Positions 1 to 64,000 of a stretch of 64,000 bases of DNA are shown in pieces. Source of the stretch: an uncultured Nitrososphaerota archaeon (lineage in GTDB: Archaea; Thermoproteota; Nitrososphaeria; Nitrososphaerales; Gagatemarchaeaceae); the NCBI GenBank assembly GCA_963718895.1, contig CAVRAG010000004.1:128001-192000 (forward strand), in the 5' to 3' direction. The position numbers and the translations under genes are program-made. Below the pieces are notes generated by a model. That model was not told the origin of the DNA and did no database searches. It saw only the letters and a program-made list of their open reading frames with translations. Positions within the stretch are counted from its first letter, which is position 1; each line of letters opens with the position of its first letter.

Positions 1-626
1 TAGGTGAAGACCGTGACGTCTTCTCCTGCCCTTGCTATCTGGGCCTTGCCTATCGGGACCGTGTACTCCGCCTCCGGGACCTCGGCGCGGAACGACCGGT
101 AGAGCCTCTTCGGCTCCAGGAAGATGACCGGGTCTTCGTCCCTCATCGCCGAGACCAGGAGCCCCTTGGCGTCGTACGGGTTGGAAGGCACCACGACCTT
201 CAGGCCAGAGACGTGCGCGAAGAACGACTCCGCGCTCTGGGAGTGGTACGGTCCGCCCTTGATTCCTCCCCCGTACGGAGCCCTGACGACGACGGGCGCT
301 GAGTACTCGCCGCCCGACCTGTACCTTATCTTCGAGAGCTCCGAGATTATCTGATCGAAGGCGGGGTAGACGAAGTCGAGGAACTCTATCTCGGCCACCG
401 GCCTCATCCCGTATAGAGCCAGCCCGATGGAGACGCCTATCACCCCGCTCTCGTTGAGCGGCGTGTCCATCACCCTGGCCGGCCCGAACTCGGAGTGTAG
501 GCCCTCCGTGGCGCGGAAGACGCCGCCGTTCCTGCCGACATCCTCCCCGAGGATCACCACCTGCTGGTTCCTCTCCATCTCGTCTCTCAGGGCAGAGTTT
601 ATCGCCTGTACGATCGTCATCTGCAC
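1..626 (-). CDS. 2-oxoacid (pyruvate/branched-chain) dehydrogenase E1 beta subunit, 3' end runs off the window
   Basis: Read by hand from GTG at 626: [42 protein letters not shown]...DTPLNESG, the typical E1-beta N-terminus; directly follows E1 alpha. Confidence 0.93.
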
Positions 627-628
627 GC

Positions 629-1681
629 TCAGTACCCACCTACCTCTTCGGAGAGCTCGTCGGCCTCTGCGCGGAGGTTCAAGGGCTGTTCCGCGTAGAC
701 GTCGTCGAAGAGGCTCCTCACGTCCGGATGGGGGAACTTCTCCGCCCTGGCGACCGCCTCCTTCACCTGATCGTGCATGGACTGCCTGGCGTCCGACTCA
801 TCTTCGTCGGTCCAGACCCCCCGTCCCCGAAGATACCGTCCGAACCTCATGATCGGGTCCTTGGTCCTCATCAGTTCGACTTCCCTCGAGTCCCTGTAGC
901 GCGAAGGATCGTCCGAGGTCGAGTGAGCCCCCATCCTGTAGGTGACGGCCTCTATCAGCGTCGGACCTCCTCCCTTTCGGGCCTTCTCCAGCGCCATCTT
1001 CGTCGCGGCATAGACGGCAACGACGTCGTTGCCGTCGACCCTGACGCCCTCGATGTTGTAGGCGGACGCCTTTATCGCCAGTGACTCGGTCGCGGTCTGC
1101 TGGGTCACGGGGAGAGATATGGCGTAGCCGTTGTTCCTGCAGAAGAAGACCGTCGGTGTCTTGAAGACGGCGGCGAAGTTGAGCGCGCTGTGGAAGTCGT
1201 TGCTGGATGTCCCGCCATCGCCGAAGTACGCAATGGTGGCGATGTCGTCGCCCCTGATCTTCGCGGCCAGCGCGACTCCCACCGCGTGAGGGAGCTGGGT
1301 GCAGAGAGGCGACGAAGGTGTCACCGTGTTGAGCGCCCGGCTCCCAAAGTGGGAGGGCATCGACCTGCCCTTTGAAAGGTCCTGTGAGCTCCCCATGAGC
1401 TGAGCTAGGAGGATGTCCAGTGCCATCCCTCTCGCTATCATGACTCCGGAGGCCCTGTAGTCTGGGAAGATCCAATCGGTGGCTCTGAGCGCCAGCGCGC
1501 TCCCGACCTCGGCGGCTTCTTCCCCTTCACATGGGACGTAGAAACCGATCCTCCCCTGTCTCTGAAGGTTCACCGCCTGAGAATCGAAGGTCCGCGTGAG
1601 TAGCATCAGCTCGTAGAAACGCCGCAGTTGAGCTATCGGGACCTCTTCCGACCTCTCAGCATCAACCGCGATGTTGGCCAT
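629..1681 (-). CDS. 2-oxoacid dehydrogenase E1 alpha subunit (PdhA/BkdA1 type)
   Basis: [13 protein letters not shown] motif GDG...NN ([31 protein letters not shown]), phosphorylation loop [11 protein letters not shown]. Confidence 0.95.
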
Positions 1682-1765
1682 CGACCTCTCGCAGGAGGCG
1701 AATCCGTAAAAGACTTATGACACAGATAGGATAAATATACCATCTTTGACACAAGCGAGACGATT

Positions 1766-2437
1766 TTGCCACATACAACCAGCATCGTCGAGCGGATAAT
1801 CGAGAGCGATGGGGCGATAAGGAAGGACCTCGGCCGTGGCCTTCTTAACGTCCGGGCTCTGGCGAGGTATGTACAGAAGGAGGCCGGGCTCGAGGGAGAC
1901 GAACTCTCGATTGAGGCAGTGATTGGGGCAATAAGGCGGTACGACGTTGGAGCGAGGGTCGCCGCTCATGAGAGCACGGGGCAGCTGTTCAAGAAGCTGA
2001 CGATGAGGAACAAGATAGTGGACCTGGCGATACTCAACGACCCCGAGATTACGGCCGCGCTCGGGAAGTTCGCATCGACTATCGACTACGGCATGGGAGA
2101 GACCTTCAGGCTCGTCTCAGGCGTGGAGTCGATACGCGTCGTGATAGACGAGAAGAACCTTGAGAAGATGAGGAGCATCATACCGAAGAAGAACATCCCG
2201 AAGATCGTGACAGGGCTCTCGGAGATAATCGTCTCGATGTCGCAGGTCGCCGACACGACCCCCGGAGTCGTCTCCACCGTAACCACCGAGCTCGCCATGA
2301 ACGGAATAAACATGGTGGAGTTCATGAGCTGCGTCCCCGAGTTGATCATCGTCGTCGACGAAAGAGACGCCCTCAGGAGCTACGACGCCATCGAGAAGCT
2401 GAGCAGGAATCCCGCGGGGATGCACCCTAAGACTTAA
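1766..2437 (+). CDS. Archaeal HTH + ACT-domain protein, putative amino-acid-sensing regulator
   Basis: N-terminal helical/HTH-like segment (GLLNVRALARY...AVIGAIRRY), C-terminal ACT repeat (TPGVVSTVTTELAMNGINMVEFMSC); TATA-like ATAAATATA at about 1731. Confidence 0.75.
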   Translation: MPHTTSIVERIIESDGAIRKDLGRGLLNVRALARYVQKEAGLEGDELSIEAVIGAIRRYDVGARVAAHESTGQLFKKLTMRNKIVDLAILNDPEITAALGKFASTIDYGMGETFRLVSGVESIRVVIDEKNLEKMRSIIPKKNIPKIVTGLSEIIVSMSQVADTTPGVVSTVTTELAMNGINMVEFMSCVPELIIVVDERDALRSYDAIEKLSRNPAGMHPKT

Positions 2438-2470
2438 CACCGGGCGAAGGGCATCGGCGGACGGCGAAGC

Positions 2471-2728
2471 ATGAGCAGGTCTCCGACGCTGTTCGACAAT
2501 ATCCGCAACGTACTGATTATTGTTCTCGTCTTCTTCGTGGCGCTGCTCTTCTCTGGATTCATCCTCGGCCCGATTATCACGCTCCTCTTCTTCCTATTCC
2601 AGTACTACTATAGGAAGTCGAAGGACCTGGAGAGGCGGTTGGCGGACGTGGCCGGCGGGAAGACCGAGAGAGAGTCCAACGCTCCTCCGCCTTCCTCGAT
2701 TCCCCCACCTCCCTCCACCGATGCCTGA
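2471..2728 (+). CDS. Small membrane protein
   Basis: Long hydrophobic stretch followed by a charged and Pro-rich tail. Confidence 0.6.
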   Translation: MSRSPTLFDNIRNVLIIVLVFFVALLFSGFILGPIITLLFFLFQYYYRKSKDLERRLADVAGGKTERESNAPPPSSIPPPPSTDA

Positions 2729-2736
2729 CTCCAGAA

Positions 2737-3189
2737 TCAGCTCGATTTGAGATCCAGGGTCATGACCAGAGCATCTTCCCCGTCGGGGTAGTACCTCCTC
2801 ACCTTCCCTTCTTCCCTGAAGGAGAACTGTCGATAGAGGTCTATCGCCGCCGAGTTGCCGACGCGCACCTGCAGGGAGACCCTCTCTGTCCCTCGGCTGA
2901 GATACCGGAGGACCGCGCCCATCAGCGCGCGACCGATACCCTCCCTCCTGCGTCTCGCGGAGACCGCCAGGGAGAAGATGAGTCCGTACCGGGCCGAGGA
3001 CGCGACATAGCCCAGAACCTCGGTGCCATCCCCCGCCACCAGGAAGCCTCCGGGTTCCGACAGTAGGAGCTGCGAGAATATCTCTCTGTCGTAGGGGTCA
3101 GGGAAGGACTCCTCCTCGATTTTCAGGACGCCGTCCAGGTCCCCCTCGGTGCACCTCCTGATGTGGTAGGATGGCTCGGCTTCAGGCAA
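2737..3189 (-). CDS. rimI: RimI-like GNAT N-acetyltransferase
   Basis: IEEESFPDPY, RREGIGRALM, LQVRVGNSAAIDLY, YYPDGEDALVM; probable TTG start at 3189. Confidence 0.85.
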   Translation of the reverse strand: MPEAEPSYHIRRCTEGDLDGVLKIEEESFPDPYDREIFSQLLLSEPGGFLVAGDGTEVLGYVASSARYGLIFSLAVSARRRREGIGRALMGAVLRYLSRGTERVSLQVRVGNSAAIDLYRQFSFREEGKVRRYYPDGEDALVMTLDLKSS

Positions 3190-3335
3190 GGTCTCGCCGG
3201 TGCCGGCCGTCGGAGCGCCGACATTAATGCTCCTGCCAGACCCTAGACTGCTATGATCCCGCTGCGGTGCCGAGCACCCTGCAGAAATGTGTCTCAACAT
3301 ATATAGCCAAACAATCGGCTGACTCGAGAACGCCG

Positions 3336-4085
3336 TTGACCTCCGGGGCCGCCATCACGATGAAGGCGCTCACGAAGAGGTACGGCCCCAGGGTCGTAGT
3401 CAACGATTTCTCCCTCGAGATCATGTCGGGCGGTGTCTACGGGTTGCTGGGCCCCAACGGAGCCGGCAAGACGACCATCGTCCGGATGCTGTCCACCATC
3501 GTCAAGCCCACTTCCGGAAGCGCCTCGGTGAACGGATTCGACGTCCTGACCCAGCCCAAAGAGGTGAGGGAGAGCATAGGAGCGCTCCCCGAGGACACAG
3601 GTCTGTACGACCGGCTCAATCCGGTGGAGACGCTGAGGTTCTACGGGGGAATGCAGGGACTGAGCGGAGAGAAGCTGGAGGCGAGGATAGACGAGCTGCT
3701 CCACCTTCTCGAGCTTGACGAGAGGAGGAAGGACAGGGTAGCCACGTTCTCCAGGGGGATGAGGCAGAAGCTGGCGCTCGCCCGGGCCCTGATCCACGAC
3801 CCGCCGATACTCCTCCTCGACGAGCCGACGCTTGGGCTGGACGTGATGTCGACGCGCGCCATCAGGGACTACACGAAAGACATGGCAAGGAGGGGCAAGA
3901 CCGTCCTCCTCAACACCAACAACATGTACGAGGCGCAGCTGCTCTGCGACAGCCTGACCATAATCAGCAACGGGGTCATCAAGGCCAGCGGGACGGTCGG
4001 GGACCTTGAGGTTCTCGCCGAGACGAAGGGGCTGGAAGAGGTGTTCATCCATCTGGTGAGGAGCGACAATGGTCTCGAGAGCTAG
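3336..4085 (+). CDS. ABC-2 transporter ATP-binding protein (NatA-like)
   Basis: GPNGAGKTT, FSRGMRQK, LLLDEPT; probable TTG start at 3336 after ATATATAG. Confidence 0.9.
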   Translation: MTSGAAITMKALTKRYGPRVVVNDFSLEIMSGGVYGLLGPNGAGKTTIVRMLSTIVKPTSGSASVNGFDVLTQPKEVRESIGALPEDTGLYDRLNPVETLRFYGGMQGLSGEKLEARIDELLHLLELDERRKDRVATFSRGMRQKLALARALIHDPPILLLDEPTLGLDVMSTRAIRDYTKDMARRGKTVLLNTNNMYEAQLLCDSLTIISNGVIKASGTVGDLEVLAETKGLEEVFIHLVRSDNGLES

Positions 4086-5256
4086 GGTAGTGCGCCTCAT
4101 CGTCTCGAAGGAGCTTCTCGACATGGTCAGGGACAGGCGCACGATAGTCACGGCCCTCGTCCTGCCCCTGCTCGCCTTCCCCCTGCTATTCGGGGTGATG
4201 GGCTATCTCTCGAACCCCACGGCTAACCCCTCGCCCGTCTACGTCGTCAACCTTGACAACGGGAGCTACTCGGCGGCCCTGACCAAGGACCTGCAGAACA
4301 CGACGGGGCTGAGCATCACTGTCGTAGGCTCCGGGAACGTCACGGCCGAGGTCCAGAGCGGTCGGTACGACGTGGGCCTGACAATCCCCGCGAGCTTCTC
4401 GTCGTCCATGTCAGGAGGAGGGCAGGTCAACCTGACGCTGTTCTATGAACAGACCAACGGTCGCGCTCTCCAGGGAGTCTCGATAATCGACGGCGTCGTC
4501 ACATCGCTCTCCCAGCAGATCTCCTCCGCCCGACTGGCGGTCAAGGGCGTCACGGGCGCGGAGCTGAACCCAATCGGAGTCATCACGAGCCAGGTCGGGA
4601 AGAGCGAGAGCGCTTCGCTCCTGATCACGGCCGACCTCTTCCCGAGCTTCCTGCTCTACTTCACTTTCCTGGGCGCGTTCTACTTCATGGTCGACGACAT
4701 CGCCGGGGAGAAGGAGAGAAGGAGCCTGGAGGCGCTGTTCACCCTGCCCCCTACCAGGGCCACGATCTTCCTCGGCAAGTACACCGTCGCCTTCCTGCTG
4801 GCAATGGTCACCACGATCCTGGGTCTCGTCGGGACCCTCTTCAGCCTCAGCGAACTGAACATAGGCGGGGCCGGCTCGGTCTCGCTGCCCCTGATCTTCT
4901 ATCCTGAAGTGATCGCCGTGGTCGCGCTCGCCGCGCTCTCGATGTGCGCACTGGGCTTCTGCATTTCCACCTTCGCGAAGAACATCAGGGAGGCGCAGCA
5001 GTACCTGAGCCCCCTCTTCTTCATCTTCTTCCTTCCGCTCTATTTCACCTTCTCGCTGCCCTCGAGCCAGCTCTCGCAGTACGCCTCGATACCTGTGGTG
5101 GGCTTCACTCTCCTGATCCGGGACATAGTCCTCGGGACGGCGACGCTGGCCGAGGTCGGCTCGGCTGTCTTGGTGAACGTTGTCTTCCTCGCTGTCCTTC
5201 TCTGGGTCGGTATGAGGCTGCTGAACTCGGAGAAGATAATCCTGAGGAGCGGCTAG
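4069..5256 (+). CDS. ABC-2 permease (NatB-like)
   Basis: KELLDMVRDRRT N-terminus, IAGEKERRSLEAL, multiple TM helices; overlaps the ATPase gene. Confidence 0.9.
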   Translation: MVSRARVVRLIVSKELLDMVRDRRTIVTALVLPLLAFPLLFGVMGYLSNPTANPSPVYVVNLDNGSYSAALTKDLQNTTGLSITVVGSGNVTAEVQSGRYDVGLTIPASFSSSMSGGGQVNLTLFYEQTNGRALQGVSIIDGVVTSLSQQISSARLAVKGVTGAELNPIGVITSQVGKSESASLLITADLFPSFLLYFTFLGAFYFMVDDIAGEKERRSLEALFTLPPTRATIFLGKYTVAFLLAMVTTILGLVGTLFSLSELNIGGAGSVSLPLIFYPEVIAVVALAALSMCALGFCISTFAKNIREAQQYLSPLFFIFFLPLYFTFSLPSSQLSQYASIPVVGFTLLIRDIVLGTATLAEVGSAVLVNVVFLAVLLWVGMRLLNSEKIILRSG

Positions 5257-5726
5257 GGTGCCTTCGCAAACTCTGCGACGACGGCGCCGAGCAGCCTCGT
5301 AAGGTCCTCTCTCTTGATGAGCACGCTCTTGGTCAGTACACCGATGTTGAAGTTGACGTGCTCGTTCTCCAGCACAGACGAGTCTAGGAAGGTCGGGAGG
5401 CCGAACAGGCCCCCGAAGGGGTGGACGGACCCGGGCTCGCACCTCGTGACCGCGATGACCTCATCCCTGGTGGCAAGATGCAGCTTCTTCGTCTTCGAGA
5501 GCTCTTGCAGCTTCTTGATGTCGGCCTTGCGGTCTGCGGCGAGGTCCGCGAGCAGGTAGCGCCCGTCGTCCGACTTCATCACCAGCGCCTTCACCCCGGT
5601 CCTGAGCTCCACCCCGCGCACCCGGGAGGCCTCCTCCGAGGTGTAGACCGGTTCGTGCTCGTAGAGCCGGTACTCGACCCCCTCCTTCCTGAAGAGGTCC
5701 AGCAGTTTCCTCATCTCTTCTTCCAT
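5253..5726 (-). CDS. YbaK/ProXp aminoacyl-tRNA deacylase family protein
   Basis: YEHEPVYTSEEA, VKALVMK, PGSVHPFG, FNIG motifs. Confidence 0.88.
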   Translation of the reverse strand: MEEEMRKLLDLFRKEGVEYRLYEHEPVYTSEEASRVRGVELRTGVKALVMKSDDGRYLLADLAADRKADIKKLQELSKTKKLHLATRDEVIAVTRCEPGSVHPFGGLFGLPTFLDSSVLENEHVNFNIGVLTKSVLIKREDLTRLLGAVVAEFAKAP

Positions 5727-5754
5727 CCCAGCTCACCATCAGGACCTAGGCAGC

Positions 5755-6759
5755 CTAGTGGCTCGGGAGAGGCGAGAGGCCAATGTAGTCGGCCTTGTCG
5801 ACCACCCTTTGGATAGGCTCCCCGTTGAGATAGCGGATCACGTTCTCGAAGGCGTGCTCCTGGCCCAGTTCCATCGCCTCCGGCACGGCGTCTGCGTTGT
5901 GTGGCGAGGCGAGGAAGTTCGGGAGGTCGAAGAAGGGGAAGTCCAGCGAAAACCTCTCGCCCTGCTTTGGGTACCTCCACCACACGTCGATTCCGGCCCT
6001 AAATCGGGGATGAGCCTTGAGGTGCGCGTAGAGGGCCTCCTGGGCGATGATACCTCCTCTGGCGACATTGACGAGGATGCAATCCTCCTTCATGAGGCCG
6101 AGTTCCCGAGCGTTCAGGAGGTGCTTGGTCTGCTTGTTCAGCGGGAGCGAGACCACAACGATGTCTGCCTGCTTCAAGACGTCGCCAAGGCGATCCATCT
6201 TCCAGACGATGTCAAAGTTCTCGACGGGGCGTCCCGAGGTGTTTATTCCCACGGTCCTCATGTTGAAGGACTTCGCCACCCGCGCAACCGACTGGCCTAT
6301 CCCTCCGGCTCCGATGATTCCGATCGTCTTCCTCCGGAGGAAGATTCCGTCCTCGGGGTGGTCAAGGATGCCTTCGCGGAGTCGTTCGTGGTTGCGGACC
6401 AGGTTCCTCCCGAAGTACAGGACCATCGCGAAGACGTGTTCGGCTATCGGTCCTCCGTAGGCACCGCCATTGGAGCAGACGGTGACCTGAGGAGGTATGG
6501 CGGAGAAATCTATGAAGTCGACCCCTGCCGACATCGACTGGAGGACCTTGATGTTCGGCATCTCCTCGAAGAGTTTCTTGGTTATCATCGCGCTACGGTA
6601 CATTATGAGCACCTCCACCTCCTTCCTCTCGGAGTCGCCCAGTTTGTCAATGGAAAGCACGGCGTATTCTCCGTTGCCAGCGCCCGCGACCTTCGTCGCG
6701 AGGCCCTCCGGAATCGACATGTCCGTAGCTATGATCTTCTTTCTTTCAGCCACACCCAT
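5755..6759 (-). CDS. D-isomer-specific 2-hydroxyacid dehydrogenase
   Basis: SAGVD, GIIGAGGIG, VNVARG, DVWW, SPHNA. Confidence 0.92.
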   Translation of the reverse strand: MGVAERKKIIATDMSIPEGLATKVAGAGNGEYAVLSIDKLGDSERKEVEVLIMYRSAMITKKLFEEMPNIKVLQSMSAGVDFIDFSAIPPQVTVCSNGGAYGGPIAEHVFAMVLYFGRNLVRNHERLREGILDHPEDGIFLRRKTIGIIGAGGIGQSVARVAKSFNMRTVGINTSGRPVENFDIVWKMDRLGDVLKQADIVVVSLPLNKQTKHLLNARELGLMKEDCILVNVARGGIIAQEALYAHLKAHPRFRAGIDVWWRYPKQGERFSLDFPFFDLPNFLASPHNADAVPEAMELGQEHAFENVIRYLNGEPIQRVVDKADYIGLSPLPSH

Positions 6760-6828
6760 TTCCCCTTCCCCGTTCTATTTATCCGTGGTTGACGTCCCGA
6801 CGAAGACCCGGAGGACTGCGAACCCTCG

Positions 6829-8092
6829 TCAGGCCTCCTCCGGAGGCTTGGACTTGCCGAAGAACGAGGGGAGAGCTGCGGAGGCGGCAACGTAGGCCAG
6901 GACGCCTATGACGAACGGGATCAGGAGGAGCCCCGCACCCAGGAGCTCGCCCCCTACAAACGTCCCGACCGTCGCGCCTACGCCCCAGGCTGTGAACGTG
7001 ATGGCTGTGGTGGTCGCCCTCTCTGCCTCCTCGACGACGCCCATCGTGTAGGAGAGGAGCATCGCCCAGCCCATCGCCTCGAGCAGGCTGCGCGCGACGA
7101 ACAGGCTGGCGGCTCCCTCGAAGGTCCCCGCGAAGGGCATGGCCGCCAGGAAGGCCGAGGCGCTGATGCCGCACATCGCGCTCGAGACCAGAATCCCTCG
7201 CCTGCTCACGAGCCTCGGGATTAGCGGAATCGCCAGTATCGAGACTGCGTTCGCCAGCCCGATCCAGAGGCCCACCTCGTCCTCCGAGACCCCGAACCTG
7301 AGCGCGAACCACGTGGGCAGAAGCTGAACGAGGACACCGAGCCCGACGCCGGTCAGTCCGAAGATGACAGAGAATCTCGCTATCCTCCCCCAGGAGGTCA
7401 CGGGAAGCCTGATCCGTACCCGATCGAGGCGCCGCCTGGCCACGTAGGGCAGGACGTCTGCAGGGACGTTCGCGTCCCTCCCGGAGATCCTCGACTCCTT
7501 GTAGAGCAGGAGAGGGACTACGGACACCACCATGAGCCCGGCCATGAGGAAGTAGGAGTTCGAGTGAGCAGTCATCGGGCTCTGCTTGAAGATGTACTCG
7601 AACGCGCTCGGGAGGACGCTCAGCACCGCGCCTATGCTGAGCGCGAGCGTCCACACACCCTGGGTGACTCCGAAGAAGGTCGTCCTCTTCTTGGCCGAGG
7701 TGGAGTTGGCGACCAGAGGGATGAACGCTGGGTTGACCAGGGCGAATGCGAAACCTCCTGCGAAGCCTATGCCGCCCAGGGCGCCTGCGAAGATCAGCCA
7801 GGCCGGGTTGAGCGTCAGGCCGAAGACGGCGAAGGAGAAGAAGGGTATCAGGCTCCCAACAATGACGAACCACTTCCTCCCGTAGCGGTCTGCGAGATAC
7901 CCGAACGGGATCGAGCGCGGCGGTGTTGGCGAGAGCGCTCGCAGCGTAGATGGCCCCTATGACAGACGGGTCGTAGCCGATCTCCGCAAGGTAGACCAGT
8001 GGGACGACATTCATGTAGCCGACTGGGATGGAGTTGACGAGGAGGTAGGAGATGAGCAGCTTCCCGTCTCTGGTGAGAAGCTTGTCTTCCAC
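6829..8092 (-). pseudogene. MFS transporter with a +1 frameshift near 7912 (probable sequencing indel)
   Basis: N-terminal frame MEDKLL...ANTAAL switches to IPFGYLADRYGRK (MFS motif A) and continues into ORF 6829..7656. Confidence 0.8.
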
Positions 8093-8184
8093 GCTGCCTG
8101 ACGACTGGTCTCTGCTAATGTCGGCTCACGCTCGTCTGCCTCCTGCCTTCGTCCTCGCTCCACCATCCGAATAGGGAGGAACCT

Positions 8185-9006
8185 TCAGTCCATCTTCAGC
8201 ATCTTCCGGGTGAGGCTCCCGTACGCCCTCATCCAGTCGAGCAGGATCGAGACGTCGAAACCTATGCAGTAGTCCACGACGCCGAGGTCCGCGTACCGCT
8301 TGAGGGTCTTCTCGAACCCGGCCTGGCCCGTGGTGTAGTTCGACCCGAGTTCTGCGCGGGGATGCTTGTCGTACTTCAGGGAGAGCTTGATCGTTCGCTC
8401 CTCCGCCTCGCGCACCTTGGGACTGGAGAACTCGCCGGCTAGGCCGATGGACATGGCGTAGTCGCACGGGCCGAACTGGATCATGTCGACGTCGGTCATG
8501 TTCAGGACCTCCTCGAGCTTGTCGTAGAGAGGCTTCTTCTCGATCATCATGGCGATGACCACGTCCTTCGCATAGCGGACGAAGTTCTTGCTCCCGTTCT
8601 CTATCGAGTATCCTTCGATCCTGTGCATCCAGCAGCCGTTCATCCCCTCGGGTTCTGGCCTGACGGCCTTGAGGGCACCCTGGACCTCTTCGGTGGTCCT
8701 GAAGTCGGCGAACATCACGTTCTGGAATCCGGCCCCTATCGCCCTCTGGGCGAGGAAGTAGTTCGGGACGGGGTCGATCTTGATCATGGTCGACATGTCG
8801 TAGAGCTCGGACGCCCTCGCGAGGTTCTCGAGCGCGTAGAGGTCGAAGGGGGCGTAGACGCTGCTGAACTCGACGTAGTCCATCATCTCCGAGTTCCCGA
8901 CCACCTCCATTATTCCGGGCCACGAGCTGTGGATATGGGTGCCCAAAGTCGGCTTTCCCTGCTTGAGAAGCTCCCTGAGCTTGTTCTTCCTTAGGATTGG
9001 TGCCAT
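8185..9006 (-). CDS. HpcH/HpaI aldolase family protein
   Basis: KNKLRELLKQGKPTLG, MMIEK, DMIQFGPCDYAMSIG. Confidence 0.85.
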   Translation of the reverse strand: MAPILRKNKLRELLKQGKPTLGTHIHSSWPGIMEVVGNSEMMDYVEFSSVYAPFDLYALENLARASELYDMSTMIKIDPVPNYFLAQRAIGAGFQNVMFADFRTTEEVQGALKAVRPEPEGMNGCWMHRIEGYSIENGSKNFVRYAKDVVIAMMIEKKPLYDKLEEVLNMTDVDMIQFGPCDYAMSIGLAGEFSSPKVREAEERTIKLSLKYDKHPRAELGSNYTTGQAGFEKTLKRYADLGVVDYCIGFDVSILLDWMRAYGSLTRKMLKMD

Positions 9007-9083
9007 GATTCTGCGGGAGGAGGCGAGTTTGCGTTATAAGCATTGGAGCCTTCGCCGCTTAAGTACCCGGAGGCTCCCTATGG

Positions 9084-9860
9084 ATGCGAATGGACCTCCG
9101 AAGATATGATGGAAAGACCGTCCTGGTTACAGGGGCAGGGTACGGCATCGGACGGGCAATCGCTCTCCGCTTCGGGAAGGAAGGGGCGAGGGTCGGCGTG
9201 CTCGATCTTGACGCTGAGACCGCGAACGAGACCGTGCGGCTGATAGCGTCTGCGGGCGGCGTCGCGCACGCGGTTCGCGCCGACGTCTCAAAGTCCGATG
9301 ATGTGAGGAGGGCCGTCGACGAGGTTGTTTCCAAGCTCGGACCAATCGATGTTCTTGTCAACAACGCCGGGATCAGGTACGTCAGGAAGGTCCTGGAGAT
9401 GACGGATGAGGAGTGGAACAGGACGATCTCGGTAAACCTGACCGGGATGTTCTACACGACCAAGGCTGTCGCGCCGCAGATGCTGGCGAGGGGTGGCGGC
9501 AAGGTCGTGAACGTGGGGTCCATGAGCGGGCTCATAGGGCAGCTCGGGCGGGCGGCCTACGGCGCCTCGAAGGGAGGGGTGCTGCAGTTGACCCGTTCAT
9601 TGGCCGTGGAGCTGGGCCCGACCATAAACGTGAACGCTGTCGCTCCGGGCTACATAGCGGGGACGGCCATGATGAGGGAGGTGGACAAGGACACCAAGGG
9701 CGTCGAATGGATGGTCGCAAGCACCCTCACCCGTCGGGCGGGCACACCGGAGGACGTCGCCGGGGCGGCAGCGTTCTTGGCCTCCGAGGACGCGTCCTTC
9801 ATCACAGGCGCCACGCTCCTAGTCGACGGCGGCTTCAGCGCGGCAAGGTTCATGGTCTAA
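9084..9860 (+). CDS. Short-chain dehydrogenase/reductase (FabG-like)
   Basis: TGAGYGIG, NNAG, YGASK, VNAVAPG. Confidence 0.93.
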   Translation: MRMDLRRYDGKTVLVTGAGYGIGRAIALRFGKEGARVGVLDLDAETANETVRLIASAGGVAHAVRADVSKSDDVRRAVDEVVSKLGPIDVLVNNAGIRYVRKVLEMTDEEWNRTISVNLTGMFYTTKAVAPQMLARGGGKVVNVGSMSGLIGQLGRAAYGASKGGVLQLTRSLAVELGPTINVNAVAPGYIAGTAMMREVDKDTKGVEWMVASTLTRRAGTPEDVAGAAAFLASEDASFITGATLLVDGGFSAARFMV

Positions 9861-9973
9861 GATGGGACCGACTTGACCTGGGAGGCTTCGGAGCTCGCGA
9901 GAACCTCTTCATCTTCCGCTGCGCGTCGCGGAGCTCGTCTCGCACAAACCTAGGATGCTCCAGTCCATTTCAA

Positions 9974-10801
9974 TCACTGGGCGCTGAGCGCCTTTCTCCC
10001 TGCGAGGTAGCCAATCAAGCCGAAGACGATGCAGAACCCGACGAGGTACAGGATATCGCCCGAGAACGTCGAGACTTGACTGCTCGAAAGGTTGCCGTTG
10101 ATGATAAGCACCCTCGCTGCCTCGTTGGCCTTCGAGATCGGGTTCACACCGGCGATGTCCTTCAACCAAGTCGGGAAGGAGGTGGAGGGAAAGAGGGCGT
10201 TGCTCATGAAGATCAGAGGTAGAGTCAGGAAGTTGACTATCGCCACGAGGGAGTCGATGCTCTTGAGACTTAGGGCTATTGCGGTGAACACTGAGGACAG
10301 CCCGAGACCGAGCAGGCCGAAGGCGAAGAAGACCCCGAGGAAATCGACGACCCCGAAGCCCGACGGGAGCTCCAGGCCGTTGGGGATGACCAGCGCTATC
10401 GCGAATGTCAGGAGCGCCAGGAACATGGCCTTCACGAGGTTCTGCACCACTCCTGAGAGAAATATTGCTGCTCTCGGTATGGGCGCAGTCAAGAGCGTGC
10501 TGAGGAAACCGAGCTGCCTGTCGAGGACGAGGTCTATGCCGCCGAAGGCCATGTTGAAGACCAGAATGAGGCATATCACTCCGGCGGTCAGGTACGTGAT
10601 GTAGTTTGGTGCACCGCCGAAGGACTGCTGGATGGCCGAAGTGCCGCCGACCCCTGAGGATATGAGGTTGGTCGGGTTGAACGAGCTCCCGAAGAGGACG
10701 ATGTAGAAGATTGCGGTGACGAGTCCGGGCACTACCGCGGCCGGGTTCCTGATCCACTTCTTGAGAGCTCTGGCAGAGAGAACGAGAGTCTCGTCGATCA
10801 T
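9974..10801 (-). CDS. ABC-2 permease (DrrB-like)
   Basis: Six TM helices, DRQLGFLSTLLTAP, FMSNALFP...PTWL...NP. Confidence 0.9.
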   Translation of the reverse strand: MIDETLVLSARALKKWIRNPAAVVPGLVTAIFYIVLFGSSFNPTNLISSGVGGTSAIQQSFGGAPNYITYLTAGVICLILVFNMAFGGIDLVLDRQLGFLSTLLTAPIPRAAIFLSGVVQNLVKAMFLALLTFAIALVIPNGLELPSGFGVVDFLGVFFAFGLLGLGLSSVFTAIALSLKSIDSLVAIVNFLTLPLIFMSNALFPSTSFPTWLKDIAGVNPISKANEAARVLIINGNLSSSQVSTFSGDILYLVGFCIVFGLIGYLAGRKALSAQ

Positions 10802-10807
10802 TTCGGT

Positions 10808-11806
10808 CTACCTCGCTCTCTCCATCATGAAGTTCTGGGTCACCGAGTCGCTCTCCGACGCGTCCTCGTCGCGCATGGACTTACCAGTGACTTCGAGGAA
10901 GACCTGGTCCAGGGTGGGCTTGGTGAAGGAGATCTCCTTGATTTGCATGTTCTTCTTAATCACCCCCTCCACGATGACGGGGAGTGCCTCCTCGGTTCTG
11001 GGGAGCTTCATCCGGTATATCTGGCCCGTCTTGGTGACCTCCGAGACGTCAGGTATGCCCTTGAAGAAGTCCGTCAGGTCGATGGGGCTCTCGGCGAGAT
11101 CCAGGGTCAGAATGTCGCCTCCGAGCCTTTGCTTCAGCTCTGAGGGAGAGCCGGAGACCTTGATGACCCCCTTGTCGACTATCGCTATCCGCTTGCAGAG
11201 CGAGTCAGCCTCTTCGAGATAGTGGGTGGTCATGAACACGGTGAGACCGCGCTCCCGGTTGAGTTGGGCGATGTAATCCCACATCTTCTTCCTCGTCTGG
11301 ATGTCGAGACCCAGAGTCGGTTCGTCGAGGAAGAGCACCTTCGGCATGTGGACGAGGCCCATGGCGAGCTGCAGACGTCTCCTCATTCCGCCCGAGTACG
11401 TCTTGACCTTACGATCCGCCGCGCCTTCAAGGTCCACGAGCCTGAGAAGCTCTTGCGACCTCTTGCGGGCTTCGCCCCCCTTTACGTGGTGAAGGTTTGC
11501 TGCCAGCATGATGTTCTCGACCCCTTTGAGCTCATCATCGGCGGTGAGCTCCTGCGGAACCACCCCGATGCTGTCTCGCACCGCGCCGGGCTCCTTCTGC
11601 ACGTCGTGGCCGTCCACGAAGGCCCGGCCCTCCGTGATGGTGGCCAAAGTATTGAGCATTTTGATGGTAGTCGTCTTCCCTGCTCCGTTAGGGCCGAGGA
11701 ACCCGAAGATCTCTCCCTCTTCGACATAGAACGAGATATGGTCGACCGCCTTCACCTTCCCCTTGTAGACCTTTGTCAGGTTCTCTGCCTCGATTATCTT
11801 GGTCAT
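10808..11806 (-). CDS. ABC transporter ATP-binding protein (DrrA-like)
   Basis: GPNGAGKTT, YSGGMRRR, FLDEPT, TTHYLEEA, C-terminal PTLDQVFL. Confidence 0.93.
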   Translation of the reverse strand: MTKIIEAENLTKVYKGKVKAVDHISFYVEEGEIFGFLGPNGAGKTTTIKMLNTLATITEGRAFVDGHDVQKEPGAVRDSIGVVPQELTADDELKGVENIMLAANLHHVKGGEARKRSQELLRLVDLEGAADRKVKTYSGGMRRRLQLAMGLVHMPKVLFLDEPTLGLDIQTRKKMWDYIAQLNRERGLTVFMTTHYLEEADSLCKRIAIVDKGVIKVSGSPSELKQRLGGDILTLDLAESPIDLTDFFKGIPDVSEVTKTGQIYRMKLPRTEEALPVIVEGVIKKNMQIKEISFTKPTLDQVFLEVTGKSMRDEDASESDSVTQNFMMERAR

Positions 11807-11931
11807 GCTGAATGGTAGGGCAGAGTGGGCTGCGCATAAAAAGACGGCTCACCACGAGTAATCACCTGACGTAAGCTACAGCGGTGCGCTGGGAGTTCGG
11901 TTATTAGGCCGCAGATGGCGCGGTCTCAGGG

Positions 11932-12972
11932 TTGAAAACCTCTCACAGCGTCATCTACGGAGACGCCAAGAGCGTGCTCGCCGGGATGCCCTCTTCAACC
12001 GTCGACCTCGTGGTCACATCGCCCCCCTATCCGATGATCGAGATGTGGGACGAGACGTTCTCGGGGCAGAGCCCGCCCATCGGCGAGCGCTTGATTGGGC
12101 GCGACGGTGACGGCGCGTTCGAGCTGATGCACCAGGAGCTGGACCCGGTCTGGGTAGAGGTCTTCCGACTCCTCCGCCCCGGAGGAATCGCGTGCATCAA
12201 CGTCGGCGATGCGACGAGGAAGATGGATGACTCGTTCAGGGTCTTTCCTAATCACGCGAGGGTCCTGATGTCGTGTCTGGGGCTCGGGCTCGAAGCGCTG
12301 CCAGAGATACTCTGGCGGAAGGAGTCGAACAAGCCTACGAAGTTCATGGGTTCTGGTATGCTCCCGGGAGCCGCGTACGTGACTCAGGAGCACGAATACA
12401 TCCTCGTGCTGCGAAAGCGAGGCGAACGGCCCTCAAGTACCCCGCGTCGACGACTGGCGCGACAAAGGAGCGCGTTCTTCTGGGAGGAGCGCAACGTGTG
12501 GTTCCGCGACATCTGGGAGAACCTTCAGGGGGACCGACAGCGCCTCGATGTCAAGGGCGCGCGGAATCGGAGCGCCTCCTTTCCCTTCGAGCTTCCGTAC
12601 AGGCTGATCTCGATGTTCTCAGTGCAGAACGACCTCGTCCTTGACCCCTTCGTGGGGACTGGAACCACGATGGTTGCTGCGATGGCCGCCGGGAGGAACA
12701 GCGTCGGGATAGAGCTGGATTCGCGTCTCAAAGGCCTCCTGGAGGAGAAGGTGACGGGGAGCATTGCCGCTTCAAACTCGTTCAACGAACGGAGGGTCTC
12801 GGATCACAGGGCGTTCGTCGAGAGGATGAGGAAGGCGGGTCGGGAGCTCAAGCACGCGAACCAGTTCTACGGGTTCCCCGTGATGACCAGCCAGGAGACG
12901 CAGGTGCGCATTCCTCTTCTGAGGGACGTGGAACGAAAGGACGACGGCGTCTTCGTGGCCACCTACCGATGA
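11932..12972 (+). CDS. Orphan beta-class amino-DNA methyltransferase (N4-cytosine, MthZI/Zim-like)
   Basis: Catalytic TSPPY (VVTSPPYPMIEMWD) precedes SAM motif VLDPFVGTGTT; KFMGSGMLP..AYVT.EHEYIL. Confidence 0.88.
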   Translation: MKTSHSVIYGDAKSVLAGMPSSTVDLVVTSPPYPMIEMWDETFSGQSPPIGERLIGRDGDGAFELMHQELDPVWVEVFRLLRPGGIACINVGDATRKMDDSFRVFPNHARVLMSCLGLGLEALPEILWRKESNKPTKFMGSGMLPGAAYVTQEHEYILVLRKRGERPSSTPRRRLARQRSAFFWEERNVWFRDIWENLQGDRQRLDVKGARNRSASFPFELPYRLISMFSVQNDLVLDPFVGTGTTMVAAMAAGRNSVGIELDSRLKGLLEEKVTGSIAASNSFNERRVSDHRAFVERMRKAGRELKHANQFYGFPVMTSQETQVRIPLLRDVERKDDGVFVATYR

Positions 12973-13003
12973 GGGACGACGGAACGGACAGCTCGGACAG
13001 GAG

Positions 13004-14608
13004 TTACAGGTCCTCTCTCTTTCTGATGGAATCGCCGGCCGCGTTAAGAAGCCTGACCAGGACCGCGTAGGTGTAGGCCATCGAGACAGCGACCAGGACG
13101 ATCGCGACCGGAGCCAGGGACCCGCCGAACGGGCCGAGCCAGAGCCCCGCGCTGACGACCAGGCCCATGAGCGGCGCGACCAGGCCGAGGTTGATCGCCG
13201 TCTGGTAGATGAAACGTCTGATGTCGGTCAGGTCCTGCGCCTGGGACGACAGTATGTCGTCGGTTGTGCTCTGTCCGTACCTCGATGCGAAGTACATTCC
13301 TCCGCCCATCGTTATCGCTGCCACCTCCAGCGCGCCAGGGAGAGCAAGGATGATGCTGAGGAGCGAGCCTGCCCTCCCAATCTCGCTTACTATGAGCGGA
13401 ACGCCGACGGCCACCGTGACGGGGGTCAGGACGAGAAGGAGCGGGGTGACCCTGGCGCGATAGACCTGCTTGACGTACAGTCGCAGGTCCAGGTCAGAGG
13501 TCTTTATGATCCAGAGCCTCTCCTTCTCCAGCCACCTTGTCGCCGTACCGGCACCGAACGAGCCTAGGATGAATAGGATGAAGAGGAAGGACGTCGGCGA
13601 GGACTGGAAGACCCCCGACAGGGAGTAGATGACCATGAAGCCGGACAGGAAGAGCGCGTTGAGCAGGAGCGCCCTCCTCTCCTTCGTCCGTTCCATCACC
13701 AGCCTCTCCTTCTGCCTGACGACCGACCAGACCGACCTCCCGGTCGTGTCCAGCCGGGCGGTCACCCTGCCCAGCTCGTCCCTGGGTCCGCCCGAATCCA
13801 TCACCTGCAAGACTTCGTAGAAGTGGTTCCTGGACATTCGAAATCCGAGGACGAGGAATGCGGAGAACCATGCGAGGAGGATCAGCAGGTCGAGAGCCTG
13901 GACGGCGCCGAACGTCGTACCGTTCACGAACCCCACGCTTAGCCCGGCCGCGAGCCCGCTCGGGAGGACCTGGGTGAGGGACCCGACGATGGGCGGGGCC
14001 CCAGGGATCAGGAGAGCTATCGGGACCAGGCTTAGCCCCACTATGAGGATTACCAAGGCGTTCCTGAGGAGCGCTATTCTCGGCGCTATGCTGGTCCCCA
14101 GCGAGAGCGTGATGTCGGCGCTCAGGAGAAGCCCCATGACGAGGAAGACGAGCGTCACCAGCCCCGCCGGGACGGCGTAGAGCAGCGGGGTCCCGTAGGA
14201 GATCGAGAACCTGAAGTAGAGAGCGAGTACCGGCGGAAACGATAGGAGGACCGTCGTGAACGAGTTCATCAAGACCTTGGCTGCGAAGACCTCGCGCGGC
14301 CTCACCGGAGACGTGAAGACGTAGTCCACGTCAGCCGACCTGACCGGCAGACCGCTCCCGTTGAACCCGCTCTGTATCAGGCCCACGAGGAAGAGCGCGA
14401 GCAACAGGCTCAGGCCCACGTCGGAGAGCCCGGTGCCCAGGCTGAACCGGTTCGAGAACGAGAGAAAGGTCGAGCCGACGAAGAGGACCGCGACTATGGA
14501 GAAACCCTCCCCGAGGAGGATGGCGAGCGCGGCCGCCCTGGTGAACCTGCCCTTGATCCAGTATCGGACCAGGAGCGCCACAATCCTCCAAGAGCCCAGG
14601 AACCTCAT
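13004..14608 (-). CDS. Putative ABC exporter permease
   Basis: More than 10 TM helices, ADVDYVFTSP motif; downstream of an ABC ATPase. Confidence 0.8.
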   Translation of the reverse strand: MRFLGSWRIVALLVRYWIKGRFTRAAALAILLGEGFSIVAVLFVGSTFLSFSNRFSLGTGLSDVGLSLLLALFLVGLIQSGFNGSGLPVRSADVDYVFTSPVRPREVFAAKVLMNSFTTVLLSFPPVLALYFRFSISYGTPLLYAVPAGLVTLVFLVMGLLLSADITLSLGTSIAPRIALLRNALVILIVGLSLVPIALLIPGAPPIVGSLTQVLPSGLAAGLSVGFVNGTTFGAVQALDLLILLAWFSAFLVLGFRMSRNHFYEVLQVMDSGGPRDELGRVTARLDTTGRSVWSVVRQKERLVMERTKERRALLLNALFLSGFMVIYSLSGVFQSSPTSFLFILFILGSFGAGTATRWLEKERLWIIKTSDLDLRLYVKQVYRARVTPLLLVLTPVTVAVGVPLIVSEIGRAGSLLSIILALPGALEVAAITMGGGMYFASRYGQSTTDDILSSQAQDLTDIRRFIYQTAINLGLVAPLMGLVVSAGLWLGPFGGSLAPVAIVLVAVSMAYTYAVLVRLLNAAGDSIRKREDL

Positions 14609-14622
14609 GCCGATGCCCTCGC

Positions 14623-15360
14623 TCAGCCGGACTCCTCGGTTAGCTTGAGGAAGACCTCGTCGAGCCTCGCGTCCTTGCCTGCGTCGGCCATCTTCCTGAG
14701 CGTCTGGAGGTCTCCGACCGCGATTATCGACCCCCTGTCGATTATGGCGATCTGCGTGGCGTAGTCCTGGACTATGTCGAGGTTGTGCGTCGAGAGGAGC
14801 ACAGTCTTGCCGCGCATCCCCTGTGAAAGGATCCAGCCGTTCACGAAGATCTGGGTCTTGGGGTCGAGCGCCGTGAGCGGCTCGTCCATGACCAGGACCT
14901 GGGGGTCGTGGATGCCCGCGGCTATCAGGGCGACCTTCTGCTTCATCCCCTTGGAGAGACTCCCGAGCAGCGCGTCGGCCTTCTCTTCCAGCGAGAAGGT
15001 CTTGAGCGACTCCGAGATCTTCTCCTCGAGCGGGGCGTCCTCGACCGCCCTGATCTTCCCGACGAACCTCAGGAACTCGCTGACCGTGAGGCCGGTGTAG
15101 AGGGAGGGGTTCTCGGGGAGGTAGCCCACGGCCTTCTTTGCGTTCTCCGGGTCCTTCACGATGTCGTAACCGCCCACGCTGACGGAACCGCTCGTGGGTC
15201 TGAGGATGCCCACCACTATCTTCATCAGGGTGCTCTTCCCCGCGCCGTTTGGTCCGAGCAGCCCGATGACCTCCCCGGAACGGACCCGGAGTGAGACGTC
15301 GTTCAGCGCGACGAGCTTGTCGTACGTCTTGGTGAGGTTCTCAATGACTATGCCGTCCAT
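14623..15360 (-). CDS. ABC transporter ATP-binding protein
   Basis: GPNGAGKST, LSKGMKQK, MDEP, STH. Confidence 0.92.
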   Translation of the reverse strand: MDGIVIENLTKTYDKLVALNDVSLRVRSGEVIGLLGPNGAGKSTLMKIVVGILRPTSGSVSVGGYDIVKDPENAKKAVGYLPENPSLYTGLTVSEFLRFVGKIRAVEDAPLEEKISESLKTFSLEEKADALLGSLSKGMKQKVALIAAGIHDPQVLVMDEPLTALDPKTQIFVNGWILSQGMRGKTVLLSTHNLDIVQDYATQIAIIDRGSIIAVGDLQTLRKMADAGKDARLDEVFLKLTEESG

Positions 15361-15420
15361 GATGACCGGGTGCCCCCTCGCCGCGACTATCCGCCCTATG
15401 AAGTTAGCACATGGGCCGGC

Positions 15421-16335
15421 CTAGGACTCGAAGACGATGGCGAGGTCGTCGGGGTCCCTGATGGTCAGGGTGCGGCCGGTCCGGCTGAACTCCGGGAATC
15501 TCTCCGAGACGGCTGCCAGGTCGTCGGCGCTCGGGAGCTTGATCCTGAACTCCTCCAGACCTGTCTCCCCCCGCCTGTGCGGCGCTCCTCCCTTGCTGTG
15601 CCATGTGTTCAGCCCGAGGTGATGGTGGTATCCGCCCACGGAGAGGAAGGCCGCCCCGATCTCCGGGAAGTACATCGTGATATCGAACCCCAGCCTCGAG
15701 TGATAGAACTCCACGGATTTCTGCAGATTCGTGACCCTTAGGTGCATGTGCCCTATCCCTGCCCCGTGTGGGAACGGGACGGGGTTGGTCCTCTCTCCTG
15801 CTGTGAGTTCCTTCAGCAAGGAATCCAGGTCGAGCGGGCCGTTCAGCGAAGCGAACCGCTGATACCCTCTCGCTCCGCCGGTCATACCGTCCCAGTGCGG
15901 CCACGAACTCCGGGGCCTGTCCGCGTAGAACTCTATCCCGTTGTGCTCTGCGTCATGAAGGTAGATGGCCTCGCTGAAGGTGTGGTCGGCGTATCCCTCG
16001 TAGGCCACGCCCGAGTTGCCGACGGCGAGGAACGTCGATGCTAGGTCCTTCCTCTCCGGAACCAGGACCGCATAGTGGTAGAGCCCCGCAGAGTCGTGGG
16101 GAGGCCTCGTCGCCCTCGGGTCGTTCTTGAGAACCAAGAGAGGCTCGGCCTTCTGCATGAAGCCCAGTCCGATGGCTTCGAGACCGTCGGGGCCCGTCCT
16201 CCTCTCCTTTACTTGGAGCCCGACGTCCTTCTCGTAGAAGCCGAGCATGCGGTCTAGTTCGCGGACCCTCAGAGTGGGCGGCCCGAGCTTCAGCGCGCTC
16301 GCCAGCTTGAGAGGCACGCCTCTCTGCGCGCTCAC
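15421..16335 (-). CDS. VOC family protein (CatE/catechol 2,3-dioxygenase-like)
   Basis: GLYHYAVLVP, DHTFSEAIY, IGHMHLRV, GGYHHHLGLNTW. Confidence 0.88.
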   Translation of the reverse strand: MSAQRGVPLKLASALKLGPPTLRVRELDRMLGFYEKDVGLQVKERRTGPDGLEAIGLGFMQKAEPLLVLKNDPRATRPPHDSAGLYHYAVLVPERKDLASTFLAVGNSGVAYEGYADHTFSEAIYLHDAEHNGIEFYADRPRSSWPHWDGMTGGARGYQRFASLNGPLDLDSLLKELTAGERTNPVPFPHGAGIGHMHLRVTNLQKSVEFYHSRLGFDITMYFPEIGAAFLSVGGYHHHLGLNTWHSKGGAPHRRGETGLEEFRIKLPSADDLAAVSERFPEFSRTGRTLTIRDPDDLAIVFES

Positions 16336-16498
16336 GGATTCCGTGATCTCATCCCCGACCCGCTGGATACCCGGCTCGACCCTGCGATGATGGTCATCTG
16401 TCTTCAGAATACGTCAGTATTGGGAGCCCAATATAAATATATCGCACGTCCAATATGTTTATATTTTGAGGCGCGATCTCATATCGCGGGGCTAGAGA

Positions 16499-16840
16499 GT
16501 GGAGAAGGAGGAGTGCGTAGACGCCGGTATGTGCGACATGAGGGGAATGCTTTCCTTCATGATACTCTGGATGCTCTCAAGCCGACCGATGAACGGGCAG
16601 ATGCTCGCCGGCGAAATCGGGAAGCGCAGGGGAGACAAGCCGAACCCCGGTACCATATACCCTGCCCTCAAGGAGCTCTCGAACCGCAATCTGATCAAGG
16701 GCCACGCTGAAGGGAGGACCATCGTCTACGTGCTCACGGAGACCGGCCGATTGCGCCTTGCGAGATCGCTGGAGTACTTCGAGAGGGTCTTCGGGGAGAT
16801 TCTCCAAGAGCAGAGCAGCAGCCGGGCCATCAAGGCCTAG
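16499..16840 (+). CDS. PadR-family transcriptional regulator
   Basis: MRGMLSFMILWML, PGTIYPALKEL, YVLTETG. Confidence 0.88.
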   Translation: MEKEECVDAGMCDMRGMLSFMILWMLSSRPMNGQMLAGEIGKRRGDKPNPGTIYPALKELSNRNLIKGHAEGRTIVYVLTETGRLRLARSLEYFERVFGEILQEQSSSRAIKA

Positions 16841-16898
16841 GGACTGTTTCCGTAGCGCCACGAAGCATTTTATACCGCGCGGACCCGATTTTCGCCCG

Positions 16899-17882
16899 TT
16901 GCCAAAGGTGGAAGTTCAGCTTGACATAGGAGAGAACCAGTACGAACCGATGAAGTTCGTCGAGACCGTGCGGTTCTGTGAGGATCAGGGATTCAAGACA
17001 GCCTGGCTCGGCGACCACTTCTTCCCGTGGTACCACTCGGCAGGCGGGTCGCCATTCGTCTGGAGCACCCTTGGAGTCGCCCTCGACCATACAAGCACGA
17101 TCAAGGTCGGTCCCCTCGTGACGGTGCCTATCGGGGCGCGCTACCATCCTGGGATAGTGGCTCAGGCGAGCGCGACGCTAGACAACATGTACCCCGGCAG
17201 GTTCTTGCTGGCCGTGGGGACCGGAGAGGCTCTCAACGAGAGACCGTTCTGGAACGGGAAGTGGCCCGAATGGGAGGAGAGGATGGAGCGGCTGGTAGAA
17301 GGGTTGGAGTTGATCCGTCGACTGTGGGAATCAAAGAAGCCGTTCAGCTTCAAGGGCAAGTACTATTCAGCCGACTTCTATTACGGGTACACAAAGCCGA
17401 AGACGCAGATACCGATCTACTTCTCCGCGATTGGGAAGAGGGCCGCGTACTACGCAGGGAGGTATGCCGACACCCTGGTCACGATCTCGCCCCGGAACGA
17501 CCTAGAGAGGCTGGAGAAGGTGATACTCCCGGCCTACCGGAAGGGCATCAAGGAAGCCGGGAAGAAGAAGGGAGGGCTGCAAGTCCACCTTTCGTTCACG
17601 TTCATGAGCCCAAGCGAGCTCAGAAAGAGAGCGTGGAGGTCTCTCGGCTGGCTGAGGAAGGACTCCTGGAGCATAAAGGATCCCGTGGCCGTCGAGAAGG
17701 CAGGCAAGAAGGTCACGGACGAGGAGCTGGAGACGGGCATGCACTTCTGCAAGGATTGGCCTGACCTCGTGAGGATAATGCAGTCCTATGCAGACGCAGG
17801 AGCCAACGAGATCTGCCTCTCCACCGGCGCCGAGAAAGACCTGATCAAGGAGGTCCGGGACAACGTGCTCTCGGTGTTCTGA
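16899..17882 (+). CDS. LLM-class oxidoreductase, F420-dependent G6PDH-like
   Basis: DHFFPW, RYHPGIVAQASATLD, GRFLLAVGTGEALNE; TTG start at 16899 after TTTATA. Confidence 0.87.
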   Translation: MPKVEVQLDIGENQYEPMKFVETVRFCEDQGFKTAWLGDHFFPWYHSAGGSPFVWSTLGVALDHTSTIKVGPLVTVPIGARYHPGIVAQASATLDNMYPGRFLLAVGTGEALNERPFWNGKWPEWEERMERLVEGLELIRRLWESKKPFSFKGKYYSADFYYGYTKPKTQIPIYFSAIGKRAAYYAGRYADTLVTISPRNDLERLEKVILPAYRKGIKEAGKKKGGLQVHLSFTFMSPSELRKRAWRSLGWLRKDSWSIKDPVAVEKAGKKVTDEELETGMHFCKDWPDLVRIMQSYADAGANEICLSTGAEKDLIKEVRDNVLSVF

Positions 17883-17896
17883 GGGGATGGTCTGGT

Positions 17897-18992
17897 TTGA
17901 GAGCTAGCGACTGCGACACCCCCGCCCTCCTACTCGACATGGACGCGGCAGAGCGCAACATCGAGAAGATGGCCACGTACTTCCGCGGGACCAGCGCGAG
18001 CCTCAGGCCTCATGTGAAGGTCCACAAGTCTCCCTGGCTCGCCCAAAAACAGATTGACGCGGGAGCGAAGGGGATCACCGTCGCAAAGGTGAGTGAGGCT
18101 GAGGTGATGGCGAGAGGCGGGATAGGTGACGTCCTGATAGCAAACGAGGTGGTCGGCGAGTTCAAGGTGAAGAGGCTCGCCAGAGTTGCGAAGCTGTGCA
18201 AGCTCGCCGTGACCGTCGACACTCTGCACAACGCGAGACAGAATCTCGGAGCTGGCCTCCCAGGAGGGCTCGCGAGTCCGTGTCCTGGTAGACGTAAACC
18301 TGAGCAGCGCTGGACAGGGAGTGCTCGACAGGACGGGGGTGGCGCCCGCCGACGCTGTTACCCTCGCACGCGAGGTCTCCAAGATGAGCAACCTGGAGTT
18401 CGGTGGACTGATGGGATATGAGGGCGCCCTCTACGGCTTCCCTGACGCTGCGGCAAAGACCGCAATGGGAAAGAAGGCACTCGGCCTCCTCGTCGGGACG
18501 GCTCAGACTATCAGGGACTCCGGGCTGAGCGTAGACACGGTTAGCTGCAGCGGCACCATGTCGTACAAGATCGCCGCCGAGTTCCCGGGCGTAACGGAGG
18601 TGCAGGCCGGGGGGTACGTGTTCATGGACCTCGGGTACCGCAAGGCTGGCGTGGATTTCGAGACCTCCCTAACACTGTTGACCACGGTCGTCAGCAAGCC
18701 GAGGCCGGAGAAGCTGATAATCGATGTGGGATACAAGGGGATAAGCGCGGAATCCGGACTGCCCAAGATCAAGGACAGGCCAGACCTCGAGGTCGTCTCC
18801 CTCAACGCCGAGCACGGCCATCTGGCGGTCAGGAAGGAGCCTGCCGGACCGGACACGATGGTCGAGGACAAGCTCGAGCTGCTTCCCTGGCACGTTGACA
18901 CGACGACGTGTCTCCATGACGAGTACGTCCTGCTGAGGGGAGGGGAGGTCGAGAGCAGGTTGCAGATAGCCGGCCGCGGGAAGTTACAGTGA
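17897..18992 (+). pseudogene. DSD1/D-threonine aldolase-family PLP enzyme with a +1 frameshift near 18242
   Basis: DTPALLLD, RPHVKVHK, then after the shift ISELASQEG...RTGV, GLMGYEG, EVQAGGYVFMD, AEHG. Confidence 0.82.
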
Positions 18993-18999
18993 CGGCGGG

Positions 19000-19884
19000 T
19001 CAGCCAGACCGCGACTTGATTTCGTCAAGTATCTGGAAGATCGAGGATATGTCGTAGTCGTCGCGCCCCATCTCACTGGCCTTCTCGATGTACCGGTATG
19101 CGACCTCGTCGAGGGACATCGAGACGCCCTTCTGTTCGGCGCTTGCGAGCACTATCGAGAGGTCCTTCTTGAGGTTCCTGACCAGGGCGCCCCCCTTGAA
19201 CTCCCCTGACCGGAGCACCGAGACGAAGTGACGGAAGGGAGGGGAATCCCCCCAGCTCGTCGATATCACTTCCCCTAGGTCCTCCAGCTTGACCCCGAGC
19301 TTCTCGGACCAGAGATAGGCCTCCGCCACGGCGACGAAGTACACGCCCACGAGGGCCTGGTTGAAGAGCTTCATCTTCAGCCCGGAGCCGGACTCGCCAA
19401 GGTAGAAGACTCGCTTACCAATCTTGCCGAGGACGCCCTCGCACTTCGCGAACGCTGAGCGGTCACCCCCCACCATTATGGAGAGAGTCCCGGCGTCCGC
19501 ACCTTCGGGCCCTCCGCTCACCGGGGCATCCAGGAAATGGAACCCACGCTCCTTCAAGGCCGACGCGACCCTCATCGTGACTGCGAGGTCTATCGTGCTG
19601 GTATCGATTACGACGCTCCCTGGGGCAAACCCGTGCACAAGCCCCTTCTCTCCCAGAACCGTCTCTTCAACGCCCTTCGAGTCCGAGAGTGACAGGACCA
19701 CGATCTCGCAGGTCTTGGCCATCTCCGCGGGGGACCCGGCTGCGACGGCCCCGTGCCTCAGCAGGTCCTCGATGGCAGGCCGGCTCCGGTTGTAGACGAC
19801 GACGTCGTATCCACCCCGTAGGAGGTTCTTCGACATCCTGCTGCCCATCACGCCCAGCCCGATGAAACCAATCCTGGAAGCCAA
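19000..19884 (-). CDS. 3-hydroxyisobutyrate/2-hydroxy-3-oxopropionate dehydrogenase family
   Basis: GFIGLGVMG, DAPVSGG, MVGG, KLFNQ, KDL. Confidence 0.92.
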   Translation of the reverse strand: MASRIGFIGLGVMGSRMSKNLLRGGYDVVVYNRSRPAIEDLLRHGAVAAGSPAEMAKTCEIVVLSLSDSKGVEETVLGEKGLVHGFAPGSVVIDTSTIDLAVTMRVASALKERGFHFLDAPVSGGPEGADAGTLSIMVGGDRSAFAKCEGVLGKIGKRVFYLGESGSGLKMKLFNQALVGVYFVAVAEAYLWSEKLGVKLEDLGEVISTSWGDSPPFRHFVSVLRSGEFKGGALVRNLKKDLSIVLASAEQKGVSMSLDEVAYRYIEKASEMGRDDYDISSIFQILDEIKSRSG

Positions 19885-19977
19885 TCGCTTGGTTGCGCTG
19901 CTCTGGCGGCCTAAAGCGTTTCGGCTTTGGCACGCCCCGGCGGCGAATTAATATCCGACCTCGTGTCGCATTGACCG

Positions 19978-20875
19978 TTGGTCAATTTCAGGCTGGCGAT
20001 CGAGACCACCCTCTTCGCCCAGATGCCCCTCCGCGAGGCACTGGAGAAGTCTTCGGGGTGTGGTTTCGGCATGGTCGAGATAGGCCTCTCGCACTTCGAC
20101 GCGTGCGCCGCGAGAACGGCCAGCGTTGAGACGTTGGACGAGCTACTTTCGCTCAACGGCCTCGGAATCGCGGCGCTCTTCGCCCTTCCGGGTTGGAACC
20201 CCCTCAAACGAACCAAGTCGAGCCCGGGAATCGCATCCCCCGGAGAGTCCCGGCGCGCGAGGAGCGGTCAGGGAGATGAGGCACGTGCTCGAGGTGGCAC
20301 GGAAGCTGGGATGCAAGTCCCTCGCTTCGGAGCTGTCGGGGGACATGGACAATCCGGGAGGGTCGCGGAGGTCATTCGTCAAGTCGATTGGCGAGCTTCT
20401 GCCGGAGCTGCATGACGAAGGCGTGACGATATTCTTCGAGGCGCATCCTGGAGACTTCATCGAGGACTCGTTCGCAGCGGTGAAACTGCTCGCCTCGTTC
20501 GAATCGCAGCACATCAGGTACAACTATTGCGTACCCCACACCTTCAGTCTGGGGCACGGGCCGAGGGAGATCATCCAGGACGCGAAGGGGCTGCTAGGGT
20601 ACGTGCACTTCGCCGATACCCTGATGCCGAGCCGGATATTCTTCTCACCGACTTATCAGCCGAAGGTGAAGCCTCACCTCCACATGATTCCGGGGGGAGG
20701 AGATGTCGACATGAAAGAGGTCCTTTCGAGTCTGGCCAAGGAGGGCTTCGAGGGTTACCTGGTCGCCCAGCCTTTCTCAAGCATGGACGAGCCGGTGAAG
20801 GCGGCCAGGAGGACCAAGGCAATCCTGATCCGCTTGCTGGCCGACCTCGGCCATGGGATAAGGGCCGATCATTGA
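19978..20875 (+). pseudogene. Sugar-phosphate isomerase/epimerase (IolH-like TIM barrel) with a +1 frameshift near 20262
   Basis: ORFs 19978..20415 and 20126..20875 join as IASPGESRRAR/AVREMRH; EAHPGDFIE, YCVPHTF, YVHFAD, HLHMIPG.GDVD. Confidence 0.78.
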
Positions 20876-21294
20876 AGATCAGGACCTTTGGCATCTCTGA
20901 CTACCCGGGTGTCGTCGAAGTCTGGTCAGAGTCAGGGCTTGAGTTCAGACCGGGGGACGAGATGGAGGGAATCAGGACCAAGATTCAGAGAGACCCCGAG
21001 CTCTTCCTGGTCGCCGAGGAGCGAGGGAAGATAGTTGGCAGCGTCATGGGCGCATGGGACGGAAGGCGGGGGTGGATCTACCACCTCGGAGTGCGCCCTC
21101 GATACCGGAGGAAGAAGGTCGCGACCCGGCTGGTAAGGGAGGTCGAGTCTCGGATGATGAAGAAGGGCGTTGTTAAGGTCAACGCCCTCATCTTCGGGTG
21201 GAATGAGGCCTCAATAGGGTTCTTCTCGAAGAGCGGCTATCTCGTCGCAGACATGAAAGAGGCGCAGAAATCTCTGAGCACCGGGAAGGGCTAG
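20872..21294 (+). CDS. GNAT acetyltransferase (YpeA-like)
   Basis: RDPELFLVA, GSVMGAWDGRRGWIYHLGV; TTG start overlaps the upstream stop. Confidence 0.87.
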   Translation: MKIRTFGISDYPGVVEVWSESGLEFRPGDEMEGIRTKIQRDPELFLVAEERGKIVGSVMGAWDGRRGWIYHLGVRPRYRRKKVATRLVREVESRMMKKGVVKVNALIFGWNEASIGFFSKSGYLVADMKEAQKSLSTGKG

Positions 21295-21308
21295 TCAGGT
21301 GGGTCGGC

Positions 21309-22331
21309 CTATCTCGGGACCGGCGCGTCTTCTCCGATGAGATTCTCAGACTTGAGGTCGTTCCACAGGTCTCTCGGTATCTTGAACCTGAGCGCGTTCG
21401 AGTTGTCCTCCACCTCCTCGGGAGATCGGCACCCCGGTATCGTAGACGTTACGGTAGGGTTCGCCAGGATGAACTGCAGCGCGGCGGCCCTCAGGGGTGT
21501 CGAATGCTCATCGCAGACCTTCTTGATCCTCCGGGCCTTCTTCAGAAGCTCGGGCGGCGCGTCCGCATAGTTGTACTTGGCGCCCGCAGAGAGGTCGGAG
21601 GCGAGGATCCCGCTGTTGAAGGGGCCGCCGATGATTACACCTATTTGGTGGTCGTCGCAGTACGGGAGGAACTCTTCGAGGGCGCCCTGCTCCAGCAGCG
21701 TGTACCTCCCGGCGATTAGGAAGCAATCGAAATCGGCCTTCTTCGCCAGTTTGAGGGCGGTCTCGTAGCTGTTCAGCCCTGCCCCTATCGCCTTCGTTGC
21801 GCCGCTCTCCTTGAGCTTCGAAATGGTCGGATAAGACTCCCTGATAGCCTGCGGGATATCGTCATCGCAGTCGTGGATGAGCAGGATGTCAACGCTCTTC
21901 AGGCGGAGGCGCTTGAGGCTGCTCTGGAACGAGTTCATGATACCCGCCGTGCTGAAATCGAAGACGGCCTCCAGCTTCGGCGCGCCCTTCCATCTTACAG
22001 GCTCAGAGGATGGTACGAGTACCCTTCCAACCTTGGTGGATATTGTGAACAGCTTCCTGTCGATGCCCATGAGCGCCTCGCCGACTCTCCTCTCGCTCGT
22101 GCCCGACCCGTACAGGGGCGCGGTATCGAGGTGATCGAATCCTGCATCGAGCGCCTTCCTGACAGTTGCGACCGCCACGTCGTCCTGCACGGGCTCGTAC
22201 ATGTAGCCCAGGGCTCCCCCGCCGAGCCCGGCTCTGCTGATTTCCAGCTTTGCGGCGCCGACACGAGCCCTGCCAAAACTCGCCAAGACCGTTGTCGGTA
22301 CCGTGTGCAATAGATAGAGTTTTCCGGGCAT
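21309..22331 (-). CDS. Aldo/keto reductase (D-threo-aldose 1-dehydrogenase-like)
   Basis: DTAPLYGSGTSE, STKVGR, LIHD, AGRYTLLEQ, GGPFNSGIL; exact start uncertain. Confidence 0.88.
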   Translation of the reverse strand: MPGKLYLLHTVPTTVLASFGRARVGAAKLEISRAGLGGGALGYMYEPVQDDVAVATVRKALDAGFDHLDTAPLYGSGTSERRVGEALMGIDRKLFTISTKVGRVLVPSSEPVRWKGAPKLEAVFDFSTAGIMNSFQSSLKRLRLKSVDILLIHDCDDDIPQAIRESYPTISKLKESGATKAIGAGLNSYETALKLAKKADFDCFLIAGRYTLLEQGALEEFLPYCDDHQIGVIIGGPFNSGILASDLSAGAKYNYADAPPELLKKARRIKKVCDEHSTPLRAAALQFILANPTVTSTIPGCRSPEEVEDNSNALRFKIPRDLWNDLKSENLIGEDAPVPR

Positions 22332-22401
22332 CCGTCTCCGGAGACCTCGTCTGTAGGAATTTTGAACAAGGCTTATACGATTCCCACGGTGGATTACTCT
22401 C

Positions 22402-22788
22402 ATGCTGAAAGAAGAGAAAGCGAGGCTCAAACAGCGCCTGACCCCCAAACAATACGACGTCTGCATCAACAAGGGCACGGAGATTCCGTTCTCGGGCGAG
22501 TACTGGGATAGCCACGAGCAGGGAGTCTATCACTGCGTGGTCTGCGGCAACCCGCTGTTTAGTTCGGAGACCAAGTTCGAATCCGGCACTGGGTGGCCGA
22601 GCTTCTGGGAGCCGATAGCGGCGGGCTCTGTCAAGGAAGAATCAGACAACTCCCTGTTCATGAGGAGGACGGAGGTTGAGTGTGCCCGCTGCGGTTCCCA
22701 CCTGGGGCATGTCTTCAGCGACGGTCCGAAGCCGACCGGTTTGAGGTACTGCATCAACTCGGTCTCTCTGAATCGCAGCGAGAAGTAA
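22402..22788 (+). CDS. msrB: Peptide-methionine (R)-S-oxide reductase
   Basis: [37 protein letters not shown]. Confidence 0.96.
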
Positions 22789-22842
22789 CTCCGCTCTGAA
22801 CAGGCCCAAAGGCTGATAGCCTGAATCCATCCTAGACCGTCC

Positions 22843-23826
22843 GTGGAGTACGTTAGATTCGGTCAGACGGGCCTGAAGGTCTCTCGAATCTGCCTTGGCT
22901 GCATGACCTTTGGGAACCAGTCGACCTGGATGGTGGATGGCGAAGGCGCGAAGGCGGTGCTGAGGCGCGCCTGGGACCTAGGGATAACCTTCTACGACAC
23001 CGCCGACGTCTATTCGAAGGGGAGGTCCGAGGAGATACTCGGAGAGTTCCTCAAAGGGGGCCGCGAGGACGCGGTAGTCGCGACCAAGGTGTTCAACCCC
23101 ATGGGCGAGGGCGCCAACGCGCAGGGCCTTTCCAGCAAGCACGTGCACCACGCGCTCGACGAGTCTCTTCGCAGGCTGGGGATGGACTACGTGGACCTCT
23201 ACCAGACGCACCGCTGGGACTACGACACGCCGATCGAGGAGACACTCTCGGTCCTCAGCGAGCTCGTCGAGGGTGGGAGTGTCAGGTACATCGGAGCGTC
23301 GAGCATGTGGGCCTGGCAGTTTGCCAAGGCGCTCTACGCCAGCGATATAGGAGGCTACGCCCGCTTCGTGAGCATGCAGAACCTGTACAACCTGATCTAC
23401 CGCGAGGAGGAAAGGGAGATGAACCCCCTCTGCGCCGCTGAGAAGATCGCCCTGATCCCGTGGAGCCCGACCGCCGCCGGGATACTCTCGGGGAAGTACT
23501 TCGACGGCGGCAGGATAGTCACGACGCAGAAAGACAGCGGGAGGGTCTCACCCGGGTCGATGTCCTACTCTAGGTACGTGGGGAAGCCGACGAGCGATGA
23601 AATAGTCCGCAGGACCAGGGAAGTGGCTGGGAACAAGGGTGCGACCCCAACTCAGGTCGCGATTGCATGGCTCCTCTTCAAGGGAGTCACCGCCCCCATC
23701 GTCGGCACGACGAAGGTGGAGCACCTGGAGGAGTTCGTAGAGTCGCTCAACGTGAAGATATCGGCGGAGGAGGCTAAGTACCTGGAAGAGCCCTACACCC
23801 CTCAGGGCGTCTCGGGGCACGTCTGA
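22843..23826 (+). CDS. Aldo/keto reductase
   Basis: CLGCMTFG, DTADVYSKG.SE, DLYQTHRWD, YIGASSM, YNLIYREEERE. Confidence 0.93.
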   Translation: MEYVRFGQTGLKVSRICLGCMTFGNQSTWMVDGEGAKAVLRRAWDLGITFYDTADVYSKGRSEEILGEFLKGGREDAVVATKVFNPMGEGANAQGLSSKHVHHALDESLRRLGMDYVDLYQTHRWDYDTPIEETLSVLSELVEGGSVRYIGASSMWAWQFAKALYASDIGGYARFVSMQNLYNLIYREEEREMNPLCAAEKIALIPWSPTAAGILSGKYFDGGRIVTTQKDSGRVSPGSMSYSRYVGKPTSDEIVRRTREVAGNKGATPTQVAIAWLLFKGVTAPIVGTTKVEHLEEFVESLNVKISAEEAKYLEEPYTPQGVSGHV

Positions 23827-23827
23827 G

Positions 23828-24238
23828 ATGAAGATTCCCCGCCCCGGCGTCGAAGACAGGGCCTTCTTCTTGTCGGTGCTCCCGAAGGACCCGCATGTCC
23901 ACGTCAGGCCTATGTTCGGGAACGACGCCGCTTTCGTGAACGGGAACCTGTTCGCGGGCCTGTTCGGCAAGGACCTCTTCGTCAGGCTCTCGGAAGAGGA
24001 CCAGACGGAGCTTCTCAGAGAGAAGGGCGCGTCGAGGTTCTCCCCGATGGATGGCAGGCCCATGAGCGGCTACATCGTGGTTCCGGGCGCGTGGAGAACA
24101 GACCAGAAGAAGGCCAGCGCGTGGGTCGCAAGATCGCTTGTATGGGCCTCCGGGCTACCTGCCAAGAAGGCTAAGTCCGAGACCTATCGTCCGGAGCCAA
24201 GGCGCGGCCCCGTCACATCCCCTTCCGGAATTCCTTGA
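23828..24238 (+). CDS. TfoX N-terminal domain protein
   Basis: RPMFG..A.FVNGNLFAG, GRPMSGY. Confidence 0.8.
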   Translation: MKIPRPGVEDRAFFLSVLPKDPHVHVRPMFGNDAAFVNGNLFAGLFGKDLFVRLSEEDQTELLREKGASRFSPMDGRPMSGYIVVPGAWRTDQKKASAWVARSLVWASGLPAKKAKSETYRPEPRRGPVTSPSGIP

Positions 24239-24476
24239 CCTCTCCTGTCGTCGCATCCAGAATGAGGAAGGCCGTGTCTGAGAACATGGCCTTGGGTTTC
24301 TTGTACTCGACGTCGAATCTCCAGACACCTTGCATCTCCTCGAGCTTTGCAGATGTGACGTCGAAATCCTCCGCGCCTACCGCCGTCCTGAGCTGTTCGG
24401 CTACCCGCTTCTTGGCGTCAGCAAAGCTCAGCGTGGGCATTACTCGAGGCTTCCGTTCCGTTTCATCTCTAGGCAC
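24213..24476 (-). CDS. Small hypothetical protein (PepSY-like)
   Basis: LSFADAKK...W..DVEY...ILDATTGEV pattern. Confidence 0.55.
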   Translation of the reverse strand: MPRDETERKPRVMPTLSFADAKKRVAEQLRTAVGAEDFDVTSAKLEEMQGVWRFDVEYKKPKAMFSDTAFLILDATTGEVKEFRKGM

Positions 24477-24618
24477 GATATAAGGTTGAGTGGAGACGCC
24501 GCGAGATGGAGGCCGGGCTGGGTCTCATTCGGGAGGTGGCCGGCAGCCTCCATGGAGCCTTCACCGGTCATCTGACGCCCTCGTTCGGTTTAATACCCGG
24601 CCCCCGCGAATCAGGGTC

Positions 24619-25566
24619 GTGCTAGCCTCTTCTCTGACTGAGAAGGTGATCATCACGGCGGCCATTACAGGCGCCGTCCACACGCCTACCATGAGTCCAT
24701 ACCTGCCGATCACGCCGGAGCAGATCGCCGACGAGGCTGTGAGGGCCGCCGAAGCCGGTGCCGCGATTGTGCACATCCACGTGAGGGACCCGTCGACAGG
24801 GAAGCCGACCTCTGACCTTGAGCTGTTCCGCAGAGTCCTGACCGAGATCAAGAAGAGGTCTGACGTCGTCGTCAACACCACCACAGGAGGCGGGTTCGGG
24901 ATGACCGCCCAGGAGAGGCTCGCAGTAGTCCCCGCCTTCAGACCCGAGATGGCCTCGTTCAACATGGGCTCGATGAACTTCGGCCTCTATCCGTACCTCT
25001 CGAAGCCGAGGACGTGGAAGTTTCCCTGGGAGGAACCGTACATCAGGGCGACCAAGGACTACATCTTCAAGAACACCTTCGCCGACATGGAGGTGTTCTG
25101 CAAGACAATGCGAGAGAATGGGACCAAACCGGAACTCGAGTGCTACGACGTCTCGCACGTCTACAACGCGAACAGGCTCCTGGCGGAGGGGACCCTGGAG
25201 GGTCCCGTACACATGCAGTTCGTCCTCGGGATAACTGGGGGGATCGGCGCCTCCCTCGAAGACCTTCTCATGATGAAACAGACCGCGGACAGGTTGCTTG
25301 GTGCCGGGAGCTACACCTGGTCGGTGGCGGCTGCCGGGAGGCACCAGTTCGGGTCATGCCTGGCCGCCGCCAGGCTTGGCGGCCACACGCGGGTGGGCCT
25401 TGAGGACAACCTCTACATGGGGAAGGGTGTCTACGCGCGCACAAACGCCGAACAGGTGACCAAGATTAAGACGATGGTGCAGGAGACGACCGGGCGGGAC
25501 ACCGCCACGCCAGACGAGGTCAGGAAGGGACTCGGCCTGAAGGGCATTGGCGCAGTGAACTTCTAG
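24619..25566 (+). CDS. Beta-keto acid cleavage enzyme (BKACE/Kce, DUF849)
   Basis: IITAAITGAVH, AGAAIVHIHVRD, PEMAS.NMGS.NF, PELECYD, RVGLEDN; probable GTG start at 24619. Confidence 0.92.
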   Translation: MLASSLTEKVIITAAITGAVHTPTMSPYLPITPEQIADEAVRAAEAGAAIVHIHVRDPSTGKPTSDLELFRRVLTEIKKRSDVVVNTTTGGGFGMTAQERLAVVPAFRPEMASFNMGSMNFGLYPYLSKPRTWKFPWEEPYIRATKDYIFKNTFADMEVFCKTMRENGTKPELECYDVSHVYNANRLLAEGTLEGPVHMQFVLGITGGIGASLEDLLMMKQTADRLLGAGSYTWSVAAAGRHQFGSCLAAARLGGHTRVGLEDNLYMGKGVYARTNAEQVTKIKTMVQETTGRDTATPDEVRKGLGLKGIGAVNF

Positions 25567-25622
25567 ACCTCGAAGGAAGAAAGGGCCAAGGGATTTAACC
25601 GATTGATGTGTTGGGAGACCAG

Positions 25623-26624
25623 ATGAAAGCACTGGTCCTGAACAGGCTAGCTCCGATAGAGGACGGCCCTCTCGAATATCGAGAGTTCGACGACCCCATT
25701 CTGGAGCCGTCCGACGTCTTGCTCAGGGTGTCAGCGTGCGGGGTCTGCCACTCGAACCTCCATCTAGTGGAGGGCGACCTCAAGGTCTATGGGATACCCG
25801 CGGCCCTCCCTATCATCCCCGGACACGAGGTGGTCGGGGTAGTCGCGGGGATCGGGCACAGGGTGAAAGACATCAAGATGGGTCAGAGGGTCGGAGTCTC
25901 TGTCATCTGGAGGACCTGCGGCAGGTGCGAGTACTGTTTGAGCGGCGACGAGAACCTCTGCCCGGAGAGGGTGATTTCTGGGGAACACGTGAACGGAGGG
26001 TACGCCGAGTACATGAAGGCCCCGCACGACTTCGTCTACCCGGTACCTGACAACATAAGCGACATAGATGCCGCCACACTGTTCTGCCCCGGGGTGACGG
26101 CGTACAGGGCGGTGGAGAGAGCCGAAATCAGACCTGGAGAGAACGTCATGGTGATTGGGATAGGCGGGGTGGGCCACTTCTCCGTCCAGTTCGCGAAGCT
26201 GAAGGGTGCGCACGTAACGGCGGTCGACGTCTCGAAGGCGCAGCTAGGGCTCGCCCGGGAGATGGGGGCCGATGAGGCCGTGCTCTCCTCGGAGGCCGAC
26301 GAGTTCGCGAAATCGAACAGGCCCGCGAAGGTAATCATGCACACGCCTGCGCCGGCCGCGATAAGCCTCGCTACCAGGGTCGTGAAGAACAGGGGCACGA
26401 TCCTCATGGCGGTCTTCGGCGACGTCCCCGTCGGGTTCGGGGGGGAGGTCGGCATAGTCACGAGCATGGCAGGCAGCAAGAAGGACCTGCACGAGATGCT
26501 CAGACTGGCGTCACAGGGGAAGGTGAGGGTGAAGGCGAAGGGATATCCACTTAGCGAAGGCTCAGAAGTCCTACAGAAGCTCAAGGCCGGCGATGTGGTG
26601 GGAAGAGCAGTCCTTGTCCCCTGA
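25623..26624 (+). CDS. Zinc-dependent alcohol dehydrogenase
   Basis: CGVCHSNLH, PGHEVVG, CGRCEYC...ENLC, GIGGVG. Confidence 0.93.
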   Translation: MKALVLNRLAPIEDGPLEYREFDDPILEPSDVLLRVSACGVCHSNLHLVEGDLKVYGIPAALPIIPGHEVVGVVAGIGHRVKDIKMGQRVGVSVIWRTCGRCEYCLSGDENLCPERVISGEHVNGGYAEYMKAPHDFVYPVPDNISDIDAATLFCPGVTAYRAVERAEIRPGENVMVIGIGGVGHFSVQFAKLKGAHVTAVDVSKAQLGLAREMGADEAVLSSEADEFAKSNRPAKVIMHTPAPAAISLATRVVKNRGTILMAVFGDVPVGFGGEVGIVTSMAGSKKDLHEMLRLASQGKVRVKAKGYPLSEGSEVLQKLKAGDVVGRAVLVP

Positions 26625-26933
26625 GCGCTGAGGACGTTCAGTTCGAATAGGTCAGCGTTCCTTCCACGGTGAGTCTGCATCATCTTCGCGGTTGCGAGAG
26701 ACTCAGCGGACGGCTGTATTCCACTCGCAACGGGAACGAGCCTCTGACGGCAGTAGCGGCAGAAGACCGTGCTCGGTCCTATCTCGTTGCCGCAGGACGG
26801 CGGGCCGCCAAGACCGCACGGTCTCAGCGGATTCTGTGGATTCGGTGGATGAACCTAGCGAAGAGGTCCCCTCCTCTTCACGCGTCGGTTCGCGTGGCGA
26901 GTCATCTTTATTATCAGGAAAGGGGCGTTTACC

Positions 26934-27761
26934 GTGTTGTCCCTGGCAAAGAAAGTCAAGGTGGGCTGCAGCGGCTGGTCGTACAAGGACTGGGCCGGTC
27001 CGTTCTACCCTAAGGATCTGCCCGCAAAGGACTACCTAAGGTTCTACTCCCGGGTCTTCGACTGCGTGGAGATCGACTCCAGCTTCTACAGGATCCCCAA
27101 CCAGTTCATGATAGACCAGTGGATGAGGGCGACCCCCGAAGGGTTCGTCTTCAGCCCCAAGCTCTCCAAGAAGATAACCCATGACAACAAGCTCGAGAAC
27201 TTCGAGAGCACGCTCACGTACTTCTACAGCGTCGTGGGGAAGCTCGGGCCGAAGCTCGGGCCGATCGTGGCTCAGCTACCCCCCTCGGTGAAGGCAGACA
27301 AGCACATGCCCGCGATGAAGAAGTTCGTGGAGTTTCTCAGCCCGAAGTACAAGCACGCCATCGAGTTCAGGCACAAATCCTGGTTCACCCCCGAGGTGTA
27401 CAAGCTGCTCGAGAAGAACAACGTCGCGATGACCTGGTCGCTCAACCAGTACCTCGAGACGCCCGCGGAGGTGACGGCTGACTTCACGGTCCTTCGCATG
27501 GTCGGCGAGCGGGACATCACCGAGTTCGGAGGGATACAGAAGGAACGCAAGGCGGACATGGAGAGGTGGGCTGAGAACCTCAAGGAGGAGGGCGACTCGT
27601 TAGACAATGCGTACGTCTTCTTCAACAACCACTTTGCGGGCTTCGGCCCGGAGTCGGTCAACGAGTTCAGGAGGCTCCTCGGCATGATAGAGATGGATTG
27701 GAAGGAGAAGCAGGTTCCGGGCCCGGCTGACTCGGCCCAGGGGACGCTCACAGGGTTCTAG
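26934..27761 (+). CDS. DUF72 (YecE-like) protein, paralog 1
   Basis: GCSGWSY, VEIDSSFY, ITH, QLPPS, IEFRH.SW, FFNNH. Confidence 0.9.
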   Translation: MLSLAKKVKVGCSGWSYKDWAGPFYPKDLPAKDYLRFYSRVFDCVEIDSSFYRIPNQFMIDQWMRATPEGFVFSPKLSKKITHDNKLENFESTLTYFYSVVGKLGPKLGPIVAQLPPSVKADKHMPAMKKFVEFLSPKYKHAIEFRHKSWFTPEVYKLLEKNNVAMTWSLNQYLETPAEVTADFTVLRMVGERDITEFGGIQKERKADMERWAENLKEEGDSLDNAYVFFNNHFAGFGPESVNEFRRLLGMIEMDWKEKQVPGPADSAQGTLTGF

Positions 27762-27768
27762 TCGCGCC

Positions 27769-28848
27769 ATGGAACAAGAGACGCGCCGGACGATCTTCCA
27801 CGTGGACCTCGACGCCTTCTACGTCTCGGTCGAGGCGAGGGAGAACCCAGCACTTCGGGGGGCAGCGGTCGTCGTCGGAGCCGACCCAGAGCAGGGCAAG
27901 GGCAGGGGCGTTGTGATAACGTGTTCCTATGAGGCCCGGAGGTTCGGTCTGAGGTCCGGTATGCCGATATCCAGGGCATGGAAGCTCTGCCCCTCGGCTG
28001 TCTACCTCAGGCCGAACTTCGCGCTCTACGAGCGCGTCTCCGAGGAGGTAATGGGCACCCTGAAGCAGTTCGGCGAGTTCGAGCAGACGGGCATCGACGA
28101 GGCTTTTCTGGACGTGAGTGGACGGGCCACCAGCCCGGAGGAGGCGGAGCAACTGGCCCTCGTGGTCAAGCGGACGGTCCGCAACGTCCACGGGCTCTCA
28201 TCTTCGATCGGCATCGGTCCGAACAAGTCCTCTGCCAAGATAGCGTCGGACCTTCATAAGCCGGACGGCCTGACGGTGGTCCCGCTGGACTCCCCATCGG
28301 CGTTCCTCGCCCCGCTCCCGGTGTCCGTCATCCCTGGGGTGGGGAAGAAGACCCAAGCGTTCCTCAAGGATCATGGCGTCGAGACGATAGCCCAACTCCA
28401 GGCGGTGCCCGGAAAGCAACTCATGACGTGGTTCGGAAAGACGGGGGTCTGGCTCTGGGGTGTCGCGCACGCCCAGGAGAGGATACCGGTGCGCGCCCGG
28501 GACATGCCCAAGTCCCTCGCCGTCGAGCGGACCTTCAGGGAAGACGTACACGATTTCGGAAGGGTCCACTCCGAGGCCGAAGACGCCGCTCACGAGCTCC
28601 ACGACAGGGTCAAGCAGGCGGGAGTGAGATTCAGGGTGACGGGCATAAAGATCAGGTTCACGCATTTCGAGACGCACACGAGGGAAAGGACGCTCCCGGC
28701 CTATACCGACAGTGAGGGGGTCCTGAAGGAGAACGCGAAGGACCTGCTGGAGGAATTTGCGTCGAGAGGAGAGGGGGTGAGGTTGGTCGGCGTCAGGGTA
28801 TCCGGATTGGAGCGAGACTCCTCGAAGACGGAGACCCTGCTCGCCTAG
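27769..28848 (+). CDS. dinB: Y-family DNA polymerase IV (DinB/Dpo4)
   Basis: HVDLDAFYVSVE, SYEAR.FG..SGMP, GIDEAFLD, AKIASD..KPDG, little-finger VRLVGVRVSGL. Confidence 0.95.
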   Translation: MEQETRRTIFHVDLDAFYVSVEARENPALRGAAVVVGADPEQGKGRGVVITCSYEARRFGLRSGMPISRAWKLCPSAVYLRPNFALYERVSEEVMGTLKQFGEFEQTGIDEAFLDVSGRATSPEEAEQLALVVKRTVRNVHGLSSSIGIGPNKSSAKIASDLHKPDGLTVVPLDSPSAFLAPLPVSVIPGVGKKTQAFLKDHGVETIAQLQAVPGKQLMTWFGKTGVWLWGVAHAQERIPVRARDMPKSLAVERTFREDVHDFGRVHSEAEDAAHELHDRVKQAGVRFRVTGIKIRFTHFETHTRERTLPAYTDSEGVLKENAKDLLEEFASRGEGVRLVGVRVSGLERDSSKTETLLA

Positions 28849-29114
28849 GCGCGCGAGCCACACGACATGTTGCAAGCAACTTGGGCAAGGAGGGTGAATG
28901 ATTGACGCTCTGCTATGATGATTCTGTGAGAAGTTGCAAGATAATAGATTGTATTATTGAACAAATCGACAGTTAAGGCCATAATCATTGATGGTTCCTT
29001 CCTCCGTCGTCTGAGGTGCGGGAGACCTGGCGGTGCGACGCCAAATCGATTGAACAGCCCCTCCGGGCGTGTTCTTTTCTGTAGTTCTATTAATCCCGCT
29101 GATACCATGTCAGG

Positions 29115-29795
29115 ATGATTCGCATGATCTCGAAAGCGCTGTTGCTTACGGCGGCCATAGTCATAGTGCTTGGCGCCGCAATCTACATCCCCGCCACGGT
29201 CCAGCCGGGTGCCAGCTCCACCCTGTCGACTGTGACAACGGCCTCCAGCTGCACGACTTCAAACACGTCCGTCTCGACGACGGCTCAGTCGTCGACCACA
29301 TCGACAACCTCCACGACCTCTACCATCATCAGCACCTCAACGTCCTCCAGCGCGATCTCGAACGTGACCTCAGGTCAGTTCAGCTACTCGCCGGGCACGC
29401 CAGTCAGGGTTGAGTCGGTCCAGGCCACCACGGCCAAAGATTCGCACGGAAACACGACTGTCACATTCCAGGTGCTATTCGAGAATGTCGGGAGCGCTCC
29501 GATATACGTGGTGGGCGGCTGCGGAGGAGGACTCTCGGCGTCAATAGTCGGGAACTCATCGGTGCTTCGTCAGGTTCCTGGGGGCCCGTTGTGCGACTGC
29601 GCAGCGATCATCCTAACTCTTAGTGAGGGCCAGAACCACACATCCGTCACGCCGGGCTGCTGGAGCGGTTACGCCTACCATCTCGTGTCCTCTGGGACGG
29701 TGACAATGAACATGACCCTCGAGTGGTCTACGAACGCGCAGAGTCTCTCGGGCACCGACTCCACGTCAATCCAGGCGGAGTTCACTTTCACGTGA
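29115..29795 (+). CDS. Secreted or membrane-anchored Ser/Thr-rich protein
   Basis: N-terminal hydrophobic anchor, S/T low-complexity linker, beta-rich domain with four Cys. Confidence 0.7.
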   Translation: MIRMISKALLLTAAIVIVLGAAIYIPATVQPGASSTLSTVTTASSCTTSNTSVSTTAQSSTTSTTSTTSTIISTSTSSSAISNVTSGQFSYSPGTPVRVESVQATTAKDSHGNTTVTFQVLFENVGSAPIYVVGGCGGGLSASIVGNSSVLRQVPGGPLCDCAAIILTLSEGQNHTSVTPGCWSGYAYHLVSSGTVTMNMTLEWSTNAQSLSGTDSTSIQAEFTFT

Positions 29796-29812
29796 TGAGT
29801 CTTGTGAACGAC

Positions 29813-30049
29813 TTACTTGGTCTTCGCCGGTTTGTGCACAAAACCGTCGAGAATCAGCCGAATGTCCTTGCCTTCCTTCCTCGATTGCTTCGATAGCTCC
29901 GCCCTTCTTCCGGGTGGGAGCTTGTTCCAGTACCTCGCCAGGTCGTCTGCCGTATCGAACACATAGTATTCACCTTGCTTGAACGGGGGCTCGAGTCCCT
30001 TTCCCACTACCGGGGCGACACCGTCATCCACGACCCTGATTGAAGCCAT
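29813..30049 (-). CDS. Small hypothetical protein
   Basis: ATG with TTTAA about 25 nt upstream on the minus strand; protein-like composition. Confidence 0.55.
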   Translation of the reverse strand: MASIRVVDDGVAPVVGKGLEPPFKQGEYYVFDTADDLARYWNKLPPGRRAELSKQSRKEGKDIRLILDGFVHKPAKTK

Positions 30050-30137
30050 GCACTGAGACCCGAGTCCGACCCGTTAAAAGAATTGGCTTCGGGTCTCATC
30101 GAGGATAGAAACGGACCGGCGGTACGGTTCGGCCATG

Positions 30138-30144
30138 TTTTATA
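30138..30144 (+). promoter_or_regulatory. TATA box for the zinc-finger microprotein
   Basis: TTTTATA 22 nt upstream of GTG at 30167. Confidence 0.55.
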
Positions 30145-30166
30145 GTGGCATAATTCAGCAAGGACT

Positions 30167-30292
30167 GTGAACAGAGCCGTAGAACGTTGCCCAGTGTGCG
30201 GCGCAACGGGGAAGGTCTACAGAACGCCCCGCGGGTTACGTTGCGAGAGTTGCGTCCGGAAGATGGATTCGTCGGGCCTCGGTTTCACCTAA
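30167..30292 (+). CDS. 41-aa CPxCG zinc-finger microprotein (below the ORF-track cutoff)
   Basis: MNRAVERCPVCGATGKVYRTPRGLRCESCVRKMDSSGLGFT; two CxxC pairs and a TATA box. Confidence 0.65.
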   Translation: MNRAVERCPVCGATGKVYRTPRGLRCESCVRKMDSSGLGFT

Positions 30293-30392
30293 AGCCGTGA
30301 GGATTACCTCCCACCCCTTGGGATTCGTTTAGAGTCCAAGGTGGCTCCCTGCGAGGTCACGCGTGGGTCAGGGAAGGCTATGGCCGGATGTC

Positions 30393-30545
30393 TCAGGTTG
30401 TCTCGGCTTTGGCAGGTTCACCGTTCATGAACCCGGCCTTCGCTCTGACTTCCTTCGGCCTCTGTCGCTTCAACCAACTCTCGAATGAATCTAGAATCTC
30501 TTCATTCCCAGTGCGAGACTTCCGCTTTGCCTTGCTTTTCGGCAT
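30393..30545 (-). CDS. Putative 50-aa basic microprotein
   Basis: MPKSKAKRKSRTGNEEILDSFESWLKRQRPKEVRAKAGFMNGEPAKAETT, read by hand. Confidence 0.35.
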   Translation of the reverse strand: MPKSKAKRKSRTGNEEILDSFESWLKRQRPKEVRAKAGFMNGEPAKAETT

Positions 30546-30651
30546 GAACAGACTGGCTCATGGACGTAATTATCCTTTGCTAAGGTGCGTTGACCATTTG
30601 GGGGTTACCATCAACCCCAAATAGAGTGATTGCACTCTTCTTCCTCCCGCT

Positions 30652-31221
30652 TTGGTATTCGGCTTTCTTGTCGACGTCCCTCTGCTGACTGCAACATTCG
30701 CGCTGATCCTCGTCTTCAGGAGAAACCTCGCCACGATTATGGTCAAGACGGGGCTGCCCCGATTCCTGCTCTTCCTGCTCCTGGCTATCCCACTGATAAT
30801 CTTCGAGGAGCAGATCGATTGCATGCCTGCCTGGTGCGGAAAGGTCGTGATTCCGCCCACCCTTTACTTCCTCGAGTTCGAGGTGTTCATCCTGGGGCTG
30901 CTGGTCATCCTCCTACACTCGAGGAGCGCTCTGAGGGTCGCGCTGGCCTTCAGCATCTACGGAGTCTTCTTTGAGCATCTCCTCGGTGGTCTCAGAGGGC
31001 TTCCTCCATCCTTGGTAGCCCTCTTCCTGGTCCCGTACGTGGCGATGGGCTATGGCTTCGTCTCGCTCCTCCCGTTAGAGGTTCTCCTAGGACGAGAACG
31101 TGAGGGCTTGAGCCTGACAGTAGCCCCGGGGACGAAAGGGGGCGCCGAAGCAAGCGCACTCTTTGCAAGAATTAAAGTAGCAATGAAGTTAGCCGTGAAG
31201 GCTGCAGGTGATTGGTGGTAG
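30652..31221 (+). CDS. Integral membrane protein
   Basis: About five hydrophobic helices. Confidence 0.65.
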   Translation: MVFGFLVDVPLLTATFALILVFRRNLATIMVKTGLPRFLLFLLLAIPLIIFEEQIDCMPAWCGKVVIPPTLYFLEFEVFILGLLVILLHSRSALRVALAFSIYGVFFEHLLGGLRGLPPSLVALFLVPYVAMGYGFVSLLPLEVLLGREREGLSLTVAPGTKGGAEASALFARIKVAMKLAVKAAGDWW

Positions 31222-31683
31222 ATGAGCAGCCAAGACGCGCTGGCGCGGATGGAAGCTTTGCTTCAGGAACACGAGAGAAGAATCAAGTCACTCGAGCAGA
31301 AGGTGGGCGGAGGAGAGACTGTCGTCCCGCAGCCTCTCCAGCCTGCACCGCCCGCGCAGCCTGCGCAGTCTGCCCCTCCCGCAGCGAAGGTGCTTTCTAT
31401 CCGTCAGTTCATAGTAGAGAAGAGTCCAACCGATGACGTCCAGAGGTCTCTCGTAATCGGGTACTACCTCGAGAAGCAGTCGGGATTGGCTTCCTTCAAC
31501 GCCAAGGACATCGAGAAGGGTTTCGTGGATTCGAGAGAGAAGGTCCCCGGCAATGTCGCCGACAAGATTCTGAAGAACGTCTGGAAGGGTCACATGATGC
31601 AGGTGAAGGACGACAAAGACGGCCTCAAGGCGTATGTGCTCACGAACACTGGGACCAAGTTCGTCGAGAGCGGGATCAAGTAA
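31222..31683 (+). CDS. Hypothetical protein: coiled coil, Pro-rich linker, wHTH-like domain
   Basis: N-terminal heptads, PQPLQPAPPAQPAQ linker, C-terminal YVLTNTG..FVE wing motif. Confidence 0.65.
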   Translation: MSSQDALARMEALLQEHERRIKSLEQKVGGGETVVPQPLQPAPPAQPAQSAPPAAKVLSIRQFIVEKSPTDDVQRSLVIGYYLEKQSGLASFNAKDIEKGFVDSREKVPGNVADKILKNVWKGHMMQVKDDKDGLKAYVLTNTGTKFVESGIK

Positions 31684-31874
31684 CCCCCAGGAGACTACCC
31701 GGCTGCGTCTCCGCGAAGACTGAAGCCAGACGACTGAGCGGCGGGCATTCGTCGAAGAGTTCAGGCCGCGCCCGAGGAACTCGCCCGTGCGTTTCCTAAT
31801 GTGGACAGATAGTCGCCGGATCCTGGGACTAACAATTTAAGCCAACAAAGAAACCGGGTTCTCGAACTCTTCAG

Positions 31875-33632
31875 ATGAAATTCTGCCCGGAATGCGACGC
31901 CCGCCTCAGGGTCTCAAGGAAGGGGCCGTCTTTCTGCCCCAAGTGCGGCTACACGTCGTCGGGCAAGGACGCGCTCGCTGACTCCTTCCCGTACGGGTCC
32001 ATGCGCAGGTTCCAGAGGGAGACGCTCGAGCAGATTGAGGCCGCGGTCATATCCAGGAAGAAGTTCATCATGCTCGAGGCGCCCGTGGGCTTTGGCAAGT
32101 CGGCCCTCGCAGCCGCGCTCTGCAACCATCTCGCCTCCGCGTACATCGTTACGTCTACCAAGCAGCTCCAGGACCAGTACGTCTCGGACTTCGGCTATGC
32201 CGTGGTCAAGGGCAAGCCCAACTTCCGCTGCCTCGTCCCGACCTCGATGGGACTCGAGCTGCCCTGCAGCAAGGGGAGGTGCGAGGTCGACTGGAAGCTC
32301 ACGGACTGCTCCCACTATCTCAGCTTCGAGCAGTACGACCAGCACAAGAAGCACGCCTGCAACAGGAACTCGAAGTGCGAGAACCTCAAGGGCGGAAGAC
32401 TCTGCCCATACTATGACCAGAAGTGGTCCTCCTTCAGGGCGCCCGTGACTGTCTGCAACTACCCGTTCTTTCTCAGCGAGCTCAGGTATGCCGAGGACCT
32501 GCCGCACAGGAAGCTCCTGGTCTGCGACGAGGCCCACGACCTGGAGAAGCAACTCGTGGGCTTCGCTTCCTTCTCCCTCAGGAAGTCTGTCGTGCAGTTG
32601 TACCACGACGCGACGGGCGACAGGGGTCAGGGCGTAGCGATGCCCGACAGGGGAGTCGACGACCCAGCGGCCTGGTACGGTGAGCTCGCCGAAGCGAGGA
32701 AGACCCTGGACGAATTCTGCGCCGTCCACCTTGACGACCGTGACTTGCAGGACAAGGTCGCCTCGTGCAAGAGCACGCTGGATTCGCTCGAGAGCTTCAC
32801 GAAGGACCTCAAGGCCTCGCCAGGGAACTGGGTCGTCAACAGCGTGAAGAAGTCGGCCGACGGGTCGGTCGAGGAGGTCGTGTTCCAGCCGATCCAGGTA
32901 GGCGGCTATGCCGGACCCCTCTTCGAGACCGCCGACACGGTGCTCCTCATGTCGGCGACGATCTTCTCGAAGGCTCTCCTGTGCCGGGCTCTTGGGATAA
33001 GAGAGGAGGATGTCTGCTACGTCGCTGTCCCTGAGTCAATCTTCCCGGTCGAGAACAGGCCGATACGCGCCCTCAATGTGGCCTCGCTCAGTCGAGCCAG
33101 CATGGAGGCGTCCATGGAGGGGATAGCCAGGGCGGTCGACCGGATAATGGAGCGACATTCGAGCGAGAGAGGGGTCATACACACGACGTCCTACCAGCAG
33201 GTCAACTATATCATGCAGCACGTCTCGGAGTTGAACAGGGCGAGGCTGGTCACGACGGAGGGGACGTTCGAGAGGTCCGTCCTGCTGCAGATACACGGTT
33301 CCACCGACGCGTCGGTCCTGATCTCGCCTAGCCTCTATCAGGGTGTGGATTTGAAGGACGACCTATCAAGGTTCCAGATTGTCGTCAAGGTCCCATATCC
33401 TGACCTCTCCGACAGGAGGACCAGGGTGAAGCTCGACCGGGACCAGGGATGGTACGACTGGCAGACCGCCCTGAGGCTCGTGCAGACCTACGGCCGAAGC
33501 GTTAGGAGCGAGACCGATCACGCAATCACCTACGTACTCGATTCGAACTTCACGCGATTTGTCAACGCGCACCGGGACCTCTTCCCTCAGTATTTTCTCG
33601 ACGCGCTCAGCGTCGCCGAGCCGGTAGCTTGA
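31875..33632 (+). CDS. DinG/XPD-family SF2 helicase with N-terminal zinc ribbon
   Basis: CPEC..CPKC, Q motif, EAPVGFGKS, DEAH, MSAT, QGVD, QTYGRSVRSETD; Cys-rich Fe-S region. Confidence 0.9.
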   Translation: MKFCPECDARLRVSRKGPSFCPKCGYTSSGKDALADSFPYGSMRRFQRETLEQIEAAVISRKKFIMLEAPVGFGKSALAAALCNHLASAYIVTSTKQLQDQYVSDFGYAVVKGKPNFRCLVPTSMGLELPCSKGRCEVDWKLTDCSHYLSFEQYDQHKKHACNRNSKCENLKGGRLCPYYDQKWSSFRAPVTVCNYPFFLSELRYAEDLPHRKLLVCDEAHDLEKQLVGFASFSLRKSVVQLYHDATGDRGQGVAMPDRGVDDPAAWYGELAEARKTLDEFCAVHLDDRDLQDKVASCKSTLDSLESFTKDLKASPGNWVVNSVKKSADGSVEEVVFQPIQVGGYAGPLFETADTVLLMSATIFSKALLCRALGIREEDVCYVAVPESIFPVENRPIRALNVASLSRASMEASMEGIARAVDRIMERHSSERGVIHTTSYQQVNYIMQHVSELNRARLVTTEGTFERSVLLQIHGSTDASVLISPSLYQGVDLKDDLSRFQIVVKVPYPDLSDRRTRVKLDRDQGWYDWQTALRLVQTYGRSVRSETDHAITYVLDSNFTRFVNAHRDLFPQYFLDALSVAEPVA

Positions 33633-33709
33633 CGGGGACTGGCGGGAGCGTTCCCATTCAGGAGACCAGCCCTGGGCTGAACATATAACGAAGGGACCTC
33701 TAGGACGCC

Positions 33710-34186
33710 TTGGTCGTCAGGATGCATCGGAGAGGGATCTCACGGCTCAGGGTGGCAGTCGCCGCGGTCGCGGCAGCGGCCATGGCGCTCGCCGCGGTCG
33801 GATACCTCGTCCTAGCAGCCACGCCGGCCGGCTGCCCGGGTTGCGGCGATAGAGCGGACGACGTCACAGTGACCGGGTCCCTCGCAACCCCCAGCGGGTA
33901 TGGGGTCAGCGAACTCAGCATAGAAGTGAACAACACGGCGAAGGACCCAATCTGGACAATCGAGGTCACGAACTCCTCGCAGCTACCAGGTTCGACCTTC
34001 ATAGCGTTCTATCACAACACCTTCATCGTCAGCGCGGCGAACGCTCTCACGGTCGACCAGACTGCCACTGGTTCCACCTCCGTGCGCAACGTTACGACAG
34101 GTGCGACGTACACGCTTAGCATGGAGTTCATCTTCTCCACCGGAGCCGAGCAGAACACGACGCTGCAGGTAACCGCCGGGAGATGA
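33710..34186 (+). CDS. Secreted hypothetical protein
   Basis: Signal/anchor helix, CPGC, beta-rich domain. Confidence 0.6.
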   Translation: MVVRMHRRGISRLRVAVAAVAAAAMALAAVGYLVLAATPAGCPGCGDRADDVTVTGSLATPSGYGVSELSIEVNNTAKDPIWTIEVTNSSQLPGSTFIAFYHNTFIVSAANALTVDQTATGSTSVRNVTTGATYTLSMEFIFSTGAEQNTTLQVTAGR

Positions 34187-34304
34187 GCTGGTTGGTTCAT
34201 TCTGTCGAGAACATACCGAGCCGCGGAGCCGGTGCGCGCTCAAGACGAAGATGTGGTCAACACACAAAAGCTAGGCGTCAATACATCGTCTGGGTTCGCA
34301 ACCG

Positions 34305-34988
34305 TTGACGCACGTCCCCTCTCCAGATGGCATTCCAAGAATCAAGTTCAGAATCGAGGCGCTCTCAGATCTTGTCTTCGGACTCGCGCTCTCGCTGGGG
34401 GCCATCACACTGATTCAGAACATTCCGCAAGATCCATCACACCTGATCAACGATGTCGTCCTTTTCGGATTCAGCTTCCTGATCATCGTCGGAATATGGC
34501 TCGGGTACACCCGGATAGTCTCGGTTCTGTCAGTTGAGACATCCGAGGCCATGCTGCTCAACCTCGCCCTGCTATTCTGCGTCGCCCTTGAACCGTTCCT
34601 CTACTACGTCTTCCAGACCCAGCCAGCTGGCTCTGCCTTTCTGGATTTCTCGTCCGCCGCATTCGGCCTGGATATCGGATCGATGATGGGATTGCTCGGG
34701 GCGATGGTGTATCTCGTGCTACACCAAGAGGCTCATGCAGAGGTGCACACGCTCAGAGCCAAATCACTCAGAGGGTTCAAGGTCTCAATGGCCGCCCACG
34801 CCATCTGCGCTGCGATCTTCTTGGTCTCGATCTCCGACGTCTTCTGGGTCCAAGTTCCGAACTTCGGGTACCTTAGGTTCCTCCTTTGGTACATCGCGCT
34901 GGGAATCTTCTTCATCAGCAGGCCGGCAGCCAGGATGACCTCAGGGAAGGAGACGGGGGTCGTCAGCCGTGAGACGCCCCCTCAATGA
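34305..34988 (+). CDS. TMEM175-family K+ channel
   Basis: RIEALSDLVFGLALSL (RxxxFSD-type motif), six TM helices. Confidence 0.8.
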   Translation: MTHVPSPDGIPRIKFRIEALSDLVFGLALSLGAITLIQNIPQDPSHLINDVVLFGFSFLIIVGIWLGYTRIVSVLSVETSEAMLLNLALLFCVALEPFLYYVFQTQPAGSAFLDFSSAAFGLDIGSMMGLLGAMVYLVLHQEAHAEVHTLRAKSLRGFKVSMAAHAICAAIFLVSISDVFWVQVPNFGYLRFLLWYIALGIFFISRPAARMTSGKETGVVSRETPPQ

Positions 34989-35056
34989 AAGGTCCTGAGT
35001 CTCGACCAAAAATAAGCATAATACGGCTCTAATCGGGTGGTACGTTCGTCCTCGAG

Positions 35057-35911
35057 TTGGCTGTCATCCGTCTCGGCACCTCCGGCTGGTCGTTCAAAGA
35101 ATGGGAGGGAGTGTTCTACCCCAGGGACAATAAGGACAAGCTTGCCTTCTACTCGAAGGTCTTCAAGACCACCGAGATCGACTCGACATTCTACGCTTAT
35201 CCGAAGAAGGCTATGATCCAGGCCTGCGCTAGAATCACGCCTGATGATTTCGTCTTCTCAGCTATGGTTCCCAAGCTCATCACACATGACAAGAAGCTGG
35301 ACGTCCAGAAAGGCGTAGGGGAGGACCTCATGAGGTTCATCTATGACCTGAGACCGCTGGAGGACGCAGGGAAGCTTGGACCTATCATCTTGCAGCTCCC
35401 GCCGAGCTTCTCCTACAAGGATGGACTCGGCAAGCTGATAGACTTCTTCGGGGCGCTTCCAGCCGACCTCAAGTTTGCAGTGGAGTTTCGAAACAAATCC
35501 TGGAACCGTCCGGAGACATTGGACCTTCTCAGGCAGTGCAAGATAGCCAACACGATAGGAGACGGCCCTCTCCTCCCTCCGGAGACGCCAGTGACGGCCG
35601 ACTTCGCTGTTATCAGCTGGCATGGAAGAGGGAAGAAGCCCTGGAGCGACTATCGCTACAGCGACGCTGAGGTTGACGAATGGGTCCCCAAAGTGAAGGA
35701 GATAGAGGGACGAGTGAGTGAGGTCTACGGGTACTTCGGCAACCACTTCAGGGGAAACGCCGTGGAGAACACGCTGAGGATGATGGACAGGTTGGGGCTG
35801 GCCGACGCCGAACGTAGGGAGTTTGGAGCCCGCGTCACCCGGGCGATCCAGCTGAAGGGGATGCGCTACACGAAGACCAAGGCGGAGCCCGACCCCGACC
35901 TCGTGAAGTAG
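35057..35911 (+). CDS. DUF72 protein, paralog 2 (several conserved residues altered)
   Basis: GTSGWS, EIDSTFY, ITH, QLPPSF, VEFRN.SW. Confidence 0.88.
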   Translation: MAVIRLGTSGWSFKEWEGVFYPRDNKDKLAFYSKVFKTTEIDSTFYAYPKKAMIQACARITPDDFVFSAMVPKLITHDKKLDVQKGVGEDLMRFIYDLRPLEDAGKLGPIILQLPPSFSYKDGLGKLIDFFGALPADLKFAVEFRNKSWNRPETLDLLRQCKIANTIGDGPLLPPETPVTADFAVISWHGRGKKPWSDYRYSDAEVDEWVPKVKEIEGRVSEVYGYFGNHFRGNAVENTLRMMDRLGLADAERREFGARVTRAIQLKGMRYTKTKAEPDPDLVK

Positions 35912-35992
35912 ACCTTAGCGGCACAGACCGGTTGCTGGACCCGGCGTTCCGAATGTATATACCGGTCACGGGCGTGCTCGAGTAGGTTCCGC

Positions 35993-37204
35993 GTGTCATC
36001 CCTGAGCATGGCCTCCCGCAACCTGAGGAGACGGAAGGGGAGGACGATTCTGACCGTCTCTGGGATAGTCGTCGGTGTCGCCCTGATAATGGTCCTGCTC
36101 TCCCTGACCGCCGGGACCTCTACCCGGACCAATGGGCTCATACGCGACATTCTTCCGGCCCAGATAACAGTCGTCAACTCGACGATACCCACTGGTGGTG
36201 GCGCAGGCCTGCGGGCGCTGTTCAGCACCGCCTATCCGCTCAACCAGTCGACCACGGCCACGATAGACGGTCTGAGCGGCGTCTATGCCGTCACCGGCCA
36301 GGTATCGGCCACAGGCTTTGTCGATGGAGACGCCGTCCTCCTCTCTGGGATCGACCCTGGTACCTACTCGAACGTGACCGGGGGGTTGAACATCCTGAGC
36401 GGGACCTCGATCTCGTCGGCCTCGGGAAATCAGCTGGTGCTGGGGCAGACTCTTGCGACCAGGCTCGGGCTTGGCGTCGGAGCTTCGGTCACCGTCGGTT
36501 CCAACTCCACGGGCGGGACGTCCTACGCGGTCGTCGGGATCTACTCGAGCGGGAACGCCTTCCTGGACAGGTCGATCTACGTCTCGCTCACCAACGCCCA
36601 GTCGATAGTGGGCGAACAGGGGAAAGTGACCGAGATATACGTCAAGGCGGACAGCTCCAGCAACGTTACCAAGATCGCGTCCGAAATCGGCTCAAAGGTT
36701 CCCGGGGTGAAGGTCGTGACCTCATCGAACCTGGCGACCGCTGCTTCGACTCTGTCCGGCACGCTGACGACGTTCTTCACGGTCATCGGCTTGGTAGCTC
36801 TCCTCGCCGGTGGGTTCGGCGTAGTCAACACCATGATGATATCGGTGAGTGAGAGGACGAGGGAGATAGGGACCCTCAAGGCGCTGGGAGCCAGACAGGG
36901 TCAGATCATGAGGATATTCATCAGTGAAGCGTTCCTGATTGGGGTGATAGGTGCCGCCGCGGGGATACTGATCGGAATCGTAGTCTCCCTCGCGCTCCCC
37001 TCGTTCACCGGAGCTGCCAGCGCGAGCGGCCTCGGCGGAGCAGGGGTCGGTGGCCTCTTCCGGGGGGCCCTCGCCCCGTCGGTCACGCCCGGGTTGATCA
37101 TCCTGAGCCTCGGCTTGGGGATCAGCGTCGGTGTCCTGGCTGGGCTCTATCCTGCCTGGCACGCATCGAGGATGGATCCGGTGGAGGCCCTCCGTCATGT
37201 CTAG
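35993..37204 (+). CDS. MacB/FtsX-type ABC permease
   Basis: RNLRRRKGRT.LT, NTMMISVSERTREIGTLKALGA, YPAWHASRMDPVEALR. Confidence 0.92.
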   Translation: MSSLSMASRNLRRRKGRTILTVSGIVVGVALIMVLLSLTAGTSTRTNGLIRDILPAQITVVNSTIPTGGGAGLRALFSTAYPLNQSTTATIDGLSGVYAVTGQVSATGFVDGDAVLLSGIDPGTYSNVTGGLNILSGTSISSASGNQLVLGQTLATRLGLGVGASVTVGSNSTGGTSYAVVGIYSSGNAFLDRSIYVSLTNAQSIVGEQGKVTEIYVKADSSSNVTKIASEIGSKVPGVKVVTSSNLATAASTLSGTLTTFFTVIGLVALLAGGFGVVNTMMISVSERTREIGTLKALGARQGQIMRIFISEAFLIGVIGAAAGILIGIVVSLALPSFTGAASASGLGGAGVGGLFRGALAPSVTPGLIILSLGLGISVGVLAGLYPAWHASRMDPVEALRHV

Positions 37205-37943
37205 ACCGGTCGTGGTCCAGGGCACGGGACTGGCCCGGGAGTACAGGCACGGGAAGCTTCCGGTCTCTGCCCTGAACGGCATCGACCTGACCGTCTGGAA
37301 GGGCGAGATCGTAGGGATAGTGGGACCGTCCGGGTCGGGCAAGACGACCCTGCTGAACCTGATCGGAGGCCTCGACAGGCCGACAGGGGGGAGCGTGGTG
37401 GTGGATGGGGTCGCCTTGGGGCAGCTCGACGACGGTAGGCTGGCGGACTACCGCCTCCGGAAGGTCGGGTTCATCTTCCAGTTTTACAATCTGATCCCTG
37501 CGCTGACTGCTCTCGAGAACGTCGAGCTGCCCATGAGCCTAGCGGGAGTTCCAAAGCTTGAGCGGGCAGAGCGCGCGAGGGCACTGCTCAAGACGGTAGG
37601 CCTCGAGAACCGGACCGGGCACACGCCAGACGAGTTGAGCGGGGGGGAGCAGCAGAGGGTCGCCGTTGCCAGGGCCCTCTCCAACAGCCCGTCCGTCATT
37701 CTGGGAGATGAGCCGACTGGGGATCTGGATTCCAAGTCAGCGGAGGCTCTGATGGGGTTGATAGCCTCCCTGCGGGATGACAGGCAGGCGACGTTCATCC
37801 TGGTCACCCACGACCCCATAGTGGTCGCCAGATGTGACAGGTCCTATTCTGTCAGGGACGGCAGGGTGATGCGCGAGATAAGGAAGGAGGAGACCGACAA
37901 GCTCGCTGACAACCAGAGGTCGACGATGGACGGGCTCTACTGA
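37197..37943 (+). CDS. MacB/LolD-type ABC ATP-binding protein
   Basis: GPSGSGKTT, GFIFQFYNL, LSGGEQQR, DEPTG, VTHD; ATG at 37197. Confidence 0.93.
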   Translation: MSRPVVVQGTGLAREYRHGKLPVSALNGIDLTVWKGEIVGIVGPSGSGKTTLLNLIGGLDRPTGGSVVVDGVALGQLDDGRLADYRLRKVGFIFQFYNLIPALTALENVELPMSLAGVPKLERAERARALLKTVGLENRTGHTPDELSGGEQQRVAVARALSNSPSVILGDEPTGDLDSKSAEALMGLIASLRDDRQATFILVTHDPIVVARCDRSYSVRDGRVMREIRKEETDKLADNQRSTMDGLY

Positions 37944-38555
37944 TCCCTGACGGGCGTCTCTCCCGAGGCAGGGTCGCGAGTCGCAACTACGATGTAGCCT
38001 CTGGAGGTCCTGTCGAGCAGCGCGTCGACGAATCCGTGGCCCTCGACCTTCTCGACTAGCTGGGCTGGCGTGAGGAATCTCGAGTGCCCCCGCATCAGCC
38101 TGTTCTCCGTAAAGCGGAGCAGCTTGCCCCTGGTCGTGGTGACGTCTATCTCCGCGAGCAGCAGCCTCCCCTCGGGCTTCAGCACGCGACACATCTCTTC
38201 CAGGGCAGCGTCCTGGTCCGGGAAGTGATGGAAGGCAGCCACCGAGAGGAGCGTTCCAACCCCTCCGTCGGCGATGGGTATCTTCTGCGCGCTACCGCGG
38301 ATGAACCCCACTTCGCGCCTCCGCTTTGCCCCGTACTCGACCTTCTGGAGGTCCGGCTCCAGCACCAGTATCTGGTCGAAGACGTCCGAGAGCGTCCCGG
38401 TCAGCAGCCCGGTCCCTCCCCCGACATCGAGCATCACCCTTCGGGAATCCTCGGTGAGGTGTTTGAGTAGAATTCGATCTCAGCTCGCCGTTCGATGCCT
38501 TCCTGTCCCGCTCAGAGAGCGCGGCCATCGAGAGGCGGCCGTCCGAACTCGGCAA
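37937..38555 (-). CDS. Class I SAM-dependent methyltransferase; probable +1 frameshift near 38480 in the N-terminus
   Basis: LDVGGGTG, AFHHFPDQ..AL.E..RVLKP.G; upstream frame ...NGEL joins DRILLKHL...VMLDV if one base is removed. Confidence 0.75.
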
Positions 38556-38732
38556 GGGAATCGGTCTGTGCGTGCGACCCCCCGAAGTTAAAGGTTAGTG
38601 GCAGGGATCATCCGGTCCTCTCCGAGATCTTTGGATTCCCGGCACCTATCAGCGCGAAGAGGGGTCCTTCGAACCTCGCTATACTTTCTCGCCCTGCCCA
38701 TTCTAAATAGGAGGGTCGGGACTCTTCGAAAC

Positions 38733-39149
38733 ATGGTATTCTTGAGCGACGAAGGAAGCGAGTTCGATGCATCTCTCGACAAGGTGTGGAAGCTGAATCA
38801 GTCTGAGGGGGAGCACAGCCACCCCAGTCTGAAGAATTCCGCCCAGGGGATGGAAGGAGAGCATCCCATGCTGAGCTACGAGACGAAGATGCCCGACGGC
38901 AGCTGGGTCAAGCACAGGGTGAGGATGTCTGTGTTCCCGCCCGTCGGTGTCGTCTTCGAGACAATCGAGGGGCCCCTGAAGGGCTCTACATCATTCCAGA
39001 TCTACACGCCCAAGGGTGCAAAGACAGGCGTCACCGTCATCGGTGAGTGGAAGGGGGCCGGTATCCCGGACGCCCAGCTTCAGGGCGCAGTGAGGCAGTT
39101 CCTGGAGACGGTCTTCAACGAGGACAGGGCGAACCTAGCAAAGATGTAG
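38733..39149 (+). CDS. Hypothetical protein (SRPBCC/START-like)
   Basis: EFDASLDKVW, IEGPLKGS, C-terminal helix; ATG at 38733 after TAAATA. Confidence 0.6.
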   Translation: MVFLSDEGSEFDASLDKVWKLNQSEGEHSHPSLKNSAQGMEGEHPMLSYETKMPDGSWVKHRVRMSVFPPVGVVFETIEGPLKGSTSFQIYTPKGAKTGVTVIGEWKGAGIPDAQLQGAVRQFLETVFNEDRANLAKM

Positions 39150-39227
39150 GGAGGGCGTCTCCGTTACCGCGGGAGCCTGGCCCTTTCCGAAATCTGTGGT
39201 CCCGGGGACCTTAGGATGGGCTCAGGC

Positions 39228-40181
39228 TCATCCTTCTTCCTTCCTGTTCTGCACTTCGCTGATGAAGTCTTCCACAAGGGGGTCGAGGCTCCCATAGGAA
39301 GGTCTCCATCCGGCGTCCCTGATCCTCTCTGGGTCCAGATCCCTCGACCAGGAATCGACAATCTTGGATATCTTCTCGTCGGGCTTGAAGTCAATCTTCG
39401 CCTCGGGTATCTTCCGTTTCACGGCTCTCGCAATCTGCCCCGCGCTCGGCCCGGGGCTTATGCCGGGTACGTTGAAGATGTTCTCCTCGCCTCCCAGCGA
39501 CCTGATGTTCTTGTGGACGAAGAGTGTGGCATCGACCGCGTCCTTCACGTAGACTATGGGCATCTGGGCTCTCGCCGGCACCTGGACGGTGTAGGGCTCG
39601 CCCAGGGCGGCCTTCTGGATGATCAGGCTCGTGAAGGCCGAGGCGCCTCCCTCCCCTCTCCCGGGTCCTATCACGGACGCGTACCTGAAAGCCGCGAAGT
39701 CAATACCATATGTCCGGGCGAACCAAGTGCCGACCATCTCTCCGTACATCTTGGATATGCCGTAGATGGTGCTCGGGACGTGGTAGCGGTCTTCTCTGGC
39801 TCTCTCGGCACTCGGTCCGTAGACCGCGGCGGTGCTCGCGAACAGGATGGTGGCGACGTCAGCGGACCTAGCGGCGTTCCAGAGCGGCCACGCCGAGGCG
39901 ATATTCACCTCGTACGCGCTCTGGGGGTTCTCCTCAGCCGTCGCGGAGAGCAGAGCTGCATAGTGGACCAGCACCTCTGGTCTGGCGGACCTTATCGCCC
40001 TCGTCAATGTCTCCGCGTCGTCGGTCCTCCCCTTGACTACCTTGACTCCCGGGTTCGCCCCCATGATGCTCCGGTCGACCTTGACGTCGTAGACCGTGAC
40101 CTCGTGGTCCTCTTCGATGAGCTTCTTGGTTAGCCACTGCCCGATGAATCCGCACCCGCCGGTAATGAAGAACCTGGTCAT
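39228..40181 (-). CDS. NAD-dependent epimerase/dehydratase (L-threonine dehydrogenase-like extended SDR)
   Basis: ITGGCGFIG, HYAALLSA..E.NP, YGISK. Confidence 0.88.
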   Translation of the reverse strand: MTRFFITGGCGFIGQWLTKKLIEEDHEVTVYDVKVDRSIMGANPGVKVVKGRTDDAETLTRAIRSARPEVLVHYAALLSATAEENPQSAYEVNIASAWPLWNAARSADVATILFASTAAVYGPSAERAREDRYHVPSTIYGISKMYGEMVGTWFARTYGIDFAAFRYASVIGPGRGEGGASAFTSLIIQKAALGEPYTVQVPARAQMPIVYVKDAVDATLFVHKNIRSLGGEENIFNVPGISPGPSAGQIARAVKRKIPEAKIDFKPDEKISKIVDSWSRDLDPERIRDAGWRPSYGSLDPLVEDFISEVQNRKEEG

Positions 40182-40316
40182 GAAGTCAATGCGACGCGCC
40201 TATGGCCGAGATAAGCCTGTCGTAGGTTCTGGCTTTATGGTTCCGGAAAAAGGCCAAGATTGTCCATGGAGTAGGTCTGTGATTCCATCTGCGAAGACAA
40301 GCTGAGCGCCAGTAGG

Positions 40317-40964
40317 TTATCTGACGATTCTGAAGTTGAAAGGAGCCCAGTTGTAGACCTGGGACAGCCTCAACCAGAGGGGGAGTATCATCTCGAGGCC
40401 GCGTGATCCCGTTATGTCTCCGGTGTCAATCACGCTCTTCCACCCGAACCACTCTCGCAAGATCCTTGTCACCTCGGCCTTGGCCGCGGCATCGTTACCG
40501 CATATGAACGCGTCGTGTTCTCCCGGCACTAGCCCCGGGTTCGTCATCAGGTCGTGACGCATCGTGTTCAATGCCTTGACGACCCTGACGTCCGGAAAGG
40601 CGCGTTGTATCTGCTCTCCCAGGGAATCTGTGTTACAAACCGTGAGGGTCGGCGGCATCCCCCTCGAGAAGTCGAGCGGATTCGAGACGTCGATCAGAAC
40701 CTTTCCCTTGAGGTTCTCCGCCCCGGCCATCTTCAGAGCCTCGAGGGAGACCGACCCGGCGGTGCAATTGAACACCAGCTCTCCGAACGCTGCCGCATCT
40801 GAGAACGTGCCATGGGAGGCACCTGGTCCCGTCGACTTCGCCCATTCGGTCGCATTGGCGTTCCCGGCCGTGCGAGAACCCATCATTACCTCCCGCCCGA
40901 GTCCGACCAACGCAGAGCCGAGGTGAGAGCCGACTTCTCCTGTTCCTAGAATTGCGATTCTCAT
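40317..40964 (-). CDS. NADPH-dependent F420 reductase-like oxidoreductase (NpdG family)
   Basis: ILGTGEVG, MGSR, IDVSNPL, SLGEQIQ..FP...VVKALNT, ICGND. Confidence 0.85.
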   Translation of the reverse strand: MRIAILGTGEVGSHLGSALVGLGREVMMGSRTAGNANATEWAKSTGPGASHGTFSDAAAFGELVFNCTAGSVSLEALKMAGAENLKGKVLIDVSNPLDFSRGMPPTLTVCNTDSLGEQIQRAFPDVRVVKALNTMRHDLMTNPGLVPGEHDAFICGNDAAAKAEVTRILREWFGWKSVIDTGDITGSRGLEMILPLWLRLSQVYNWAPFNFRIVR

Positions 40965-41082
40965 TTCAGATGATTCCTGGACTAGAAGTGGCCAGCATTA
41001 AGATAAACGTGCCTGTAGAGTCGGCAATCCGGGTCCGACCCAATCACCTCTAAATACAATCAGTAGGAGGTGCTACCGCGTC

Positions 41083-42036
41083 TTGAAGACATCACGCCTG
41101 CCGAAGAAGGTAGCCTGCGTCGGGACGGGCATCATTGGTTCGAGCTGGGCACTGCTCTTCGCCATGAAGGGGCTGAAAGTCGTCGTCTATGACGCCGACG
41201 AACGGTCGCTCGAGAGGCTGGTCTCCAACAACAGGGATATGCTCTCTTCCATCGTCCGGAACGGCGTGCTCTCGGAGGATTCGGCCGTCAAGGCGCTTGC
41301 GAGGATATCTTCGACGGGAGACATGGGAGGCATCGCGACGGCGGACTACGTGCAGGAGTCGGTCACGGAGAATCTTGAAGTGAAGGCAAAGGCGCTCCGC
41401 GACATAGAGATTGAGGTCTCCGAGACAGCCATAATCGCCAGCAGCACCTCAGGATTGTCGATAGGCGCGCTTCAGAAGCGACTTCAGCACCCGGAGAGGT
41501 CGCTGATCGTCCATCCCTTCAATCCTCCCCATCTCATACCGCTCGTGGAGTTGGTTCCGAGCGAGAGAACAAGCGAAGAGACCGTCTCGGTCGCTCGAAG
41601 ATTCATGAAGAGCTTGGGCAAGGAGCCGATACTCGTAACGAAGCAGTTGCCGGGGTTGGCGGCGAACAGAATCCAGGCCGCGATATTCAGAGAGGTCCTG
41701 AACCTCCTGAAGGACGATGTCGTAGGTATCGAGGACCTGGAGAAGGTCTTCACGGCTGGGCTTGGCTTGCGACTTGCAGTCATGGGACAGTTCACTACCT
41801 TCTCGCTCGCTGCCGGCGAAGGTGGATTGGGGACATACTTCGAGCGCTACGGCCCCCACTCCAGTTCAATTCTCAGCTCTATGGAGACTTGGACCAAACC
41901 ACCCTCTTCGGCCAAGGCTAAGGCGGTAGCGGGGGAGAGTGACCTCAGGGTGCTCAGCAAGGGCTATGACGAGGCGCTAAGATGGCGCGATGACAGGCTC
42001 ATCAAGCTCATCAGGGACATGGGGTACCTGAACTAG
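41083..42036 (+). CDS. 3-hydroxyacyl-CoA dehydrogenase family (gulonate/carnitine dehydrogenase-like)
   Basis: GTGIIGSSWA, VQES..E....K, ASSTSG, HPFNPPHLIPLVE, NRIQAA..RE. Confidence 0.9.
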   Translation: MKTSRLPKKVACVGTGIIGSSWALLFAMKGLKVVVYDADERSLERLVSNNRDMLSSIVRNGVLSEDSAVKALARISSTGDMGGIATADYVQESVTENLEVKAKALRDIEIEVSETAIIASSTSGLSIGALQKRLQHPERSLIVHPFNPPHLIPLVELVPSERTSEETVSVARRFMKSLGKEPILVTKQLPGLAANRIQAAIFREVLNLLKDDVVGIEDLEKVFTAGLGLRLAVMGQFTTFSLAAGEGGLGTYFERYGPHSSSILSSMETWTKPPSSAKAKAVAGESDLRVLSKGYDEALRWRDDRLIKLIRDMGYLN

Positions 42037-42099
42037 GACCCGGACCTGGGTCTCGATCCTAGGCAGGAGTTGACTGCGCCTTCCCGGTCTGCCCAGGGC

Positions 42100-42864
42100 T
42101 CAGCTCTGCACGCAATCAATCAGCGAGGCGAGCTCTTTCACGCTCATTACGGTTGCATCCGCATCTTCCTCTCGCTTTTTCAGGACCTCGCCGCTGCGCA
42201 TGCCCTTCCCCGAGATGAAGCCTTTCATGAATACCACCAGACCGAATCCCGCTCTCTTCGCCCCCCTGAGCTCGTCGTGGCTGCCGTCGCCTACGTAGAT
42301 TGAGGAAGAGGCTTCTGCTCCAAGTCTGGAGAGAACGAGAGAATAGGCTTCCTTCGAGGGCTTGCTGTATCCGATCTCAAAGGACAGGCAGGCGACGTCG
42401 AACAGAGCGGACAGTGGAGACCTCGTCCAGTTGACCGCCTCTCTCTCGTCGATGTTGGACAGCAAGCCTAGCTTCACACCCTTCTTGCGCAAGGCCTTGA
42501 GAGCGGAGACGACCTCCTTCCGAGGCTTCAACAGCGCCAGGTCGTGCATCCGGCCCCAGATCAGGCTGACCTGGGCGAGCTCTTCCTTGGTGCATCGGCG
42601 ACCGGCGTGCTCCAGCAGGTAGTCGTCGGCGTATTGCACCACCTTCTTCGTGCCGTTGACGTGTCTCTTGACCTCGATCTCGCTCCAATAGCGCGCAAAC
42701 TCGTCGGCTTCCGACAGCCCGAGGACCTCTGCAATCTTGTGCGCTCGCGTGAACCCCTCGGGCCTGTAGACATCGGGATTGACCAGGGTGTGGAAGAGGT
42801 CAAAGACTACGCTCTGGACCTGGAAACGCTTGGTGATGGGAACTGCCATCATTGAGGTGCACAC
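42100..42864 (-). CDS. HAD-superfamily hydrolase
   Basis: FDLFHTL, LLSN, KP, YVGDG..DE..GA..AG. Confidence 0.85.
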   Translation of the reverse strand: MCTSMMAVPITKRFQVQSVVFDLFHTLVNPDVYRPEGFTRAHKIAEVLGLSEADEFARYWSEIEVKRHVNGTKKVVQYADDYLLEHAGRRCTKEELAQVSLIWGRMHDLALLKPRKEVVSALKALRKKGVKLGLLSNIDEREAVNWTRSPLSALFDVACLSFEIGYSKPSKEAYSLVLSRLGAEASSSIYVGDGSHDELRGAKRAGFGLVVFMKGFISGKGMRSGEVLKKREEDADATVMSVKELASLIDCVQS

Positions 42865-42915
42865 TGAGCGGAGATTAGAGCGTTTCTCCGAAAGTGTGTT
42901 CGGCTGCAGGTTTCG

Positions 42916-43065
42916 CTATTTGTTCTTGTGGAAAGGGTCGATCTTCCTTTCGCGACCCTTGTAGTGCTCGTTACGCGGACAGTGAGGGCCACACTTCTGA
43001 CTCACAGGATGGTTATGGCCCTTGCTCTCCTCCTTCTTGTGAGGTTCCTTGTATGAATTGCTCAA
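42916..43065 (-). CDS. Putative 49-aa His/Cys-rich microprotein
   Basis: TTG at 43065: MSNSYKEPHKKEESKGHNHPVSQKCGPHCPRNEHYKGRERKIDPFHKNK. Confidence 0.4.
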   Translation of the reverse strand: MSNSYKEPHKKEESKGHNHPVSQKCGPHCPRNEHYKGRERKIDPFHKNK

Positions 43066-43300
43066 TCGACTTTTGCTCCGTCCGCGAATCCCTGTTGATG
43101 GCGAGTGTTGTGCACTCTCGACTTCATGGACATCAGGTCCCGAGGGTCTCTTATAAACCGAAGAGGGTGGCCACACGACCAGTTCTGGAGAACGTGCAAG
43201 CGGAAGAATCCTGCACCAGTCATGTTTAAGCATCGGTCATCTGAAATGGGCACTGTGAAGACGCGGCCAGACCGATCGAGGGGCAGCTAGCGAAGCAGCC

Positions 43301-43774
43301 GTGATCCGCCACGAGAGACTAGTCGCCGTGATATCCTCAGGAGATATCCGGCTCGGGGGAGCGAACGGATGCGCACTAGTAGTCACGGACGGCAGGATAG
43401 TCGGTAGCAGCCGGTCCGAGTCTCTGGGCACCCCCGAACCCTACCTATGGGTAGAAGGGGAATCGCCCGAGATAAGCCGCGCGGCGGCGCAGAAGGAGGC
43501 CGCCGAAGTTATTGAACGGAAGCTGTTCGAACTCTCGAAGGAGAGCATCTTCAAGATCCTCTACGAGGCACCCGGGCTGTTCTTTGGTGGGCGGCTGATA
43601 TTCGAGTCGGTTGGTGAGGAGGTCCAACTGGACATCAGTGTAGTTTCGGTCTGGAACCCAGGCAGCTTGTTGACCGTCGAGAAGATAATCGAAGCACTCC
43701 TCATCTTCGCCCCCGATCGACTTTACGACGAGAAGACTGGAGCCCTCGTCCGTGATGAAAATCCCCGCAGATAG
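43301..43774 (+). CDS. Hypothetical protein
   Basis: Protein-like 157-aa ORF with no recognised motif. Confidence 0.55.
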   Translation: MIRHERLVAVISSGDIRLGGANGCALVVTDGRIVGSSRSESLGTPEPYLWVEGESPEISRAAAQKEAAEVIERKLFELSKESIFKILYEAPGLFFGGRLIFESVGEEVQLDISVVSVWNPGSLLTVEKIIEALLIFAPDRLYDEKTGALVRDENPRR

Positions 43775-43888
43775 GTGCGTTCCACTCACAGTATCCGAAT
43801 CGCCTTGAGGCGACGCACCCACCACTCGGCCGACGACCACCTAAGATTGTAAGCATACCTTATTCTTGAACCGCTTCAACCTAACACT

Positions 43889-44167
43889 ATGAGACCCATT
43901 GGATGGATTGCGTTGATTGTCGTGTTAGTCGCCTTGTTCGCGTTCCTTGCGCCCGTATTTCCGACCGAGACATCGAGCGACTATTTCGGTATTGTACAGG
44001 CGCGGGTCACCGCTGACGTCTCTCTGACATTCCTCGCGTCCCACTGTGGATCTTACATCAACGCGCAGTACTCGGCAACGTACCTTGGCATGCAGACCAC
44101 ACATCCGCTCTCCAAGGGCTACAACTTCTCGTGTGACGTCCAGGTGACGTCTTCATCGTCCCAATGA
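43889..44167 (+). CDS. Small secreted or membrane-anchored protein
   Basis: N-terminal hydrophobic helix, two Cys, TTATT box upstream. Confidence 0.55.
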   Translation: MRPIGWIALIVVLVALFAFLAPVFPTETSSDYFGIVQARVTADVSLTFLASHCGSYINAQYSATYLGMQTTHPLSKGYNFSCDVQVTSSSSQ

Positions 44168-44254
44168 CGACGATCTTCACGCGCCGAGGAGGCGCTGTAT
44201 TGAGGAGACCGACATGCACCGGATCCTTTCGTAGAGACGCTCCTCATCAATGGA

Positions 44255-45325
44255 TCAGGAGTTGTATTCGGCCCACAGGTTCAATGTGGTGGCGCTGCTG
44301 GGCTCCGCCACCGAGTAGAAGTTGCTCTGGATCCCGTCGCCCCACTGGGCGAAGACGAACGGCCCGTAGTTCGAGACGGCGACCTGATATGTCTCTCCCC
44401 CGTTGACATTGAAGGTGCACGGCGAGAAGCAGCTTTGCAACTTTGAACCGTCATGCCAGAGAGTGGTGTACAGCCCCCAGACCTCGTTGCCGTTTCGATC
44501 TATCGTGGTCACCGAGATTGTCCCCGCCGTACCTTGGCTGCTGGAATCGGAATCAGCCGCGGCCAGTGTCGCAGCAAGCCCATCGAGGTAGCTGGACTCC
44601 GGTGAGTACGGATTCGGCCATACCCCGTTTGTGAGATAGATGTATCCCAGATCCTTTGAGGCTGCCTGCGCGTAAGCCACATCTAGAGACTGCACGTCAT
44701 AAGCCACCACGGCAAAGTTGCTCTTTCCCGCTCCTGCATAGGCCGCGAGGGAAGTGAGGCTCGGCGCGCCAGGACTTTCGTATATGACCATCGTGTCGAC
44801 AGTTCCAATGTAGCTGGAGGGCACGCGGGCGCCAGGATTGCCCACAATCAAGGCCATCCCAATCGACTTTGCGTACGAGTTCAGGGTGGAGTAGTACCAT
44901 TCGTAGCCGGGGATGTTTGACATCTGGTCTAGATAGATCCCGTTCACGCCGTACAGGCCCTTGTAGGCGGCTATATCCGCCTCGGCGGAGGCGACGCTCC
45001 TCACGCCATAGTCAGTCCATACATAACCGATGACGGTAATTCCGGCCGACTGAAGGCTGTCTATCCCGGAGACGAAATTCGGATCCTGATACCAACCCGG
45101 ACCGTCGCTGGGGTTGATTACGGCGACCACGGGTACGTTCGGGTTCACCTGCTTCGCCCAAACTAGGTTGCTCCAGTCCGAACCCGGGTAGCTGTACAGC
45201 GGGACGATCAGCCCCGTCGCGGTCTGCGTGGATGCAGACGCTGTGTGTATGGCGCCAGGGACGAAGGACACGACGAATAGCAATCCGATAAGCGCCAGGA
45301 GTTTGGGTCCGTGGGAGCGGCGCAA
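44255..45325 (-). CDS. Spherulation-specific family 4 (GH135-like) secreted protein with C-terminal beta domain
   Basis: Signal peptide, VPLYSYP, VINP..GPG, IGYV.T.YG, GIYLDQ, GNPG, YE, NPY. Confidence 0.82.
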   Translation of the reverse strand: MRRSHGPKLLALIGLLFVVSFVPGAIHTASASTQTATGLIVPLYSYPGSDWSNLVWAKQVNPNVPVVAVINPSDGPGWYQDPNFVSGIDSLQSAGITVIGYVWTDYGVRSVASAEADIAAYKGLYGVNGIYLDQMSNIPGYEWYYSTLNSYAKSIGMALIVGNPGARVPSSYIGTVDTMVIYESPGAPSLTSLAAYAGAGKSNFAVVAYDVQSLDVAYAQAASKDLGYIYLTNGVWPNPYSPESSYLDGLAATLAAADSDSSSQGTAGTISVTTIDRNGNEVWGLYTTLWHDGSKLQSCFSPCTFNVNGGETYQVAVSNYGPFVFAQWGDGIQSNFYSVAEPSSATTLNLWAEYNS

Positions 45326-45552
45326 GCGGATTGAGGCGTCGAACTTTTCATATTAAATGAGTTATGAAGAAAGCCGACAGAAAATTACTATGGGGTCCCT
45401 CTTCACCTCAGCAATGGGTCTTCGGCTGGAGCGAAGCCTGTCGCAATCATAGGAAAGCCGCATCACAGGCCTGGGAAGTGCCGTTTTGGTCCTTGAGATG
45501 CTCCACAAGCTATTGAGTCGTACTTTCTTCAGATAGCATAGTACGGGCGCGA

Positions 45553-45560
45553 TTATAAAG
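45553..45560 (+). promoter_or_regulatory. TATA box of the Ku-ligase-PolX operon
   Basis: TTATAAAG 30 nt upstream of ATG at 45591. Confidence 0.55.
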
Positions 45561-45590
45561 CACCTATCTTCCAACTTCATCTGTCGGCCG

Positions 45591-46436
45591 ATGGCAAAGA
45601 ACATCTTCTCCGAAGTGGAGAAGCAGGCAGACAGTGCTGCGACCGCCAGGGCATCCTGGCGAGGGATACTTAGTCTGAACATCCCGACCCTAGGGCTCGG
45701 GGCGGTCGAGTACCACCTCCGAGCCGCCAAGGCCCACGGCAACCTTCAGCCTGTGAGCTACGTGAAGATAGACAAGAAGACAGGGAAGGAGGTCGTCAGC
45801 CGGGAGGTGCCTGTGATCTACAGGTACAAGGAGGGCCCGAGCGGGGAACGTCTCGACGTGCAGGAGGTCTCGAGAGACGAGGCGAAGAAGCACGTGAGGT
45901 ACGACGGCAAGTATCAGATCTCGGTCAGGAACGAGAAGAGGTTCTTTCTGAAGAACGAACTCGAGATCTCCGGCAAGTGGGTCGAGGTCCCTCTAAACCA
46001 GGTGGTGGACAAGCAGGGCGGGGAGGAGATCGAGCCCTTCGACAGGACGACTAAGATCGAGGTCGAACCGGACGGCTTCGTGCCCCTCGAGAGGCTCTCG
46101 GAGTACAAGTTCAAGGAGGTCTACCAGCTCGGGCCGGACACCGACAAGAAGGTCAAGGAGACCGCCTCGAGGATGAAGCAGCTCGCCAGGTACCTCCTCC
46201 AGAAGGACACTGCGCTCGTGTCGTTCTTCTCATGGGGGAGGGGCTACCAGTTCTACACGAGCGTGATCTACCCCTACGAGAGGAAGGACGGCAGGCTCTG
46301 GCTGCTGATGGGGCTGAGCGAGGGAATCCTGGTGCTCGACGACGCTTGGGCGCTAGAAGAGGAGGCGGACTCCGAGAGGCTCCCTGCCGTTCCGGTGGCC
46401 AGGAAGAAGAAGCCCAAGGTCACGATCGCCAAGTAG
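45591..46436 (+). CDS. Divergent Ku-like DNA end-binding protein
   Basis: Ku core blocks in the right order: RASWRGILSL..GLGAVEYHLRAA; VSYVKIDKKTGKEV; TKIEV...FVPLERLSEYKFKEVYQLGPD; LARYLLQKDTALVSFF; basic C-terminal tail. Confidence 0.72.
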   Translation: MAKNIFSEVEKQADSAATARASWRGILSLNIPTLGLGAVEYHLRAAKAHGNLQPVSYVKIDKKTGKEVVSREVPVIYRYKEGPSGERLDVQEVSRDEAKKHVRYDGKYQISVRNEKRFFLKNELEISGKWVEVPLNQVVDKQGGEEIEPFDRTTKIEVEPDGFVPLERLSEYKFKEVYQLGPDTDKKVKETASRMKQLARYLLQKDTALVSFFSWGRGYQFYTSVIYPYERKDGRLWLLMGLSEGILVLDDAWALEEEADSERLPAVPVARKKKPKVTIAK

Positions 46437-46464
46437 TCGGGAAGAACCCTCTGGGACGATTGTC

Positions 46465-47292
46465 ATGAGCGACCTGCTCCCGAACTATGTCCTCGAGAAC
46501 TACGCCAAGGCCGTCAAGCACGACCTCGGGACGTGGCTCCTGAAGAACCCCCTCCCATCGATTTGCGAAGAGAAGCTCGACGGGATCAGGGTCTTCCTCT
46601 TCAAGAGCGGAGAGAAACTGGTCCTCTCCAGCAAGCACGGCGCAGTCTACACCCCGAAGGGCAACCCCAAGGTCTTCGCGAGGGTCCCCGAGTTCACCCA
46701 CGCTCCCTACCAGATGATCCTCGACGGGGAGTACCTCTCGCACGAGGGGCTCTTCCTTTTCGACGTCCTCCAGGTCGACGACCGCGACGTCCGACCGATG
46801 CTCCTCACGGAGAGGAAGAAGATCCTGAGGGAGATCCTGGGCGGCACCGACCTCGAGGTCGCCTATCGACTGGTGAAGACGTCGGAGGAGATAACCGAGC
46901 ACATGAAGGAGACCCTGGACAAAGGTGGCGAGGGTCTGATCGTAAAGAACCCTTCGTCGGCGTACGGACAGCCGAACTCGTGGCTCAAACTGAAGAGGTA
47001 CGACACGGTGGACTGCTTCATCATCGACTACGAAGAGACGCAGGAGATGAGGAGGACTGGCATCCCCAGGTCATGGCGCATCGGCGTCTATGATGAGCGG
47101 GGAGAGCGCGTCGAGCTGGGGAAGGTCGGGGCTTTCGTGGAGAGTGTGGACCCACGGCAGGTGAAGATGGGGTCCGTGGTCGAGATAAGATTCCAGGAGG
47201 TCACCGACGACCAGAAGCTCAGGGCGCCCTTCATCCTCAGGGTCCGGCACGACAAGACCCCTGACGAGTGTCTTCTGTCGCAGATAAAGTAG
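46465..47292 (+). CDS. Minimal ATP-dependent DNA ligase (adenylation + OB domains only)
   Basis: Motif I EEKLDGIR, III ILDGE, IIIa FDVL, IV EGLIVK, V WLKLK, VI LRAPFILRVRHDK. Confidence 0.93.
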   Translation: MSDLLPNYVLENYAKAVKHDLGTWLLKNPLPSICEEKLDGIRVFLFKSGEKLVLSSKHGAVYTPKGNPKVFARVPEFTHAPYQMILDGEYLSHEGLFLFDVLQVDDRDVRPMLLTERKKILREILGGTDLEVAYRLVKTSEEITEHMKETLDKGGEGLIVKNPSSAYGQPNSWLKLKRYDTVDCFIIDYEETQEMRRTGIPRSWRIGVYDERGERVELGKVGAFVESVDPRQVKMGSVVEIRFQEVTDDQKLRAPFILRVRHDKTPDECLLSQIK

Positions 47293-47297
47293 GCTGG

Positions 47298-47840
47298 GTG
47301 CTCTTCGTGAAGAAAGACCTGGACCCGAAGTTCGCCCGGGGGGTCGCGGAGGACTTTCTGAGGAAGACCGGGGACCTCTACGAGCGGGCCGAGCTCGCGG
47401 GCAGTCTCAGAAGGCACGCGCTCACAGTTCACGACATAGACTTCGCGGTCCTTCCCAAGGGCCGCGAGTTTGAGGCCTGGCGGGAGGAGGTGAAGCGGCG
47501 CGTCGAGGACATCGGCGGGAGTGTGATCTCGTTCGGTCAGGTGATATCCAACTTCCTATACAGCGAGGTCCAGGTCAACCTCTTCATCTGCCCGATAAAG
47601 GACTCATGGGGCGTGACGCTGATGTGGGCCACCGGTCCCAAGGGCCACACCATAGGGATGACGATCAAGGCCCGGGACAAGGGTCTCCTGATCAACTCGC
47701 AGGGCATCTGGACGAGGGATGAGCCCCGGCGGCTCATTCCCGCGAGGACCGAGAGGGAGGTCGGACGCGTGCTGGACTGGAAGTACAAAGACCCCGAGGA
47801 GAGGGGGAAGGCCGTCAAGAAGGGCCCTCTCTTCTACTAG
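47298..47840 (+). CDS. Minimal X-family DNA polymerase (palm + thumb, ASFV PolX-sized)
   Basis: AGSLRR...VHDIDF, LMWATGPKGH, ARDKGLLINSQGIW, TEREV...L.W.Y..PEER; start GTG at 47298 or 47307. Confidence 0.85.
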   Translation: MLFVKKDLDPKFARGVAEDFLRKTGDLYERAELAGSLRRHALTVHDIDFAVLPKGREFEAWREEVKRRVEDIGGSVISFGQVISNFLYSEVQVNLFICPIKDSWGVTLMWATGPKGHTIGMTIKARDKGLLINSQGIWTRDEPRRLIPARTEREVGRVLDWKYKDPEERGKAVKKGPLFY

Positions 47841-47841
47841 C

Positions 47842-48303
47842 TCAGTCTAGGCTTAGGTAGAGGAAGACGGTGTAGGCGAACACCGTGAATATGTCCGCTT
47901 CTGGAGTTGAGTAGCCGGGACCGATGGGCACCTGACCCACAAGGTCCTCGAGGACCGGGTTCGAGAGCAGGGTCTGCACGAGAAGCGCGACCAGCACGAA
48001 GACCAGCCCCAGGGCGAAGTTCGCGCTTGTCTCGAGGTACATCCTGCCATAAATCACGACCAACGCGACCAGGAGCGCCACCTCCACGGTCGTGAAGAGG
48101 ACGTGGTACGGGAAGATCGGGTTGGTCGGGAACGGATAGAAGTGGGTGCCGAAGGGACCGTCCCTCCCCCGAGTCTCGGTCATCTCCGTGCCGAACGAGA
48201 TTGCTTCGCCTGCCACGAACCCTATGGCCAGTACGACGGGCACCCACAGTTTCTGGAGATAGCGCCCTCCCTTCTTTGTCGGCTCTTCTGCTGCAGTTGT
48301 CAA
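47842..48303 (-). CDS. Four-TM membrane protein partnered with an ArsR-type regulator
   Basis: Hydrophobic helices, Y...Y.ETSANFALGLV.V. Confidence 0.7.
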   Translation of the reverse strand: MTTAAEEPTKKGGRYLQKLWVPVVLAIGFVAGEAISFGTEMTETRGRDGPFGTHFYPFPTNPIFPYHVLFTTVEVALLVALVVIYGRMYLETSANFALGLVFVLVALLVQTLLSNPVLEDLVGQVPIGPGYSTPEADIFTVFAYTVFLYLSLD

Positions 48304-48306
48304 TCT

Positions 48307-48615
48307 TTACACTCCAACCCCGCCCTTCCTGTGGCGATTCTTCTGCAGAATCTCCAGGAGCTTGTCCCAGTGGGCTTCCATGGAGTCAGATACGAAATAG
48401 ACCCGTCCGTACTTCTCACCCGCAGTGAGCACCAGCCTGTTCGACTCGAGCACCTTGAGGTGGTGCCTGACGGTCGTGTAATCTAGATTCAGCGCGATGG
48501 AGAGCTGTTGCGCGTTTCTTGGTTCCTCCTTGATGCTGAAGAGCACGAGCTTCCTCGTGCTGGCACCAGCGCTCCCGGCGAATAACCACCACAGGAGCCG
48601 TTCGAAGGAGTCCAA
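48307..48615 (-). CDS. ArsR-like winged-HTH regulator
   Basis: LLWWLFAGS.G..TR, PRNAQQLS..L.LDYTTVRHHLKVL, KYG.VYF. Confidence 0.87.
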   Translation of the reverse strand: MDSFERLLWWLFAGSAGASTRKLVLFSIKEEPRNAQQLSIALNLDYTTVRHHLKVLESNRLVLTAGEKYGRVYFVSDSMEAHWDKLLEILQKNRHRKGGVGV

Positions 48616-48795
48616 CGTCGCAGGTGGACAGGAGTCCTACCGATAATCCTGTCGGACGCGCGAAGAGAACCATAGGTCCGGGGACTTGTTCTGCCGAGAG
48701 TCGGACCATGTGGCGCCCCGCCGAGGACATGTCCTACCTCTCCGGAAAGGCGCTGTTCTCACCGGTGACCACCGGTCCTCTCCGGACCAGCCGCC

Positions 48796-49050
48796 TCAAA
48801 GGGTCCCGACTCCCGCGTCGTGGACATCCCTGAAGCCGACCGCGTCCTCTGGGACAGCCAGCAAGGAAATGCGGTCGGCGTCTCCCTGGACCGCAACACT
48901 CAGAGCGGCCATCGCAGCTCCTCCGGTCGCCGTGACCACCTCTTTCGGGCCGACCGGTCTGTCCGGGACCCTGCTTGGTTGCTCCGGATCGGCCTTGTTC
49001 GGCGAAGCGAAGTAAGCCCTGAAGAATTTGCTGGAGTGTTTCTTCGACAT
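48796..49050 (-). CDS. Small hypothetical protein
   Basis: ATG with CTAAATAG about 22 nt upstream on the minus strand. Confidence 0.35.
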   Translation of the reverse strand: MSKKHSSKFFRAYFASPNKADPEQPSRVPDRPVGPKEVVTATGGAAMAALSVAVQGDADRISLLAVPEDAVGFRDVHDAGVGTL

Positions 49051-49254
49051 GTCATCGAGCTGGGGTCGTAATCTATTTAGTGAATTTCCGAGATGACTCC
49101 ATAATCTCTGCTAAATCATCAATGAATCTCCTAGGTCTGGGGACGGTCAATCCTAGGCCAGAGATTCGGGACATCCGCGGGACGACGTCTGAGAGTGAAA
49201 CGTACACAGCTAAAGGTAGACACGTTCATAACGCATCGCTGCCCAACATGTGGC

Positions 49255-51996
49255 ATGGCTTCACTCAAACCAAGAGTAGCCCTTCCCGGGAGTGAACGCG
49301 CGCCACCGCCTGGCGCTCGAATCGCCGGGAGGGTCGACGCCAGGGAAACCGCGCGCGTCACGGTGATCCTTCGCCCCAGTCCCTCATCATCCGGCAAGAA
49401 GAAGAAGGCCGCTCTGGAGGAGGTCAGCGCACTCCTTCCCGGCGACCGACGATACCCGACGCGGGAGGAATTCGCGGCCGACTACGGCGCAACGGCCGAG
49501 GAGTTCGTCAAAGTGGAGGAGTTCGCCCGCGATTATGGGCTCGGCGTGGCGGAGGAGAACCCGGCAAGGCGCTCGGTGGTCCTCTCGGGCACGCTGGGGC
49601 AGCTTTCCCTGGCTTTCGGGGTCAAGCTCATGCGCTACAAGCACCCGAAGGGCATCTTCCGCGGGCGGTCCGGGCCGATATACCTGCCCGCCGACCTGGC
49701 CCCTCTGGTGCTCGCAGTGCTCGGCCTTGACGACCGTCCTCAGGCCAAGTCGCATCTGCGAATCCTTGGGAAGATGGCCTCCACAGGAGGCGCACCCTAC
49801 ACACCGCCGCAGGTCGCTGAGATCTACGGCTTCCCTTCGGGCCTGGACGGGAGCGGGCAGTCGCTCGCCATAATAGAGCTGGGCGGCGGATTCACGACCG
49901 GTGACCTCCAGGCGTACTTCTCGAAGCTTGGGATTCCTGATCCGAGCGTGCTCTCCATCTCGGTCGACGGAGCGGGTAATTCGCCCACCGGAGACTCGAA
50001 CGGTCCGGATACTGAGGTCATGCTCGACATCGAGGTCATCGGGAGCATAGCTCCCAAGGCACAGATCTACGTCTACTTCGCTCCCAATACGGACGCAGGC
50101 TTTGTTGACGCGGTCAGCACGGCCGTCCACGATACTTTGCACAAGCCGTCCGTCATCTCGATAAGCTGGGGCGACGCTGAGTCGAACTGGACGCAGCAAG
50201 GAATCCAGGCGCTCGACCAGGCGTTTCAAGATGCGGCGCTGCTGGGCGTAACCGTCGCGGCAGCTTCAGGCGACAACGGCTCGTCCGACGGAGTGAAGGA
50301 CGGCCTAGCCCATGTGGACTTCCCGGCATCGTCCCAGTACGCGCTGGGCTGCGGAGGGACGCGGCTGCTGGGAGCGAAGGGCGACACCGCGATCAAGAGC
50401 GAAGTAGTCTGGAATGACGGGTCGGCCGGCGGAGCTACAGGGGGTGGAGTTAGCAGCGTCTTCCCGCTGCCGAGCTGGCAGAAAGGCGCGCACGTCCCGC
50501 CCTCAGCCAACCCCGGCGGACTTGTAGGCCGGGGAGTACCAGACGTCTCCGGCGACGCCGACCCGAGCACGGGCTACCTCGTGCGCGCCGACGGGAAGCA
50601 GATCCCGGTTGGCGGCACCAGCGCCGTGGCGCCCCTTTGGAGTGCGCTCGTGGGCCTGATCAATCAACAGGCGACGAGGGCGGGCGGAAAGCCGGTGGGG
50701 TATCTCAATCCCCTGCTCTATTCCCAGGCTCTCGGTTCCGCTGGCGCCTTTCACGATATCGTCTCCGGCAACAACGGCGCCTACGACGCGGCTCCGGGAT
50801 GGGACGCGTGCACCGGCCTCGGAAGCCCGGAGGGGACGAAGCTGCTCGCGGGAATAGGCGCGAAACTTTCGCAACCCGGGGGAAGGGAGAGGGGTCCGGC
50901 CGCACCAGCGGCGTTGAAGAGCCAGACCGCAAATGCGCCAGCGCGACGACGTGTCACCGACAACGCGAGCGCTCCGCCTTCATCTCCCATCAAGAACATC
51001 GTGGTTGTCTTCCAGGAGAATCACACGTTCGACAACTACTTCGGGACCTTCCCGGGCGCTGATGGGACACTCGGCAAGGCCTACTGTCTGCCGAAGACGC
51101 AGGGGTCGAAGAGCTGCATCTCTCCCTTCCACGACACCAATCTCACTCCTGTCGACATGAACCACGACTGGACAACAGCGCACAAAGACTACGACGCGGG
51201 CAAGATGGACGGCTTCGTCTACACCGAGGGAAACCAGGAGACCATGGGCTACTACGATTCCGGGGAATTGCCGCGCTACTGGAAGGCGGCCCAGCAGTAC
51301 GTGCTCTGCGACCGGTACTTCACCTCAGTCATGAGCGAGAGCCAGCCCAACCATCTCTCGCTCGTCGCTGGGACCTGCGGGGGGATTACTGACGACACCG
51401 TTCCCGCCACCATCACCTTCCCCCCAATCTTCGAGCAGCTGGACGGAGCCGGTATCTCGTGGAAGGTGTACAGCTCCACGTCGTGGTTCCTGACCTTCGG
51501 GTACGTCCAGAAGACCCCCAGCGCCAAGGCGAACTTCGTCCCGCCTGCACAGATCGTGACCGACATCCAGAACGGGACTCTCCCCCAGGTCTCCTGGATA
51601 ATCGGGGCGGCCGGAGGCGACGAGCACCCCTCGCAGGACATCCAGCTGGGTCAGAACTATGTTGCCGACGAGATCGTCAACAGCCTGGGAGGCGGGCGCT
51701 ACTGGGACTCGGTTGCGGTGTTCGTGACCTGGGACGATTTCGGAGGCTTCTTCGACCACGTCCCGCCGCCGCAGGTCGACAAGTACGGCTACGGGTTCCG
51801 GGTTCCGTGCCTGGTCGTCTCCCCCTACGCGAAGAAGGGATTCGTCGACAGCGCCGTCAACGACCATACCTCCATCCTCAAGTTCATCGAGACGCGCTAC
51901 GGGCTCTCTCCTCTCAGCACCAGAGACGCGGCCGCTAACGGCATGCTGGAGGCGTTCGACTTTACGCAGGCGCCTCGCACCTTCCAGCCGATCTGA
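49255..51996 (+). CDS. S53 (kumamolisin/sedolisin) protease fused to a phospholipase C/acid-phosphatase-type phosphoesterase
   Basis: Pro-domain; EVMLD (E/D), [13 protein letters not shown] (S), [11 protein letters not shown]; then [57 protein letters not shown]; probable ATG at 49255. Confidence 0.85.
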
Positions 51997-51999
51997 GCA

Positions 52000-54366
52000 C
52001 TAGGGTGCTGGAAGCATGCGGGACACCTTCGTGTAAGCAGGTGGATTGGGTGATTCGACGACTTCGGCGTCAACCGGCGCCAACCCGTGCGCTACTGGCA
52101 GAAGTCGGGTTTGGAAACCCGCCTGAGAAGCGACGGCGTCCTCGAGCGCCTCCTTGTCGACACCGAACGGCTGCAGGATGGCCAAGGCCCCTCGTAGCAA
52201 CAGTTCCACGTAGCGATCGGCGTCGTACTTGGTGGACGAATCCAGCAGCTCGACGGGGCGGACCCTCTCGCTCTGGACCTTGGATCTGTAGTCGGTGATG
52301 ACGTAGGAGACGGACTGTCCCGCCATCAGCTCCAGTCCCTCGTCAGCGAGCTGCCTTATGGCGGAGATCTGGACGAGGTTGCTGTTGTACTGGTCGTGGT
52401 CCTTTGAGAGCGAGTTCAGTATCACAAGGTCGGCGATGGGGACGCCCCCGCCCCGTATCTTGTCGGCGTAGCTCCTTACTGTCTGGATGGCGTCCGGGAT
52501 GAAGCGCCTGGCCTCATCGAGGGTCTTGCCCTGCGCGAGCTGCTGTAGCAGCTCACTCTGGCAATCCGTGACCACCTTGATCCCGTCGCTCCGCCTGAGC
52601 TCGATCCCTCTAATCTTCATGGACCCATCCTCGAATATACCGAAGTAGCGGTTGAGGACAGGGACGTCGTCATGCATCCTGCTCGGCAGGAAGGCTATCC
52701 ATCTGTAGATGCCCTCGAACGCGAGCGGTAGTCCTATGGCGGCCTGAATCTCCCGGCGCAGCTCCTCGAAGTCCCTCTCGGTCGCTCCTGGTCTTCTCAC
52801 CCAGAGAGAGTCGACTATCCCGTGCACGACCTCGAAGCCCCTCATCTCCGCAATCCGAACCGTTTCGAGCAGAATCTGCCGCGCGTACGCGCAGACGGAG
52901 ATGTGACAGTCGATTAGCCCGAACTTCGCATTTCTGAAACTTAGATATCCGAACGAGCACACTAAAATCCCCTTGAGGGCGTCCATCCTCGATGCATAGA
53001 CTCTCATGAGCTCGGGGTCTTTCTCGTTCTTCTTCAGCAGCTTGTAATCCAGCCTCTTCGTGAGTATGGGTTGAAGGCTCCTCGGAATAACGCCGTCCCG
53101 CTTCTCGCAGATGTGATAGCCGACGTCAGGCACCCGTGTACTCGAGTCCGGGCAGCACCAGCAAAGGACCGTCTCGGCGCTGACGTTGTGCTCTGTCATG
53201 ATGAAGGGGAAGAGCGAACTGAAGTCTATCTCCCCTACATCCTCGTGGAGCCCGACCTTCGGCTCGTAGATGAATCCTCCCCGGTCCCCCGCAAGGAGGG
53301 TCTTGGCGGTTTTCGGTATCTCCGCCCGGCTGGGCTTCCACGGTATCAGGAGTTCGTCCTTGAAGGCGACGTATGCCTGCAGGCTGCTGAGGCACTTGCC
53401 TATCGAGGCGCGGCTCCCCTTGTGCAGTGGTATTCGGCAGAGGCGGGCAATCTCGAAGAGACCGTCCAAGCCACACTCTGAGAAGACGAAGTAGTTCTCT
53501 GCGTCGAGGTTGATCCGGCCGTAGAGTTTGTGGGAGGTCGGCGTGTGGAGGACCTTGCCGTAGGCCATGTACGAAGTCCCCCTCTTGGTGAGCCTTCTCA
53601 GAGGTTCCCGGTCCCGGCTCAGGATGAGCTTGTCAGAGATGCCGTTCGCCCAGGCCCTCTCCGCTAGGTAGTGAGTGGTGAAGCTGTCGCCCCGCTGGAC
53701 GAAGATGATGTCGGGGTCGAGTTGTCGGATGGCATCCACGAGGGAGAGAATCTTCGCCCGCTCGTCTCCTTCCCCTATCTCTATCGTGGTCTCCGCGCTC
53801 TTCACGGTTACCCTTTCGATTGGGTCTGAGAACTTTGGTATGCTGCCTGACGCATCCACGTAGACCTCGATCCAGGCCTTCCTCAGGAGAGGGGCCAGGT
53901 AGTCCTTCGACATCACAGAGTCGAGGAGCTTCCACCTGATGGAAGCGCCCGCCTGCTGGGCCCTGACGCGGGCGAGCGGGAAGAGATCCTTCTCGAAGAA
54001 ATATGTCTGCGCAGGCATCAGGTCGGCGTTGAAGATGCGGAACGGCGAGCCGACCTCGAGCGCTTCCATCTCCCTGGCGAGCTTCTCCGAGTTTTCGGCG
54101 TTCCTGAGCGTGAGCTTGAGGACTGGGCGCTTCGCGTACTCGAAGATGTTGATGCGCCTGTTCACATACTCGCACGAGAAGACGATGTACTGGTGTTCAG
54201 CCCACTCGGCTAGCTTCTCCAGCCCCTCAGCGGAGGATGAGACGAATATCGCGTTGCGCCAACTGTCGGTCAGGCGGACCGTATTCCCGTCGTCTTTCTT
54301 GACCCATGCCACCATCTCCCCGTTCCGTCCGGGATAGACGTCTAGGAGCCAGCCCTCGATTTCCAT
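52000..54366 (-). CDS. polB2: Archaeal PolB2-group family B DNA polymerase
   Basis: DRGG, motif A DFSSLFP, motif B LKGILVCSFGY, motif C HGIVDSLW (PolB2-type variants); no intact Exo motifs. Confidence 0.9.
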   Translation of the reverse strand: MEIEGWLLDVYPGRNGEMVAWVKKDDGNTVRLTDSWRNAIFVSSSAEGLEKLAEWAEHQYIVFSCEYVNRRINIFEYAKRPVLKLTLRNAENSEKLAREMEALEVGSPFRIFNADLMPAQTYFFEKDLFPLARVRAQQAGASIRWKLLDSVMSKDYLAPLLRKAWIEVYVDASGSIPKFSDPIERVTVKSAETTIEIGEGDERAKILSLVDAIRQLDPDIIFVQRGDSFTTHYLAERAWANGISDKLILSRDREPLRRLTKRGTSYMAYGKVLHTPTSHKLYGRINLDAENYFVFSECGLDGLFEIARLCRIPLHKGSRASIGKCLSSLQAYVAFKDELLIPWKPSRAEIPKTAKTLLAGDRGGFIYEPKVGLHEDVGEIDFSSLFPFIMTEHNVSAETVLCWCCPDSSTRVPDVGYHICEKRDGVIPRSLQPILTKRLDYKLLKKNEKDPELMRVYASRMDALKGILVCSFGYLSFRNAKFGLIDCHISVCAYARQILLETVRIAEMRGFEVVHGIVDSLWVRRPGATERDFEELRREIQAAIGLPLAFEGIYRWIAFLPSRMHDDVPVLNRYFGIFEDGSMKIRGIELRRSDGIKVVTDCQSELLQQLAQGKTLDEARRFIPDAIQTVRSYADKIRGGGVPIADLVILNSLSKDHDQYNSNLVQISAIRQLADEGLELMAGQSVSYVITDYRSKVQSERVRPVELLDSSTKYDADRYVELLLRGALAILQPFGVDKEALEDAVASQAGFQTRLLPVAHGLAPVDAEVVESPNPPAYTKVSRMLPAP

Positions 54367-54626
54367 GCCTCGACCTCAGCCTTCAGCTTCTCGAGCTCAC
54401 CCTCGAATCCCTTGATGCGCCTCTCCTGCATGAGCAGGACCGTGAGGAAGAAGGGTTCGGTCAGGTAGTCCTTGCCGGATTGCTCGACTGACTCGAGGTA
54501 CCTCCAGCAGGACTCCATCATCTCCCGGGCGACCTGCCTGTCCTCGAACCTCAGCGCCTCGATGAACGGCCTCCAGCTCTCAAGCTCCTCCTTGAAGAGC
54601 CTGACGTTGACCTTCTCTTCAATCAC
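54342..54626 (-). CDS. Small helical PolB2-associated protein, copy 2
   Basis: E..SW..F..ALR.EDR......M pattern shared with the upstream small ORF; overlaps the polB2 start. Confidence 0.7.
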   Translation of the reverse strand: MIEEKVNVRLFKEELESWRPFIEALRFEDRQVAREMMESCWRYLESVEQSGKDYLTEPFFLTVLLMQERRIKGFEGELEKLKAEVEAWKSRAGS

Positions 54627-54891
54627 CGCTGCGCATCTCCAACCTGAGCTTCTCTATCGCTACCGAGAGGTCCTCGAGCCGTCTCGCGTGGTCGAACGCC
54701 ATCGCCATGAACATCCCCTCGAATCTGACCGGGCGGACGGCGTTCGAGGAGGCGGAGCAGTATGTCCTCGCCTTGTTGAACATGGCGTCGAGGGCCTCCT
54801 TCGATCCTGTTCCGAGGGAGCGCCTGTACCGCGACCAGCTCGCTATCTCCTGTTCAAGGGCTATCCGGAACGACGGCACGGTCCTACCCGT
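54619..54891 (-). CDS. Small helical PolB2-associated protein (arCOG07300-like), copy 1
   Basis: (M)GRTVPSFRIALEQEIASWSRYRRSL...ALDAMF..AR; start at ACG 54891 or GTG 54879. Confidence 0.78.
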   Translation of the reverse strand, partial: TGRTVPSFRIALEQEIASWSRYRRSLGTGSKEALDAMFNKARTYCSASSNAVRPVRFEGMFMAMAFDHARRLEDLSVAIEKLRLEMRSGD

Positions 54892-55648
54892 GGAGCTTCA
54901 CCTCCGTCTTGAGCGTGTCTTGGTTATAGCTGGCGGGACCCGCATCACACAGGAACTCCGCCGGAGCCTTCCAAGGATGCTTGAAGAGGTGCAACGCGAC
55001 GCGGCGGCCGCTCTCGGTGATCTCGGCCGATATGTTGCAGCACCCGTCGAGGATGGGGGCGAGGGGCTCTGGCCGATTAGCCGAGGTGATGAGTATCGGG
55101 ACCTGTTCGCGTTCACTAATGTCCGAAATCGAGGAGGCGATGTCGCGGACGACCCTCTTCGCCTCGCCCTTCTCCACATCCTCGTTGAAGAGCGAGAAGA
55201 ACTCGGAGATGACCAGGAGCTTCGGCTTCCTGGTCGCGAACACGGCTGCTGAGCCCTCGATCAAAGAACCGAGCTCATAGATTGTGAATGCGCGCGAGAG
55301 CAGCTGACGGTCGAGAGCCGTGTTGTAAGCGAGATGGTGTTTGTGGGCCAGTTCCGTGAAGAGGTAGATGTCGAAGCTGTTCCCCCCGTCGATGAAGAAG
55401 GCGCTGCCCTCGAGCCCGCCATTGGCCAAGGGGAGCTGGGCGCGGATGCAGTACCTCTCCGCGGCCTGAAGCCTGATGCCTGAGCCCGTGATGAGCGCCA
55501 CCGTGTCAGGCTTGAGCCCTCCTATGAGCGAGTCCACCAGAATCATCCCGGATGTGAGGCCGAGCAGCGAACGGGCCGTGATGAAGGCCGGATGGTCCTG
55601 TCTGGGCCCCTTGGGAGGCTGTGGGAGCTGGAGACTCTTCGCTGACAT
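54884..55648 (-). CDS. RadA/RecA-fold protein with degenerate Walker A (PolB2-cassette partner)
   Basis: LTSG...VDSLIGGL, Walker A lacks GKT (LITGSG), GGLEG..FFIDGGNSFD.Y, SRAFTIYEL. Confidence 0.82.
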   Translation of the reverse strand: MSAKSLQLPQPPKGPRQDHPAFITARSLLGLTSGMILVDSLIGGLKPDTVALITGSGIRLQAAERYCIRAQLPLANGGLEGSAFFIDGGNSFDIYLFTELAHKHHLAYNTALDRQLLSRAFTIYELGSLIEGSAAVFATRKPKLLVISEFFSLFNEDVEKGEAKRVVRDIASSISDISEREQVPILITSANRPEPLAPILDGCCNISAEITESGRRVALHLFKHPWKAPAEFLCDAGPASYNQDTLKTEVKLHG

Positions 55649-55774
55649 TCGACGGTCGAAGCCAGTCCGGGCTAATAATGCGGCGCTAGAGTTTCAATGG
55701 GCTCCTTGGAGAGGTGGATGAAAGTGAGTCCCAATCGCTTAAATCTCAGCGAAGGGCGTTTCCTGCTCGAGAAG

Positions 55775-56632
55775 TTGTCCAACGTCAGCTTGGGCACCTC
55801 CGGATGGTCCTACAAGGAATGGGAGGGAGTGCTCTACCCCAAGGGTGAGAAGAGGAAGCTCACCTACTACTCGAGGTACTTCAAGACGGTCGAGATAGAT
55901 TCGACTTACTACGCCTATCCGGCGAAGGCGATGGTCCAAGGATTCGCGAGTGCCACGCCTGAGGGTTTCGTCTTCTCAGCGAAGCTCCCGAAACTGATCA
56001 CCCACGAGAAGAGGCTGGATGTCGCGAGGGGGGTCCAGCAGGACCTCGCGCGCTTTCTGCACGTCATGCGGCCGCTCGAGGATGCTGGGAAGCTTGGGGC
56101 CTTCCTCATCCAGCTTCCGCCGAGCTTCTCCTATGAGCGGGACCTGGCGAGCCTGGGCGGCTTCCTGAAGGTCGTCCCCTCGGACTTGCGGTTCGCGATC
56201 GAGTTCCGTCACCCGTCGTGGCTACGCCCGGACACCTGGGACCTGTTGAGGAAGTATAACGTGGCCAACACCATAGTCGATGAGCCCCTGCTTCCACCCG
56301 ATCCGGTCGTAACGGCTGACTTCTCCTACATCAGGTGGCACGGCCAGGGGACAAGGCCCTGGTACAACTACAGGTACAGCGACAAGGAGCTTGAGGCGTG
56401 GGTGCCGAGGGTGAAGGAGGTGGCCGCGAAGACCAAGAAGGTCTACGGGTATCACAACAACCATCCCTTCGGGCACGCCGTGGAGAGCGCCCTCAAGGAG
56501 ACGGAGCTCCTCGGAATCGCCAGCGACGAGCAGAGATCCCTCCAGGCTCGCGTCACTCGCGCCATCGACCTGAGGCTGAGGCGGCCGGCCGGGTCGGATC
56601 AGGAACTCCTGGACCTCGGCGCTGCTCGTTAG
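55775..56632 (+). CDS. DUF72 protein, paralog 3 (canonical motifs)
   Basis: GTSGWSY, VEIDSTYY, KLPK.ITH, QLPPSF, IEFRH.SW, VDEP, YIRWHG, NNH; probable TTG at 55775. Confidence 0.9.
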   Translation: MSNVSLGTSGWSYKEWEGVLYPKGEKRKLTYYSRYFKTVEIDSTYYAYPAKAMVQGFASATPEGFVFSAKLPKLITHEKRLDVARGVQQDLARFLHVMRPLEDAGKLGAFLIQLPPSFSYERDLASLGGFLKVVPSDLRFAIEFRHPSWLRPDTWDLLRKYNVANTIVDEPLLPPDPVVTADFSYIRWHGQGTRPWYNYRYSDKELEAWVPRVKEVAAKTKKVYGYHNNHPFGHAVESALKETELLGIASDEQRSLQARVTRAIDLRLRRPAGSDQELLDLGAAR

Positions 56633-56653
56633 CTGTACCGAGCTCGGTCCAGG

Positions 56654-57175
56654 CTATTCGAGGTTCCTTGCGTCAAGACGGCTTCCGTATCTCTCCGAGA
56701 AGACGAGTTCCTCAATCGGTTTCCTGTCCTTCTTCCCGAGTATCCTCTTCCTTGGATGCCCGAAGCCGAGGACGGCTGATATCGCGAGTTCGGACGGAAT
56801 GGCAAAGTCCCTGCGGAGCTCGTTCTGCCTGACCCCCGTGAAGAGGCACGACGCGACACCGAAGTTCCAGGCCGCCAGCTCCATGTCCTGGAGCGCCCGG
56901 CCGGCATCGATCATGTAGCCCGGAACCTTCGGGTTGACGAGGATAAGGACGGCGAAATCGGCACCTCCTATCCACTGCCCGCTCGTGCTGTCCTCGGCCA
57001 GTTTCTCGAGGTTGGAGCGTTCCTGGATCAGGACGAAGCGCCAGTGCTGCGTGTTCATCGAGGATCCGGTGAGCCTAGCCGCCTCGAGGATCTTCCTCTT
57101 TGTGTCACCCGGGACCTGCTTCTTCGCGAACTCGCGCACGTCGAGCTTCGTCGCTATGCTCTCGTATGTATCCAA
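56654..57175 (-). CDS. Nitroreductase family protein
   Basis: VREF, ILEAARL..SS.N.QHWRF, DAG.A.Q.M.LAA...GV.SC, RKP.EE. Confidence 0.88.
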   Translation of the reverse strand: MDTYESIATKLDVREFAKKQVPGDTKRKILEAARLTGSSMNTQHWRFVLIQERSNLEKLAEDSTSGQWIGGADFAVLILVNPKVPGYMIDAGRALQDMELAAWNFGVASCLFTGVRQNELRRDFAIPSELAISAVLGFGHPRKRILGKKDRKPIEELVFSERYGSRLDARNLE

Positions 57176-57233
57176 TCTCGTTCGTAGAGGTCGCTGTCTG
57201 TTAGATTAGGGTTACGGTCATCCGTCCGGCACT

Positions 57234-57930
57234 CTATTCGGACTTCCACTTCTCAAGGCTGAACCCGGGCTCGTGGAATCTCGCCTGCTCCTTCTTCTCG
57301 CGCCCTATCAGCTCGATCGCGTACTCCAGGACCTTGGGGAGCTTGGCTGCTGGGAACTTGCACGCTCCGCACTGGTCCATGTGCACGATGTCGCCCGGAG
57401 CCACTGTCATGCCTGCCACCTTGACGGGCATCCCGACGCCCCTCAGTTGGATAGGTCCGTGTCCAGAGGTGAGGCCGGTGGCCAGGTACTGAACCTTCAT
57501 CTCCTTGATCTCGATGTAGTCCCTGATCGGTCCGTCGGTGAGCACTCCGTCGACTCCGAACGCCTTGAACTGTGTCGTCATGTTGCCTCCGAAGAGGCCC
57601 GAGAGCGCCTCAAGCCCGGGAGAGTAGGTCTGCTTAGCGACTGAGTATGACCGGCCGCGGCGTCTTCTCCAGCTGCTCCGGAAGGGCCCAGCGGTCCATC
57701 TTTGTGTGCTCGGCCTTCTCATCGGAGTACCACGCCGTGGCGGCGTATCCGCACACCGGCCCATGCTCAGGATAGATGCAACGGACGGAGGTGTCGGTGT
57801 AGTACTCGCCCCGCCAGGCGTCGTAGAGCTTCAGGCAGAGGTCGCTCCCCGGATACGTCGCCACCACGTTGCATATCGTCGCCGTGTCGAACTTCCGCAG
57901 CTCATGGATGATACGGACCTCTTCAGTCAT
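57234..57930 (-). pseudogene. RraA/HMG-aldolase-like protein with a +1 frameshift near 57642
   Basis: DTATICN...CGYAAT...PRPVIL joins VAKQ...FGGNM...GVLTDGPIRD...PGDIVHMD.CG. Confidence 0.8.
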
Positions 57931-57975
57931 GTGCTCTCGTTCATCTGGTCCCGGTTTTCTAGTCTGGCTGCCTTT

Positions 57976-58689
57976 CTACAGAGCCAAGAGCACGGCCGCT
58001 TCTATCACACCGATTATCAGGTACACGACGAAGGTCACCACGAGGGTTACGACTACGTAGACGAGGACCTTGTCGGTCGGGGTCTTGAGGACGATCGGCA
58101 GTCCAACATATAGTATGTAGAGCCCGTACAGGAGTCCCAGGACGGCAAGGATGGAAAGAAACGGGACTATGTCGAGTATCGCGACAAGGAAGACCGGGGT
58201 GTAGACGTAAGCCACTAGCTTCGCAGACTTGTTCAGGTCGGCGACTGACGCGAACTTGGGCGCGAGCATCATCAGGATATAGGCGACGACTACCACGCTG
58301 ATCAGGTCAAAGATGTAGGCCAGAATTCCGCCGCCGACTGCGTAGCCAATGCCGCGGCCAGACCTGAATGCCAGGTCGCCGATTAGCGTGAATACGAGCG
58401 GGATGAGCGCCAGGATTGCCACGTAGTTGACAAGCGTTGAGTTGAGCCGGGGGGCGGTGTCAGCCCTAGCGGTCATGAAGGCCTTTGGGTCTTTCACAAG
58501 GGCGATTGCGTCCATGAACGTCCCCTTGATGTCCATGCCGGAGGACCCGCCCGTCTGAGCGCCTGGTTGAGCCGTCGGACCAGGGGAACCCATCGGGGTC
58601 GAGGAGGAATCCGTCTTCAGGCTACTCCCGCAGGAGGCACAGAATGTAGCGTTGTCATCGTTCTGAGCGCCGCATTTTGGACAGAACAA
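57976..58689 (-). CDS. Zinc-ribbon + Yip1-domain membrane protein
   Basis: MFCPKCG...FCASCG, five TM helices, AYVYTP, LYGLYILYVGLP. Confidence 0.82.
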   Translation of the reverse strand: MFCPKCGAQNDDNATFCASCGSSLKTDSSSTPMGSPGPTAQPGAQTGGSSGMDIKGTFMDAIALVKDPKAFMTARADTAPRLNSTLVNYVAILALIPLVFTLIGDLAFRSGRGIGYAVGGGILAYIFDLISVVVVAYILMMLAPKFASVADLNKSAKLVAYVYTPVFLVAILDIVPFLSILAVLGLLYGLYILYVGLPIVLKTPTDKVLVYVVVTLVVTFVVYLIIGVIEAAVLLAL

Positions 58690-58842
58690 CGAGTGATAGA
58701 GTGAATACCTGCCTATTTAATGATTCTAGGGTTTTCCATATAGATTTTCTATCGGGCTTCATGAAACTGATGAAATCTTGTGCTTCAGGGCCCCGCGGTC
58801 TCCGCGCCATCCCTGAACACCCCGCTTGCAAATTCTCCTCCT

Positions 58843-59382
58843 TCAGTGTGCGGTGGTTTCGAACCCGGTTGAGTTCCAGAGCAGTATCCAGGGTTCCGTC
58901 TTCGTGATCAGGCGGAAGTGGCGCTCATCCTTCCGTTTGATAGTGTCAAGGGCCTGGGGGACCCCCGGCTCGAGCAACCCGACCTTGAATGAAACTCTCC
59001 CGTTTAGGGTCTTGACGTATATCGATTCATACCTTCTCTTGAAAGGCAAGCCGCGTAAACGATCGCCTGCGCCAAGGTCGACCGGGAGAACCTGCAGCAG
59101 CCCCTTGATCTCGGCGAGCGGAGGATATCTGGCTACCAGTTCCTGGGCTTCCTTCGGGCCCGTCGGCGCCTGTGATTGGACGGACCGGTAGAATCCGCCA
59201 TCGGCACGGTAGGTGTACTTCGTCCCCCAGCCGGCGGCTCTGGCGACCCCGAAGATGATGCCGCCGGGCCCTGCGCTAATCCATGCGACCCTTCTGGGGA
59301 TGCCCCTCTCCCTCGCCAGTATGGCGAATCTCGTGTACTCGGCGTTCCGCCTGAAACCGCCCGCATTCGGAAAGATGCTCAT
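58843..59382 (-). CDS. Hypothetical protein
   Basis: Protein-like 179-aa ORF, TATAAG upstream on the minus strand. Confidence 0.5.
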   Translation of the reverse strand: MSIFPNAGGFRRNAEYTRFAILARERGIPRRVAWISAGPGGIIFGVARAAGWGTKYTYRADGGFYRSVQSQAPTGPKEAQELVARYPPLAEIKGLLQVLPVDLGAGDRLRGLPFKRRYESIYVKTLNGRVSFKVGLLEPGVPQALDTIKRKDERHFRLITKTEPWILLWNSTGFETTAH

Positions 59383-59608
59383 CCTCCTCTGTCTCTCCCG
59401 CGAAGAGGTTTCTGACCGCTTATAGGGTGTACCGCGGGTCTGCCTGAGTCACCGACGCCCCGTTCCGGGACGACGGCTGAACTTGGCAACTAGACGGGCG
59501 CGAGATCGCAGGGGGTCCCGGGGGCGTCTTCCAGCGCCCGGGACGTCCTGTGGCTGAGACCGGTTACCCTCTCCTTGCTCGAGCAGAGGGGGAGACCCTC
59601 GGCCCCTC

Positions 59609-60250
59609 CTAGGTCATCTCCATCTCTTGGTCGGAGTTCCCGCCTGTCTGAGGTATGTCAGGGAACTTCTGCATCCTCGTCTCTGCGACGGCCGCTGCCT
59701 CTGCCAGGGCCCTCTCCGCCTCCTCGTTCGCCGTCTCGAAGTTGAGCGAGGAGCCGCTTACCGAGCCGGCATCGACGAGGATTCCGCTCAGAAGGCCCGA
59801 GATCTCGCTCATCTCGCCCTCCGCCTCTGGCATCACTCCAGACAGGCCCTCTCTGAGGTTGCGGACTATGGACGTGGCCGGAGCCAGAGTAAGGACCACG
59901 TCGCCAAGCTCCGTGACTGTGTTGAGCCTGAGGACTATCTGCTCAAGGGCCAGCTTGGACTGGGTGACCATCTTGCTCATCTTACGAAGCTCAGCCAGCT
60001 CGTTGGCGAACATCGAAGCCCTCGCAGAGTCCCTCTTCTGCAGAGAAGCCACGATCTTGTTGAACAGAAACGCGTCCCTATCCCTCATCTTGAATATTGC
60101 CGCATCCAGTTTCGCCATGACCGTCTGTATCTGACGAGTCGCTTGATCCAGCCTCGGTTTGAGCGGCCCCGGATTGTTGAACCTCCCGATGATTCTGCTT
60201 CCAATCCCAGGGGTCTTCTTGGTATCCCAATTGTTAGAGAATTGTGACAT
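59609..60250 (-). CDS. CdvB/Snf7 (ESCRT-III) paralog
   Basis: GPLKPRL, RASMFANELAELRKM, KLALEQIVLRL.TV.ELGD, EEAERALAEAA; lacks a C-terminal wHTH. Confidence 0.9.
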   Translation of the reverse strand: MSQFSNNWDTKKTPGIGSRIIGRFNNPGPLKPRLDQATRQIQTVMAKLDAAIFKMRDRDAFLFNKIVASLQKRDSARASMFANELAELRKMSKMVTQSKLALEQIVLRLNTVTELGDVVLTLAPATSIVRNLREGLSGVMPEAEGEMSEISGLLSGILVDAGSVSGSSLNFETANEEAERALAEAAAVAETRMQKFPDIPQTGGNSDQEMEMT

Positions 60251-60401
60251 GGTCGATGAGTTTGGCTCGTCATCTGGTTATCTCGGCGCTAGTGAAAATC
60301 TCTTCACATTTCTATGAACTCCACTTCTCCGTCGACGATTGTTCAAATCAGGGAGGAATCGGAGATTGTCCGTGCTCTGCTCGCGTGCCATCAGAGGCAT
60401 G

Positions 60402-61238
60402 CTATTCTGAGCCTGGTTCTTCGGTCTGCGGAAGAGATCTCTTCTGCATCCTGGTGAACACCCACACAGCGGCGATGACCACCGCGAGGGTTGCACCTAT
60501 CTCGAGCACGCCAATCGAACGCACCACGCCCCAGTGCGCTCCGAAGTAGTCTCCTACATACACAAGCAGCGCATCGAACATGAAGCATCCGAGCGCCGTG
60601 TAGAGCGTGAACCTGGGCAGATTCATCCGGGCGCTTCCGGCGGGGAAGGAGGCGAGGGTGCGAATGCCGGGGACCAACCGACTGAAGAAGATTATCTGGC
60701 TTCCGTGCCTCTGAAACAAGGATTGAACCCGCTGCATCTGTTCGTCGCTGATGAAGAACCGGCTCCCGTAGTTCGATATCACCTTCATCCCCAAGAAGAG
60801 ACCGATGTAGTAGTCGATGAGGGAGCCGATTACCCCCGCCAGGGTCGCCAGACCGACCGTCACCCAGAAATCTAGGCGCCCCAGGGAGACGAGGTAGCCG
60901 GCAAAGGGGAGGATGACCTCGCTGGGAAGCGGCAACGAGGTCGCCTCGAGCAGCATGAACCCGAACACCCCCAGATACCCTGTGTTGCCTATCGCGGTGA
61001 CGATGCTTGCCGTCACATTCGCGACAAGACCTGTCGGCGCGGCGCTCGCGCCTCCCGTCACTATGTCTTCAATCGAGTCAGAGAAGAGTACACTCATGGT
61101 AACTATGAAGAGCGCCGCTCCCAGCAAGGCATAGCGTGAACGCGAGTTCAGGGGGCGAAGACGCATCTGCAAGACACCGTGTCTATTCGCGCAGACCGGG
61201 ACTATTTCACGGTTTGGGGGTTGAACGGTGACGGACAT
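60402..61238 (-). CDS. DedA-family membrane protein
   Basis: LE...LPLPSEVILPFAG, GS...YYIG, FFSRLVPGIRTLASFPAG; start uncertain. Confidence 0.9.
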   Translation of the reverse strand: MSVTVQPPNREIVPVCANRHGVLQMRLRPLNSRSRYALLGAALFIVTMSVLFSDSIEDIVTGGASAAPTGLVANVTASIVTAIGNTGYLGVFGFMLLEATSLPLPSEVILPFAGYLVSLGRLDFWVTVGLATLAGVIGSLIDYYIGLFLGMKVISNYGSRFFISDEQMQRVQSLFQRHGSQIIFFSRLVPGIRTLASFPAGSARMNLPRFTLYTALGCFMFDALLVYVGDYFGAHWGVVRSIGVLEIGATLAVVIAAVWVFTRMQKRSLPQTEEPGSE

Positions 61239-61277
61239 GGCCGGCCGGTGCTGCGGAGGTGGGGTCGACCCCTCTGG

Positions 61278-62258
61278 TCAGGCAATCTTGAAGCCCAGTA
61301 TCCTCTCCAGAAGATCGCTGAGCGTTATCACGCCGATCATCTTCCCCTCCCGGTAGACGAAGGCTATCGTCACACCCCGTCTGCTCATCCTGTCGGCGAC
61401 GGTAGCTATTGATTCGTCAGCGTCGACTTTCACCGCCTGGACTATGAAGCTCGAGATTGGATCGTTGAGCTTGCCCTCTGACAGCCCCCTTGTGAGAGAC
61501 CGGAACGTCACGACCCCTACGAACTCTCCCGCCTCTCTTCCGAAGACAGGGATTCTCGGGTGGTGTGAAGACCCCATCACCTTTAGAGCCTCCAGCACCG
61601 TGGTATCCGAGTCCACGGCGATTATCTTCTCTATGGGGGTGGTCACGTCCTTGACGTCATACTTCGACGATTGAAGCGTTGTCCTCAGAATCCTCCCGGC
61701 GTCCGGCTCGAGCTGTCCGTCTGCCTCCAGCATGTCGATGCGACTTTCAAGCTCTTCGGCGATGTCGTCCTTGCTGTACGCGGGTTTCCCACTTATCGAC
61801 GTTGCGAGCTTCCTTGCCACGTTCATGAGAGGCTGGGCGACGGGGGAGAGAGCTTGCGCCGAAGCATGCACGCCGGGCGCAAGGAGGACGGCCATCCCGA
61901 CAGGGTCCTCGATGCCGATCGTCTTGGGGACCAGGTCAAGGAAGATCATTATCACTATCGAACCGACGATGACGCTCGCTAGCCATCCGAAGGGCCCAAA
62001 GGCCTCGGAGAACACTATCCCCGTGGTCGTGGCGAGGGTCACATTGGCTAGGGTGCCGATGAGCGTAGTGACGCTGACGAGCTTGGTCTTCTCGTTGGTT
62101 ATCTTCAGTGCCGTCTTCGCCTTGCTGGATCCATCCTTCTGCATTGAGAAGAGCGAGACCTGTTTGACCGAGAGATACGTCGCCTCGACCAGGGCCGATG
62201 AGAAGGAGAGAGCGGCGGCCACAATGAGGACGACGTAGACCACAGCCGCGACTGCCAT
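61278..62258 (-). CDS. CNNM/DUF21 + CBS-pair protein (CorB-like)
   Basis: FSS..EA..LS, LIG..AN, DLVPK, HPRIPV, GVITLSDLLE.ILG. Confidence 0.87.
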   Translation of the reverse strand: MAVAAVVYVVLIVAAALSFSSALVEATYLSVKQVSLFSMQKDGSSKAKTALKITNEKTKLVSVTTLIGTLANVTLATTTGIVFSEAFGPFGWLASVIVGSIVIMIFLDLVPKTIGIEDPVGMAVLLAPGVHASAQALSPVAQPLMNVARKLATSISGKPAYSKDDIAEELESRIDMLEADGQLEPDAGRILRTTLQSSKYDVKDVTTPIEKIIAVDSDTTVLEALKVMGSSHHPRIPVFGREAGEFVGVVTFRSLTRGLSEGKLNDPISSFIVQAVKVDADESIATVADRMSRRGVTIAFVYREGKMIGVITLSDLLERILGFKIA

Positions 62259-62388
62259 AATTCTTGGACCTCCGGCCTCGTACTTAACCTATGGTACGGG
62301 GGAACGGCCCGATTTCATTCTTGGGTCCCCGAGCCAAGGTTGGACCTGAGGACCGGCTGAAGCGTTTATACGTACCCTGGGAGTCGCG

Positions 62389-62958
62389 ATGTTCAAGGTG
62401 ACTCAGAGACAAGAGGTGGGTGGCTCGTCTTCCGAGGAAGCGATACTCGGCGGCGGCTGCTTCTGGTGCTTCGATGCCATCTTCTCGAAACTCAGGGGCG
62501 TGGAGAAGGTCGAGTCGGGGTACAGCGGCGGGACAGTCCCCAATCCCACGTACGAGCAGGTGTGTTCGGACGAGACGGGGCACGCCGAGAGCGTGAAGAT
62601 CACGTTCGATCCAAAGGTAATCTCCTACAGACAGCTCCTCGAGATCTTCTTCACAGTACACGATCCGACCACCCTGAACCGGCAGGGAGCCGATGTGGGA
62701 AGCCAGTACAGGTCAGTGATATTCTACGGAGATGAGGGCCAGAAGGCGACCGCAGAGGAGGTCGTGCGGGAGGTCGAGGCCGAGGGAATCTGGGGCGCAC
62801 CAATCGTGACCGAGCTCACGCCGTTGGTCGCCTTCTACAAGGCGGAGGACTACCATCAAGACTTTTACGAGAAGAACCCTAGTCAGGGCTACTGCAGGGT
62901 CGTGATAGCCCCGAAGGTTCTCAAGTTCCGGAAGAAGTTTGCGAGTCTGCTCGCGTAG
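62389..62958 (+). CDS. msrA: Peptide-methionine (S)-S-oxide reductase
   Basis: GGGCFWC, GYSGG, TGHAE, HDPT.LNRQG.D.G.QYRS, AEDYHQ. Confidence 0.96.
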
Positions 62959-63041
62959 CTTCATCCCGGGTCGTCCAGCGACGTGGACCGTAGTGGCGCC
63001 TTCATCGGCCTTCAACCCTCTCCCCGGCCGGACCTTCAGCC

Positions 63042-63449
63042 TCAACCAGGACCGAGGGATTCCGCAGAAACAACGGCCGAGACCATGATGGTGTTCCCAC
63101 CTCGTCCGGTCAGGAAGCTGATCGTGTCGTTCCCTGTCTGCGTGACCTGGGCGCCCGAGGTGTGCCAGCTCAGAATTTGATATGTTGCGTTTGGATAGGC
63201 TGTTACCGTCACGTCGACGTGTGGAAGGACTTCAATCGTGAAGTTCTGGGACGAGGGGATCGTTGTGTTCGTCGAATCGTAGGACAGCACGAAGTACGCG
63301 TGGCTCGAACCCGTGACTTCGACCTTGACGTATCTGTCTTCGGTGTACACGAGTATTGCGGCCGCGAGAAGTATGATGACCAGAACGACCGAGATTGTGA
63401 TGATGTGGAATCTCCGACTATTCGGGATCATCGGTCTCGTCTTGGACAT
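63042..63449 (-). CDS. Membrane-anchored hypothetical protein
   Basis: N-terminal TM helix and beta-rich domain. Confidence 0.55.
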   Translation of the reverse strand: MSKTRPMIPNSRRFHIITISVVLVIILLAAAILVYTEDRYVKVEVTGSSHAYFVLSYDSTNTTIPSSQNFTIEVLPHVDVTVTAYPNATYQILSWHTSGAQVTQTGNDTISFLTGRGGNTIMVSAVVSAESLGPG

Positions 63450-63553
63450 GCCCGGCCGCTTGATAACCTTGTCATCGCGCGGAGCTGAGACGGCAGGCTT
63501 GGCGGAAGACCGCCGTGCAGAAGCACTAAATAGCGACGGGGGTCACAAACTAT

Positions 63554-63769
63554 GTGCGAGCGTCTGCGGTACTCGGAGCAATCTTCCTGATAGTGGGGAT
63601 AATCCTCCTCTACGCGCTTCGTCATTTGCTCTTTCAGGTGATAGTCGTCCTGCTTGGAGTCATCGGCCTGATAATCGCAGTTGTCTTGATTTTGGTCGGG
63701 CTGGCACTCATCTTCGGCGGATCTTGGATAAGAGGTGGGTTCAGACGCTATGTGGTCACCGACGTCTAG
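63554..63769 (+). CDS. Small two-TM membrane protein
   Basis: Hydrophobic hairpin; TAAATA about 20 nt upstream. Confidence 0.55.
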   Translation: MRASAVLGAIFLIVGIILLYALRHLLFQVIVVLLGVIGLIIAVVLILVGLALIFGGSWIRGGFRRYVVTDV

Positions 63770-64000
63770 CCGCGTCGCGTCCCACATTGTCTGTTCCGGT
63801 TCTGTCAAGTCTTTGTCGGGTAACCAAAAAGACTTGGCTTCGAGGCATCGACTCTGAGGATTACCGTCCGCGTCGGGTTCCCCTTCACCGCTTCACCTGC
63901 CCCGCCTTGTTTTCAATGAACGGTCGAACCTCAACCGCCCATCTTGCCAATGGGTCAGACGGATTCGCCCGGGACCCGTCCTCACTGCTCGGATACAACA

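Follow-up and report, generated by a model that had tools for sequence, protein, structure and literature searches.

A diverged archaeal Ku predicted to lack the C-terminal helical arm, encoded with a minimal DNA ligase and a minimal PolX

The window analysed here is a 64,000-nucleotide stretch of a contig from an uncultured Nitrososphaerota archaeon of the Gagatemarchaeaceae (GenBank CAVRAG010000004.1, positions 128,001 to 192,000). It carries an operon of three small genes that encode, in this order, a Ku protein without the usual C-terminal arm (hereafter armless Ku), an ATP-dependent DNA ligase and an X-family DNA polymerase, PolX (Table 1). Of 43 upstream regions, 35 had a TT(A/T)5 box like the one preceding the operon at 22 to 50 nt 5' of the start of Ku, compared with 0 of 43 control regions further upstream; a sigma-70 promoter scan, a type ill-suited to archaea, returned nothing. 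Divergent from the operon is a gene for a Spherulin-4 family protein (44255-45325, minus strand), of which the genome has several paralogues. Further downstream, 49195-51996 encodes a 933-aa fusion of a kumamolisin-type S53/subtilase protease with a phosphoesterase-family domain, which recurs at one related locus (L001), while another (L002) has the protease part only. The stretch 52000-56632 holds, on the minus strand, a family B polymerase gene (788 aa), two short open reading frames and a RadA-like gene, with a DUF72 gene divergent, a set which we take to resemble the archaeal PolB2 cassette. A link between Ku and this cassette was rejected, as none of the 44 loci of relatives showed the cassette within the fetched flanks. 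A DUF72 gene was found in 17 of these 44 loci (L001-L044), often directly adjoining Ku and in either orientation, and it is a possible fourth partner of the Ku operon.

Table 1. Positions in the window of the Ku operon and of the parts of its Ku protein
Feature	Position	Strand	Basis
TATA-like box TTATAAA, operon promoter	45553..45559	+	motif upstream of Ku
Armless Ku (281 aa, P0001)	45591..46436	+	Pfam, structural match, 336 homologues
Beta-hairpin 1 of barrel (aa 19-48)	45645..45734	+	model strands 23-31, 36-47
Bridge insertion (~aa 75-115), predicted beta-hairpin and helix	45813..45935	+	spacing, model
Short, predicted non-helical tail (aa 247-281) in place of sling and C-terminal helix	46329..46433	+	spacing, model
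Minimal ATP-dependent DNA ligase (adenylation and OB domains, 275 aa)	46465..47292	+	PF01068 75.6 bits, OB-domain matches
Minimal PolX (palm and thumb, ~177 aa), D-D-N triad	47307..47840	+	PF14791 40.9 bits; start codon 47307 inferred from homologues

The first gene of the operon encodes a real, highly diverged Ku, as the initial annotation had proposed from four sequence motifs, all of which are present in the product. It matched the Pfam Ku family (PF02735) at 26.9 bits (E 5.3e-6), a narrow pass over the gathering cut-off of 25. An AlphaFold2 monomer model built on a 123-row alignment (mean pLDDT 88.4) contained the split beta-barrel of Ku, made of hairpin 1 and C-terminal strands with the bridge between them. 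When compared with 48,161 representative chains, the model matched the Ku of Mycobacterium tuberculosis (Z 14.5, rmsd 7.2 over 191 residues), that of Bacillus subtilis (Z 14.4) and Ku80 (Z 12.6-12.7), with SPOC-type barrels ranking below Ku (Z 7-11, ~110 residues aligned) and unrelated folds under Z 5. The overall rmsd is high because the bridge moves freely; the barrel alone (model residues 17-248) superposed on Ku80 242-430 with an rmsd of 3.1 A over 123 residues. Foldseek placed Ku80 at the top (E 8.9e-9) and M. tuberculosis Ku near it (E 3.9e-8), and in a viral library two phage Ku models were the only matches under E 0.001. To our knowledge, the structure of Mu Gam is not Ku-like. Homologues of the window Ku numbered 336 at E <= 0.001, the best 120 of which were 75-93% identical to it and nearly always 280-286 aa long; records with this type of Ku came nearly all from Nitrososphaerota/Thaumarchaeota or archaeal assemblies.

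Whether standard profiles miss such a protein, as had been suggested, depends on the profile. Pfam passes the window protein, a close relative is named 'Ku protein' at NCBI and some members of the family are already labelled Ku automatically. On the other side, NCBIfam gave the window protein no match, including to TIGR02772 (prokaryotic Ku), and TIGR02772 found nothing in 97 genomes of the window's taxonomic family with a positive B. subtilis control. Pfam Ku passed only 5 of 22 diverse relatives, 11 of which had no Ku match of any kind, and a six-frame search of the window's own genome with PF02735 missed the gene. A PHROGs search with the window Ku likewise gave no match. Searches of PDB sequences with a single sequence or with the clade I profile (see below) returned no Ku, which only profiles containing clade II reached; a profile of the armless proteins matched M. 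tuberculosis Ku at E 2.4e-6, and, although bacterial Ku was matched, armless profiles found nothing at E <= 10 against Ku70/80. NUDT5 and LolA matches in the PDB profile search were discarded as chance (E > 0.5).

A phmmer search of 1.84 billion representatives gave 61 matches, the longest of 346 aa, and the family comprises a clade I (at least 32% identity) and a distant clade II. The profiles of the two clades matched each other with a probability of 99.7, and each matched a profile of archaeal canonical Ku weakly (probability ~59, E ~9e-5). A model of a clade II protein, whose C-terminal end was likewise predicted without helices, had bacterial Ku as its best match, with the aligned region confined to the C-terminal portion of the barrel (Z 9.8, rmsd 2.2, 89 residues). 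In a quick tree (unrooted, without eukaryotic rows and with the canonical sequences trimmed just past the barrel), 46 armless and 16 canonical Ku were split by a branch with an SH-aLRT of 100, and support was 96 for clade I and 92 for clade II. Armless Ku is a member of the Ku superfamily that lies outside the prokaryotic Ku defined by TIGR02772 and is not Ku70/80. Longer fused forms (539-2000 aa) were absent from the 7998 scored candidates, which counts as light evidence, and scans of viral contigs, which need near-exact peptide words and so weigh little, found no relative of an armless or a canonical query.

To locate what was gained and lost, we counted spacings in an alignment of 18 clade I, 28 clade II and 13 canonical Ku sequences, 3 of 16 canonical Ku being omitted for lack of an anchor motif. 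From G25 to I156 the window Ku has 131 residues, compared with 82-84 in the 13 canonical proteins, and the net gain of 47 to 49, whichever register is used, agrees with the roughly 45-50 extra residues estimated in the initial annotation. Some 8 of the extra residues precede the bridge, in the region of hairpin 1, where the stretch from G25 to G65 that includes it measures 40 residues compared with 32-33 in canonical Ku; hairpin 1 is also the best-conserved segment (mean identity 0.89). The other ~41 lie within the bridge, where V68 to V133 spans 65 residues compared with 23-24. In the model this insert forms strands 76-81 and 87-93 and a helix at 95-101 (pLDDT ~86-92), and its mean identity among 96 close homologues is 0.68, compared with 0.86 for the barrel. 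Taken alone (aa 66-135), the insert region scored 0.76 to Ku clusters in the Atlas, under the threshold for a lead. The V68-V133 span ranges from 34 to 105 residues in clade I and from 9 to 63 in clade II; the insert is short or absent in some relatives, and the bridge itself is retained in all 46 aligned ones, the shortest being close to canonical length. Two clade I proteins (P0129 and P0130) carry separate cysteine-rich, zinc-ribbon-like insertions at differing positions of the bridge.

The register of the second conserved block was amended in part. VSYVKIDKKTGKEV aligns in our own alignments with the FxxLHKxDGxPI hairpin of canonical Ku and not with IRYKRVCxxxGxEV, the match first proposed, and of the two bridge hairpins it probably represents the first, though a HMMER alignment to M. 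tuberculosis Ku chose the original register instead.

At the other end of the protein, 39 residues follow the last barrel strand, compared with 93-154 in the 13 canonical Ku, and the model has no helix of four or more residues beyond residue 204, which bears out the loss of the C-terminal helical arm. In M. tuberculosis Ku, the available text of the structural reports describes a helix-turn-helix sling (167-227) that forms one of three dimer interfaces (PMC12784962) and a helix (252-273) implicated in LigD binding (PMC12784962, PMC12658125); as judged from the model, both the sling and the LigD-binding helix are absent from the window Ku. Its tail begins with a short first leg (247-256), in which W253 is nearly invariant in clade I, and continues as the acidic linker and basic end that had been noticed at the outset. 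This end has the pattern KPKVxI(S/A)K, found in 102 of the 123 rows of the alignment A2; clade II accounts for 12 of the 21 rows that lack it. Because the post-barrel tail measures 30-54 residues in all 46 armless proteins while the insert-bearing span varies from 9 to 105, the loss of the arm is, as far as the alignment can tell, the common trait of these relatives, and the insert a variable addition. The idea of a new Ku subfamily stood in that the group is distinct (SH-aLRT 100), but it is arm loss that defines it and not the bridge insert.

A homodimer model of the window Ku scored 0.53, compared with 0.02 for the best control. Among solved homodimers 20 of 30 attained this mark, and among single chains 1 of 23. 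The runs had a contact agreement of at least 31% and a pLDDT of at least 76, and since Ku dimers have already been solved, the pass may reflect likeness to them. The best run is probably domain-swapped, because the strand pairs listed in its interface (23-178, 25-156 and 45-181) form within a single chain both in the monomer model and in Ku80. Residues 247-257 touch the barrel of the partner chain in this model, like the start of the sling in M. tuberculosis Ku, and no bridge residue (49-152) was confidently placed. The model lends weak support to a ring-shaped dimer, and such a ring could be weakened because the lost sling supplies, in the available text of PMC12784962, one of the three interfaces of the M. 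tuberculosis dimer. We think it very unlikely that the barrel was kept while the protein ceased to encircle DNA and took on a SPOC-like role, serving the ligase and the PolX-like protein as an adaptor or scaffold. The lost sling, the remodelled bridge, the Z of 7-11 for SPOC-type barrels and the missing bridge contacts in the dimer model would all fit such a role, but the Ku matches are stronger and cover the bridge (191 residues compared with ~110 for SPOC), which all 46 aligned relatives have retained.

The order Ku, ligase, PolX, with Ku first, was kept in 41 of 44 genome loci. Two of the three exceptions stop 219 and 608 nt past the Ku match, and the third (L038) is free of a ligase over 1.9 kb. 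Residues K37 (KxDG), G40, R42, DGEY, G157, W173, K175 and K177 (WLKxK) of the ligase were invariant in 39 copies, so that its catalytic motifs are, on sequence grounds, intact. The PolX lacks a PHP nuclease domain, a BRCT domain and an 8-kDa domain. Its profile matched Thermus thermophilus PolX (E 4e-10) and repair PolX chains of 174-178 aa (E ~2e-9 to 3e-8), and it keeps the GSxRR and DxD motifs, with D43 and D45 present in 42 of 42 copies. The third catalytic Asp is an Asn (codon 47577-47579) in all 42, where QVNLF aligned to QVDLR and QLDLF of solved PolX. According to the available text of PMC9226535, PolX with altered triads have no polymerase activity, and the DDN triad speaks against ordinary filling of gaps. 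The DDN PolX nevertheless stays ~70% conserved, and lost polymerase activity does not explain such strong conservation. Among 401 genomes of the order, counting strong Ku matches only and dropping two weak ones, 50 had Ku, 54 had the minimal PolX, 47 had both and 344 had neither (kin are not independent), and several of the mismatches sit at contig ends. Genes split into two frames were seen for the ligase in L072, L090, L091, L094 and L095 and for Ku in G415, G532 and L043, which could reflect sequencing errors or decay. In one genome (G540), the operon copy of Ku carries an internal TAA, and a second, more divergent armless Ku (L132:6713-7633) lies beside a run of small membrane or secreted proteins with no adjoining ligase.

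Gagatemarchaeaceae are described in the available text of PMC10640624 as acid-soil archaea that do not oxidize ammonia. The armless Ku gene was found in 42 of 97 genomes of this family (12 of 26 near-complete ones) and in 9 of 13 genomes of a second Nitrososphaerales family, and was not found in two samples of 112 genomes drawn from other families. Clade I Ku is single-copy in most genomes, with copies 64-90% identical. As none of the 97 genomes yielded a canonical Ku, armless Ku is the only Ku found in the family. At the level of the phylum, 10 of 401 sampled genomes had canonical Ku, within POL-Ku-LIG-PE operons. A tblastn search with one LigD POL query found none in the armless-Ku loci searched or in the window's own genome (80.5% complete). 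That genome has a stand-alone homologue of the LigD 3'-phosphoesterase away from the operon (G000:C7:658422-659087).

For clade II we considered 34 loci, 33 of them from a metagenome scan with one subgroup and one a genome locus. A ligase adjoins Ku in 25 of the 34, and 6 of the other 9 have at most 204 nt downstream; a minimal PolX was found in none. Directly upstream, 3 of the loci have a gene for a LigD 3'-phosphoesterase. Several conserved families without known function accompany clade II Ku and ligase (5 to 11 of 34 loci, within L069-L101), and the four compared with Pfam had no convincing match; these families may define an undescribed archaeal integrative element. The hosts of clade II are probably Bathyarchaeia or relatives, and the loci look like integrated elements in these other archaea. 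This setting bears on the idea that armless Ku and ligase are first of all a mobile-element cassette that shields and circularises linear or excised DNA of the element itself; the chromosomal operon would then be a captured copy with host repair as a secondary use. Mycobacteriophages carry canonical Ku and use it for genome circularisation. Clade II Ku sits in runs of unknown genes, with an N6-methyltransferase homologue common to 11 of the 34 loci. At one locus (L097) its neighbour is a tyrosine integrase, and the genes around them include FttA, CO dehydrogenase and other housekeeping genes of archaea. Clade II Ku is also sporadic, occurring in 1 of 26 genomes of one class, and a divergent clade I copy (G404) has the ligase without PolX, among unknown genes and a MoxR-vWA pair. 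We nevertheless rate this explanation as unlikely for the operon in the window, since the 44 genome loci share ordinary cellular neighbours with no integrase or capsid cluster, the copies are mostly single, 64-90% identical and preceded by a conserved promoter box, and the viral-contig scans, which need near-exact words, found no relatives. The simplest history would be a mobile pair of Ku and ligase that was later fixed in two Nitrososphaerales families and to which PolX was added, the direction being our inference.

Taken together, Ku, ligase and PolX form, with reasonable probability, a compact archaeal end-joining module without a LigD polymerase. In such a module, a homodimeric Ku ring would thread onto the ends of broken double-stranded DNA, and the small ATP-dependent ligase would seal them. 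The minimal PolX may bind the gap or nick, either adding nucleotides slowly or serving as a non-catalytic end factor, weak or no catalysis being suggested by the Asn in place of the third metal-binding Asp. Any contact with partners would have to be made by the core, by the bridge insert or by the conserved basic tail, because the sling and the C-terminal helix are lost and the module has no LigD primase-type polymerase. In bacterial Ku, LigD binding has been mapped, in the available text of two reports, to the C-terminal helix and tail (PMC12784962, PMC12658125), so that the loss of the helix implicated in LigD binding, in an operon without LigD polymerase, makes the altered partner recruitment that was first suggested plausible. 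As the Ku core by itself is reported to bind the LigD ligase domain (available text of PMC9638933), the joint loss of arm and LigD polymerase would be coherent. The end-joining reading is favoured by the fold match, the operon order in 41 of 44 loci, the co-occurrence of Ku and PolX, the lack of canonical Ku in the 97 genomes and the ligase beside clade II Ku in 25 of 34 loci, as well as by the LigD 3'-phosphoesterase in three clade II loci and its stand-alone copy in the window's own genome. It is weakened by the DDN triad with no PHP nuclease as a fallback, by L038 and the second G540 copy that have no adjoining ligase, and by the presence of the gene in only 42 of 97 genomes. Alternatively, the three proteins might repair single-strand gaps or abasic sites in the manner of LigC/Prim-PolC, in which case the Ku ring would serve PolX and ligase as a clamp or a lyase. 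LigC is reported to act in base excision repair (PMC5663958). PolX and a small ligase are the usual pair for gap repair, the best PolX profile matches include minimal repair PolX chains, and a DUF72 gene lies inside the fetched locus in 17 of 44 cases. We consider this reading improbable, because efficient filling is doubtful with a DDN triad, because PolX is missing from all 34 clade II loci, where Ku goes with a ligase and at times also with an end-healing phosphoesterase, and because the neighbours shared between loci, clustered and in part annotated, included no recognisable glycosylase or AP endonuclease family.

Several known systems resemble this operon in part. Bacterial and archaeal Ku (TIGR02772; M. 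tuberculosis 9I91/8V53, B. subtilis 9VNQ), which act with LigD, share the core of hairpin 1, bridge and barrel and the link to an ATP-dependent ligase (41 of 44 loci in clade I, 25 of 34 in clade II). They differ in matching TIGR02772 and in having, per the available text of PMC12784962, the sling (167-227) and C-terminal helix (252-273) that armless Ku appears to lack; armless Ku in turn has a longer hairpin 1 region and a variable bridge insert, and is paired with a minimal PolX instead of the primase-type domain of LigD. The split archaeal operons of the Methanocella type (POL, Ku, LIG, PE) similarly devote a small separate gene to each step within one operon, but their Ku has a full arm (93 residues after the barrel) and falls on the canonical side of the tree, and their polymerase is a LigD POL homologue. 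The trio of a Ku, an X-family polymerase and an ATP-dependent ligase mirrors eukaryotic Ku70/Ku80, Pol lambda/mu and ligase IV, with the same barrel fold. In contrast to Ku70/80, armless Ku has no vWA domain, its barrel beginning at about residue 19, has no C-terminal arm and is usually encoded by one gene copy, and in contrast to Pol lambda/mu the operon PolX is without BRCT or 8-kDa domains. Minimal viral repair PolX (174-178 aa, e.g. 1JAJ) likewise consist of palm and thumb only and share GSxRR and DxD, and an altered triad is also found in the noncanonical prokaryotic PolX covered in the available text of PMC9226535; the operon PolX is set apart from both by its invariant Asn, the missing PHP domain and its fixed operon with Ku.

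A 2025 survey of Ku used 19 archaeal sequences, and its available text names none from the lineages with armless Ku (PMC11936186). The available text of bioRxiv 10.1101/2020.06.28.176255 portrays archaeal nonhomologous end joining (NHEJ) as very rare and bacterial in type. Our literature search, which excluded supplements, found no description of the armless Ku family or its operon, and the main text of the Gagatemarchaeaceae genome paper does not mention NHEJ, ligase or PolX. The armless lineage goes undetected by the prokaryotic Ku model, and most of its diverse members also escape Pfam, yet it is present in 50 of 401 sampled genomes of the order and occurs in other archaea within gene clusters that look mobile. 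A bolder view, to which we give a small chance, is that armless Ku is a third deep branch of Ku native to Thermoproteota and their mobile elements, that acid-soil Nitrososphaerales join ends with a separate Ku, X-family polymerase and ligase, otherwise a eukaryotic parts list, that armless Ku is perhaps nearer to the ancestor of Ku70/80 than bacterial Ku is, and that the DDN PolX may have a new role in end processing or end sensing. Language-model features, for which the nearest other clusters are eukaryotic Ku (0.92-0.93), and Foldseek ranks lean towards the eukaryotic proteins; HMM scores and structural Z lean towards the bacterial ones, and the tree is without eukaryotic sequences. Armless Ku supplies a missing branch for trees that address the origin of eukaryotic Ku. 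It is also a natural deletion experiment that would test what the ring and the stimulation of ligase need without the sling and LigD helix, and with three proteins as small as 281, 275 and ~177 aa, the module should be simple to reconstitute.
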